Under the pieces are notes generated by a model. The model was not told where the DNA came from and made no database searches. It worked only from the letters and a program-made list of their open reading frames with translations. The translations under genes and the position numbers were made by a program. From positions 56,792,001-56,856,000 of the forward strand of contig OZ296651.1 in NCBI GenBank assembly GCA_965655095.1: DNA of 64,000 nt. Reading direction: 5' to 3'. The DNA comes from Haplodiscus bocki. Its lineage: Eukaryota. Shown here in pieces: positions 1-64,000 of the stretch (position 1 is the stretch's first letter; every line of letters begins with the position of its first letter).

Positions 1-229
1 GCTTTATAGAGTGGATCTCAACGAATATGACACTGCGATATAAACTGATGTTCATAAAATGACAAGCCCTGATTTTGACAGCCAAATTTTCCAAATCATG
101 ATCAGATAACGAGTTCAATAATTTTTTGGCAGTTGAAATAAGCAAGAAATGAGATTGATTACTCATCAGAATGCAACGCAGACAGTAGTAATATTCGGAG
201 TCATGGTTCATTAGAAAAGCAACGGCACT

Positions 230-1100
230 GGACAAAAATGAAAATTTTATGATCATCTCCGTTTTTTTTCTTAACCCCCATCCAAGCTGATGGTCAGTGG
301 CGCAACTTTGAAGCTACAGGTATTAAAATTTTTCAAGATTAGCAAGCTTTGTTTGATATTTCTTTTAAATCAAAATATATCAACAGATTCAACAGACTCC
401 GCGGATTTTTTTCAAAATCCATTTTTATTTAGCTAAAATTTGGATAAATTGAAGAATAGCCAGAATTGGACAGAAGTAACGGCCAATTACTTCCAAGTAC
501 ACAGGAATACTTATTGAATACTTATTGAATACAGGTGAAAATAAACCTCGGGGTGGTGAAAAATAACGGATAATCCCTTTACGTTTTTTGCAGTAGATCC
601 AAGGGGCGATTACTTCAAGTAATTGATGATTTAGCATTTTATACCATTTTATGGAAGTTTAAAAAAGATGGCTGACATTTCCTATCAGTTTATTTTTAAA
701 AACATACTTTTACAACTCAGCTTCGATGATACACGGGAGAATTTCAAAATTCACTATCAATTTGTCTTCTCCAGAAATTAGGATGCGCATCAACTTGCCA
801 TCATTTTCCGGCCATATTATAGGAAGATCAAGACCTTCAGTTTCGTTATGTACGAAAAACTAGCCGATTGCATTACGAGCATTGAAAACTTGTCAGTTTA
901 AGAGACAGTTCTCCATTCTGATAAGACGACAGAACTCGCCTTTACGCTGGTAGAAAATATGAACCATCAGGTCGTGTTGTTGGTATTTTCATTCCATCTG
1001 ATGATCTCTCTCAAAAACAATAAACATACACGAGAAATTTATATTATCGTAACTAAAACATTGAAGGGCTTCAAGACATGTTTTTAGAATGAAAAGGTGG
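230..1100 (+). mobile_element. Highly degraded Polinton/Maverick-like relic (packaging ATPase region)
   Basis: PSKLMVSGAT (about 279-308) resembles the Walker-A lead-in of Polinton ATPases. Later fragments resemble the FDD and downstream motifs. Many stops and frameshifts are present. Confidence 0.35.
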
Positions 1101-2351
1101 AAATCATCCATAAATAACTGGATCTCCACTTCGTGATATACATAATATTGCCTACAGAAAATCAAAATGTTTGTTCTGAAGAATCATTCTGCTGCTTGCA
1201 TCAATCAAATTCTTATGAAGAAGACATCGTAACATCGTTATGATCTCACCATCCTGAAACAAACAATGCGAACAGTTAACACCAGGGTTTTATACATATA
1301 ATTTAAACTGTCGCAGTTCAAATAAGAATCAATGTCGAAATGGATGGAAGCGATCGAAGTTCTCACTTAGCTGATATCCAGCTCTTTGATATAATGCATT
1401 CAAAGATTAGTACAAAATCTTTCCAATGATCCTGCGCGGAAAAGCAACATCGGTGAATGGTTTCCTCTTTACGAATCTTACCTAAATCTCAAACAAAATT
1501 TTTCTCTGAAAATGCAATGCACCGTTGCACTACACGACGAAAAATCCTTACACATGAAACAAACGTCATTTGAAATAAGGTGGTAATATCGTTAACGGTT
1601 CAACTTATCGGTTAAGGAAATTATCTTCTGTATTACGAAAATTACATGAAATTATGGTGACCGATTTTGAGCTCTGGTGCCTCGCAAAATGGTTTCACGA
1701 AGACTTTCCAACATATTAACGAGATTTGCAAATGACTAGGGAAATGCCACAAAAGAATTACATAACCTAAAAAGAAACATATAACATTGGGGCACAGACC
1801 TCCAACGTTAGTTTTTCCAGGATTCGTTTTTCATTTCAATCCCCAGATCAATTCAATCAATTTCATTTTGTAGAAGCATTGATCAAAACGAAGACACCTG
1901 TCGTTAAAAAACGGATCACAAAAAATGCATATTAAAGAACAGCAACGCATTTATAAGTTGAAGCGAAAAAAAAACGAAAACAACAATAGATCCCGTCGTG
2001 AAAAGTCCAACCATTGGTAAATCTTACATTGGTAAAAAGAAGTTTTTTGATTTTGAAACATCCTGTTTCATCTGCTCATAAGAAAAACTTGAATTGCATA
2101 TCACTTCAATTCAAAACAGTTTGAGCCTTTCCAAAAATTTGGCCAGTGTCGTTCATCACAACCAAAAAATCCTAGCACTGAGAAGCCACTACAGCCAATA
2201 TTTGCTTTAAATTTGAAGAGACGTTGGGACGGACCATTTAAATGATTTCAAGTCGACCACCTCTGTTCACTCACATGGCAAGTAATCATCACGAAGAAGC
2301 TCGAAATTACAAGTTCAAGCACAAGAGAGCTAATAAATCCCTCCGCAGGGT

Positions 2352-2446
2352 GGATCGCGTAGCTCAGTGATTAATGCTAGTACCCTCAATTTGAGTACCT
2401 GTTGCATTCAAAAAGGAGATTGTAGGCTCGCAACCCACATTGCTCC
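2352..2446 (+). pseudogene. Degenerate tRNA-like sequence or tRNA-SINE head
   Basis: A-box-like TAGCTCAGTGATT and B-box-like GGCTCGCAACCC, with partial end pairing GGATCGC/TTGCTCC. The anticodon arm is not resolvable. Confidence 0.45.
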
Positions 2447-2584
2447 CAAAGTTATCTCTCATTACAGAAGTTGACATTGAATCAACAAACAATGGTTGCA
2501 TAGTTCCCAGAACCTCGTTCCCGCATTGTCTCTCCAGAATTGAAAAAATGTTCCATTAATGAAAACAAAGATTAAGTTGATAAT

Positions 2585-5500
2585 CTAACTTGCATATGGG
2601 TACATGGGGGCGCCACCTCTTCTGTTGTAGTAGCCGCCATCATTACGATTTCCTCCATAGGCACCACCTATGCAAAAGACAGCCAAGTTAAATTAAGGCA
2701 AAATACAACGTTCACAATTATCAAAACATGCATGCACTGTTTAAACTTATGCGAAGAATATCTTCGCAAGCAACATTTGCCTAAATCACATCCTCACGTG
2801 TTATCTTCCCTCTTTAAGTCTCGGGGCTGAGCGCCATTCAGACTCCAAAGAAGATTATTGGCCAACAAAATAATACAGCATGTACTCTATATGAAAAGAT
2901 TGAACGACAAAATGCTTAGATTCCATAAAAAACGATATGATATAGTTCCTTTATTGTTTCTCATTAGATCAAAGAATGCCAAATGTTTTATGTGAAACAG
3001 TTCCTCTGCTGCATTTGGAATTCAGAACAGAAAAAGTATATTATACCATTTCCTCGTCAGATTGGCACCGTGTAGTTGAGTTGCAATCAATTCTATTGTC
3101 TCCAAGGAGATACCAATCAATATTGCAAAAACTAAATATTCTTTCCATGATACAATTTGACTCTTTCTTCATACAGACAGTTGCCTACAGACCCAAGCAA
3201 AAAATTATTCATTTTAGTGAAAGTATTATTACAAAGTATGAAAAAAGTGAGAAAAATTCGAGGTTTCTCGTCAGCAAGTATATGGTCAAAAAGGAAAGCG
3301 GTTGAAATTTTGATTGAAAAGCACTATTGGAAAAGTTCTTGAATTAAATGTGCAAAGTTTATATAAAAATTAAATCCGAGAAACGGTAGTTAGTACTTTA
3401 TAGTTCGACTGAAACCTTTCATAGCAAGTCAGGCAATTTTGAAGCTCCGTTCTCATTTTGTCAGATGTAATTGTTTTTTACGCACTAAAATACAACAAAA
3501 ATTCTCTACAAGCTAGATTTTGGAGTGAATCAATAATTAACGGCAATTTTTGTGTGCACTGAGTTTTATAAGGTGCGGCAAATAGAAACTGGCAATAGAC
3601 ACAAAATTCATTCAATTATTTGTTCCGACCTTGAAATTGACGGCGGGTCCACTAAGCTACAAAATGATTTTTTTTTTGTGATGACAGCGTTGTTTTCACG
3701 AAGTGGCGCGTCTTCGAATGAAAATTGGTGTGTTCATGCTAAAACGTCTTTGAAAGATCTCACAGGCACTGCCAAATGCCCTTTCAATATTTCAGACTTG
3801 GATAATTCCAAGATATTTATCCACCAAAAGTACTCAGAATCAAACATTTTGTCATTTCAACCGTTCATTATGACATTTGCTAGCACATAACGTAGTCTCT
3901 CAACCAAAAAGTTACTAACAAGAACTTGTATCATACCAGCAACGAATTTAACATAAACATGGAGCTAATTGTAAAGAAGGCCGATTTGATTCGGTCAACC
4001 CCGAGACACCTTTCTATATCCATCAAGTATTTAGATTAAATTATTTCACTAGTATAAAGGTCAGTTATCAAATTGAGAAGTTATTCTACGCCAAGGTTCA
4101 AAGATTCTGAATCCATAGTAAAAGTATTTTTAAGCTTTTTCTAAAGCTACAATCGTAATCTGCGAGCAACAAGTACTGAGGTTCCAAAGTAAATCAGAAA
4201 AATTTGCTAAGCATAAGGATTCAGTTTTACTGGGTTTTTGTACGTGAATGCAAGTCTATAAAGTATTCCGTTCATGATACCATTAGCATTTCAAGGAACG
4301 TTTGAAGAGCAATATTTGCGGAATGTGCAATTGATGAATTGTTTCACAGAGAAGTTTTGCTTTCGAGAGAACTTGCTGGGTTGGGCCTATCTGTTTGGCT
4401 TGCAGTCATTTAATACTTACTATTACTGCAGCAATCATTTCCCAGTCTTGGCTGTCATCTGTATCTGCAGTCGTTCATTCAGTCCCTCCGCTTTTTCTTA
4501 GATTGCTCACACGGAACCGCTCGCAAAAAGCCCAACCTACGTTCGCTATCCCATTCATTTGTCAGTCATAGATTGAGCATTTGTTTGCCATTTTATTATG
4601 CTTAGCAAGAGCTAATGGAGGTGTAGGAAAGTTAGGAAGACTTTTATGGTTTATGGTTGAAATTTCCATATGTTCAATAGATCTATAGGTTTCCCGTAAG
4701 ATTCAAGGACATTAATATTGTTGCTCAAAAAAAACGTTTTTCTTAAGTTCTGCGAAGTTGAAACTATTTTCAAGCGAAAGAAGACAGGCTCTTTGAGCCA
4801 AGCAGTGAAGTCTTATTTTGTTGCAAGCCTGGAAACTGCTGGAGCTCACGAGGATGAGGCTTGATTGTTCGCTATCCTGAAAATAACAGCAAACACAAAA
4901 TACATGACACGTCATGACGAACGTCAACAATAAAATACATGAGCACAAGGATATCTGAGAAAAAAGATACTTCAATCAAAATTTATCTTCAAAAAAACTG
5001 AAACGGTTCATCGAAAAATGTACTTCAACGTTAATTCCCGATTCTAGGAGTTTGTGCCATTTTTTTGTCACTTCAGGGCTCGGTAAAATCACAAAATTTT
5101 TCTAACCACGAATTTTTTAAACCATAAATTACACTATTTAAATGTGACTTCATGTTCGATTTCACAGCAACAAAAAGTTTTCAACTTACGACCGGTAACT
5201 ATCGGAGAAAACCTCAAGAAACGTGATTCATTTTCTTGATACAAGCAGAAAGAAATTACCCAGAGATCCAGTGAATAACTTTCTATTATATCTTGGGTAC
5301 TTCAGATAATTAGAAGATGGAAATTTTTCTGAATATATACAAAAAATAGAACGAAGAAAAATCAAATAAGAAGCTAAATTTCAAACTTTGGAAACGCAAG
5401 AACTTACCAGGTGCAATGACTGGTGCTATCTCGACTTTCAAAACTGATATTTAGACTCGCATTGCACTAATCTTACAGTGCTAACTTCGTATATGAATTT

Positions 5501-8500
5501 GAGTTGATAAATCTTGTATCAGACTCTCTAAATTGAGTACTTTTTTGAGAGAAACTTGAAACAATTGAGAAGTGTTCTTCGGATGTAATAAAACCAACAA
5601 GAAAACAAACATTTGGGGCTTTACAATGATTTCATAAAATCTCGAATTTTAGGGCTATAAAGGCCACAGGTTGAAAATTTGACACACAGAGATGCAGCGG
5701 AACTTCGCAACACATTCTAACTTGTCAGTTCAAATCAAAGATAAACTTGACCGATTAAAGGTCCTGAGAGAAGTTTGAACCTTGATCGGATACATGATTG
5801 ACACTTCTACACCATCTGTCAATCAAAAGTTGTTCCAAAAAATTCAATTGAGACTACTACCTTTCACAGTGTCTATAGTCGAAATTTGGTTTGAATTTGA
5901 TCATCTATTTCAAGGTTCGCCATTTTGCACCCAAAAATTTACACTGTAAACAACGCAAAAATGAACAATTTTAGGTGCTCCAAAACGTTATGTTAAAAAT
6001 ATACCTCTTAAATGTCAAATATTAGTCAAAAATATGTCAGAACCGCTTGAAAAAATTCTTATCTCTCTTGTAAATCATGAAGTCTTGAAACATCACAAAG
6101 TTGCGTAATTTTGGTCAGACAAACGTCAAAAACAACTTTCATACTTTGAACCTAAAGTGGTCATTTTCTCAATTTGAGATTCAATGGTGTCATTTCGATG
6201 ATTGTCAGGCGGTATATGCCGACTTAGAATTTTCGATATCTTATTTACTAATATTAACCATTTTGAATTTTGCGAATTTTTTTCATGTAACGTTTTTTTT
6301 GCGACACCTAACAGTACCCACACTGTCTCATACTCAAAACATTGTTATTTGAATCCTTGCCTTTTAGAATGCTGTGTTCATTTTTCAGCCCTATTTTCAA
6401 AAATTTTGCACATTTCAGAACGTCAAAATAAACAAGTAACTGCCAAGCTGTTTCACAAAGGCCTTTTTGACCGTTTACACTAAACTCTCTGATAACGACA
6501 AAGTTTTGGACAGGATAAAAAACTTTGCATGAGCCGGTTTCCAATACATATTTCCTTTCAGTCAGAATGGATATAAAGACAGCCGGAAAATCACAATACA
6601 ATACCTGATCAAAAGTTTGGACATGATGAATTAAGCTCAGAAACTTTTTTTAATAAACAGCAGCTTTAAAAATAAGCTGTGGAAACTGAATTATTCAGCC
6701 AACTTTATGATCTTCATCTTCTAAAGTTTTTTCGACCATCGCTTTCTTTAAAAATGCTATTTCCACTCACTCAAATTTCAACTTTAGGAGAATAAACGCA
6801 TTTATAAACGCCGTTACTTTTCGAATTCAAGTCTCCTGCGCTCACTTAATTGAGTTCCAACACGTCAGCCAGACAAAACACAGAGCTTAGTATTGCTTGT
6901 TTGCATAACTTTTGTTCATGCGACTTTTATTTACTATTTCTTGAAATTTCAAGTAGTATAGGTTTTTCTTAGCTTCCTCCAATATATGCAAATTTTTGAT
7001 CACCCACTGAAATTTATAGTATCATTCTAGCCAGCATTCCAAATTGAAGGTTAAAAATTTCTTGAGAAAGAAAATTTTTTTGAAACACAAAACAGATTAT
7101 TGCTGAATTTTTTTTCAGATCCAAGTAATTTACTCGAAAATGGAAAATTCTAAATTGTTTGATCCTTGGCTTCAGTTTTCTGCAACAATGGACCTAGATT
7201 GATTTGTGCAGAGATCTTCCATGAAGTTGGGACTCATTTCAGAACACCTAGAACTTACTTGAGAGCCATTGTGAATCGTTACGCAAAGCATTCTAAATTA
7301 TTAATAAAATGCGAATTGCTGCAAAGAATCCCACCAAAGCAAAACTAAAAAAATCCTCAATAGCAAAACAAATAAATAGAGCTGAAACATGAAATATGCA
7401 TTTCTCCGACATTAACCAGATTACTTTGCATAAGTATTACTCTAAGTTAAAATTGAACAAGTTAAAATTGAACAACAAATGCCCTTTGGATGATCCTAGT
7501 TTTTTTCCAAAAGATGCATAGGTTCCCTATTCTGAACTTATACTTCGGCACAGATTTTTGTTGTATGAAAATGAAAGAAAAGTTGTGTGATTAATAATGC
7601 AAATATATAAGTTCCAATATAATTTTCTTGATGCAGCACTTTTGGGAGAAAACTAAGAGATGATGTCACGGACAATAATATCTATGCTCTCGAGTGAAAT
7701 ACCGCTTCCAAATTAAATTATTAATCAAATATATCGATCATTTCAAATGAGCTCTCCACCTATTTTCCGTTGACACTTCTCACGCTTAGGAATAAATTGT
7801 AAATATGCTGCACCATCACTAATTCAAGGTGAACTTTTTAGTCAACAGGCTCCAATCACAGGTTCGAATAGAAAATCACAAGAACGAGTACGGTTTTTCT
7901 GATGGCCGCCAATTTCCGATGTTGCTTTGAAAACAATCGTTAATTGCTAAGTTGCCGCTTTTCTCGGAACTGAATTCTGACTAACCTTGATATTCAATTT
8001 GCATCTGCAAACTGAGAATTTTATCAGCGGCAGTTTTGACTATCCCACTGGATCACTGATTGTACCTTTATGTTAAAGTAAGCACCTCGAAAACTTGCGC
8101 CAAGCTTCCAAGCTGTTCATGTTTTGATTTATCGTATTCAACGATGCGATTGTTTTTTTTTGTACCAAACCAGCATCCGCTAAGCAGTCAATTTGACTTG
8201 AGAGCCCCTAATATGATTGACTGATGACATAGCGTCACTTCCTATCGGCGCTATGCTTTCGCCAACAGCAGTGCATTACAATCTACCATACCCTGAACTC
8301 ATGATACAGCCCATCCCTAAAGCATCGACGATGAAACTTTCATAAAAAATCTACTTTTGTAGCGTGAAGTCAAACGTTTGTACAATTTTAGTTGCTCAAA
8401 CTCGGAAGTATTTCATTGTGACACTAGCATAAAGTCTATCATAAGAAGTCATGCTGATTTTCATATTCACTGTTAAGCGCTAATCTTGCCTAATCAGCTT

Positions 8501-11500
8501 TGCTCTCCTCCGTAACTCGATACTTTGCTTGATGGGCTGTAGATCAATGAAAAGGAGCGAAAAAGTAAAAAATTCAACTGGAGCGATCATAGAAGAGGGA
8601 AGCCTGTAATACCAAGGGCTAATTTATAAAATTCGAAGCAAACGATGTAGTAAATTATTGCCCTAAACTTGTTTTACATAAACAAGGGGACCGTTCAATG
8701 ACACTGTACAGGAGGGGTACAGCACACAGCATATCAACGACCCGAACCTTGAACTCTTCTCCCCGACATAGATTCTTTTTCACATTTCCCACACTTCTGC
8801 CCTCTTGTCACAATTCACATAACTTCTCAGTCTGATTTACGTCTATGCAAGTTGTCATATATGAGCTGCCTGATGTACCGTTATGCACGGTCCCCTTGAA
8901 AAAATCACCGTTAAGGGCGTCATCGGTTTTAAGTCGAACGTAATGTTTGACACACTTAACACAGAGGCAAAATTCGGCTTCGCAGCACTGGCACCAACGG
9001 AATACTAGTGAACAAATTAAAAGTGTAACTGATTATCGAAGGGGTCGCCGTACTACAAAGACTAATGATTTAAAAAAATGAGCAAACCTGAATGAGTCAG
9101 TTCATTCTCGAACAAGTCTAGCAAGTATGCACGGCTATAGCAGTTAATTCGCTTTATATTTCAAGCAAGCACAAACACTGGAAAACATGAACAAACACAC
9201 ACGTGAACAAGTTTTTGCAACTGCAGCAGACCACAAGAACAAAATTTTGCGACAATGCGAGAGCACACGACATAATTTAGGAGCATTACAATCTAAGAAC
9301 AAATGCGAGCTGGGAACGAATCAGAAGAAACAAAAGCATGTGAAATAACAACAACTTGCGCAATTATAAGACAGAGGCGAAGCGAAGCTGCACAAAGCCG
9401 GCAATCTAAAAAACCCATTTCTTTGACAACTGGAAACATCAGTATTGGAACCAAACGCAGGAAAATTTAGGCTTCCGATGACTCGTGAAAGTATGAAAAA
9501 CAATTATCCATACATTCTCAGAAATAGTGAACGGCGATACAAAGCCATGCAGATTCAACTATAAATGTGATTCTTAATATCATCTGAACTTCCAATAATA
9601 GTGACTTTTTTAAATAAAAACGAAAACGACGGAAGGAAAAAAACGGAATTCAGACTTGTGTTTCAAAAAACAATGTAAAATAACTGGCGGGGAAAAGGTA
9701 AGAAAAAAGCAACCACTAACGCTGAACAGACTAGCTTCGCCACTTGGCGAGTAATTGAAAAGTAGATGGTTGCTACTACCCGACTAGTATAGTTCGAGAA
9801 AAAATGCCGGCGAAAGACGCAGTTGAAAATAACATTAATTTTCCAACCACAAGTTCAGTTGTATCGAGGGAAAAGTACGCAACATGCCACTCCTGGTATT
9901 TAACAGAAAATCCACGTTGCGTCTTCATTATACGCACTAATGGCTCCCAATTTGACACTTAGTTATTGAGAGTAACATTCTCGGAAGAAGATCTTATTGA
10001 GAGTAACACTCTCCGAAGAAGATGCAACTCTAATAGTTCTGAGTCTGGAAATACACGTCGGGCTAGAAAACAGTGAAGTGGTGAACCCCAGGTACTCGGA
10101 AGCGTCAAAAGGTTATGCAAAAATATCAATTGAGACTCAATGGATGAACACTTTGAAAAAAGAACAGGAAAATTGAATTTTTCAACAGAAACTATGTTTT
10201 TCGGGTGGTTTCACGAAAAAGCACCTCAAGACCATTTTAAACCGCAAAAATTATGCAGCAGACCATCAATTACCTCATAAATTTCCACGTGTTCGGTTGC
10301 TGAAAAAGCACTGGACGGCTTCAATGCAACAGATATACTCCGAAGAAAATGATTTCAATTCGAGAAAACGACAATCACGACGTTTAGTTAGGAAAAAACG
10401 CCTGAAGAAAAGCCACCAAAAAGACCAAAGAATTGGGTGAAATCCCAAACCCTGCTGCCCTTACCGGATGTTCTGGTGTCCCTATTATCCGAAGCAGACC
10501 CCGATAAATTTGATCGATTTTGGGCTTGCTGCGATGATAGCCTTTGAAAATACACCACCATGAGACAGCATATCCAGATATTACAGTCAGTCCACGCAAA
10601 ACTTCGTCGGAAAACAGATAACGAAACGAAGCTGAAAAATTAATCTTGGTTGAAAACTTGAAAAAGCGATATATTTCTTTAACATGATAATTGAAAATAA
10701 CGCAAGAAGTATGCGAACAGCTCGACCCCAAACCAAGAGAGATTGAAAAACATGACCAAAACAGCTACAACGAAACTTCACAGCCCCTACTCCGTCAAAA
10801 AAATGCCAAAGAAATCTGCATTAGACGGCATTTCCAGAACTACAAGCTCCCTTACGGATGGGATAATGGAACTTAAGCTTTCTTCTCTAGCTCCCATCCA
10901 AGATGACACCCCAATTTCCTTCCTCGGGCTATGGCCTCAATGTCAAAAGAATTTTAGGAATGACTTCAAAACTTTGGTGTAACGCGTCAGAAATTTCAAA
11001 ACAATCTACTTTTCTCTCAGTTTACAATTCTTTTTACAGCAAAAATTTCACAAGAATGAGTACGATATCAGTATAATTCTTTTTCGTCCTCTCCGATCCC
11101 AATTTTCAAGTCTTGGAACATGAGAAAATACGAAAAAGAAGGATTCAGGATGCCTGAACATTTTCGAAGAGTCCGGGGGCGAGACTAAGAAAGCATTAAT
11201 GTAAGTCAGCCCGTTAGCACGTTTTTTCCTGCATGAAAAGAAAATGTTAAAATACGTTGCGAAAAAAATTTGCTCGGATATAACACCGATTTCAAATTCC
11301 GCTCTATATCTGCGCAGACAAACCCACGACTTAGCATACCATCACGTACCCAAGAATGAAGATTCTCAAGGTTTCAAACTTTTAATCAGCGCCGCCGACA
11401 GTTTGGGACGAACGGAGAGAACCACACCCTTACAAGGAAACTACTCGGAATAAAAAAGAAAATGGAAATCGCTTCTTTAATTTCACACGCCACTTCCACT

Positions 11501-14500
11501 ATTTAGCCCTACCTGCCTAACCCACATACCAAAGTTGGAATAATACAGTTTTCGAGATTTTTGCTCCGTTTCCACGGCTTGGGAAATGCAACTCTATTGT
11601 CCTGGTACAACAACTAATTAGATTAAAAAGAATATTCCCCGTACTAATTTCGCCGGCCAATTCCACTATATAGCATACCTTCAAAATGCTCAGTACCAGC
11701 ATTGGAAAAATCATTGGAAGATTTTTTGATTGTCTTTGTTGGCAAAGTGTGGGGAAAGGGCACGCCCTTGGCCAGATACAAACCCGGATTTCAATCGAGC
11801 CGAAGTCTTAACGGCTTCAACTTCTGCTGCTCCCACTACTTTCACCATCCTCTTCAGCTCTAGTACCCTAGATGGAACATGATAAACACAAACAAGATCT
11901 TTTTCATTCCCTCCCTTCTTACAAGCACACTCTTAGAAGGACACTACCCGGAAAAGAACAAAAAATCCATCTCCACTCAAACTTCACCAGCAACTCCCAT
12001 TACATAGCCTTATCAACGTAACCCATGCATCAAAGTAGGAAAAATGATTTATCCGAAATTTTAATTTCGTTCCTCTTCTCGGTGACTTGGAAAAGGTGAC
12101 TTCACTGCCCGGACACTAAACTGAAAGTCATATAAATGATGTATTCCATAAATAATTCAGGTTTGAACAATCAATAAGTTTTTTGAATGATCCTATGAGT
12201 TCATGAAGCATGTTTTTAAAGCTTACAAATACAGTAGAGTCAGAAACGAATGGAACCTTTATTTGTGAAATAATTTCGGAACGCTAAATATATTTGTCAA
12301 TAACAATTGAAAATCACAAGTTTCTTAGAATTTTATCTACTTCACAATGGTCTTTGTTTGAAACTCCTAAGATCATTATTATAGAAGTTAGGAGATTTTG
12401 TATCTACATGTATTAAGGTAGGAAGTTGATTTTGCATCACATCTTTCGATGTTTTAAGTACCTTCTAATTCGTTTTTCTTTACATTTCATAGGCTGTCAA
12501 GATGCCCCTCATCTACTGATTACAATCAGAAGTTGGCAGCTCCCCAGTGTTTACACTATCAAAATATATAGACATTCCTTGAGAAAAAGTAATCATTACC
12601 AATGTTAATACGTTGTAAAGGTGGTCATGCCTCATGGAATGTCTATGTATTTTGATAGTGTAAACCAAAACAAAATCTTCAAAGTTTATCTTTTACATCT
12701 TATTGCTTTTTGTTAATACAAAACAGCCGATAATTTTATGTGAGAACAAAACCATGAACCTTAGGAAACCAGAAAGCGGGTATGACGTTTCATTATGGGA
12801 AGTTTTCACGGGTAGGTGTTTTCAGTTCTCATTGACTTCGGTACAAAACCAGGCCTATAGACGCGAGCATTATGAGGTTATCAAACACAATTTAAATTAC
12901 ATTCATGTTTATTTTCCACAGCTGAAACCACAAACACCTTCAGAAAATGATGCTAAATTGTTTGCTATTCTTTACCAGCTGCATATACAAATATCCCGTA
13001 AGTTTCTAAAATGTTCTGCTTCGAAGGGAGTTCTCAAACAGACAAGTACTCCCTTCACAAGAAAATTCAATTTCAAATGTATGGATACTAACTCTGATGT
13101 TGGAAATGAAGAGGAAGCTTCGCCCTTTAGAACTGAGCAGAAATGGTTGTTTGCTTTTTAAGGCTGCTATTTTAAAAACTGACTGAATGCGACTCTAGCT
13201 TATTTCGCTTGAGCCTCTCAATGACTAGTGTCTTATGTTTTACCTGAATGGAAAACTAAGTCGCAAACATGACTGTTCTAGCTTTGAGATATATCATTAC
13301 CGTTTTAGATAGGGTTTTTTCTTAAGTCCTTTTCGAGCATCAAAAACTGGAGAAAGCCAATGTATATTTCAGGAGTTTGAAAAAGAACATTTCACTGTTG
13401 AATTGTTGTAAAAGTAGCTTACGCTCACGTTCACCAAAGCAGATTAGGTATTTTGTTCACACATAACATACGCCAGGATATAATTAACAACGCAATAAAG
13501 TTTAGAGTAAAATCGAAGTTGAAAATCTCCACAAAAATGCATTTCTGGGTGGAACATAAGCGCGTTTGAAAAGTTCATTAATGAACTTTCATTTTGGTCT
13601 GGTGAGCCCCTTTTGCCGCGCCATCCTTCTCCATAATTTTATCTTCTTTCTCCGGTAGCACCATTTCGTGGCCATTCAGCTCCAAACACTAATACTGATG
13701 AGTTAGACAACATGACAACAAAATGTAAAAAAAATGTAGCGTTCCACTGAATAAGGGTTTGTGGAAAATTGATTCGGAAGTTACAAAACGGTAGGCTGCT
13801 TTAAAGCAGCGCTATGTCAATTAGGGTTGAACGAATAACGTTTTCTCGCTGGCGGATGCTTTGAATTGCACTTACTAGGTGCCCAAAAAACGTCAGACGT
13901 AAAAATTCCGTGCTCTAGAAACTGATGATATTAGTGAACAAGACACCGGAGCTACTTTCAAGTCAGTACATAGAGCGTGTCAAGAACTGACACCTTCACT
14001 GAATATCAAACTGAAATTGAGGCTGATATCATAAAAGTTGTCTAGACGTGCTTTAACAACCAAAATTAAGCAATTAGGTTGAAATTTGCATGAATTGACT
14101 TGGCATTAGACGACATGTCCCGAGCCATCACCACAATTAATTCCGAGAGGCTATCTCAGCTTCTTAAGTTTGTTGCGGTTCACATTCTAGTTAGGAGCTG
14201 CTCCATATTTTTCGTTGATGAAGTTCGCAAGAGGCCATCATTGTCTCTTAGAATTTTTGTCTTTGGAAAGTTGTCGCGCCATCGTATATCAAAAATAAAC
14301 TCCTGCGAAGCAAGACAATCAAAGCATTGAAATCTTATCTTCACCGCCATTTTTGTTGATAAAAATCGAATTCGCAACTACTGAGAACTTTTTGTCCCCG
14401 GAATTCGAATAACCACTAAAATCTGCAACATCAGATGATTCCTCAACATCCTGCCTTGTAAGATCTGTTCGGTGTATTCCTTCACTAAATTGGAGACCAT

Positions 14501-17500
14501 ATTAACGTAAGGTCACATCCCTGTTCAATTCATGCGCGATTTCGAGCTCGATATCATAAAGCGCCGGACTCAGTATATTACAAAAATTTTTCTGGAAACA
14601 TGCGCTTTCTGCAATATTTGAGTTCAGCTTTGTTTCGCTTTCGTACGATGAGCTAAACATTTTAGGAGTGTGTAAGATGTGTTTTCCTGGGAACGTAACA
14701 CACGGGTTAAATTGTTTGAAAGCGGTTAAATTTTTTTCACGGTAAAACCGGATCGCACAAAATTGAAATTTGATAGAAAACAACAGATCCAAAACTTCTG
14801 GATGCATCACTGGCCTGTTCAACGTTTTTCAGCGGTAAAATAACAACCACAGAGCGTACTGCGACTTTTTTGACTGTTAGAGACTTTAAGGCGTTCATGA
14901 AGGAAGGCGCAATTTCTGCCCATAAATGCTGAAAATAGGATGCATGTTATTTCAATATAGACATCAATTGTTTTCCATTTTTAAGTTCACTGCTAAACAA
15001 ATAACGAAGATGCAAGTTTGCAGTGACTAAGATACAATGATAATTGATTGAAACGTAACTCTGGATATGATAGAAACAGCAAGCCATTTGAATACAATTC
15101 AAAATTCTATGAGATAAGAACAGTTGGCAGCAATATTGGTTCCATTTGGAACTCCAATTCGCAACAGCAAGGTCATTGCATACTTTTATTGTTTCAACTC
15201 TGGATTACTATTTGGTGGTTACTAATGCATTGAAAACATGTCAAAATTTGTTTCACTTCGTCTTTTTTTTTCCAAATGAAATGGAAGCTGAATCAGAAGT
15301 TCAAAACAATTTCTCTGATATTTGCAACGTGAATAATCTTAATCTTAACGTAAATAAGACACAAACAAATAAAACAAACCTCCGTAGTAGTTTCCGTAGC
15401 CGTATGGATTTGGGTTGCCTCCGTATCCGCCTCTGCCATAACCTCCAGGGCTTCCCCCATATCCCCTGTAGAAACTTCGCTGGTAACCACCGCCAGGAGA
15501 ACCACCATGGTCTGAGAAACGACCACCTTTCCCTGAGGGACTGAAACCTTCGCGATTGTTTTTGAATCGGTTCTCTGAAACAACATTGAGTCTCAGCTAG
15601 TTAAAAGAACACGTTTGTGAAATATTCGGCGGAAAAAATTTCAGCAGCTCTCTTTTCTACGAAGCCGACATCTGTAGGAATGCCATGGAAAGATATCTTT
15701 GGAATTATTCTATAATTTGGGGAAAACTTAATGAAAACAGCTTTGGATAAAGCTTCAACAATGGCTAAGCTAACAAAATGTCAAAATGGAGCCATAGCAA
15801 CGCTTTTGCAATAAACTTTGAACTGCCAAAATTTTCAGTTCATCTTTAAGCATTCAGTAACAACTGCCGACATGGCGCATACGCTGCAGTCACCATCACA
15901 GTATATGTAAGCAACCTACCTCGTTGACTCTTGGGCTGTCCTTTTTCGAAATGCAGAGGACAGTTATTGATAATCTTATTGTCGAATTTCTCCACAAACT
16001 TTGTAGTGTCTTCCCACTTGTCAAAGTAGAAGAAAGAGAATCGACCGTTAGACGTGACAATTGACCTCTTCAGTTCAATGCCTTCATCCTCCATGAGTTT
16101 CTTGATGCAACTCATCAGTGACTCATCGAATAGTTTTGATTCATCGCCGCGGATAGAAGCAAACATGAAAGGCTCTGTGTCGGGATCATCAGATACTTCG
16201 GGAGTGACATCTTCCTTGGGAGTGACGAGGTACTCAATGTGGCCAATTACAACTTTTGCATATTTGGATACCATTTGCTCCTGGTCTTCCTCGTTTTCCA
16301 GGCCAATGATTATCTCCCTTTAAAAAAGACATGAAAACGGCTATTTTGTTGGAACCATGATTTAGCTTTCCCAAATTGTTGGAAACTTCATGAAGTCACA
16401 CTCGAATCAGAAACATGAACTATTTTTCGACATTAGTTTCAAGCAGTCGACTGCGTCTTAGATGACTCATCACCTTAGAAGCCAAGAAAAGAAACATTTT
16501 TCGAACAGAGAATGTCCCAAACTACGAAACTCACTTTTGATCCCTTGTCGAGTAGTGCCTAAGGACGTTGAATTCACCTTTGACATGATTCATGACATCT
16601 TGGGTCATTTCATCATCGACTTTAATCAAGGGATTGGAAGGCTTGAAGGAAACGTTGTGCAGTTCGGCTGAAATGAATCCAAAGATGATGGATGATGATA
16701 TACACAGAATCACATACTCATAACTGCAATTAGAAAAGTACTAACCTTTACCAATTCTGCGTTTGACTGCCCATGTTAATCCGGCCACAATTTTGTCGTC
16801 AAAATCGGTACATGCTTTCTCGATATCCTCGACAGCTTTGACTTTAAGAAACGCGTGGCTAAAATTCAGAAGTCAAATGTAAGGATTGGTCTACGTAAAA
16901 ACATAGGTATCGAAGATGCTAGTCATTAAGCACTAAGAAATTAGCATAGATAAAAACATAGGAAGTGAACCAACGTTACTTGAATGATAATTTGGAAAAG
17001 CACAAAATATCAGAATAAAATTGAAACAATTGAAAGCAGCAAACAATTGCGAATGAATTCACATCCGTGTTAAGATCCATCAAAAAAAGAACAAAATTAG
17101 TTGCTAGCTCGTCAACTACAGTGCTGTCAAAATATTGCAACTCCTTGTACAAAGATGACAATTTTCTCAATTAGGTTCCATCTAGGAACAATATTAGACA
17201 AAAATTACAGACTCTGATGACGTCACAAAAAGCAAGTTTTGGACAAGATTAAAAAAGTATGCATAAGCCGGTAACCAATACACTTTCTTCCTTTCACTCA
17301 GAATGTGTGAAAAAACAGCAAAAACATTTAAATTTTGCGCAAACCAGCAAATTGAAACTTCTGCAACATTGGTGGTAAAACTATCAGAGACTACTGAAAA
17401 CTATCTAAAATTCTAGGGAACATTTTGCTTTTAGAACATTTTTTTTTCTATTTTCAGAGATTTTCAACTCCGAAAATGACCGTAGACAGTGGCGTTGCAT

Positions 17501-20500
17501 TACTTTAGAACAACACTGTAAATAATCACTAATCAGAGGCGCAGTCGCCCTGCGATAATTCCTGTCAATGGGACGCAGAAATGAAATGACTGATCGAACA
17601 TACAACAAAGGACTTCCACAAAAAGAACACATTTTTGACGAAAAGAAATGGTAATGAAAACCTTGACGGAAAACTTCAAGGCGGTAGTTTTCGCGAAGGA
17701 TGTGTTGGAATATGTCTGTACTAATAGCATTTATTGTCACTTTTGACCTATCAAGTTTCCGATTTCAATGGAAACAAATTTCAAGATTTTCAAAAACGAC
17801 TAGTCCTCTTCAAGCAGGTTTTCCAAAAACAAAAAGGCCTTCAATTGCCACCTCGATGGAAAAATGAAGCAAGTAGATCTGAAGAAATTTGAGTTTGAAT
17901 ATCGAGGTATGTCAAGACTATTAAGACTTTCTGGCACCTCTGATTCATCAGGATTTCACTGTACGAGAACTATATGATTTTTGAATGAATATCCCAAAAC
18001 AAGAAGAAAGCTATAGATTGACACTGTGAAGGAAAAGATCAAGTTCGTTGTTTTGGAGAAACACGAGTTTGAAAATGGAGATGAGTACACATTTAAAACA
18101 TTTCTGGACTATCAAGATTCCAATGCAGGAACAGAGTTGACAATTTTTTGACCCAATATTTTCCAAAAAGTACGAAACTTTCGGTAGACATTGGTGGAAG
18201 CAATTAGGCCGGTAGTTATGGATAAATACGATTTTGAAGATAGAGATTTATCAATATCAACAGAATTTTGGCATTCTCGGAGTAGGTATGGAGAAAAATG
18301 AGTTTGAATGTCGATGAAACTCAGAATTATCAGCTTTTTTGGAATTTTCGGTTTATTAGGATTTTGATGAAAGAAGGATCAAAAGAGATTTTTCAATCGA
18401 ATCGTCCTCTAACAGTCCAAAGCTTTCCCTTGAACCCTTGATGGAAGGAATCAAGCCTGTAGTTACGGAGAAAAAGGAGTCAAAATATCGAGATGAATCA
18501 ATAAAAGCACTTTTTGGAAATTTTGGCTGAACAGGATCTACAGGCATAGATCAACAGAAATGCCTTTTCAATCAAATCATACTCCAAAAAAGTGAATCTT
18601 TCAATTTAGACATTGATGGAAGAAATCAAAACTGTAGTTACCGAGAAAAATGAGTTTGAATACCATTCAATAACAATTTTTCTATAGAAATGGTTTGCAA
18701 AAATTTGGAATAATTCGAGAGAATTTGGTAAGAGAAATCGAGCCAGCAGTAAGTGAGAGATAAATTTGAAAAACGACATTATTCAAAATTATTGGCACTT
18801 GTTTTTCGCATTACCGGTCTTTCAGCATTCTAACGCACGGACCAAAACTTATGATTTTCCAATGGAATACTCCTGGACAAGTAGCAGGCTTTCGATTGCG
18901 ACCTAAAATAAAGAATTTATCCTCGTACTTTCGGAGAAAATTGAGTTGAAACATGAGGAAATTCAAAACTAATTGCGCATTTTGGCATTCCCCCAATGTG
19001 GGGATCACATATCGATATGTTCCACTAGAGATATTATTGAATTCTATTTATATTTTCTGACCTCGGAGAAACTAAGATACTGAAAAAACTGATACCAATT
19101 AGAAGTTCAATTATTTACATTTATACTTCAATTATTTACACTTATACTCCAATTATTTACATTTAAGTATTTTTTAAGCAGATTTATAATCTTTTCGGAT
19201 TTCTAAGAAAAAAATGCCAGTTTTTCATGACAAAAATTCAGAAAAAGAACGATTCTTTGCGTTTAGGTTAGAAAACGGATAATTTTCGAGAAAGAGCCCA
19301 CTTATCAAAAAACTTTCACTTTCATCAAAAAACCTTGTTTTTGCTATTAAAAGAGAATGTGCTAACAAGTATCTAAAAGTGTGTCTTGAAAAATTGGTCG
19401 GTAGCCAGATTCGAACCCTCTACCTGTGGGCCAGCTAATAGCGGTTCCACCCGCATACGTATTAATTCTGTGCGTCACGGGCAAAATTAGGAAAAAAACT
19501 CCAACATCTTCAGTTCGCCAAAATTAGCTCAATTTTTACGTTCCTTTCGCTTTCATTCGCAAAAAAATTCAAATCGCCTTCAAAATTCGTGTGATATATT
19601 GTAGTTCTGCCTATTAGGTTGTGTACCTGAATTATAAATTTCCGGCCGCAATTTAACCGGAAATCAACTTGCTAGTTTTGCTGAGAAAAACAATGCAGCT
19701 GTGTTCAATATACACTTTATTTAAGCAGATCGCACATTCTGAGAAAAGTGAATAGGGACTTATCAAAATATGACTTACCCTATATAAAATGGAGATGTAA
19801 AATGTGTTTCGGCTTTCGAAACTATTGAAATTTTTCTAACGTCATTGCCTAAAGACCGAAGCGATCAATAAACATAAGCAAGCCATCAAAAAGCGAGTAA
19901 ATGAAACTCAATGACAGTGTTTCTGCTATGGCGTCATGATGATCATGCCGAGTGAGGAAAGTGAGTGAGTGAGTTCATCAAGTCGTCCGCTACATTCACT
20001 CGCTTGCTTTTCTCATTCAGCGTGTTAATAGTGAAGCATAAAAAAACGTGAACAAATCGCTAGAATGTCGAGAACAAATTGAAAATTTAAACTGCTGATG
20101 TGGCAGAAGGGCTTGGTATAAAATTCAGATTGTTCTGGTATGTCTTCGTTTGTCTGGCAATCATTCACAGCAAAAAAAATACAAATTACATGACAATTTG
20201 AAACGTATGCAGAAAAGTTCATAGAGGAGCTGAAACTGCACCGTGACGAAGTTTCTCGAGTTCTCCTCCACACAAACATTCTCAACTGTACCATATGACT
20301 TAATACGATGCCAAAAAAATCGGAAACTCTTTGCAACTGTCATTTTCCAAGCAACAGAAAATACATTGCATCGCATTTTCAATAGTCAGAAACCATAGCG
20401 AATTAATGATGAATGATCAATGAAAAACTACCAAAAAATGTACAGGTGATGGTCCTCGACAACAAACGGTTGTCTATTGTAGAAGACAAGGGTTTTAACA

Positions 20501-23500
20501 ATCTTATAAGACATAAGCAGCCTCAATACGATTTACCAAGCAGAAAATTCTTCAGAACAATGCAGTCAAAAGAATACGATTGATTTTAGCAAATCAATAG
20601 CCTTGATTTGAATTAAAAATTTGAAGCATCGATCTTTAGGAGCCGATTCTAGCATTAAGGAATCAAAAGTTCATGACATTTGAACAAGACTGGACAACAA
20701 GTATAGATGTTTGTTTTTCACAAGCATAGATGCTTGTTTTTCAAAGATTAAAGCAATAGAAGTGTAACTGTGAAAAAAACTAGCCTTCTAATATCATGCA
20801 ATGAAGAAGCACCGGTAAGCAATACTCGACCCCTACCAAACTGCGAGAACATTATTGAAGAAGCGGACAATTTTATACGACAGCCCTGTGCTTTCAGTGA
20901 TACGAACACTGTCGAATGGTGGAAATGGTTCATCATACCCACATCTCTCCAGAAAATATTTAGGCACCAGCTTCGTCTGGTTATTCGGAAAGACTGTTCT
21001 CGGAAGATGGAATGGTGTGCGAGGAACATCGAGCCAAAGTGTTCCCAAAACACAGTGGACAATTTTTGTTTGTTCATCATAATTTGAAAGACATGGATTC
21101 TCCAAAAAAATTGATCATGCACCATGTTTGCAAGTTTCTTTCAAACGGAAGCCATAAGTCAGGTGGAATGGAGCTTTGCCCGGTAGAAAACAGGAATTTT
21201 TGGAGTTCCGGCCGGAATTTTGTTCCAGTACACCACTACCATGCGAAACTTGGACTCTCCACTGTGCGTCGAAAAGGCTATGAGAGCGTAGAAATGTGGT
21301 ACCTCAGAAGAATGGAACGAATCTCGTACACCGCCCACAAAACTAACAAATTTATACTGAGCAAAACACAAAAAACTCGAATGCTCACAAAAATCATTGA
21401 AAGTAGACAACTGAAATTCTTCGGACATGTAATCAGAAAAGAAGAACTGGAAGAAACCATTTTGACCGGCCACATCAACGGCAAAAGAAATAAAGGACGA
21501 CACAGAAAAACGTATGTTGATGAAATATCAGAAAAAGTAGGAAAAAGTCGAGCCGAGTGCATCCGAGCTGCGAAGAGAGAAGAATGGAAACTTTTATGGA
21601 AAACCTATGTCTGAGACCAGACACGGCACAGTGAAGAAGAACACCTCTACCGTCTTACAAAATTAAAGTAATTTGAAGAACTAAGCGACAAAAGAAGACA
21701 TTTGATTGACAAAATTTCTTTGAAATGCCTAAAAAACTTCGATTTTCAAATTTCGCAAGAAATTATAGAAAAATTGTCGCATTCTGACCAAAACTTAGTA
21801 TATGAGAGATCAGATTCTTTTCGTAGCGCTTCTGCAGAAATAAAAAAAATCAAATAGATGACAAAACAATGAGCTTTGAAAAAAATTATCGAGTATAAAA
21901 ATAACGGGAAACAATTGAAAAAAAAACGTAAAACAATTGACTCTGGATTTTCCACTGTTAGTCCCTAAAAAAGGCTTCGCTGTGCTTCCCTAAAAACCAA
22001 ATTTCTACCATTAAATTCGAACCCTAAAAACCGAATTTCTACCATTAAATTCGAACTAACTTTCTTTTCAAACCCTGCACCTCAACAATATTGACACCGC
22101 CTTCTTTCAGTGCATTTTGTAAGTCAGTGAGAAGCGAATCATTCAACGCCATCGTTCTTCTTTTAGGAGCAACATAAATTTTGTGGTCTTCTTCGATTGT
22201 GATTGAAATAGGTGCTGCTGGGGTTGCAGTGGTCTCAGTGCTACTTTCCGGTACAGCTTCGGCGAAATTCTCCTGGCTACTCACAGCAATCTGTTGACCA
22301 TTTGCTTCCATAGGAAGCAGGGGCGGTTGAACTATTTCTTCGGCATCATTAGAAAATCCGTTCACGTTCAATTCCGCTGACTCCTGAAACGATCGAAATA
22401 AAAGCGTCGTTATATCTAATTTCTGAACTAAATAGTTGCGCAATTCTACAGGTACAGAAAATCAGTTCAACGGGAAAATGTTACGGAAAAGTATAGAAAG
22501 TGAACCTCGCCCACAAGAAGCAAGTAGTTGGACACTAACAGGTTGAAATTGTTGGGCAACATCTCTCTCCATCTGTTCGAGAGTATTCAACAAAGACTCC
22601 TTGGCGCTTTGCACAGCATCTTCGTTCTCCTGGGGTGTTTCTTCTGACGCAACTTCTTCCTCTGCGTCCACCGAGGTGTCATCTGCTGCCACTAATTGCT
22701 CCTCCACTAGAAAAAGAAAACATTTTCAGTACTCCCCAAAAGGAAAATAATAACGAAATTCCGTTTATTTCAACATAGAACGCGGATGCGAAGCTAAGCT
22801 TCGCAACATTTGCGCCAACGGAATACTAGTGCAAAAATCGACAAATATATTTAATTTTTGAAGGGGCCACAAAACTACGAACACTACTGATAACAGGCGT
22901 ACAGAAACTCAGCCAATTCTTCAACATTTATATACAAGTGAAAAACGCTTCATTTCTTTCGCTTGATATTTCAACTAAAATACAATTTCTCAAGCGTCCC
23001 TAACAAAGTAAGTAGAGCATGTGACAGCGGAGTGGACGGTCAATGGTTCCAGCCAACGCCACTCCGCTTTTTGGTCAAAATCTAGAAACTTCTGTTAGTC
23101 CTGAACGACGCCGAAAAGAATTTGAGACTGTGTTGTTATAACACTTGCTTGCGCAAGTGTCTATAATATTTTTCATTACAGGCAATCTTATACGCTGATT
23201 GATAAATGATCCTGTATTTGGGCAAACCGACTTGAAAATGATGATGTAACCTCAAAATATTCCTTCTGCCCAAGTTCTTGGTCACAGCAGTTTTGCTCAA
23301 TGAAAAAACATAGGCTCTAAGGTGCTTAGCGCAACGCTTGCGAAGGTATTCAACCTCTTGATTACATCGCTGACCACATGCTCATGCAATTCCAGACAGC
23401 ATGTAGCAAAATCCGGAGACATTAGGCAAAGAACAACCAAGAGATAACATCGAAGGTTCAAGATAACTATCCTAACTTCCAGCAAAACTTGACTGAAAAA

Positions 23501-25452
23501 GAAAATATTGTCATCTCAAATGTCAGTGAAGGCTAGCCACTGTTTGGCAAATGCCATCTCAAAGCAGCATGGTTCCATAAGTTGCCAACTAGGGCGTTAA
23601 ATAAAGAAATACGAATCTGGAAACAAAAAACCTTCCGGAAAGGCCATGTTTTTCCGATAACTTTTCAGAAAATTCGACTCAAAGATTTTTCCCGCAAACC
23701 CAAGATCACAAGAACACTGAGAAGATGCTGAGGGTTATTGGGAGTCACACACTCGAGGCAATTTTCCAGCTGATGAGAGTCGCAGTCAACTTATTGCAAA
23801 GGGTAAAAACAATTGAAAAAAAATTGCTCTACATCTAAAAAGATTACCTTGGCCAGACCACCTATCTACGACTGAGTGTAACCACAAGAGTTCACCACTG
23901 TTTCTCCAGGCAACCCAGTGGGCGTCACAAAACCCAGTTAACTTTTGTTTGTACAACAGGATAAAAAATCTTTGGACGATTTGACAAGTCTTAAGGGAAC
24001 CTATTTTTTGATAATTTTCGGCAAAAAATCTAGGAGAAAAGTTCTCACGGGATCAAAACTTGCATTACATTCAACTGTTGTACACATTGCTTGGTCTGTT
24101 TTTGAATTCAAAGATATGCAAAACAATGAGGCACGCTGAACACGCTAAACTTTAGATAAAGCAATTTTTTTTTAAAACTCTTTTTTCAGAAAATTTTCAG
24201 CCAAAATCTTTTGGAAAAAACGAGAAAACTTTCGGCTAGAGACTGAATGCAACCAACGCTTCATATTCAACCACCTAGCCAACATTGGGATCCCATACAT
24301 GGGAAATTAGGTCCGAGGAGTGCGACAAAGTAACACTTACCCTCTGGAGAAACCTGGGTTTTCAAAAGTTTTCGCCCAAAACTCGCAGGCAAAAAAATTC
24401 GACCACCGAAAATTTCGGCCTCGGTCAACTACGACGTTGCCAATGAAGCTAAGCAATAAGGAAAGGGATCCTGCAAATATGTTCATAGAAAATGAGCGTC
24501 AAAGTTAAACAGAATGGGCAATGTTGAATCTGTTTCGGAAAAGTTCAAAAATTTCAGCTTTTTTTGACAACAAGTGGCCGAAAATTTTTTCGGCGAAAAA
24601 TATCACGGCACGCCGCTCAACTGAATGGTGTTGCATCGACTAGTGCAAAAACATTAGCATTTCCAAGTTTACTGCTAAGACAGGACTCAAAAATACCCCC
24701 CTTGCCCTCTAAAAAATCCCTGAAAAGAGAAATTTTTTCGCTAATAACTCGCCGAAAAAAATCGGTGGTTGAAATTTTGGAATACGATAGACCGTGAAAC
24801 CGTCGTAAAGTTTATACAAAAGCGGATAAATCCGACCAATAGGTGCCGAGAAAAATACATTTAAAGAGATGAAACGCAGAGGGATGTCACGGACGGGAAA
24901 TAAACGAAATCATTTTGACGTGTCCTTGTGCGAAGAGGCTTCGCTCCACTCGCCTAAAACTATTATTCTTTCATTCATTATTATGTGTGTTTATGTACTC
25001 CATGCATCTACATTTGAAATCCAAATTTTTGACGGTTCACATTATAATTGGGCTTTTCACGCATCCAAAAGCTCACCTTGCTTCAAAAAAATAACGGAAA
25101 ACTGAACAATTAATCATTGTTTTGACTCCAAATCGTCAGATTATAGGACAATTTTGCCATGAAAAAAATCAGAGGAGAATTAAAAATTTCAACAAATTGA
25201 TATTTTTCCGGCAGTTTCTGCCAACAAGCATGTGAATAAATAATGAATGAATTGCGTCAACACAGTAATAATACGTTCCTGTTACCGAAACTCAGTATAG
25301 TGTTGCACAGACAAAACCTTCCACATGAATTTTTAATGTCAGTGGAGTTCTATCGTTGCAAAGTAGCGTTGCAAAAGTAGCTCACCTATATCTTCTTTTG
25401 CTTTCTTTCCTCTAGTAGTTTTGGCTGGACTCTTTCTTTTTGCAGCTGGCAT
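2585..25452 (-). CDS. Multi-exon RNA-binding protein, ~492 aa: basic/acidic N-terminus, 3 divergent RRMs, Gly/Tyr/Arg-rich tail, PY-NLS-like end (nucleolin- or hnRNP-like architecture)
   Basis: Exons (minus): 25452-25386, 22706-22540, 22383-22061, 16858-16746, 16667-16535, 16317-15920, 15574-15380, 2667-2585. All introns are GT-AG and phase-consistent, total 1479 nt. The protein starts MPAAKRKSPAKTTRGKKAKED. RRM1 reads HKIYVAP...LKRNHAFLKVKAVEDIEKACTDFDDKIVAG. RRM3 reads FMFASIRG...NGRFSFFYFDKWEDTTKFVEKFDNKIINNCPLHFEKG. The tail reads GYGGSPGGYGRGGYGGNPNPYGYGNYYG and ends NRRGGAPMYPYAS*. Exon 25460 has an acceptor, so an upstream UTR or coding exon exists. Confidence 0.85.
5684..6600 (-). mobile_element. 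Helentron-type non-autonomous element, subfamily B
   Basis: Terminus ACACAGAGATGCAGCGGAACTTCGCAACACATTC and an internal body shared with 40757-41090, 50902-51460, 35960-36180 and 17200-17340. Confidence 0.55.
7450..8350 (-). mobile_element. Degraded Gypsy LTR-retrotransposon pol fragment (RNase H region)
   Basis: Minus-strand DALGMGCIMS resembles the DASxxGLGCVLSQ RNase H motif, followed by an ARW-like segment. The region is heavily mutated. Confidence 0.4.
8683..8898. mobile_element. PIF/Harbinger-like MITE
   Basis: Terminal inverted repeats CAAGGGGACCGT...ACGGTCCCCTTG around 216 bp of non-coding sequence. Confidence 0.6.
8959..9369 (-). mobile_element. Helentron-type non-autonomous element (HINE/DINE-1-like), subfamily A
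   Basis: Hairpin/subTIR terminus ACAGAGGCAAAATTCGGCTTCGCAGCACTGGCACCAACGGAATACTAG, homologous to copies at 22778, 29189, 48745 and 58819. Confidence 0.6.
10080..10870 (+). mobile_element. Degraded Gypsy reverse-transcriptase fragment
   Basis: FQNYKLPYGWDN resembles the RT motif YxFxRLPFGL. An upstream AYP-like motif is present. The frames are broken. Confidence 0.4.
17600..18960 (+). repeat. Degenerate ~175-bp satellite-like tandem array
   Basis: Variants of GTAGTTACGGAGAAAAATGAGTTTGAA occur at about 17695, 17881, 18056, 18221, 18291, 18468, 18643, 18758 and 18934. Most spacings are 165-186 bp. Confidence 0.6.
19107..19165. repeat. 21-bp minisatellite x~3
   Basis: (TTCAATTATTTACATTTATAC)n. 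Confidence 0.8.
19396..19460 (-). repeat. tRNA-derived SINE head remnant
   Basis: Reverse B-box GATTCGAACCC in tRNA 3'-end-like context. Confidence 0.35.
19615..21238 (+). mobile_element. Internally deleted hAT (Ac/ZBED-type) DNA transposon relic
   Basis: Imperfect TIRs TAGGTTGTGTACCTGAATTATAAATTTCCGGCCG / CGGCCGGAATTTTGTTCCAGTACACCACTA. BED-like MSSFVWQSFT, then LSIVEDKGFNNLIRHKQPQYDLPSRK, then the dimerisation domain APASSGYSERLFSEDGMVCEEHRAKVFPKHSGQFLFVHHNL. No clear TSD. Confidence 0.8.
21275..21641 (+). mobile_element. 5'-truncated RTE-clade LINE 3' end
   Basis: EMWYLRRMERISYTAHKTN...RQLKFFGHVIRKEELEETILTGHINGKRNKGRHRKTYVD...W is the typical RTE ORF C-terminus. It is followed by a short 3' UTR and a (GAA)n tail. 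Confidence 0.9.
21989..22056. repeat. 34-bp tandem duplication next to the exon donor site
   Basis: CCTAAAAACC(A/G)AATTTCTACCATTAAATTCGAAC x2. Confidence 0.85.
22778..23167 (-). mobile_element. Helentron-type non-autonomous element, subfamily A, near full length
   Basis: GCGAAGCTAAGCTTCGC hairpin plus AACATTTGCG at one end, palindromic ACACTTGCTTGCGCAAGTGT at the other, and an internal tRNA-like segment. Confidence 0.7.
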
Positions 25453-25538
25453 TTCGAATTCTGAAAAGAAAAAGATTCAAATCATTTGCATTGATTGAGC
25501 TAGAAATACAGAATACAAGACACTTGCAGCAGGCAAAC

Positions 25539-25736
25539 AAGCTTCTAAATTAAGATGGAACATCCAAGCTTTATTCATTTGCGCCCTTCTTACATATCAT
25601 ATCCAACGGGGAACGGCCGATTCGGCGTCGTTCGAAAAGCTTCTAAATTAAGATGGAACATCCAAGCTTTATTCATTTGCGCCCTTCTTACATATCATAT
25701 CCAACGGGGAACGGCCGATTCGGCGTCGTTCGAAAA
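25539..25736. repeat. Perfect 98-bp tandem duplication
   Basis: The unit AAGCTTCTAAATTAAGATGG...GGCGTCGTTCGAA starts at 25539 and again at 25637. Confidence 0.95.
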
Positions 25737-28042
25737 CATTAAATGATTCGCTGACCTAAAATAAAAGAATATCGTATATGGTGTTTTTTTACTGTTCAGC
25801 ACTTTCAACACTCAATATCTCTTGAGCCATCGAATGGATACCAACGAAATTTCGTCATTCACGAGAAAAAATATCTTACACAGATTTTTGTGCACCAAAC
25901 TCCAAGCCTCAACTTCAACCACGCGGCACGTTTGCATGAAAAGAACAAACTTGGGGGGGGGGGGGGGGAATTCTCTCACTTTTTCCACCTGTCAGAATTA
26001 AATGAGCAAATCATGTTTTTGTGATGCATATTACTCTTATTATCAAACAGGGAATGTCCCCCAGTCGGGGCCGCCAGTAAAAGCCCCAAAATAACCAGGG
26101 GCGTTGTTTTTTGGAAAACTGTGACGTTTCCGACAAAAAACTTATAAATTTGTCTTTTTCCCGATTGACTTGGAACTCTTTTATCCTAGAGGGGCAGTCA
26201 CGAAAAAAATTTCAAACGAATTTTCAAATTTTTCGAGACAAAAAGGTTGTTTTTTGGTTCCCGGAGTGTAGCCTGGTTCTAGAACTAATGAGTGGCAGAA
26301 ATTTTTTGTACCCTAACACTTTGTAGTTTTACGCGGTGAAAAAAGCTACTGTATTAATCGGGCACTTTTCTCAGTGAAACCGCCAACTTAAAACAGGCTC
26401 CCATATTTCACCAAAATATATTCCCTTAGCAGCCCGAGAAAACATCAAAGATCAAAGAGTTCCATGTTTCCCTTCGCTCTGCTGCAATATCGATCTGTTA
26501 AACCTCCTTTGTATGACTCGAATAAAAATGCCTTTCAAGACACATTAAATTCTGTTTCCAAGTTTTTCAAGAACCATGGCTGGAAGACTGAAACTCAAAG
26601 AAATTTGAAAAATTTCAGGTTCGTCAGAATTTGATGATTCAAGATATCCAATTTTTCGTGAAGCCGGAATTGATTACCCAGACTTGATACACTTTTTACA
26701 CATGGCGCTCAAATTTCATCAGTGGTTATTGAATGACATTGTTAAGAAACAAAATCCGCTAAAAACATGTCTAATAGTTTTTTCAGAAGAAACTGATTAC
26801 AAAAATTTTCAAAATTGAAATTAATATTTTATAGATTTTAAGAGGATCCTTCGAGGTTTCGTTTTTGGTTTTCCGGAGAAAATGCAACATAAAACATAAC
26901 CGCTCAAGGCGGATAGGACTTCGCCAAAATTTGAACATTTTCATTTGCGCGCTCTCACCGTTACTATGATTCATTGAATGGTCCCTCTTGCACTCCCACC
27001 AGATTTCCTCAATTTTGGAGAAAAAATCAAATGTTGCACGAAGTTTCTTTTTTCACATGAGGTCGAAAAAGCGTGTGGAGATAAACAAACACCGAGTAAC
27101 ACTATAAGAACTTCGGAAAATAAAAAATTTCTGAAGACCTAGAAATGTTTTTCAAAATTTTAAGTAGGAAAAAGTTTGTCTCGCAATGTCGAAAAAATTC
27201 GTAGGGACCACGTCGGGATTACAAAAGAATTTTGGTTTCCCAAGCCCGAAACATTCCGTACGCTGCCTTTATAGTCTTCTCAAAATATCACCAAAAATTC
27301 GATCTTCGAAAACAGCCGAAAAAATTTACAAACCGTTTTCAAAAAAATATTTAAAAATACACTAAATTGAAATCGTTATTCTGCATTTTCGTATCTCTTC
27401 AATTGCTATGTTGGCTAATTTGCACATCTGCAACCAAGAAAAAACAAACTTACTTCGAAATTGTTTCAGTTACAACACCTCGTTCAGTGCTCTCCACATG
27501 GCGAGAACGCCATATAGCAGAAAAAGTATTAGTTTCTCTAGATGCTAAAACTCGATTATCACCAAAGATAAATAGTTCAATTCTTTCAACGAGGTCTCAA
27601 ATCGGCCGCCTTTGACTAGCAGAAAGCCATATTAAAAGAGATTCAATTTAGGTCTTTTTCCGTCGGAACCTTGATAGTCCGAAAACTGCGAGAAGGGCTA
27701 TTAATACGGATGTATCTTGACACTTGAAGTCAAATTTATTAAATCTTAGCTGCTTCATTCATCCGCCGAAGCTCGAAAACAACAAAAGGGTAGGACCCAA
27801 TCCGGAGAGAACCCAATCCGACAACTAGTCATAGGAAAAAAAACGTTTCATCGATTTTTACTTGCGTGGGTCTATTCAAAAAACGAATCTTAAACTTTTC
27901 ATTCTATTCAAATCTTGAGGGGCCAGAAAAAGCTCTTAGTGATTGCTGATCTTGATATTCAAACACATAAATCCATAAACGCACCAACTTGCCCTCTTCC
28001 ATCTAGGGCTCAATCAACATCTTTCTACTTCCAAAGAACTAT

Positions 28043-31000
28043 TCAGTAGAAGAAACATAGATATTGTTCTTTCGTCTTGTTCCTTGAAGCGTCGAATGCA
28101 GAGAGCTTTGAAAAGTAAAAAAAAACTAATTCTATTAAAATAACTCGATATTACTAAAGATATTCTCCAAAAAAGTTTCAGAAAGTAACACAAACGAACA
28201 CAGATTCGAACTCAATCTTACCTTAGTTGTCACTTCATTCCATTCATTTCCTCCGAGGTACTGCATGGAAAATAAAGGCCGCTATTGCACGAATCAGTGC
28301 CGGACGGAGTCAGTTAGACCAGTAGTCATTGAGAAAAACAAATTTATTGAGCGAAAGTCAAAGCATTTTTGTTATTTCGTTACAAATCAAAACTTTTCAC
28401 AAGGAAGATTAAAAAGAGGAATTCCAAGCAACTTCAAAAAGACTATAGGCTATAAAAAAATCAATCAGCGCTGAATGGAGCCAATCTTAATAGTAAGCAT
28501 TGGGAAAACTTTTTTGAAGAAAAGTCAAAATAAACTTCTAATTTTTATTTGAAGTCAAAAATTTTTCGCCACAAAACTCAAAGACGTCAAAATTTATACT
28601 CAAAACAAACGCCATGCAGAAAAAACTTTCATAGGCTGAAGATAGACGAACTTCTTCTACTATATATCAAAAAGTTCTCCCGAGCATTACCAGTACAATG
28701 CTCATCGATTTTTCGATTACAAGTTAGGATTTTCCTGAACAAAACAACAAAATGGAGAATCCAAGCTATATCGCAGACCTTATACGTTGTGAGTAGTTGA
28801 AGGAGAGTCAAATAGACTCAATCCAGCCAATAGTCGAAAAAAAAATCAGTTTTAACGATCAATGCGACAAAAACATCGAGTTTTAAAACAAATGTTAAGA
28901 TTTTTTGCAAAAAAACTCACCACCACCAACCACAAGCAATCTATCTCCCATCTTAAATTACAGCCAAACCAATCAAGTTGAACATAACGCGCCGCACCAG
29001 CGGCATCAATTCAAAGCAAGGCATGATCAAACTCTTCCGAAGCAACGCTCCAGGATCAGGAAAAACGGGCGGAAAAAAGTCGGCTGATACAGAATCCAAA
29101 AAATGGCTCATCGCATATATTACAAAGCAGCGAAGAATGATGCGCAACACTTGCGAGACTGCCAAACTGATTCCATTCTGACCGTAAAAACACAGGCGAA
29201 GCTGGGCTTCAAAACACTGGCACCAACGGAAAACTAGCGAACAAATCGATTAAGTATAACTGATTTTTGAAAGCGTTTCGATTCAACGAAAACTACTGAT
29301 GGAAAAACTAAACAGAAATCTATTTTATCTAGTTGATTTTCTCAAAACTATTTTAAGTGTCACAGGTAAGAAATGCTGTACCAACAACTCACTTCACATT
29401 TGAGAAAAAGCGCGCACGATGGAAAACAGTCCACGTGAACAAATTTTTGTAAGCCAGAGGACATGAACAAAACCTAGACAGCATTAGAAAGTAGGCAAAA
29501 AAAGGAACTAGGAACGTATCGAAAAAAAAAATCGGAAGCCTATGTTATAGCGCTTGTGCAAGTGTGAGAAAACATCAGGGTGTCTAATTGGTACAAAAAA
29601 AGTAACACGAATCAAATTTTTCAACTTCGAAAAAAGTGGCAAGAAAAAAGTAACCACTTAGTATTAGGAAAAGAACTGCATCTTGGTCGGAAAAGGGCAG
29701 AATAACCATTATAATATCCATAAAAATTTCAAAAGTTTCCGAGGAAAAAAAACACTTTTTACGGAAGGCGCAACTGAAAACCTTTTGATTTTTAAATTTC
29801 ATAAAACAATATATCTCAGTGAAAGTTCACAACAGACAATCGATGCTATTCTGCAAGTCTTCTGGGCAACGAAACTTCGAATCAGTGCCGCATTGATGTG
29901 ATTCGATTGCTTGTCCTCAAAAAAACACGGTGAAATAAAAACTTCCTTGAATTTCTTATTGAAGTAAGGTTTCTTTTAAATAAAAAATACTTAAAATATC
30001 ATCGGTGCTCCAGAACAGAACGAAGGAGCAATTATTGAGTCAATTATGCTGAAATCAACGCTGTATAGACGCAATGCAACCAAAAAACCACTTTAACGGC
30101 CGGCGAAAGTTAAGACATCTTCGTTATTTCAAATGCAAGTCACGATTGTTCACGATAAATCAAAAGATGGACCATCCCAGCTACTTTGCAAATGCTGCAG
30201 CTAGCGAGTAGTCCAATCACGGCTAGATGGAAGCAATATGACGATAAATTTCCATATAATTCACTCATCAAGAAGGCCGTAAGTGAAAACTTCTTTGGAT
30301 TTCCAAATACAAGTCAAAATTTATCGTAGTAACAGTACGAAGAAGACCATCCGTGTAACATCGGATAAATTCGGCTGAGAAAGTAGTCACGTCAGTGCTA
30401 CATGGACCCAATTGGACACTTAGTTTCCAAAAAAGCCTTTCTAAGGGAAGGTAAATTAGGAAAATCATTAAATTTTATTCTACAACTCAAATTTGGCAAA
30501 AAAAGATCGATAATAAACATTCCCAGGTGACTAGCAGAACCTCTGGATTTGAAATTAACTTTTGAAATTAATGCAAGATGGATGCAAAAGTTTTTGGAAA
30601 ACACTCCCAAAGAGAATTTAACTAAATTTTCTGGATTCTAAAATATGAATTTACCGATTTATTCTTCATTCAGTGGAATTTGCAAGAAAGTACGACATGC
30701 GATCGAATAATTTCAACCAAGGAAGAGCTCGTGAAGAAATTCGACATTTAGGCGAGAACGCATACTTTGCCAAAAAGAACGCATACTTTGAGAGTCGGAG
30801 ACGCACAGAAAAAAAACAAATTCGTCCGCAATACACTTCGCTTTGCTCCCTCGCTCGTGTAGAACGCCGAAACGAAACACCTTTTATAACCGTTCGCACA
30901 TATGGTCAATATCAGATCTGAGTAACACAATTGAACGGGATATTCAAATTGTGTGAGAACAACACAAATTTCATAATTCGACGATTATTTTGCTTCAAGG

Positions 31001-31813
31001 AAAATTATGTCCCCGAAATTAGTTACGTGTTAAGAAGAAACTTGAATTTATTCTAGCAGAAACTAATACCCGGGCCTTTTTCCCAACTTTTTGCAGTGTG
31101 TTAAAGCCGCTACACTGGTACGGTATCGGAATGTATGATTTTAATTGTAGCGGTGAAAGAGTAGGAATACAGCATTTTCGTCAAAATGTACGGAATATAC
31201 AATTTCAGCGGCTACAACAAATGCGATCTTAGAGTTTTGAGAAAAACAAAAACTCGACCGCGGTTTCTCGGCTTTCTGAGTTTTCGGTAAGTTTGAATTA
31301 AAATGTTCCTAGTCTGTAACGTAAATTGCCCGCATCTCAAAACAGACTTCTTTCACTAGATCTACTGAAGTTTGTAAAGAATCAAGATATTTTAGTACCG
31401 ATTCCGATAGAAGCCAAAATACACGAAATATCCGGTGCACAATTTCTACGACACGAATCATTGCAGTAGTGAGTGTTAATTTCGATTTCGAATTACTTCT
31501 GATTTTTTCATGTGTTAAGCTTTCGCAGTCGAATGTTTAGTTATCAACTTGGAAAATATTTACAAGAAATACGCCAATCAACTTAATAATAAAAGAATAT
31601 ATCAAAAATCAATTTTGTAGGACATAGAAGTTGCCTAGCTTGAACCAAATCAAAACAATGGAACCGCTCACGAAAATGATGACACCATGAAGTCCATCAG
31701 ATTAAAATAGAGAAAAAATTCTCAAAAAACGTAACTTAGCAGCCACACAGTCAGGAGGCACGTACATTCGATGCTTCCTCAAAGATGTCTTCATGTGGAG
31801 AGAAACACTTCAT
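28043..31813 (-). other. Candidate exons 31840-31766, 28260-28222, 28105-28043 (small 49-aa ORF, uORF or UTR exons)
   Basis: Splice sites are good (ctctcatag|..|gtacgt; ttccatgcag|..|gtaaga; ttttcaaag|). Joined in phase 0 they read MKCFSPHEDIFEEASNYLGGNEWNEVTTKLSAFDASRNKTKEQYLCFFY*. No homology was recognised. Confidence 0.3.
29189..29570 (-). mobile_element. Helentron-type non-autonomous element, subfamily A
   Basis: ACACAGGCGAAGCTGGGCTTCAAAACACTGGCACCAACGG ... TAGCGCTTGTGCAAGTGT. Confidence 0.6.
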
Positions 31814-32175
31814 TTTTTATTGAGCATCAATTTCCAAATTCTATGAGAGGCAAGGAAAAACGGAATTTGTCGATAGTCTAAGTGACGTCAAACGGTATTA
31901 AACTTTCATGAAGGTGTTGGGGCTCCTTCCGACGCACCATTTTGTTGTTATGTTAAAATTTGTCGATTGCAGCATTAAATAAACATCAAGAACGACTTTC
32001 ATCTCAATGTGGTCGTTCAAAAACTGACATGACAGCACAAGAATCTCATTAATGAGAAAGAGGTTTTTCAAAACGAACAAAAATTCTACGAACGAACAAA
32101 AGCCCATTCTACAGCTTTCCTAAGATTAAAGATTTTCTTCCCGACACGCATTTGGAAAGAAAAGGTTGACGTGGG

Positions 32176-32550
32176 TAGAGCATGGACCAATTAATCGCTT
32201 AGCCGGTTTAAAAACTTCAACTGGTTGATGACAAGAATTTGAGCTCTCGGGGATTCGAACTCATGCACTCTGTTGACCAAAAAATACGAGAAAATTTCCC
32301 TGGCTTCAGAACACTTGCAAGAAAAGATCTACGAATTCCAATCGCAAAAGCTAATTCTGAGAGCAGCTTTGGTCATACGGCAACATAAAACCTGCGACGT
32401 GAACTTTGTTAATCTTTGATAATGAAGATGATAATTTTCGGTATAAAATTTCATGACAACACGGTATTTTTCCAATATTGAAGATTCATTCGGTTAACTG
32501 TAAAACTGACGGATTAACCGGTCAATGATTTTTAATTTGTCCATGCTCTA
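32176..32550. mobile_element. hAT-type MITE
   Basis: TIRs TAGAGCATGGACCAATT / AATTTGTCCATGCTCTA. The 8-bp flanks GACGTGGG / TACGAGGG match at 6/8, consistent with a TSD. Confidence 0.8.
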
Positions 32551-32799
32551 TACGAGGGACTTCATTTTAGAATATTTTGAAGAGTGAATTTCAATTGAAA
32601 ACCCGATCAAAAAATATAATCTACGAAAACGCAGAAAGAGAACGTTCATTACAACCAGCTGAAAAAAGCAATTATTCCAAAATCAATTGAATAAGTCCCA
32701 TTCACCTCTAACCATAAAAATCTATGTTTGTTAGAAATTACAACTTCTTTCTCGAATCTACAGAGTTAGCAGAAACAAAATTTGACATGCGCTTAAATG

Positions 32800-35157
32800 T
32801 TAATAGAAATCTGCGTTCTCTTTAAGTAGTTTGGCATCAATAAAACCGGGTCTTGAGTCATCGACTCCCCTGAATCCATCGTCAATGCCCGGCATCGCGT
32901 TTTTCTTAATACCAGTATTCTTTTTCTTCTTTTTGTTTTCTGCATGCCTGTACACTATTACTCGACTACTGGTTTTTCCTGACCGAGTGGCAGTAGCTTC
33001 ATCAACCAGGGGCAGAGCAGACTCTCTCCGCATGGCGCCGCTTATTGGCAAGGGGGGCAGTTGGAAAAAGGAATTATTGCTGACAACTGGAGGGTCAATC
33101 GAATCGTCATTTGAAGCTGGTCTGTCTACGGATGGACTTCCCGCTGAGGTGTCTCCATCGGGAGTGTAGCCCTGGTTCACCTGGAAGTTGTCATTAGGCT
33201 AAAACAGTTCGGCACAACTATTTGTCTTCGGAAAAGATATTCAAAGGATCCAGACAAGATTACCTCATAGATGCTGTTTCTATCACTTTCTCAAATTATC
33301 ACAAACCGACTTTGAACACTTTGTTACAAAAATATGACTCCTTCTGAAAATGAAGTTGCTTCTCAAGTTACAATGCAAATGTTGGTCAACTGCACAATAT
33401 TTCAATGTACTTACATTATTTTCAGCATCATCTTGCTTGCCATCGTTTTCGAGATCCTCGATGCTAACAACCCCAGCTTCAACTTCATTGCCGTTATTCT
33501 CTTCATCAATGGAAAACACCAAACTCTGTTTAGCAGAGTTCTCTCTGCTTTTAGACAGCATATCACCCACACTCCCACGAGCCGAGTTCTCTCTACTGTT
33601 CAAACCACTTCGTGGGGTTTCATCCTTATCATCTTCAAGTCGTGAAGAGTTTTTGACAGGAGACTCTATTCCACTTTTGGCCACGGAGTGTGTGGGGGTT
33701 TTTCTGGGTGAATGTGTAGCTAATACGACACCATTCACCGATTTCATTCCGCTAGGCGTGCGTGTGAAATACACTCTAAACAACAAAAGCGAGGGTCAGA
33801 CTACGCAGTATCTTAATCTGCTTCCTTTTCATGCTCTTTGTGGCAATCAATCACATTCATTTTCTTCTAGACCACTATTAGCCCATAAAAGCAATATACG
33901 ATGATTTTAGTAGCTCATTTTACTAGAAAGAGACAAGGTTTCACTTCAACAGTTTTTATTGAAAAGTATGTTTAGCTGTGGATACGATTTCTTGATTGGC
34001 ATAATCAAATTGTGCATATCGAATTCCCATGCGATCTCTAAAACCCGAACTTCGAGCCAGCTTGGTAAAATTTATTGGTGAAAAGGCAATAAAATATTCA
34101 AGCATGTTGAAATGCATCATTCAATATAAAACAAGAAAAGCAACTATTCCGCTCGCTCAAGTTTTGCAGTGCCCACAGCAACAAGCATGGTTGAGCTGCA
34201 TTTCAAAAAACTGCTGTTGAATCTGTTTCAGAGACATGCTTCAGGGAACACGTTATTGCAGAAACTGAGGCATGGTATTAATCAGCTGCCTGATTACCAC
34301 TTAGAATGCTCCAAGAGAACTTACCTGTCAGCTTCAGTACTGGAGTCCTCATCCGGGCCCAGTAACGTGCCAGTTCCGGTCCTAATGGGCGGTGGCAGTA
34401 CCACCTCAGACGCATTAGAATCTTCACGAGTAGCTCTCACTTCTGCAAAGTTGAGTGTGGTTTCCGACTCAACAGGTAGAGCCTCGCGCGGTTTATTGTT
34501 ATCCTCACCGGCACTCTTTACTCGTGATGCTTCCGTTCCTCTGAAACGCCATTGATCATACGCATACTCAAAAGCATTCACAGCTCGGTAACATGTATAG
34601 AAACAATTTAGCTTGACAATCATTACGTTTCCAGCACGCAGCATCAATAAAATTTTGGAGACGGGACTGCAAAATTGAATTTTTCTTCAACTTTAAAAAG
34701 TTTTCGCAAAAAATCCTTCCACTATTAGCACGTTAGACTTATAGCAAACCACACGTTCAATTAGATAACAAGAATTTTACCCTTCTTCGATTATCACGGA
34801 AAACAGATAACATTGATTCAAATTCGACAAGGAGTTGAGGGAGAGAAAGAACTCTGAGTTAGTATTGCTGTTCAATATTATGCAAGAACTAAAAATTAAA
34901 CACCCTTTTAATAGTTAATTTGGCACACTCAACCCCAAACAAACTTTGTTGCGCCCTTCCATGCTTCTTTAGTGGTATAATGGGTACTCATATCTTGCAA
35001 GGATTCGCAGCTTGCGCTGGTTGCGAAAATGTTGGTAGATCCCCGACTTCCCAGGTATACTATTTTGTTCCACACAAAGTTGCCAGGTGTAGATTTCGGA
35101 CGATGTGCTCGCGTAACTCTCATTCCTTCAATGTTACTTATAGCAATTTTGGGGCGG
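32800..35157 (-). CDS. Ser/Glu/Pro-rich disordered coding exons, most likely the long C-terminal cytoplasmic tail of the prominin gene (alternatively a separate gene starting at ATG 35318)
   Basis: Exons 35157-34945, 34540-34325, 33775-33415 and 33198-32800 have open frames and phase-consistent GT-AG junctions. The protein ends LLKENADFY*. The first acceptor (gcttttttccag) is phase 2, like the upstream prominin exons. Confidence 0.7.
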
Positions 35158-37869
35158 CTGGAAAAAAGCTTGAAGGAGCTACTTAGTACGTCACCAGGCT
35201 AAGGTGAAATGGAGGTACGGCCAATGAAGATCGGAATGATGGGATCATCGCTTACTTCCTCCGCGCTACGCAGAGAAGACACAGTTCCTCTAGAAAAGTT
35301 GGCACGATCCCAATTCATCCGTCAATTGTATTTGATCAGATATTGGAAAAATATACAAGAATTCTCCCCATTTCTTTCATGATATCATGAGTTGAGTTGT
35401 ATTTCACAACAGCAATCTAAACGTTTCAGAAATGTTGTATATTTTTATTGCACAGTTTACAGGAAAAATATGGGTTCCACCCAATTAAAGAAAAGGCACC
35501 CAGCTACCACCAGGATGTTTTCCGTTCCAATTTTGGTGAAAATGCCTTTTAGTTGAAACTTTATTAGAAGAAAAATTACCTTATACGAATTGTACGTTTA
35601 CCTCACATTTTTAAAAAATCTTCCAAAATTCGGTCGAAAAAAAGCTTCTCGAGGAATGTTACCGTTTTATACGCATTCTAAACCATATTTGCCAACTTTT
35701 AATGAATTTGAAAACAAACAATTTTTGCTACCTTTTGGCGGTAAAAAAAATTTCGTCAGAAATTGTACGACCTTCGTTTTTCATGTTTTCGTTCAATTGG
35801 CAAGTAAACGTGAAAACGCGCGAGATGAATGCATTTCTTAACTTCCACGTAATAAATACGGTGGAGAATAATAAAGTTAGAAAATCAACATTTCACCGAA
35901 ATATTGCTTCTCGAATGCTTCCCAATACTTAAACACAAGCTAAACGGAACATCACCACAAATTATCACTAGTCAGTTGAGATCACGGGATGAATAGTACA
36001 CATGGAAGATCCTAAAAGACATTTGAAACCAAGATCCGAGTGTAAATTTTAGAAAAAATGCACCAATTTTCAATAAAAAAGTTTGTGCCAAAAAGTCGAA
36101 TTGAGATCAGCACCCGCCACAGTGTTTTATACATCAATACTTGATCTGTCAATCAATTATTAGATTACGTCATCTTACCGCCCTATGCTAGCGCATTTTA
36201 AAAGCAAAAAAAAACAAGTACCGCATGTTCGTTAATTTTGAGGGGACACAGTTTTGCAAAATCAAAAACAACTGATCTGACTTTTGAACAAAAACGATTG
36301 CAATCTTGCAGAGAAACCGAAGTAACGTTTGCCTTTACTGTAATCAAAATCTAATATTCCAAATACAGTCTAAACTGACGTTCTTTCAAGAAACTTTTGC
36401 AGCGTACAATACCTGCCACACTATCTCGTATTCAGAAAAAAAAGACATCTTGGGCTGAGAGACCGTCGGAAATGAATTGGGATAATCATTTACAAGACTT
36501 CTGCATACAGGGTGCATGTAGCGATTACAAAATCACTCCCCCAAAAACATCGATCTCAATGTGAAATTCATGAAAAAAGATCATGTACCTTGAAATTGAC
36601 TAGGCTTTCGCACGGAAAGAACGGATTACAATTGAGAATTTAATCCTACTGAAACTTCTACCACCAAATCAACTCCTTCGCTCTCGCCCTTCAACCCCTG
36701 TATCCACGTGGGAAAAATTTCCATAATTTCAAAATTTTCATAATTTTCTGCGTTCCTACAACGTGGCAAGGCCAAAGCCCTTACAAAGATACACCACCGC
36801 ACATGAATTGGTAAATTATCACCACTTTGTGCTCCCCCCACTCTCAATATTTAGCCTATCCTCGACAACCTCGAAACTCGAAGTGGATATCTCAGATCAT
36901 AAAAAGTTTCCATAGGCTGAGAACAGCGTGATCCTTGTCCGGATACAACCACGCATTAGAATTGAAAACAAATCTTAACTTTAACTTCGTCACCTACTCC
37001 GATTACTTCGCACAACGTCCCAAACCACCGCACCCCGAGTTCAAAAAAACTCAAAACTTCGAAACCTTTTCCATTCGCTCTGTTCCCACAGCTGAGAAAA
37101 ACGACACCTTTTCCTGAATACTACCCCAGAAAAGATCTGAGAACAATCAAGTACTTCAAAATCCCTGGCGCCTACCACTACTGTCCATAACAACCCCAAG
37201 ACGTGTATCCAAGTCGGATTAATGACAAAATGTTCACGTTTTCTGCATACCGTTCGTTCCGCAGCTAGAAAAACTCCACGTCTGTGGCCGGTTATTAACC
37301 CAATTTAGAAATTCAAACTCAAAGGACTTCCATTCGTGTTTCTCGGAGCAGCTTTCCTCTTTTTCCCAATCTCTTATACCAAAAGGTAGAAAATTCCTAA
37401 CGTTTACAAGATTATTGTTATTCCGTCTATTCCATCTGCCTGGGAATTACCACACCTTAGCCCGGACATGAAACCAGTAGAATTGATAAAAAATTTTCCA
37501 ACTCAAGATTGCCCGCCACTTGAGCAACTAGGTTCATCTCTACGACGCGTTAAAATTGCAAAAAAACTTCCTTATTTCACTTCCGGCAAATTCCACTCAG
37601 AGCATCCACCCTATCCCATGTAGCTTCGAATATTTGGATTTTAAAGATTTCAAATTCTCGGTTCCCATTGCTTCGATAAAGCCTCACAATTACCTCGGAA
37701 GGGAATTGAAAACTTTTAAACACCTCAACTTCCTCTGTCCTTCTCACTACTTTCCCCATCACTCCTAATCCATGTACTCACAAACGAAAAACTTAATGTT
37801 TTCGAGATTAAGTCAGTCGCTGTGTTCCCGCTGTCTGGGAATGGACACGCCCTTGACCAGACATAAAAC

Positions 37870-38200
37870 CTTATCAAAACGTAATTTTCACCAATGGAAC
37901 ATGCCAGGCATTCTCAACACTAGGTAATACTTCTACCGGCCGCAGTACATAATTTGTATGTATTTCATGTTCACAAATTTTTACAACTCCATGCATGTTC
38001 ACCACCTGGTCTCAGCGACACAATTGATGTCATTTCAACTCGTATTAGAATCGCCATTTTTTCACCAATTCAAGTTTGCTAGAGCATCACACTACAAGGC
38101 ACTCCCTCTGAAACCACAGTAAAAGCTTGCAAACTATTTCATATTCAAGAACGTTTCTTATTCCAAGTATTCTCACTGTATGGAATGGCCGCACATTTAC
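37870..38200 (-). mobile_element. Non-LTR retrotransposon AP-endonuclease relic
   Basis: NDINCVAETRW followed by IMYCGR matches the DIIxLQETRW...IxYSG endonuclease motifs. Confidence 0.5.
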
Positions 38201-40756
38201 TCAGAAATTACCCAACAATTGGATTTCAAAAAAACCCGACTTTAAGCTCGCGACCAATTCCCAGCCTTTTGACTATCCTCTTTAACCCCCTATGTCCAAG
38301 TTGAAATGATCTCAAAATTTTCAAGAACTTTTGATACCCTCTGTTCGTGTAACTTAGGAAAAATTACCCGTGCGCTAGGATACTAATCCGCAAGAGACTC
38401 GAAAAAATTCAAATTCACAAGCCGATATAAAGCACGTTAATTAGAAATACCTACAAACAAGTTATGATCATTAATTTGCCCGATCTCACCGACTCAATGT
38501 TGGACCAACGGACCCCCTTAGTCTTGGTATGATTTCTGGTAAAATGGCGAAGATGTTGAAACATTGTAAAGGGTTATCTTAGTATATGTATTCACCGGGG
38601 AACAGAAAATTTCAACGAGACTTTGTTGATTTGAACGACTTTAACTTCGTCAAGATATTCCCTCCTGCAATTCTCCGCAGCTTTGCTGATTACTGAAAGA
38701 AACACTGAAAATCTACCAACAAGTTGCATGACATTGCTTATCCAACCAGGAGGGCAAAGTCGCAAAATTTTGTACGAAAAAGCGGTTAACAAAGCATAGC
38801 TGACCAAGGCGGATAAGACGTAGGAAAGAATTTTGGACAATTATTTCAGGGATTCCGACGTTAGGGGGTTGTTTACCGTGAGAGCCTTGTATTCGCAAAA
38901 AAGTACCTTCAAAATGTCACCACTTGCGAGTGGCCACGCCCTTGTTTAGACAGTACATGGGATTAGTTTTGAAATGTTCACCTCTTTGAAAATTGGCATC
39001 AAGTCCGACTGCGATTCTTCTTCCCTAAGCATTGTGCCCGAAATGGAAAAGATTCAATCTTTCTGAGAAACTATACACTTTCATACACTTCCACAGTGAT
39101 AATGGCCACATCCCTGCTCGATTAACAGCCCGAATCAAATTAAAGAAGTCATTCTCCAAGCCAATTAGTCCAGTCACTTCCACAACCTGGTGCTTCCTTA
39201 TCTCATGTACCGAAGCTGAAATTGTCTGTATTTTTTCCAGATTTTTGGGATTCCACTCGTTTCCAAATATTGGGAACAGCAATACCTTTCCCAGATATTA
39301 CAAAAAAAAAACGGATAGGAATTGAAACCACTCCATCCTAAGACCTCCCCGGAAACTCACACTAATGAGCAAAGCCCCCTATTCCACGTACCCAAAAAAG
39401 AACGATTTCCTATATTCTGACAATTTTTCTCAGTCGCACTGCTTTGGAACAGCAATGCTCTTGCCCGCATACCACCCCAGATTACAGTCTTGAAATAATC
39501 TGCATAGTAACTGCGCAGGCTACTCCCACTACTCAGCATAACTTCTCTGACCTTTGTTCCTAACTTGGATTAGTGCCTATGTAATAAAATTGTTTAATAC
39601 CCTTTTGTCACATTGCCTAGCAATAGAAACAGCTGTGCCCAGATAAAAGTCCTGGTTAAAACGAAAAACCATCATCCACTTCAATTTCACCGGCCAACCT
39701 CATTACGTAACCAATCTTCCCTACTCATTTACCCAAGTTGTAACAATGCCAACGTTCTCAAGACTTTTCACTCCTTCCGATGCCACACGTTGGAGTTTTT
39801 TCATGTTCACATTATTTTCTAACTCATCATGGAAATGGGCAGATCATACGCCCGAACCGCACCGCACAAAAAAAATTGAAAACTATTCCCCACTTCTTCA
39901 CCAGCCACTCCCACTACCTAGCATATCCTAATGAAGCCTTGTACCCAAAATTGAATGAACTCAATTTTTTTCAATTCGTCCGTTCGCACACCGCTTTACC
40001 CGGAGACTATAGAGTTACAACTCAAAAATACCGGTCACTTCAACTTTCCCCTGCCCTTGTAACTACTTTTTCTAAACCCCTAACCCATTTACCGAAAGTG
40101 GAACCTCTTTTTTCAGGGATATTGTCAAATAGTCCATTCCCTCTGCCTGTGATAGGCCACATCGTCTTCCGAATGCTACACCGGTTTAGAATTGTAAACT
40201 ATTCTCCACTTTAAGGTCGCTGGCATTTTCCAGTACTCAACATATTCATCCTCTCTAACCCCCGTACCAACCCCCCCCCCCCCCAGATTAGAATTGAAGT
40301 ATTGAGACTTTTTAACCACTTCAACTTCCGCGGTCATTCTCACTACTGTTCTTCAGTAAAGCCACCTTCAGAGGGATAAATAGACATTTTTTAATTTCCA
40401 CACTCTCGCAGTTTCTATGCTTTTCTATATGGTCTCGCATTAACACTTATTTCGTTTTCCCACAAATCGGATAAATGAACTCAAAGAATCACAGGGCTCA
40501 CAAGTTTATCAATATCTCAATTTAGAAAAAAAAAGAATTCCGAAGTTTGTTCAAATGCACTCTCTCATCGCTACTATAATGGTCCGTCCTATACACCCAC
40601 GTAGTGTTACTGCGTTTTGAAAAATCAAAAACCAAAAAGCGTGACAAAAATGCTAACGTACACACCGGGCAAAGTCACAAAAGGCACGAAAAAACATTAA
40701 AAATTTCCGAAGTTCTATAAAAAAACACTATAAAGGCCGCGGGTTGACAACTTGAC

Positions 40757-41090
40757 ACGCAGAGGCGAAGCGGAATTTCTCAACACATTCTGATTTGTCA
40801 GTTGAGATCAAGCTTCCCAAATGACATTTGAAACCATGATCGGAGACGTGATGGACACTTTCAGAAATACCACCTCAACTGTCAATCAAATGTTTGTTCG
40901 TTCGAAGAAAAACAGAAAAATTGAAACAAGTACCTATCACAGGGTGTCATACTGGAAAATTTGATGTGTCAATCATGTTTTCTCAGGTTACGCCATTTTG
41001 CTGCCGAATCTTCAAGAAGTTTGGACATTTAGAAAATGAAAAGGTAGCTGCCAAAAAAGAAGCCATTTTTGATCACTTGCACCAGATGAC
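40757..41090 (-). mobile_element. Helentron-type element subfamily B, ending at the hAT insertion
   Basis: GCAGAGGCGAAGCGGAATTTCTCAACACATTCTGATTTGTCAG, homologous to the copies at 5684 and 50902. Confidence 0.55.
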
Positions 41091-41096
41091 CACTAT

Positions 41097-42078
41097 CTGA
41101 TGACATCAAAAAATAAATTATTTTTATTGTTGAAACGAAACAATAAATTATTGTGATTAATCCACAATTATTGTGAAAAAAAAACAATTATTGTTGATCT
41201 TCGGAAATTTTTTCAGTCGCCTGTTTTACCACTTGTGCGTCCCATAGCTTCTTTTTCGCTTTCAGGAACAAGATTGCCTCCAAATTGACAGGTGTCATTT
41301 TTTTGCGGTTATCGGAAAGACAGCGAAGAAGTGCGTTGAAGTTGAACTATCTGTCCATCCGTCGAAAATTAAGCCAAACTTAATAGGAAGTTGCTTTTCG
41401 ATAATCATCTCAACTTCTTTCGTAACTCCTTGTAAGTACTTCATAAATGTAGATCTAGAGAGAACTCCCAACTTTGAAAACTTTCGGGTCAAGTCGTTTT
41501 CGACGAAAGTAAACGGTAAGTCCGCCATAATAACCCATTCTAGATAACCATAAATCGTTTCCGTTTTTTATCAAGTACAAAAGAACCCAATGAACTAAAA
41601 TTGGAAGTCATATCTGCAACGTAATCTTTGTGATCAGAAAATACGTGACTGATCAAATTCTGAAAACCCGCACCTTTCGCTTGCTTGCGCAATTTGCCGC
41701 ATCGGCACTTAAACGATCCATCAGCTTGTGTTTCGAAGTAAAATTCAACAATTTGTTTGTTAGTGAAAGGCATACTCTTTCTCAAGTGCACTGTAATGTG
41801 AACGCACGCAGACTGACTCGTGGCAATTAGGCGGATTAAATAACTTACATGTAAACAAAAGAATTTTAACCGCAAACACGCAGCCGCAGCTCTCCCGGTT
41901 ACATGTAATACGTAGACCCTGCAAGTAGTGTTGCAGCGCAAGCGTGTTGAAATTCCCCGAAAAAAAATAATTGTCACCAAAACAATAAATTATTTGTATT
42001 GTTTTTCACTGTAAATAAATTATTTTATTTTATTTATTGACAATAATTTATAAATAAATTATTTTTTACGCACCCCTG
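41097..42078 (-). mobile_element. Internally deleted hAT transposon with BED-finger transposase remnant (41773 to about 41190)
   Basis: MPFTNKQIVEFYF...CRCGKLRKQAKGAGFQNLISHVFSDH, then a 1-nt frameshift in an A-run at about 41565, then IYGYLEWVIMADLPFTFVEN...FGLIFDGWT, fused to the C-terminal DNRKKMTPVNLEAILFLKAKKKLWD. TIR CAGGGGTGCG ends at 42078 and the left TIR is decayed. Subterminal ACAATAAATTATTGT repeats occur at both ends. Flanks ACCACTAT / ACCACGTT match at 6/8. Confidence 0.9.
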
Positions 42079-42317
42079 ACCACGTTTCCCCTGTGATACG
42101 AGTACCCACTTCCGTTTCAATGGACTCAGAGCTAAAGCAAGCAGCCATGAAGCAAACATGAAGGATGCAAATGCTTTCAGTGCACTCAATTTTACAGTAT
42201 TGGACTAATTTCTCAAAAGGCAATTGAATTTAAACACATTAACACACTAATGAAACCCAAATCAAACGAGTTTGCACTCAAAACAAACTACACCACAGAA
42301 AACTGGTTTGGACTTAC

Positions 42318-42341
42318 GTTGGACTGATGCGATTATTGCCA
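42318..42341 (-). CDS. 24-nt microexon (R)GNNRISP(T), putative prominin tail
   Basis: tttatag|TGGCAATAATCGCATCAGTCCAAC|gtaagt. It has a consensus donor and is phase 2-2, matching the donor at 42522 and the acceptors at 35157 and 34540. Confidence 0.65.
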
Positions 42342-42517
42342 CTATAAAGCCAAACATTTTCTGTCAAGTTACAAGTAGAAACGAATTATTTTTAGCCTTA
42401 GTTTGCTCGTTTGTGCTTTGGTAACAATGGAAATCAATTGAAAATGCATGAAGACGTTAGTTGAAAGAGAGCCATCCAAAGCACAGAACTTCTCGAATCA
42501 AAAGACTAATTAATTAT

Positions 42518-45500
42518 TTACCGCCCAGAAGGAGGGCCACTTGCAGGAGGAGCAGCCAAGAGTGTAATGATTTTCCTGAAACAGAAATTTTGTACATAAT
42601 TATGACAAGAGCTATAGTTTTATAGAAAAAGAACTAAATTTCTAACTTTTCATTTTCAGATTTCGGTTGAGGGTTTGGTCCCCGAAACAAGTAGAAAACG
42701 AGCAAAAATGTTGAGATAGAGGCACCCATAGTGAATATTGAGATAAAAAGTCCCATAAACCACATTTGGCTCTAAAATAGAGTACGAGCGTGAGAGCGGC
42801 TGAATATATCATACGTTTTGGTCGTAATATACATATCAAGTCAAGCAAGAACGTTATAAAAATCGGTAACTTCGGGTCAACAGAAACCCCTATGTGAAAT
42901 CATAACTTTAGAAAAATTAATTATGAGGAATTAGTACGTTTTCTACTGATCGCCTTTGGAGCTTGAACAGAAAAATTTTTCCACAATTGTTTGGATGATC
43001 GCTGCCTAAAAGTTGAATTATGTGATATACTGCTTTTCTGAAATTAATTTTAATTTTATTGCATTAAGCAATGTTTTTAATCAACGCTTTCAATAAAATT
43101 GCCCGACTATTACAAGCTCTTTCCACGTATAAAACTACATAGTTTTAGAAGTGTTTTACAACCAGATTTTCAGGCACCCATTAGTTTAGGACCAGGCCGG
43201 GGACAAAACTATTCTGGTGAGAAAAATTTTCGGAAACTCTTGTGCCAAAACTGCTTGAACCCTAATAACATTTTTAGGCAGTAAATATTGAAACAAAGGG
43301 TCCCTCAGCTAAACTTTCGGCGCTTTGCGACAATTTTTTTTCTAGAAAAAGACGAGATTTATAAAAGTTTTTTTGTCGGAAAAGCCATAACTTTTTGAAG
43401 ACAAGGATCCACGAAGATAACTTGGGCCAAACGGGCATCACCACTTGGACCATTCCCAGCTAGTTCATTCTAATTTTCTAACCCAAGGCTCCACAACAGC
43501 ATCGCATGTGTATTCCCAAAACCAATCATACGCATCCGCCAACACTTTGCAGTTCCCCGCATCCCTTTCCAGTCGATCATACGCCCAGTTTATATAATTG
43601 CGTAAATACTTATCAGTATTGGCTCCAGTAGACTCCACACTCTATAACCAAAACAACATTCAAAGGACATTGTCAAAACATGATAAGTTTCAAATTCAGA
43701 TTTGGGACACAAACTGTTTCAAGCATGGGAGTGGCTTCATTTGCGATCCAGTTTTGAAGAGATATTTCAGCAGGATTAAATACGTTGTCAATTACACTTC
43801 TAAAATTTGTGAGCGCAGTGCCCAATGTTGTTCTGTGCAACAGAAACGCTTCTTGGGTTTGTTTTACGCTCGGTAAAAGAGTGTCAAGAGCATCTTTTAT
43901 CTCATTGGCAGCATTTTGCGCTCGGATTCTCTAAAAGATTGAACAATTCAACAGAAGATTTCAAGTTTATCCGACAAACCAATCACTTTCGTTATTCCTT
44001 ATGTTTTATTATTGATTCAGAATGGAAAAAAACATACGCATCAAGAATGATGGGCATTGAGCGCTAAGATTTTATAATAGTAAACAAACCGAGGCGTGTA
44101 CTTGAAATCAAAAAGTACATAACGAAGAGCGGCATCCGTGCTAGCTTGGGAAAGCGAGAGTAAAAAAACGGATAAAAGTAAATAAGAACTGTGTTCTACT
44201 ATAGCGCTCAGACTCGCTAAGTCCGCCAATCACGCGAGCGTTTACGAAGAAAAAAGTTATTCCTTATGTTTTATTATTGATTCAGAATGGAAAAAAACAT
44301 ACGCATCAAGAATGATGGGCATTGAGCGCTAACAATTTATAATAGTAAACAAACCGAGGCGTGTACTTGAAATCAAAAAGTACATAACGAAGAGCGGCAT
44401 CCGTGCTAGCTTGGGAAAGCGAGAGTAAAAAAACGGATAAAAGTAAATAAGAACTGTGTTCTACTATAGCGCTCAGACTCGCTAAGTCCGCCAATCACGC
44501 GAGCGTTTACAAAGAAAAAAGTTATTCCTTATGTTTTATTATTGATTCAGAATGGAAAAAAACATACGCATCAAGAATGATGGGCATTGAGCGCTAAAAA
44601 TTTATAATAGTAAACAAACCGAGGCGTGTACTTGAAATCAAAAAGTACATAACGAAGAGCGGCATCCGTGCTAGCTTGGGAAAGCGAGAGTAAAAAAACG
44701 GATAAAAGTAAATAAGAACTGTGTTCTACTATAGCGCTCAGACTCGCTAAGTCCGCCAATCACGAGAGCGTTTACGAAGAAAAAAGGTAAACTGTACAGG
44801 CATTAGGACAAGTTTAACGCCTAAAAACTATTTGATGTTTTTTTTCGACGTCAGGGATTTTTTTGTCATTCCGACTTCAAAATTTTGCAGATTTCATTCT
44901 TTTTTAAAATCGAATGTTTCCATTCTGTTCATTTCGAATTTTTATGAAGTCCAATTTGGTTAACATCGCTTCCGTGTTTTTGAAGACTATTTTCAGACTG
45001 ACATCTGCACTGGGTGCGATTCCCGCGGAAATCGAGGTGTCTAGTTGGGATTTAGTTGCGTTCAGATCATCACAACTAGCTGCACAGAGGGTAGTGAATC
45101 CCGGAGTGCCATATATCACCTGCGTGTACCACTGAAGCACCTAAACAAGAGAAGTAAACTTGAACGCTACTAAACAAAAACCTGGAAAAAATTGAAGAAC
45201 AAAAAGTAAAACGAAGAACTCTGTCAAATCTGGAAAATGGGAAAGAGGCAATCCTTTAGCTTAAACATACTTTTGAAACAAATTATGCCAAATTTTCCAT
45301 CAATGAATACAAACAACTCAAACTTGCTGCAAAAAGGATTCATTTGGAATAGGTTTCAAGTACGGATTTAGATTGATTCTGAATATCAAAAGAAATACGA
45401 ATACATCTGTTTAGACAAACAATTTAGGGAATCTTTTTTAACGCCTGAAAAAATTGATCTACAGCGTTTTCGATTTCCCCTCGACAATGATCTACATGAC

Positions 45501-48500
45501 GACAACCGTAAAAAATATCATTTCTCATCACAGATTTTATTCGGATTCGTCTGAGAGTAGTTCAGTAAAATCTTTTTAGCATGTTTTGTCAACAATAAAA
45601 GAACAACTAACGTCATCAGCGTGGTTAGTCATGGTTAAGAGGGTGGTGTCGTGTTGGGTGGGATCGAAGTTGCTGAGATTGGCTTTGAGATCATCTGCGA
45701 GCAGCACAACGTTACTCACATCGGGTGTAGCTGAGCTCCAAATTGAGTCAGCTCCTGGAAGAAGAGCATTCACATTGAGAGTGCCACTGGTATTGAACCT
45801 ATTTGACTCTTCCAGTCGCAATACCTCATACGCTGTTTTGTCTTCTTTACAGTTCCTGCACAGAAATATTATTATTATCTCAAATCATGAAAAATAGTTT
45901 CCTCAAAATAATACCCAACAATACAAAGCACTCAAAAGAAAAAGTTTTTTCTTGAAAAATATTTGGAAGCGTGGATTAACCACAATTCAATCGGAAATGG
46001 AGGGATTACCGCTTAATATGATGAACATCCCGTTTAATATTACTATTCTCACTCTGCATCTCATTTCGTTTTTGATCTAACTCATTGTCTAAAACTGATA
46101 ACTTACGTGTATACTATCCTTTCATGAAATAATATAACACTTTGGTTTTTCATTCTTAAAAAAGAAATATGGTTTTTATTAGCTTGCAAAAGAAGAACAA
46201 TTGAGACTTCAAACAAGTCAGCATTGAGACAGATCTTTGCTTTGCATACACTTGCCATGAAGGTGAAGAACGACGAGTAATAGCCTACACCTAAGGAGAT
46301 TCTTGTTGACGCGAACTTTACAAAAAACATCTTTCCAGAAATTGAAAGGCAATATCCAGCAGCTCAAAAACAATCCCAACTATCAGGAATCAAATAGAAC
46401 GTACGATTACCAATCCAGCCGGTAGTCTCCGAGAAAACATTGAAAAAAAAACGCAATGGAAAAACATCCGAAATTCGAACTAAAAGTCAAGATATCTCGC
46501 GGAAAGTATAGAAAGGCTACCCTTAGTATACCGCAGATTCTCAATACTGTGCTCTTTTGAATGAACACTATATTCCTGCAACCAAATCGCTTGTCTTTCA
46601 GAGAATCATCTTGGAACTACGAGCTGACAAAAAAAAACAATGTAAAAAGCATGAAATGGGAACAGGATATGTCTGATTTTTCGCAGATTCATATATTTCG
46701 GGCTATTTGAACGACCACTGGGTGGCCCCAATTGAAGCGGTAATCCACCAGACGAACAATTTTGAGAAAAGACGTAAGAGAAAAAATTCTTACTACAAAT
46801 CAACCTTTTCGTTTCGACTCCACATATCCCTCACAATGCTGGCTCTATAAAGAGCCCTCAACGTCTGCAAGTCAACAGTATTCTCCTGATAAAGACGACT
46901 TTTGAGAAACACGCCCGCAAAAATTTTCCAAATTCAAACCAAGAAGTCTCTCACCACACTTTCGTGGAAAAAAATCATTTTTGAAGTTTAGGTACACAAT
47001 AATTTTCCAAGCAACCTCGACGGCAAATGTAAGCAAAATAACCGTACTTCCAATCGAATGAAGCAAAAAAAAACTATTGGAACGTTAGAGCATGAACGAA
47101 AAGTCATAAATCTATTATATTTTGGATCGACGGAAACTTCAAGAGCACACTTTTTACTGGAATGTTTCGTCTCCAAATAGAGAAAAACGCTGCATTTTCA
47201 ACCTAAACCGATTCTCGGTGAAGACAAGACTTAACACGCCGAGAACAGCTAAAACTCGGTGCGGCTAACCAGAGGAGACAAAAATTTTAATTACTCGTAG
47301 GGGGTAAAGTTTTCTGCCATTTTTTTGGCATTATATTACCAAAAAGGTCGTACGGGTACCATTATCTGCTTAGAATTTGCCTCCTGAAAAATTTCCGTGA
47401 AATGATGGGGAACATCTTGACTTAAGTCAAGAAAATTACTCTCACGATACCGAAAAAAGTCGTCCTTCATTGTTTTGTGGAATTGTCCGTTCCCAGCAGA
47501 GCGATGTTTCACTCCATCTTCAAGAGTTACCCGACAAAGATGATGAATTGCCGCCAAATGAAAGGCAAGCATTTCTTGCTCCAAACTAAGCGAAAAATTC
47601 GTGCGATTCGACAGCTGTTAACGGTTGATACAAAAGTACCACTGTATCCGTGTTCCTGAGCTGGCAACCCGAAGAGAGCTACAATTCATGCTCCATTTGG
47701 ACCAGGGATGTCCAAGTTGATAACTTTCTGAAAAAAATATCTATTAATTTCCTGAAATGTTCAGGGTTCATCATCAGTTATATTCAACGCAAACAAAGAA
47801 TTTGCACATCCCCGACCTTGAGAAAACCCCCACTATCTGCGACCAGTGGAATGATTCGAGGAGGATTGTCATCCACTTAATGGTATTGAGGACAAACTTT
47901 CCATAAGATAATTCTCAAAAACAAAAAAACTTCAACGTTTACATCGGAATACACTGAATGAAAACATCAAAACTGCAGATCCTTGGATAGTGTTGTATAA
48001 TGTGGCTGGTTAGTTTGAAATGTTTTTGGAAAACAAGCTTTTGCTGGAAAATATCCAGGTTTCGAATTTGCAACAAAACTATTTTACGAAAATTTCCAAA
48101 AAAAGAAATCGCTGCCTTCCATCACTTTTATCAAAGCTACGAAAACGTGAAGAATTAAAATGAAACAATAGTATTCAACAAAATCAATATTGAAAACATT
48201 TTTTTAGAAAAATTAACTTCGAAGTTTATATTTAAAACATTTTCTGAGTTGCAACCGAATTTTTCCCCAATAATGTATGAGTACGGAGATCCCTGGCTTG
48301 GAGTAATTTTTCGCAACAACGAGAACATGAATTAAAAACGGAAGATTGCAAATAAAAAAAAATATTTTCCAAGACGGTCATTACCAAAGACGGCACTCAA
48401 ACTTTTGAAGAATATCTAAATTTCGAAGTTACAGAAATATTCTCTGGATAGTGAATGAAAACTGGAGATTCAGGAATTCGAGTAATTTTTCCGAACCGGA

Positions 48501-50270
48501 AGTAATTGAATTAAAAAGGGATCATGGCAAGGGGTTGAAGGCTATCAACAGTTAATGAAAATATCCGGTCTGGAAAACAATCTCTTATCATCCATTTCAG
48601 CGGTCCCATTTTTTAAATTTCGTCTTGGTATCAACAAAATACGGCAAAAAGGAAAAATTTATAAATTTAGAGCAGTTTCCACGACTTCTCTACTTAAAGC
48701 GAAGCAACGCAATAGCAAGGAAGTTTCTATTCAATCATTTTATTACACAGGCAAAGCTATGCTTTGCAACACTTGCGCCAACGGAATACTATCGAACAGA
48801 TCGACTAAATAAAACAAATTTTTGACGGGGGCATGATACTACGAATACTACTGATAACAAGTGCACAGAGACTCAGTTAATTCTAAATTTATGTACAAGT
48901 AAGAAATGGTATTTCTTTCGCTAGGTATTTTAACTAAAATACTTATTTTTAAGCGTCAATGTCACAGTCAGTAGAGTCAAAGTTCCCAGGTTCGAGCCCA
49001 GGCCACTCCTCTCTCTTTGTGGTCAAAATCTAGGAAATTGTACGATTTGTTAACGGATCGGAAAACAAGAATCAGAAGCCTCTGTCTGATATAGCACTTG
49101 CTATAGCGGAAGCGTAATTATTATTATGATTGATTTAACCACAGTATCTTGTATTGTACAGCAGATGTACTGCAAGCTTTCAGCTCAGCAATAAAACCAA
49201 AGTCAGCTTCTATCATAAACTGAGGGCTTTTCTTGATTCACCGTGGTTAATGCATCTGAAGATTTATTAGTAAGTATACTTCGGTTTATGATAATTGTAG
49301 AGAGACTCTAGGCATTGGGGTGATGCAACTAACTGCAGAAGAATCGTGAAGGTGATGTTTACAGTATCATCGTCCAAAACCAAGTCTGCAATGTAATATT
49401 CACTGCCGTTGTGCATAACATTCGGTTCATCCAAAAAGTAGATCTCACCATCTCTCATTGATGAACAAATTTTCACAACGGGCGAAGCTTCCCAAAAAGT
49501 GTAGATCGTGTAGGCCATGAAAAGCGTTGAAATTAAAGCCATGATCAAACTGAACCTGAAACATTATTTTTGGATTCGGTTAAAACTGAAACTATCATCC
49601 TATAACTGTCAGCTATCATCTTATAACTGTCAGCTATCATCTTATAACTATCAGCAGAAACAATCAATGATATACTCCAAATTTGATTTAACAGATAGCT
49701 TTAGGAAAGCGACTCAAGTAAAATGTTCAAAACAGCCCAAATTTAGTTTAAATTAATATAGAGAGAAGATACTGCTAACCCGAGAATCACGAAACCACAG
49801 CAGTGGTTCAATTTGGTCCTTTCAGCTGGCATTCGATCTTTGCTCCAAAAAATGAAGGCAACAATAATCAAAACCCCTCCAGCGATGGAGAAAATAATAC
49901 CGAACATCGTGCCCACACTTCTGTATGCAGTGCTGAAAAGATATTCTAACTTACACAGGGTCAATATTGTCAAAAGAAAGCGTCGGCTTATAACTAACAA
50001 GGAATCGATGTAATCTTGGCCTTCGGACACCAGTATGTCTGAGTTCTGCCACAAATAGTTTTCCAAGTTGAAAGGAGCGAATGAATCGTTGACACTGGTG
50101 GACATTAACTCAAACAACTCATCCGTAGCATCTGAAGCCTCCATAGACAAATTCGTCATCTCTGAATAACAAACACTTTTCAAATGCATTGTTTCTATGA
50201 AATTCTATGAGGCTCAAAATTGGAACCGTTGAACTTTCGGTAGTTCATCAATAAAATTCTCGTATAATTG
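42518..50270 (-). CDS. PROM1: Prominin-like (CD133 family) membrane glycoprotein, 5'-partial: end of first large loop, TM3, TM4, second large loop, TM5
   Basis: Exons (minus): 50270-50227 (tentative), 50161-49999, 49932-49780, 49555-49334, 45855-45612, 45140-45003, 43930-43715, 43641-43483, 42771-42647, 42575-42522 (read-through stop at 42520-42518). All are phase-consistent. Motifs align by eye with prominin: WSKDRMPAERTKLNHCCGFVILG, KICSSMRDGEIYFLDEP...EYYIADL...ITFTILLQNCKEDKTAYEVLRLEESNRFNTSGTLN, and YINWAYDRLERDAGNCKVLADAYDWFWEYTCDAVVEPWSQMWFMG. The family call is confident; exact orthology is not established. Confidence 0.9.
43991..44786. repeat. Near-perfect 265-bp tandem triplication in a prominin intron
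   Basis: Units start at 43991, 44256 and 44521 with only a few substitutions. Confidence 0.97.
48745..49118 (-). mobile_element. Helentron-type non-autonomous element, subfamily A
   Basis: GCAAAGCTATGCTTTGC hairpin plus AACACTTGCG, internal GGTTCGAGCCC B-box, and far end GCACTTGCTATAGCGGAAGCGT. Confidence 0.7.
49592..49654. repeat. 21-bp minisatellite x3
   Basis: (CTATCATCTTATAACTGTCAG)n. Confidence 0.9.
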
Positions 50271-50901
50271 CTATTATTGCTCCCCAATTATAGTTAACAC
50301 TGTCCATTCTGATCTAGTGAACATGAATGGAAAGTTGTATCTGCACAGGAAGTTCGACAATTTTAGACGAGCAAACGTCTATCACTTAAAAGGAAGAAAA
50401 GAATGCTCACACGATCAATCCAGCATACATTTGAATCTATCAAAAGTCAATTTCGTTCAATTGAATCAACTCTTGCCAATTTGCCCATTGAATGAGAAGA
50501 GCGCTTTGAACAGTTTAAAAAAATTATCTGCGTTCAGAAACCTGTACTCGCATTCGTGGGAAGCTCCAAGACCATGGCATACCTTTTAGTTCAAAAATTT
50601 AATTTAATATTAGACAAAGGAACATGTACGTAAAAAATGTCATTTTAATGACTGTATTTTCTTTCACTTTCTAACGTGCGCTGATTCATTTAGCTGCATT
50701 TGGCGTTTGACAATAATCAGAACGAGCTAAAATGTGAGGGGGATATACAATTTTCCAAATCATACAAAGGTCAAAAGGAACACAAATGTCAATACACCAA
50801 CCGTCAATTGCGTCGGATACGGAATTTAAGATAGTCAGTACCATGAGATCCATTTGCTAAAAGAAAGCAAAAAGTCAAACAAAGTTCGGTTCAAAAATTA
50901 T

Positions 50902-51460
50902 ACACAGAGGCGAAGCGGAACTTCACAACACATTCTGACTTGTCAGTACCAATCACAAATTCTGAAAGCTTTTTGAAACCATGATCCGAGACATGATTGA
51001 CACTTTCGGAAATACTGTCAGCTGTCAATTAAAAGTTTGTTCGAAAAAGTCAAAAACTTGTCATTGAGACAAAAACCTATCACGGTGCCTCACATTTGAT
51101 CTGTCAGTCATGTCTTTTTAGATTACACTATTTTACAGCCCAATCTCTAAAAAATTTGCATAATTTACAACGTCAAAATGAAAAGTTACCAGCCACACAG
51201 GTATTTGATATACCAAACCTGACGTTTAAGGAGGCTGTTGTTGATTTTTCTCAGACCAATGTTTAAAAAATTAGCCCCTTTCGGAACGCGAAACACAGAG
51301 GAGTACCTGCCGATTGTCTTAAAAAATTAGTTTTTTTACCGTTGACACTAGGCCTTTTGATGACGTCAAAAGATGCAAGTTTTGGATTGGACAGGATAAA
51401 AAAATGGGCATAAACCGGTCTCAATACACATTTGTCCTTTCAGTCAGAATGTGTAGATGC
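50902..51460 (-). mobile_element. Helentron-type element subfamily B
   Basis: ACACAGAGGCGAAGCGGAACTTCACAACACATTC, with body homologous to 5684-6600. Confidence 0.55.
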
Positions 51461-52053
51461 TTCAACAATGAATAGAGATTCGAAGTAAAGTGCACTCTCG
51501 ACTATCCGCCAATTCGCAAAACCGCCATAAATGACCTGGTACTGATTTTCTGCCGCTTGAATTGCCACCAAAATCATATATCCATCTTCATCCCTTGAAA
51601 TTTTTCAAAATTATTGCCAAAACTTCCAATTATCCGCCATGAAATAGCCCAATGGCCCCACCAGAATGTGGCAGTAGATTGGGAGTGCACTGTACAATGG
51701 ACACATGTTACAAAGTACTATTTTGCTAATTACACAATCACGAAAACCTTACAGAGTATATGCTCTTGAAGTTAAATAAAAGCAGTGAAGTAACTTTAAC
51801 GAGCAGAGTTGCACGCACAATCCACACGGAGGCGCAGCTTTGCTTCGCATACATTTTCGACGATAGTGAGCAAAGGATATCGATTTATGACCACCCGACG
51901 AAAATGGTTTAATTGATTGTCGTTGTTTTCAACATGAAAAAAAATAGAGGAAAGATTCCACTGAGTAGAATATGGAAAATACATTTGTATGTAATGAGAA
52001 ATTCCGGCTCCCGGTCGGATTTCCTATATTGCAGGACATGCAATGGGAAATAA

Positions 52054-52450
52054 ATGGCCGCAATCCAACCAGTAGCCTTTGAGAAAAGCAATATTAAAAA
52101 AACCGCAAAAAAAAACATTCGACTCTCATAAAACAAGTGCCAATGTTTCACGCAAGGCTTAATGAACGAAAAAAGCAACACGTCCACTTCTCAGATCTCC
52201 TAAATTGCGGGAATTTGGAGGCGAATCGGATGGCCGCAATCCAACTAGTAGTTTTTGAGAAAAACAACATAAAAAAAAACGAAAAAAAAACTTTCGACTC
52301 TCATAAAACAAGTGCCAATGTTTCACGCAAGGCTTAATGAACGTAAAAAAGGGGACACGTCCACTTCTTCTCAGATTTCCTAAATTGCGGGCACTCGAAG
52401 AAAAGGATGGCCGCAATCTAACTAGTAAACTTTGAAAAAAAAAACAATTT
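52054..52450 (+). repeat. 176-177-bp tandem repeat, about 2.3 units
   Basis: ATGGCCGCAATC(C/T)AA starts at 52054, 52230 and 52407. Confidence 0.9.
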
Positions 52451-53639
52451 CGAGCAAAGCCGCGAAGCAAAGCCTTTTTGAATTTCCAACAAGTCAAGAA
52501 AGTTCGGGTGGATAGTAAAAACTGGCAGATCCCTGGTTCTCCATCGCTGCCACCTATTACGGGCTTTAAAAGAAGAACTGAAGAGTGACAATCCAGTCAG
52601 ACTTTGAGAAGAAAAATTTGAAAGACGCAAAGTAAACGTTGAAATTCACAGTCGAGAGTTCAGAAAATTCGGTTCGAATAAATAATGGGATGCTCCTTCT
52701 TCGACGCTTCAGAGAAAAACACTTCAAAAATAACGACACAGGTAAAAATATCCTTTACTTTGTAAGTGAGACTAGGCAAAAATCATCGAGTTTTTCTCAA
52801 TGTTAAACTACGGTGGGTCACTTCACTCAAAAAAAGCTTGACATAAGTCCACGTGAGGAAAAGTTTGGGAGGCAGAGACGCAGCATAAACAAATTTCACT
52901 ACCAGCGAGAACGCATATTTTGCCAGGGATAACGCAACAGTTACGACTTTTCAACGAATCGGAATAAGTGGCGGACGACCCTATTCCAAAACACTTGCTA
53001 GTCGCACGTGTAACAGAAAAGCCAAAGAGCTTCTCAAAGAAAATTCCACGAATAATCCAAAAAATGCGAACAGCAGTAACCATAAAAAGCGAGAAACGAT
53101 GCAAGCTCAAATTGTCCAGACTAAAGCCTCATTTTTGACATTTTTGCTGCAGACTGCAGCTTTATTTACTGATCTAAGAACTTCGATTTGAAAAACGCCC
53201 CTGAAGGGGCTTGAATACCAAAGCAAAATGAGGAACATCGTTTGAAGGTACCAAAATAAAAATTAGCATCCTATGGCGCGAGGAGACTCGTTCTTGGTTG
53301 CAAACAAGGATCTGATAACATAAATAAGTCTAGAAACAATTTTTAAGTGGAAATTTGTATCATTAGGATGCGCGTTTTCAACCAACTCAATGCATTTGAG
53401 GCCAAAAAATTTTGAAAAAGCAAAAGATATGTTGAATATTGTTACATATGCTTCTCAAAGTTTTTTCCGTTAAAACTTGATGAAACTCCATAAATTTGGT
53501 AACAACAAAAACACACAGTCAAAGCAGTGCCTGGCCACTTGCGACGAAAAAATAAGGAACAATTTGACAAAAAACTTCTATTTTCTGAAAAGCCTGCAAA
53601 ACTTCTGATAACAAATGAACAGAAACTTGGTTATTTCTT

Positions 53640-53883
53640 GTAAACTTATATACAAGGGAAAAACGCTATGAAAACTCATTCGTCTAATACTTTTCGAAAG
53701 AAAACTGATTCTCAAACAACAATGGCACAGTCAGTACAGCATGCGACTGAAGCGCGAAGGGTCCCATGTTCGGGCCTGGGCCACTCCATCTTTGGCCAAA
53801 ATCTAATAACTTAAGTCAGTTGTGAACAGTTGGGGAGAAAAATTTGAGACTGTGCTATAACACTTGTTGGCGGAAGTGTAATC
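53640..53883 (-). mobile_element. Partial Helentron-type element with a tRNA-like cassette (53716-53788 on +)
   Basis: TGGCACAGTCAGTACAGCATGCGACTGAAG...GTTCGGGCCTGGGCCACTCCA, then the end ACACTTGTTGGCGGAAGTGT. Confidence 0.6.
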
Positions 53884-55799
53884 AGTACTGCTTTCCAATG
53901 AAGTTTGAGCAAAAACTCTTACTCGCAAGACAACAGAGCCGAATTTCTTGAAAAAAAAACAACCTACTTTTCGTGCTTCTATTGCGCGTTCGTTTTAGAT
54001 CTTCTTTGAACGCTTAAACGGAAGGCAGTGAAATAGTTCAAAAAAATCAGAAAATAGCTTTCCCCTAAATTGAAAACTAACAAGTACTAAAAATCAAGAA
54101 AATTTTCGAAAGCTAGAACACTCAGCGGAAAGCTTAAGGGTTCTCATTACTTTGCTGCTTTTCTATGGCAAAAAATGATTCAGAAAACAGAAAAAAGCGA
54201 AAGTTCAGGAAAAAAGAATGCAACCTTCTATTTAAAAATCAATTTGAAAGGAAACTACCAAAATATACGTTTGGCAGTCTAAAAACACATATAAAACTAG
54301 TTAACGTATCCCATTAGTAGTCACAAGTGGTCTCAGTAACTAAAATAAAAGCACTAGTGGTCAACTTACAAGGTAGAAGTGTCAACTCAGCTATGTGCGG
54401 TTTAAAAAAACGGGCAGCAGCGTCGTACCTATAACATCTGTCGCCTACGGCTTCGATGTTAAAAAAGCAATCACAGTAACATATGAGGTTTTCATTCGAG
54501 AACCATACCAAACATGAGCACCCTGGGGCGCACGGAAGAATACTAATACCTAACTTACAGTAGGCTCCCCTTGAAGAATATGTAGCAAGAGCACTTAAGT
54601 TTAAACCCTATCTGAAGCAATTGTATTCAAAAGGCTGACTTGGGGAGCAAAATAACGAAAAATACGCAAAACTGCAAGCTATCGACGTTTGAGGCTGAAT
54701 CGTCAGCACCAGAACTACCTTTTCCATGAAATTTTGGAAAAATAAAGATGATTCCAAAAACTTGCATTTTGTTTTCAAAATAGCTGGGTTCGTTGTCATA
54801 AGATGATTTCGAAAGCAAACAAGCAAAATTACACGCAAACCGCAAAATTAGTTAACTTTTCGGAAGAAAAAAACGTTTAGAAACGACCATGTTTCAGGAA
54901 AATGTTCAACATATATTGGAGATTCGAAGGTCATGTCAGCTCATATTGCATTTTGATTGGTCTTCAATCTAAAAAGTAACATTGGAAGGAAAATTCCGTG
55001 AGGATAGTTGTTCGCTCAGGGTAGAAAAATTAGCTGATTTATGCTTACTTCAAACCACAAAAAACCTTCAAGAAGAACCGTCGAAACTTCTGCTGCATTT
55101 AGCAATATTTGTGCTTGTCTCTTATTAGTTTACCCCTGTGACAAGATGACAGATAAGGATGGTAAAAAAACCTGACATTAGCTATTCTACCACTTTCAAT
55201 GGCATCGAAAACGCCATTTAAACAGAATGAACTTCAATAGATGCTGAATGAAATTCTGCTCCCTGTACTAATAGGTTGCACACGCAGCTCAAAGCTGAAT
55301 TTGATATCGAAATTTTTAAAAATTCCGAGAAAATTGGGAAAACTATCAAAACTTTGGCCTACTTTAAAATACCATTTAAGACCAGCACTTTCAAATTTCG
55401 GAAAAAAAAGTTCAAAACTGAACAAACTGTATTGATTTACGATGCATGCGTCGCTGGAAAGTTTACTACCACGCCAAAAGAGCGAAAGCTGCAAAATTTA
55501 AAGCAAAAACAATCTAATTGTGTAAATTAAATTTAGGAAATCTTCGGATGTTTTTTGGTTTATTTTCAGCGGTAGAAACATCTGCTCAATTTGGAAAACG
55601 ATTCAAACTTAAATTTTTCACTAAAATGAAATCTTTGCGAAAATAGTAAATAATTTCAAAAAGTTTTAATGCGGAGGAACGCTCCAAAAAATTTTCAGAA
55701 GACAGAAATTAGATCTCTTCCAACTGACAAATAAGTGTTTTGCTACACCAAAAACAAAAAAAGCAAACAAAGAGGGAAGGAAATTTCGACCACAAAAAA

Positions 55800-56020
55800 A
55801 TTGCGGACGGTCGTACTAACAAAGCGCATATGGCTGTCGTCATTGACCACTATTCCAAATGCTACTTCATTATGCCTAGACTCATCCCAGTATCATATTG
55901 TGCGAGTTCTGAAACGCAAAATTCCGGACAGTCGTACTAACCGAGCGCATTGACTGTCTTCATCAGCCCGAATGCTATTTGACTATACCTAGATTCATCC
56001 CAACATTATCTTGCGCCACT
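55800..56020. repeat. Diverged ~120-bp tandem duplication
   Basis: ATT(G/C)CGGAC(G/A)GTCGTACTAAC...CCTAGA(C/T)TCATCCCA occurs twice. Confidence 0.75.
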
Positions 56021-56839
56021 TGTGAACGATATCACAAAAAAGCGGGTCAACCGTAATAAGCTGGCGGTTTGACAGCTTGATTAATAACAAGAAAAAGGAA
56101 AAACTAACCTCTCCAGCTCAGCACTCTCTTCAGCTAACCATTGATTGAATAGACATTAGATTGGTGCACTTAGAAGGCCAATAGTTTTTGAATCTTGTTT
56201 GCAAAAAAAGACGAGGAGCAAAATCTCAAAATTCGCATTTCAGAATATAATTGGAAGAAATACGAAAATACAAGTTCCGTTAGTTAAGCAATCCTGCAGA
56301 GAATGGGTGGCAGAAAAAGCGCTCAATGGTTGCACTAGGGTTAATAGTTTTTGAGAGAAGCATAATCGATTAATAAAATAGGAAGTCCATCAATTATCAC
56401 AATTCAAAAGATGATAAAATCCGGAAAAAGAAAGAAAATAGAAACATCTGCTGCTCAGCAATCTCGAGGTACTGAGTGAAACAAAAATATTAGATGGTTT
56501 CACTTGCGTCAATAATCGACGAGATGCATGTTCGACAAACAGAAAAAACCCTCGCATTTCAGAAAATAACAAATGGCACAAAAAATGCTGATGAAAACCC
56601 CTGCTGCTCAGCACGCTCCAGCAAACGAGAGACTGAACAAGCTCTGGATGATTGCACTCAAGTTTCTAAGATGCACATTTTGAAAAAAAAAGACGCGACT
56701 AAAAACCTTATAACTTGAAAAGCTCACTCATAGTAGACTGAATCAAGAGTTTGCTTACTCAATTCCAATAGTACAATCAATCAGCCATTTCAGACAAACA
56801 AGTAAAAACGAAAATCGCAGCCAGCAAACAATGCAATAA

Positions 56840-57900
56840 AAAGGTCTTATATAACAAGCGGCAGCGAAGCTGCAATTGCGATTTTTTGACAAGAGTAAAA
56901 AAGAGGGGTCTGACTTCATAAAACTTGGTTGCGCAAGCGTAAGAGGGGGGCAAAGCTGCTCTCCGCAAACACTTGATAAAATTTAAGGAAAAGCAAACCA
57001 AAAAAATCCTTTTCACTATCACCAGAAAGGACGTAAAATTGCCCAATTATTTCCACTGCAGTACAGAGAAGCCAACAGTTGTCCGTCATAAAGTCGGTCG
57101 CAGGCAGGAAGCTGGTTTCAAATGCACAAAGAAGAAACCTAAGCCGCACAAAAATGAAGTTTGCGGAAAAGATTAAGAGAAGAACCTCTCGGAAAATTTT
57201 TGACGCACGGAAGAGAAATGATCTGTTATCTCTCCTACCAGATACTCTCAACTCAGAGACCGACGTTTATACAACAACAACCAAAAAACTTGTGATACCT
57301 CTTCGTCAGGTATGAACGCACTTTTGCCAAAATACAGATTCAAAACAGTCTGGAAATTCTGCAAAGCATGTACCCAAAAATTGCCGCAGGAAAAAAATTG
57401 ATGAGAGCTTTTGAAATACGGACATTCCCCAAAAATCTACGATACGGAAAAAAAAACTGATAAATCTCTGTATGCGCCGAACATTTTAGAACATGCATAG
57501 TGTCAAAAAAATCGTGTGCACGCGGGGTGTATGGAAGAAATCCGGAAAAGAAATTGAGTAAACTTTTCCCGAACTACATCGTAAGAAATATCAAAAAATG
57601 TGGCACCCATGATCCGGCGACATTTCCTGCAGAACAAACTTTACAAATAAAGTCTTTCATACCCTCGGTGGATATACAACAAAAGAATTGCGGGAAGCAA
57701 TGGAAAAAGATCAAGAAACATTCGACTATACAGAAAAATCCGGTAACCATCTTATGAGCCGAAACTTTTCCAAAAACGCATTTTTCCCCACACACCCTCC
57801 GAGATTTTGAAGAATACGGAAATATCCCCGATGTCAAAAGAAAGAACATTTTGGTAATTCAGCTGGAAAGCGAGTTCGTCACCCGCCTTCCGCACAAATG
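56840..57900 (+). mobile_element. Degraded Polinton-type retroviral-like integrase
   Basis: Fragments RAFEIRTFPKNL, KYQKMWH and SYEPKLFQKRIF occur in the order expected for Polinton integrase motifs (AF..PKNL, KMW, GYxPxF). The frames are broken. Confidence 0.4.
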
Positions 57901-59089
57901 ATACGCGTCCGACTATTCTGTTCATAACTGTGTAATTATTTTTTTCCGCCCATATTTAACATAGGCACGAAAATCAACCACACAAAGCGAAGGTTTTTTT
58001 CCTATTGATTATGTTCGATGTAAAGCTTATATAGTCTATAGTAGGATTTCTAAAAACGTACGCGAAAGGAACGATGGGCTCTTTCAAAAACTTTGTTTTT
58101 TCAAATTAAGAAAAAGATGGCAAACTTGGGGTAGAAGGCGCATGAGATCATATTATTTCATAAAAAAGTCAACTACCTGAACTGAGGGTTTTTTGCAGAA
58201 ATCGGAAAAATAAATTTGGAAAAAGGTAGTATATTTTCGAGAAAACTATTTCATCGTACTGAAAGGTATCTTTAGCAAAGATAGAGGGCAAAAAAAAGCC
58301 CACGGTGGCCGATCATTTTGGTAATATTGCTGAACTCCACAGAGAAGAGAAGCAAAAACGTCCCTTCACATGCAGTTGGAATTAAATGGAGTCTAAATGA
58401 CCCAGCGATTACGAATCTATGAGTAAAATTAATGCGGAAAATTCATTTTTTATTTTCTCCTTCTTAACTCTACTAGGGAAGTCCGCATGGTCCCTCCCCC
58501 ACTGCCACAAAGTCTCGCTGCGTTTTTGAAGACACTGAAGACAAAAACATTGAAGACAACATTAGTACACCGTCAAATTGAAAATTTCTGAAGGCTAAAA
58601 AACTTGTTTGATGTATTCAAGTCAACAATTTTCTCAAAAAATTACAAAAAAAACAATCCAAACTACTTTGCATTACATGTAAACCTTTAATAAATGAATC
58701 AGCGCTGCATGGTCTTCGGCCGAAAACAAGTCATAAAGAGGAAAGAGTTTTAACGATGAAGGCAAGTAAAAACAGAAAACTAATGCATTTCGCGCAAAAA
58801 GCCCTAACTCTGTCACAAACACAGTGGCGAAGATTGGTAACACTTGCGCCAACGGAACTAATGAATGAACTGGAAAAGTATATTTGACTTTGAAGAGGCC
58901 ATAATACTACGAAAATTACAGGAATTTAATTAACTCAGTAAACTCTTTTAGTTTCCGCCATATTGAAAAAACGGAAAGCAAAATCTTCCTCTCACATAGG
59001 TGCGTTTTTTTACTTGATTTTTGCCAATTAAGCTCGCTCGCCCAAACGAGCCAATATCGGTTGCGTCTGAATCTCAAATTTTTTTCATC

Positions 59090-60310
59090 AAATTGTAGCA
59101 AATTTGCCTCAGAATGCGACTGAAATCTCAAAACGTTCAAAATTTAAGTTTTTTTAAAAAAAAAATAGATGGGCTTTTCGAAAAAAAAAACTTGTTTCTA
59201 AAAATCGCTAAAGGTAGTAAATTTGCTGTAGAATGCGTATCACATGTTAATGTTTCTAAAAAATGTCTCTTACGCCTTCATTGTGAGGTTTTTTTTGGCA
59301 AAAAGTGAGAAAACTTTAAACGTTGGAAAAATAAGAAAATATGAAGAAAGAGTGTTTTTCGAGGAAAAAACGTTTTCATCTTTTAAAATTGCAAGTTTAC
59401 CAAATTGGGAAGGCGCAAAATATGACGGTACTAGCCGGCCATCTTGTCTATATGTATATGTATGAGATGAGAACAGCTCCAGGATTCAATTCGCTTCATA
59501 TTTGTTTACAACAAACGCGCAGGCTGGAAATGGGCTATGTGAAAAAAATTTAGCAAAAAAGCGAGAACGCAAGAACAATATCTAAACAACATTAGACTGT
59601 AGGCACAAATGCGAGTTGAGAACGGATCGGGAGAAAAAAGGAAGCTGTCGTGATTTAGCAAATGCTTGCACTAATCTAAGAAAACGGTTGCAATCGGATT
59701 GATAGCCACGGAAAAAGCAAGCTTGAAACTGATGAAAAATCTTTATTCACTTTTACAATGAACGCTCCAGCAATTTAAATTTAGACGAATATTGTTTGTG
59801 CAATTTCGAGAGCAAACAGCGAAGTTAGTACACTGAACGCTTTCAGAGTCAGCAAAATGCCGGTTCAACCTCCACAAAAGTCAGCCCATTTTCAACTAAA
59901 GAATTTCGGAAAAATTTCGAGTTTGAACGAAAAGTAAACTCAACAAGACACCCGAATACCTCCAGGATATCCCCCCCCCAATTTTGTTAGGATGCTTTTC
60001 AGAAGGATAAAACAGCTTTTTTTTTTCAAAATACTGTTTCTTCATCATATTTCCTAACTTTTCCAAAATTTAAATTTCTCTGATTTTTGCCTAAAACCCT
60101 TGAAAAAAAGGAAATTCTCAAGGAAAAATGCCATCTCAGACGCATTCCAGAGAAAATTTGCCACACGCAAATATTTTGAAAAATTTCAAGGTTTTTTTGT
60201 CGAAAAAATCCATCTAGTTTTCCAAAAAGAAAACCCAAATTTTGAGCGTTTTGAGAATTCTTAGTGTTCCAGTCGCATTCTACGGCAAATTTGCTTAAAC
60301 TTGGTGAAAA
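59090..60310. repeat. Two inverted copies of an interspersed repeat (about 59090-59360 on +, about 60030-60310 on -)
   Basis: AAATTTGCC..AGAATGCGACTG...CTCAAAACG(T/C)TCAAAATTT...GAAATATGA occurs in opposite orientations. Confidence 0.75.
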
Positions 60311-60703
60311 ATTATTTTCATATTCAGAGGTGAACAAAAATGACGATGTTTGCATGAACGCAATTGGCAAACATCGGGTAAAAAAACGTCGGAAATAGCC
60401 TATTTGAGAGATTTTGCTTCCATATTTAAAATATGGCGCAAACTAAAAACTCCCGTGAAGAACATTACACTCATTTCGCTCGACTCAGAAAAAATAGCAA
60501 AGAGCGAAACTAAACCTCGAAGAGCTGGCGGAACGAATCCTTCAAGTTTTTTTTGAGAGTTCGGAGCAGCATTACTCATCAACTCCACAAAAAAACCAGG
60601 CAAAAGTAATGTGAAACTTATCGAAAAGAACCTATAATTCATTGAAAAATTGGAGCTTGACAGGCAACAACTTTTGGGATTTTCTCCGAAAAATACAGAG
60701 CCT

Positions 60704-60806
60704 TTCCTTCGACCAACAGCGACTTAACTATGGGGTTTTTGATTTAATTTGGATTTTCCTTCGGCCAACAGCGACTTAACTATGAGGTTTTTCATTTAAT
60801 TTGGAT
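60704..60806. repeat. ~52-bp tandem duplication next to the gap
   Basis: TTCCTTCG(A/G)CCAACAGCGACTTAACTATG...TTTAATTTGGAT x2. Confidence 0.85.
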
Positions 60807-60879
60807 AACTATACTTGAAATGGTCATCCTCGGTTGCCATGAACCTAGATGTTGGCCAAAGAGAGGGCGATAGACAGAC

Positions 60880-61007
60880 NNNNNNNNNNNNNNNNNNNNN
60901 NNNNNNNNNNNNNNNNNNNNNNNNNNNNNNNNNNNNNNNNNNNNNNNNNNNNNNNNNNNNNNNNNNNNNNNNNNNNNNNNNNNNNNNNNNNNNNNNNNNN
61001 NNNNNNN
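60880..61007. other. Assembly gap (N run)
   Basis: 128 N bases. Confidence 1.
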
Positions 61008-61399
61008 AAATAATGATACTAACAATATCGAAAAAAAACGATACTGAAAATAACAATATTATCAATAACAATATTATTAGAAATAAAAATAACAATTACA
61101 TATTCACTCAAGGGAGGAGACCCGGAGATGACTGGTAACGGGAGTCTGTGATCCACCCACAATTAAGTCTCGAAGTTCGGGTAGAGCCAAGTCAAGTTCA
61201 AACTACTAATGACGAAGTTCTCTCGGTGTTCTAGAGGACTAACGATTGTGACTTTCGACATTCTAATGTTTTCGAGACCACAGCACCGATGAAGTAGGTA
61301 CCATGGAAACCTTTGAGAGGGACATAGAGAGCGGTACCTACAGAAAAAATGTTTGGATTAGTTCAAAATTACTGAGATTAAAGGTAGTTTATAGCTTAT

Positions 61400-63440
61400 G
61401 GTGGTAGCATATCTGAATTTGTTGACGAGTACAAGAGCTTAAATGTTCAGGTATATTTCGAGCAGTTCTCGTTTAGCTGTACAGTACAGAAACACTGCGG
61501 TTGATCGCTTGCTTGATTCTTTTGATTCTCGCTGGAGGACCATTGAATAGATTCTGAGCAGACCTACGGTTGAGCCCATTGGAAATTTCCTAACAAGGAA
61601 GTTCATTTACACAAGGTTTTCGATGGCTTCTTTCAATGATCGCCGTTCGAGTTCCAACAATTCAATAACATGTCATTCGTACACAGTGTGATTTCATCAC
61701 AAACAAATGTTTTCGCAGTGTTCAAGTTTTGTCCTGAAGTACATCAAGTTCATTTTTTTTCGTCAAGAGAATGATCATAAATTTAAATTGGTTTTACATT
61801 TGCAACCATACACCAGCAAACCAAACGGCATAGTAGAAATTACATTGACTTCAACTGGACTGACTATAGTTTAAAAAGTGTTTTCTTGGTACAAAATGTT
61901 TTGGCTTACATTTACTTTCATGCTGTTCTCCGTCACTAGAAAACTGAGTCAATATGCGACTGGAAGGAAAAGTCAGAATCAATGGTTATGTTCAGCTGTT
62001 TAGAACTGTTAGTTGCAGTAATGAGCGATTTAAATACTAGATTGAAGTGTTGCCGAGAAATTGAAGTACTGGAGCCTATTAACATTTTAAGTTTCACTTA
62101 TAATCCCCACCATTCAAATTGCAACAAGACGATTGGACATTTCCATTACATGCAATTTTGAGTTTTCAGCTGTTCGAACAATAAAATCAGTTCAGTGAAA
62201 TTGGAGGCTTCGGGCAGGTCATTTCTGTATTTTAGAAAGAAATGGCCCTAAAAAAGATCCTTGAAAAAACACCACAGCTTATCATCACCCAATTCGCAGT
62301 TGCGTCAACCAGCAGCACCCGTGATTGTATTTCAGATAGTTGGCTGGCGAACCAATTATAAGATTTATTATGCGACCTCATAGTCTTCAATATCTTCACT
62401 AGTCAAAGTTTATCATAAGTTCAAAAGCTTTCACCAAATCATAAAAATTATGGCAATTGTGTTAAGCTGTTGACGTAATTGTGCTGTCAGTTCAACAAAA
62501 GCATCTCAAAAGTGAAGTGTTTCCTCCTAGAACCAAACTTTGTCAAGGAAAAGATCAAATTTTTGATTTGAAAAATTCTTCGAAAGGACCAAACTTTTTA
62601 CAAGTATGGAGCTCACAGCATTCAGTGCAATGGTGCGTGAGTTTTTATGCAGTCTGAAGCAATTGCGACCAGAGGGATGCTTTAAAAGGGAAATGAAAGA
62701 CAACTCGATGAAAAAACATGCTTATAGTTGCAGTCTTTCATAGTTCAAATGTACAAAAGACAAGTCTTCCAGAAAAATCGGGATATTCGTTACATATGGC
62801 CGACTGTAAAACTATAAAAACGGTCATTTCTGACAAAAAAAATCGGAATTGAGGAAAACTTTTGCAAAATTTCGTATTTAATTATGCTGGAAACGTACTT
62901 AGAGACAAGATTCGTAGAGCAGAAGAGCAAAAGTATCCAGAAAAGCAAAAATTGAGTTATTGAAAACTGAAACACTTCCTCAAAGTTTACATTGGTACTA
63001 AATTGGTCAAGTTCAGCGCAAAAAAAACCTTCCTTGGGAGAAAAAAGGGCAATTACCGAATATTCCAGCACAAGCAAAAGCAAAGCCGGTCAAGGCTGAT
63101 AGCGCTTCGAAGAATTTCGAGATGACCATCTAGAGGAGTTCTGCGTAAGGGGGTGCTTGTAGCGAGAACTATTCATCCCGAGAAAATTTGACTTCAACAA
63201 GAAGCTCATCGAATAGATCAGAGAACATGCAAAGGACTATGCGTTCGTCGGGACACTACGGTCAGTTAATATTGAAAACTTAATCTTACTGAAACTGCTC
63301 CGGCCAATTCAATCGGTTAGCTCGCACTCCAAATCCCAAGTACCCAAGTTGAAATACAAGAACTAATTTTACGATGTTTGTGACTCCATGCCTGTCCATG
63401 ACTTGGAAATGGCAAGGATCTCATCATGGCAGTCCACGGG
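61400..63440 (-). mobile_element. Degraded Gypsy pol (RT, RNase H, integrase)
   Basis: In minus-strand order: SLPFPSHGQAW...ISTWVLGIW (similar to YPLPRID...FSTLDLxSGYW), an RNase H-like segment, QFEWWGL (similar to RFYWPGM), and GQNLN...NSNG (integrase core). Confidence 0.5.
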
Positions 63441-63559
63441 ATTAGAATTGGTAGGAAGAAAAAAAAAGTTTGGTCCTTCAAGAAATATATCAACACAGCA
63501 TAGGTATAAGACGTAATGATATGAAATATCAAAAAAACTATACACCAAAACTAACAAAT

Positions 63560-63900
63560 GGTTTGAGGAGATCGAGTACGGTATCGCCTCATCGACAGAC
63601 ACTTTCCGTGATGGATTGAACACTAAACGAAAGGTATAAAAAATGAAACTCCGCCTCATAAAGCATAAAGTTAAGACAAGAAGCTACCTTTATCTTACGT
63701 CATTTTTGAATTGTACAGTACCTCCAAAAAGGCCACAACACGTATCCAAAAAGGCCACAACACGTAAAAACATCTTGCAAGATTACGTGAGCCTGTTAAC
63801 ATTCACCATACAATCACTGAAAAGCGCCTTCATTCTTGGAATTCATCAAAAGCCCATAACAAAAAGACTACGAAAAGTTGGCAAAAAAACAAGTCGAGAC
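63560..63900 (-). mobile_element. piggyBac transposase relic
   Basis: FRLVFNPSRKVSVDEAIPY matches the piggyBac motif around the first catalytic Asp (PxxxLSVDExMxP[FY]). Confidence 0.6.
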
Positions 63901-64000
63901 AGACTATTGATTTCAGAAGGGCATCAAAAATTATCCACCCTCTTTAATGACTTTTCGGTTGAAACGGATCAGAGCAAAGTGACTGCGATCTTGTTTCAGT

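What the first reader, a model, noticed from the sequence alone, without database searches (positions are those of the whole stretch)
32800..42771. Prominin with a ~430-residue disordered cytoplasmic tail
Seen: after TM5 (exon 42771-42647), an unbroken phase-consistent chain of exons (54, 24, 213, 216, 361, 399 nt) continues the frame across a ~7-kb TE-filled intron to a stop at 32800. Known: vertebrate prominin C-tails are only tens of residues long. Inference: this prominin has a tail several-fold longer. It is Ser/Pro/acidic-rich, with repeated SRENSA motifs, SP/TP sites, an NQGY motif and a KKKKK cluster, and could act as a signalling or ciliary scaffold. Gene predictors could easily split it into two genes.
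Basis: partly seen in the sequence, partly recalled or inferred. Interest (0 to 1): 0.72.

Follow-up and report, generated by a model that had tools for sequence, protein, structure and literature searches.

The report
Prominin gene with long conserved tail
The exons downstream of this prominin gene are real, conserved coding sequence that most likely give the membrane protein an unusually long (about 500-residue) flexible cytoplasmic tail, but the copy in this window is broken by a transposon and a stop codon, and no RNA data could be obtained to prove the link.

Summary
The tail exons are real. They are conserved in sequence, exon order and splice phase in two other animals (rel-1 and rel-2). 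In rel-2 the prominin penultimate and TM5 exons lie directly upstream on the same strand.

The chain is wrong in detail:
- A conserved exon ("X", from 42131) was missed.
- The "213-nt exon" is the 3' part of a conserved 345-nt exon (35289-34945).
- The 54- and 24-nt exons have no support beyond splice consensus.

The window haplotype is damaged. A multi-copy transposon replaces the 3' part of exon X from 42078. The 345-nt exon carries an in-frame TAG (35201-35199). All six amino-acid differences in the tail that could be polarised are derived on this haplotype. The other haplotype (L008) is intact and encodes a tail of about 494-520 residues.

The tail has no Pfam match and gives low-confidence, structure-free models. 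It contains about eight conserved short blocks. The KKKK cluster is conserved; SRENSA and NQGY are not.

I rate it a new variant of a known family, of moderate interest.

The parts
43465..43638 (-). Penultimate prominin exon. These are open-frame bounds; the exact splice sites were not determined.
   Evidence: Pfam PF05478 Prominin, profile 726-770/799, E 1.6e-5. The same hit occurs in the other haplotype. The rel-2 orthologous exon is 46% identical, E 5e-19. It is colinear with a second weak PF05478 hit (profile 539-605) at window 45654-45860.
42647..42771 (-). TM5 exon, 125 nt. Its donor leaves 2 nt of a codon. Read-through of the donor would end the protein after four more residues, at the stop at 42634.
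   Evidence: AG/GT sites and frame. Strongest hydrophobic 19-mer, KD 2.09. Homologous to rel-2 L011:5985-6139, E 4.7e-8, with the same acceptor position and the same donor context ENE + 2 nt | GTTAG. Two synonymous and no non-synonymous differences between haplotypes.
42522..42575 (-). It is a prediction only and may be optional or spurious.
   Evidence: Canonical AG/GT sites and an open, symmetric phase. No homolog in rel-2. Three differences in 54 nt between haplotypes, two of them non-synonymous.
42318..42341 (-). It is a prediction only and may be optional or spurious.
   Evidence: Canonical AG / GTAAGT sites and symmetric phase. No cross-species support. Two differences in 24 nt between haplotypes.
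42079..42131 (-). The exon is 126 nt in the intact haplotype (L008:1515-1640). Here it is cut off after the Trp codon.
   Evidence: The acceptor is in the same phase as in rel-2. Matches rel-1 L004:3-139 (E 0.034 against the whole window) and rel-2 L011:11385-11531 (E 0.007). rel-1 against rel-2 gives E 4.9e-7. The intact continuation and donor are seen only in L008.
41115..42078 (-). Haplotype-specific transposon fragment with hAT/BED-like ORFs. It replaces 410 bp of the other haplotype, including 73 nt of exon X and its donor. It supplies a stop (42063-42061) and AATAAA signals (42038-42029).
   Evidence: Absent from L008. More than 25 copies at about 97-98% identity in the genome. The missing part of exon X is found nowhere in the primary assembly. 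Poly(A) signals located.
34945..35289 (-). Conserved 345-nt exon. It carries an in-frame TAG at 35201-35199 in this haplotype.
   Evidence: Homologous over its full length to rel-1 L004:197-598 and rel-2 L011:12395-12799 (46-48% identity, alignment A1; E 1.6e-37 between the two relatives). The codon is TAG here and GAG in L008. The genome search also reports '1 TAG'. The donor GTTTGT and its phase are shared with rel-1.
34325..34540 (-). 216-nt tail exon
   Evidence: Acceptor and donor position and phase are conserved in rel-1 and rel-2. The invariant DEDSSTEADR lies at its 3' end.
33415..33775 (-). 361-nt tail exon
   Evidence: Begins with the conserved VYFTRTP(S/N)GMK in all three species (E 2.6e-9 to rel-2). 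The rest is variable and of low complexity. Single copy in the genome.
32800..33198 (-). Last coding exon, 399 nt, with stop TAA at 32802-32800
   Evidence: 61% identical to rel-1 (P0002, E 3.4e-20). It is also present, split by an extra intron, in rel-2 (P0003). Single copy in the genome. Three synonymous and no non-synonymous differences between haplotypes.

Best explanation
The region is the 3' half of one prominin-family gene on the minus strand. After the fifth transmembrane segment, the cytoplasmic C-terminal domain continues through five conserved coding exons: exon X, a 345-nt exon, and the 216-, 361- and 399-nt exons. The 54- and 24-nt micro-exons may be optional additions. In the intact haplotype this gives a tail of about 494-520 residues.

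The tail is mostly disordered, with about eight short conserved blocks:
- S.ET(E/D).GT..T..TW
- SE.P.IP
- RPxSAPGNFxWNKIVxLGSRGSTNIFAT
- T.KEAW
- DEDSSTEADR-VYFTRTPSGMK
- LPPLP..SGAxRRESxLP.VDEA
- VYRHAENKKKK
- (F/Y)RxVDD(S/T)RPGFID..LL

By inference these blocks act as docking or phosphorylation sites and as a polybasic membrane-binding patch. That would extend the partner-binding role already known for the short prominin-1 C-terminal domain.

The haplotype in this window is a damaged allele of that tail. A transposon has replaced the 3' part of exon X and brings a stop plus poly(A) signals. The next exon has a nonsense codon, and the tail has accumulated derived amino-acid changes. This allele probably makes a short-tailed prominin.

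What is shown: the conservation, exon structure, phases, synteny and lesions. What is inferred: joint transcription with prominin, disorder and function.
For: 1. The tail exons are conserved coding sequence in two other taxa. rel-1 is the GCA_013332895.1 contig L004/L005. rel-2 is ENA ERZ25071359 ctg37155, loci L006, L009-L011, L016 and L017. The tblastn E-values range from 1e-16 to 1e-37, and splice positions and phases are conserved. One conserved block spans the 216/361 junction.

2. All rel-2 exons lie in order on one strand: prominin penultimate exon (Pfam 718-768, E 3e-6; 46% identical to the window exon, E 5e-19), TM5 exon (E 4.7e-8), X, the long exon, 216, 361 and the split last exon. 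They join into one open 1842-nt frame with canonical splice sites.

3. The TM5 donor (ENE + 2 nt | GTTAG) and the exon X acceptor share position and phase in the window and in rel-2.

4. There is no conserved start codon. Conserved coding sequence precedes the first possible start in the rel-2 long exon. The rel-1 frame runs open and ATG-free through exon X to the contig edge.

5. In the window, only 515 nt separate the TM5 donor from the exon X acceptor.

6. In haplotype L008 the whole chain is open: 1650 nt with the two micro-exons and 1572 nt without them.

7. Lesions of the window haplotype: the transposon replacement, TAG versus GAG, and 6 of 6 polarisable tail differences derived on this haplotype against 0 of 2 in the prominin exon.

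8. The tail has no Pfam family. It is 76% disorder-promoting residues with no hydrophobic segment. AlphaFold2 gives pLDDT 47 and 56 with almost no secondary structure.

9. In mammals the prominin-1 C-terminal domain is also built from several small, alternatively spliced exons (PMC10967083).
Against: - There is no transcript evidence.
- No annotated protein anywhere carries this tail. The exhaustive search of 1.84 billion representatives found only three short ORF-type hits.
- Both the window and rel-2 have a stop a few codons after the TM5 donor if that donor is not used, so a short-tail product is possible.
- An in-frame ATG lies 6 codons upstream of the exon X acceptor in the window, and another lies inside exon X in rel-2. 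An internal start cannot be excluded in those two species.
- The prominin identity of the upstream gene rests on two colinear exon-level Pfam hits below the gathering score.
- The structure models rest on three-sequence alignments, which give poor models anyway.
- The relaxed-constraint argument rests on six sites.
Confidence: 0.72

Rival explanations
1. There are two genes. Prominin ends shortly after TM5, either by read-through of the donor or with a small terminal exon. Exons X to 399 belong to a separate, unannotated gene for a disordered protein that happens to lie downstream on the same strand.
For: There is no RNA link. A stop follows the TM5 donor within a few codons in both species. 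In-frame ATGs lie near exon X in the window and in rel-2. The tail matches no prominin profile or any other family.
Against: Adjacency, strand and phase compatibility are conserved between species that are only 39-50% identical, across introns that have been remodelled by transposons. The ATGs are not conserved in position. rel-1 has none in or upstream of exon X within the contig, and the rel-2 long exon has conserved coding sequence ahead of its first possible start. Exon X begins at a conserved acceptor, not at a start. Only 515 nt are available in the window for a 3' end, a promoter and a first exon.
Confidence: 0.18
2. The reader's exact chain is the real mRNA of this haplotype. Exon X is skipped and the AG at 35157 is used as a rescue acceptor, so the damaged allele still makes a tail of about 430 residues.
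For: The path is open and every site is canonical. All these exons have symmetric phase, so skipping keeps the frame.
Against: The AG at 35157 lies within conserved coding sequence (K-L-F-S-S-R-P). It is the first in-phase AG after the TAG, which is what a frame-guided reader would pick. The conserved acceptor at 35290/35289 is intact and would be used, leading into the TAG. Derived amino-acid changes on this haplotype, including one in the invariant SAPGN block, suggest that selection on it has relaxed.
Confidence: 0.1
3. The tail 'exons' are chance open frames in transposon-rich DNA.
For: Short open frames with AG/GT flanks are common. The 54- and 24-nt pieces could well be chance.
Against: Four exons are conserved at the protein level in two other taxa, with E-values down to 1e-37. 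Their introns are at the same positions and phases. They are single copy in the genome.
Confidence: 0.01

Closest known systems
Vertebrate prominin-1 (CD133), C-terminal cytoplasmic domain IC3
   Same: A pentaspan prominin in which the segment after TM5 is cytoplasmic. That segment is encoded by several small exons downstream of the TM5 exon and serves as a binding and phosphorylation platform. In mammals it is alternatively spliced (exons 26-29) into at least 10 C-termini (PMC10967083).
   Different: Whole mammalian proteins are 804-865 aa (PMC10967083), so IC3 is only tens of residues. Here the tail alone is about 494-520 aa and shares no detectable sequence with any Pfam family. The Y828/Y852 context of CD133 was not looked for.
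Drosophila Prominin-like
   Same: An invertebrate prominin homolog with a longer cytoplasmic C-terminal domain than in mammals, residues 875-1014, about 140 aa (PMC6923988).
   Different: The tail here is about 3.5 times longer. It carries its own set of conserved blocks. No similarity to fly proteins appeared in the exhaustive search with the last exon.

Membership tests
Prominin (Pfam PF05478) | Significant sequence match to the family profile | tested here: met
   Exon 43465-43638 matches profile 726-770/799 with E 1.6e-5, and the other haplotype gives 6e-5. A second, weaker, colinear hit (profile 539-605) lies at window 45654-45860. The rel-2 orthologous exon gives E 3e-6.
Prominin (Pfam PF05478) | Whole-protein score above the curated gathering cut-off (34.3 bits) | not testable with these tools
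   Only single exons could be scanned by reference, and the best gave 23.6 bits.
Prominin (Pfam PF05478) | Pentaspan topology with the last transmembrane segment right after the conserved Cys-containing block | tested here: inconclusive
   A 26-residue hydrophobic segment (KD 2.09) in exon 42771-42647 directly follows the exon matching profile 726-770. TM1-4 and the two large loops were not mapped. A protein-language-model look-up of exon 49746-50189 put a prominin cluster first, but at a weak score of 0.85.
Prominin (Pfam PF05478) | Cytoplasmic C-terminal domain encoded by several small exons after the TM5 exon | tested here: met
   A conserved donor lies 12-22 codons after TM5 in the window and in rel-2. 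In-phase downstream exons are conserved in three taxa.
Disordered tail carrying short linear motifs | No stable fold, low hydrophobicity, and conserved short blocks separated by variable linkers | tested here: met
   76% disorder-promoting residues, with a maximum KD19 of 0.73 in the tail. AlphaFold2 gives pLDDT 46.7 and 56.1 with almost no secondary structure, though on shallow alignments. The three-species alignment shows about eight conserved blocks between indel-rich stretches.
Disordered tail carrying short linear motifs | Motifs bind partners or are phosphorylated | not testable with these tools
   Assigning RRES to a basophilic kinase site, LPPLP to a proline-recognition motif and KKKK to lipid binding is inference from the sequence patterns only.

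The most novel reading that the evidence does not exclude
A clade of invertebrates has turned prominin into a membrane-anchored scaffold by adding a conserved module of about 500 residues with its own motif set. This may have happened by capture of a formerly separate downstream gene. The sequenced animal would then be a natural heterozygote: one allele has lost the module through a transposon insertion and is decaying. If so, the tail is dispensable in single dose, and the locus offers a ready-made allelic contrast for testing what prominin's cytoplasmic domain does.
Probability: 0.2. Interest if true: 0.6.

Novelty: new variant of a known kind. Interest (0 to 1): 0.45.

Why it matters
How prominin signals to the cytoplasm is still debated, and the work so far centres on a short, poorly conserved tail in mammals. 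A prominin with a tail of about 500 residues and eight motif blocks conserved across species would offer a much richer set of candidate interaction sites to test. It would also show that the family's C-terminus can expand greatly.

There are practical lessons too. Gene predictors would probably split or truncate this gene. The reference haplotype misrepresents it, because exon X is cut off and the next exon holds a stop, so annotation from the primary assembly alone would be wrong. The case also shows that a frame-guided exon chain can thread around real lesions and still look intact.

Tried and rejected
- **Word-index protein searches.** Searches with the rel-1 long-exon ORF, a prominin exon and the 216-exon ORF found only the query's own species.
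- **Exhaustive representative search.** The search with the last exon gave only three ORF-type hits and no annotated full-length protein.
- **Pfam.** Every tail exon of three species gave nothing credible. Ten further upstream minus-strand ORFs also gave nothing.
- **PDB sequence search.** The prominin exon gave nothing.
- **ESM Atlas.** The long exon gave no usable hit.
- **Paralog comparison.** A prominin-like paralog on C11 shows no similarity to this gene's exons at E<1e-3 by tblastx.
- **Micro-exon homology.** I tested whether the 54- and 24-nt exons are homologous to the 5' extension of the long exon in the relatives. The local alignment score equals the shuffle mean, and the order along the gene is wrong, so I rejected this.
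- **ATG 35318 as an independent start.** It lies upstream of the conserved acceptor 35290/35289 and has no counterpart in rel-1 or rel-2, so I rejected it.
- **A TG|GTCAGG donor in exon X of this haplotype.** The site is created by the transposon junction and is absent from the intact haplotype, so I rejected it.
- **Walking the rel-2 contig.** This was hampered because many ENA gene calls there read through stop codons and cannot be given by reference.
- **Naming the organisms.** A literature search for the accession numbers found no paper.
- **Joined spliced model.** It was not sent to any search or fold tool. Joined translations were made only inside local scripts, to check frames and to align the species.
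Full report
**1. Observation**

They join into one open 1392-nt frame that ends with TAA at 32802-32800. Leaving out the 213-nt piece also keeps the frame. So the description is accurate as a statement about the sequence.

**2. The upstream gene is a prominin**

- The exon at 43465-43638 matches Pfam PF05478 at profile positions 726-770 of 799, with E 1.6e-5.
- A genome-wide scan adds a weaker, colinear hit (positions 539-605) at window 45654-45860.
- The next exon, 42771-42647, carries a 26-residue hydrophobic segment, as expected for TM5.
- A language-model look-up of a further exon put a prominin cluster first, but only weakly.
- The whole protein could not be scored. Searches were done exon by exon, by reference, and the joined model was not sent to any search or fold tool.

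**3. The tail exons are real coding sequence**

- An exhaustive HMMER search with the last exon found three ORF-type proteins: the window's own, one at 61% identity (P0002) and a more distant one (P0003).
- Their contigs come from two other eukaryotes. rel-1 is a 2.3-3.5-kb contig of GCA_013332895.1 and its ENA re-assembly (L005, L004). rel-2 is a 303-kb ENA contig (L006, then L009-L011, L016 and L017, obtained by walking along it).
- rel-1 has short introns. It shows homologs of the 213-, 216-, 361- and 399-nt exons in order, with the same splice positions and phases.
- rel-2 has the same exons spread over 18 kb, with the last exon split by one extra intron.
- Joined locally, the rel-2 exons give one open 1842-nt frame with canonical sites throughout. 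The partial rel-1 set gives an open 1416-nt frame.
- The tail exons are single copy in this 1.5-Gb genome.
- Chance open frames are excluded for these exons.

**4. Revised exon structure**

- *The 213-nt exon is part of a longer exon.* In both relatives the homologous exon extends about 45 codons further 5'. The window has the same sequence directly upstream of 35157, in the same frame, from a good acceptor at 35290/35289. The real exon is therefore 35289-34945 (345 nt), 46-48% identical to the relatives over its whole length.
- *A conserved exon was missed.* The rel-1 frame continues upstream through a 57-nt intron into a further exon. Its counterpart lies in rel-2 between the TM5 exon and the long exon. 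In the window it starts at 42131, only 515 nt downstream of the TM5 donor. I call it exon X.

The 54- and 24-nt exons have no counterpart in rel-2. Between haplotypes they differ at 3/54 and 2/24 nt, while the introns flanking them differ at 2/71 and 4/180. They remain predictions based on splice consensus only.

**5. Link to prominin**

- In rel-2 everything lies on one strand of the contig, at these positions: prominin penultimate exon 75.6 kb (Pfam 718-768, E 3e-6; 46% identical to the window exon, E 5e-19), TM5 exon 89.7 kb (E 4.7e-8), exon X 95.1 kb, long exon 96.1 kb, then 97.6, 99.6, 108.4 and 113.1 kb.
- The TM5 exon has the same acceptor position in both species. The donor context is also the same (ENE, two more nucleotides, then GTTAG), leaving two bases of a codon.
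- Exon X begins at a pyrimidine-rich acceptor with one base completing that codon, in both species. TM5 spliced to X is therefore in frame in both.
- No start codon is conserved:
  - The rel-2 long exon has conserved coding sequence ahead of its first possible start.
  - rel-1 has no ATG in exon X or in the 11 codons upstream, up to the contig edge.
  - The ATGs near exon X in the window and in rel-2 are at different positions.
- With only 515 nt between the TM5 donor and exon X in the window, there is little room for a 3' end, a promoter and a first exon of a second gene.
- This is good indirect evidence for one gene.

**6. The window haplotype is damaged**

- An ENA assembly holds two contigs for this locus. 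L007 is identical to the window over the 10.9 kb compared. L008 is about 96% identical and colinear, so it is most likely the other haplotype.
- In L008 exon X is 126 nt long. Its 3' part is homologous to the relatives and it has its own donor.
- In the window, homology stops after the Trp codon at 42079. There, 964 bp of a multi-copy transposon (more than 25 copies at about 97-98% identity) replace 410 bp. This adds six codons, a stop and AATAAA signals.
- The lost part of exon X exists nowhere in the primary assembly.
- The 345-nt exon has TAG at 35201-35199 where L008 has GAG and the relatives have Thr.
- Six amino-acid differences between the haplotypes in the tail can be polarised with the relatives. 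In the prominin core exon, both polarisable changes are derived on L008.
- This pattern fits relaxed selection on the tail exons of the window haplotype after the reading frame was cut upstream. That in turn fits exon X and the later exons being one translation unit. The sample is small, so I treat this as suggestive.
- In L008 the whole chain is open: 1650 nt with the two micro-exons and 1572 nt without. This gives a tail of 520 or 494 residues after TM5.

**7. Nature of the tail**

- No Pfam family matches any tail exon of any of the three species.
- The tail is 76% disorder-promoting residues, rich in Ser, has net charge -10 and contains no hydrophobic segment.
- AlphaFold2 on the two best-conserved exons gave mean pLDDT 46.7 and 56.1 with almost no secondary structure. 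This is consistent with disorder, but the alignments had only three sequences.
- The three-species alignment shows about eight conserved blocks between variable, indel-rich linkers. They include a 30-residue block around WNKIV.LGSRGSTNIFAT, DEDSSTEADR-VYFTRTPSGMK across an exon junction, LPPLP followed by an RRES site, a polybasic VYRHAENKKKK, and a near-C-terminal VDD(S/T)RPGFID..LL.
- Docking, phosphorylation and lipid binding are inferences from these patterns.

**8. Comparison with what is known**

- Mammalian prominin-1 is 804-865 aa. Its C-terminal domain is built from small, alternatively spliced exons that give at least ten C-termini and bind kinases, phosphatases and adaptors (PMC10967083).
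- Drosophila Prominin-like has a C-terminal domain of about 140 residues (PMC6923988).
- The architecture here is the same kind of thing: TM5 exon, then a multi-exon cytoplasmic domain. It is much longer, and its motif set was found in no annotated protein.

**9. Limits**

- There is no RNA evidence.
- The rel-1 contig stops 11 codons upstream of exon X.
- The joined model was never searched as a whole.
- The 54- and 24-nt exons are unresolved.

**10. Verdict**

This is a real and conserved extension of a prominin gene, and most likely a single gene (about 0.7-0.75). I rate it a new variant of a known family, of moderate interest.

Noticed in passing
window 43991-44786: A tandem array of three copies of a 265-bp unit (98% matches) lies in the intron upstream of the penultimate prominin exon. 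Each copy holds the same 62-aa minus-strand ORF.
   Followed up: partly
window 41115-42078 (also L013, L014): A transposon fragment with BED/hAT-like ORFs has more than 25 copies at about 97-98% identity across the genome, so the family was active recently. Most other copies carry extra sequence between positions 763 and 761 of this copy. No matching terminal inverted repeat was seen at its 3' end here.
   Followed up: partly
G000 C11:42,569,908-42,649,946: A second prominin-like locus has four colinear PF05478 exon hits (profile 90-154, 401-475, 466-527 and 771-799), one of them above the cut-off. It shows no detectable similarity to the window gene's exons, and no copy of the tail was found there.
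   Followed up: partly
L016:5280-12190 / L017:12104-19014 (rel-2): A Pao/BEL-type retrotransposon of about 7 kb sits in the 14-kb intron between the penultimate prominin exon and the TM5 exon of the relative. A reverse-transcriptase-like ORF sits in the extra intron that splits its last tail exon.
   Followed up: no
L009, L010, L016 (ENA ERZ25071359 gene calls): Many genes called on this eukaryotic contig read through standard stop codons, so the public calls seem to use a non-standard code. Those proteins cannot be looked up by reference.
   Followed up: no
window 60880-61007: A run of 128 N, either a gap or masked. It was left untouched.
   Followed up: no
window 43465-43638 versus L008:11-181: The two haplotypes differ at 10 of 174 nt, with 5 amino-acid changes, in a core prominin exon. 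This is as divergent as the neighbouring intron. Heterozygosity falls to 0 of 499 nt in the 3' flank, 32301-32799.
   Followed up: partly
window 42146-42148: An in-frame ATG lies six codons upstream of the exon X acceptor, inside the pyrimidine tract. It is not conserved in position in the relatives, but it would allow an internal start in this species.
   Followed up: partly
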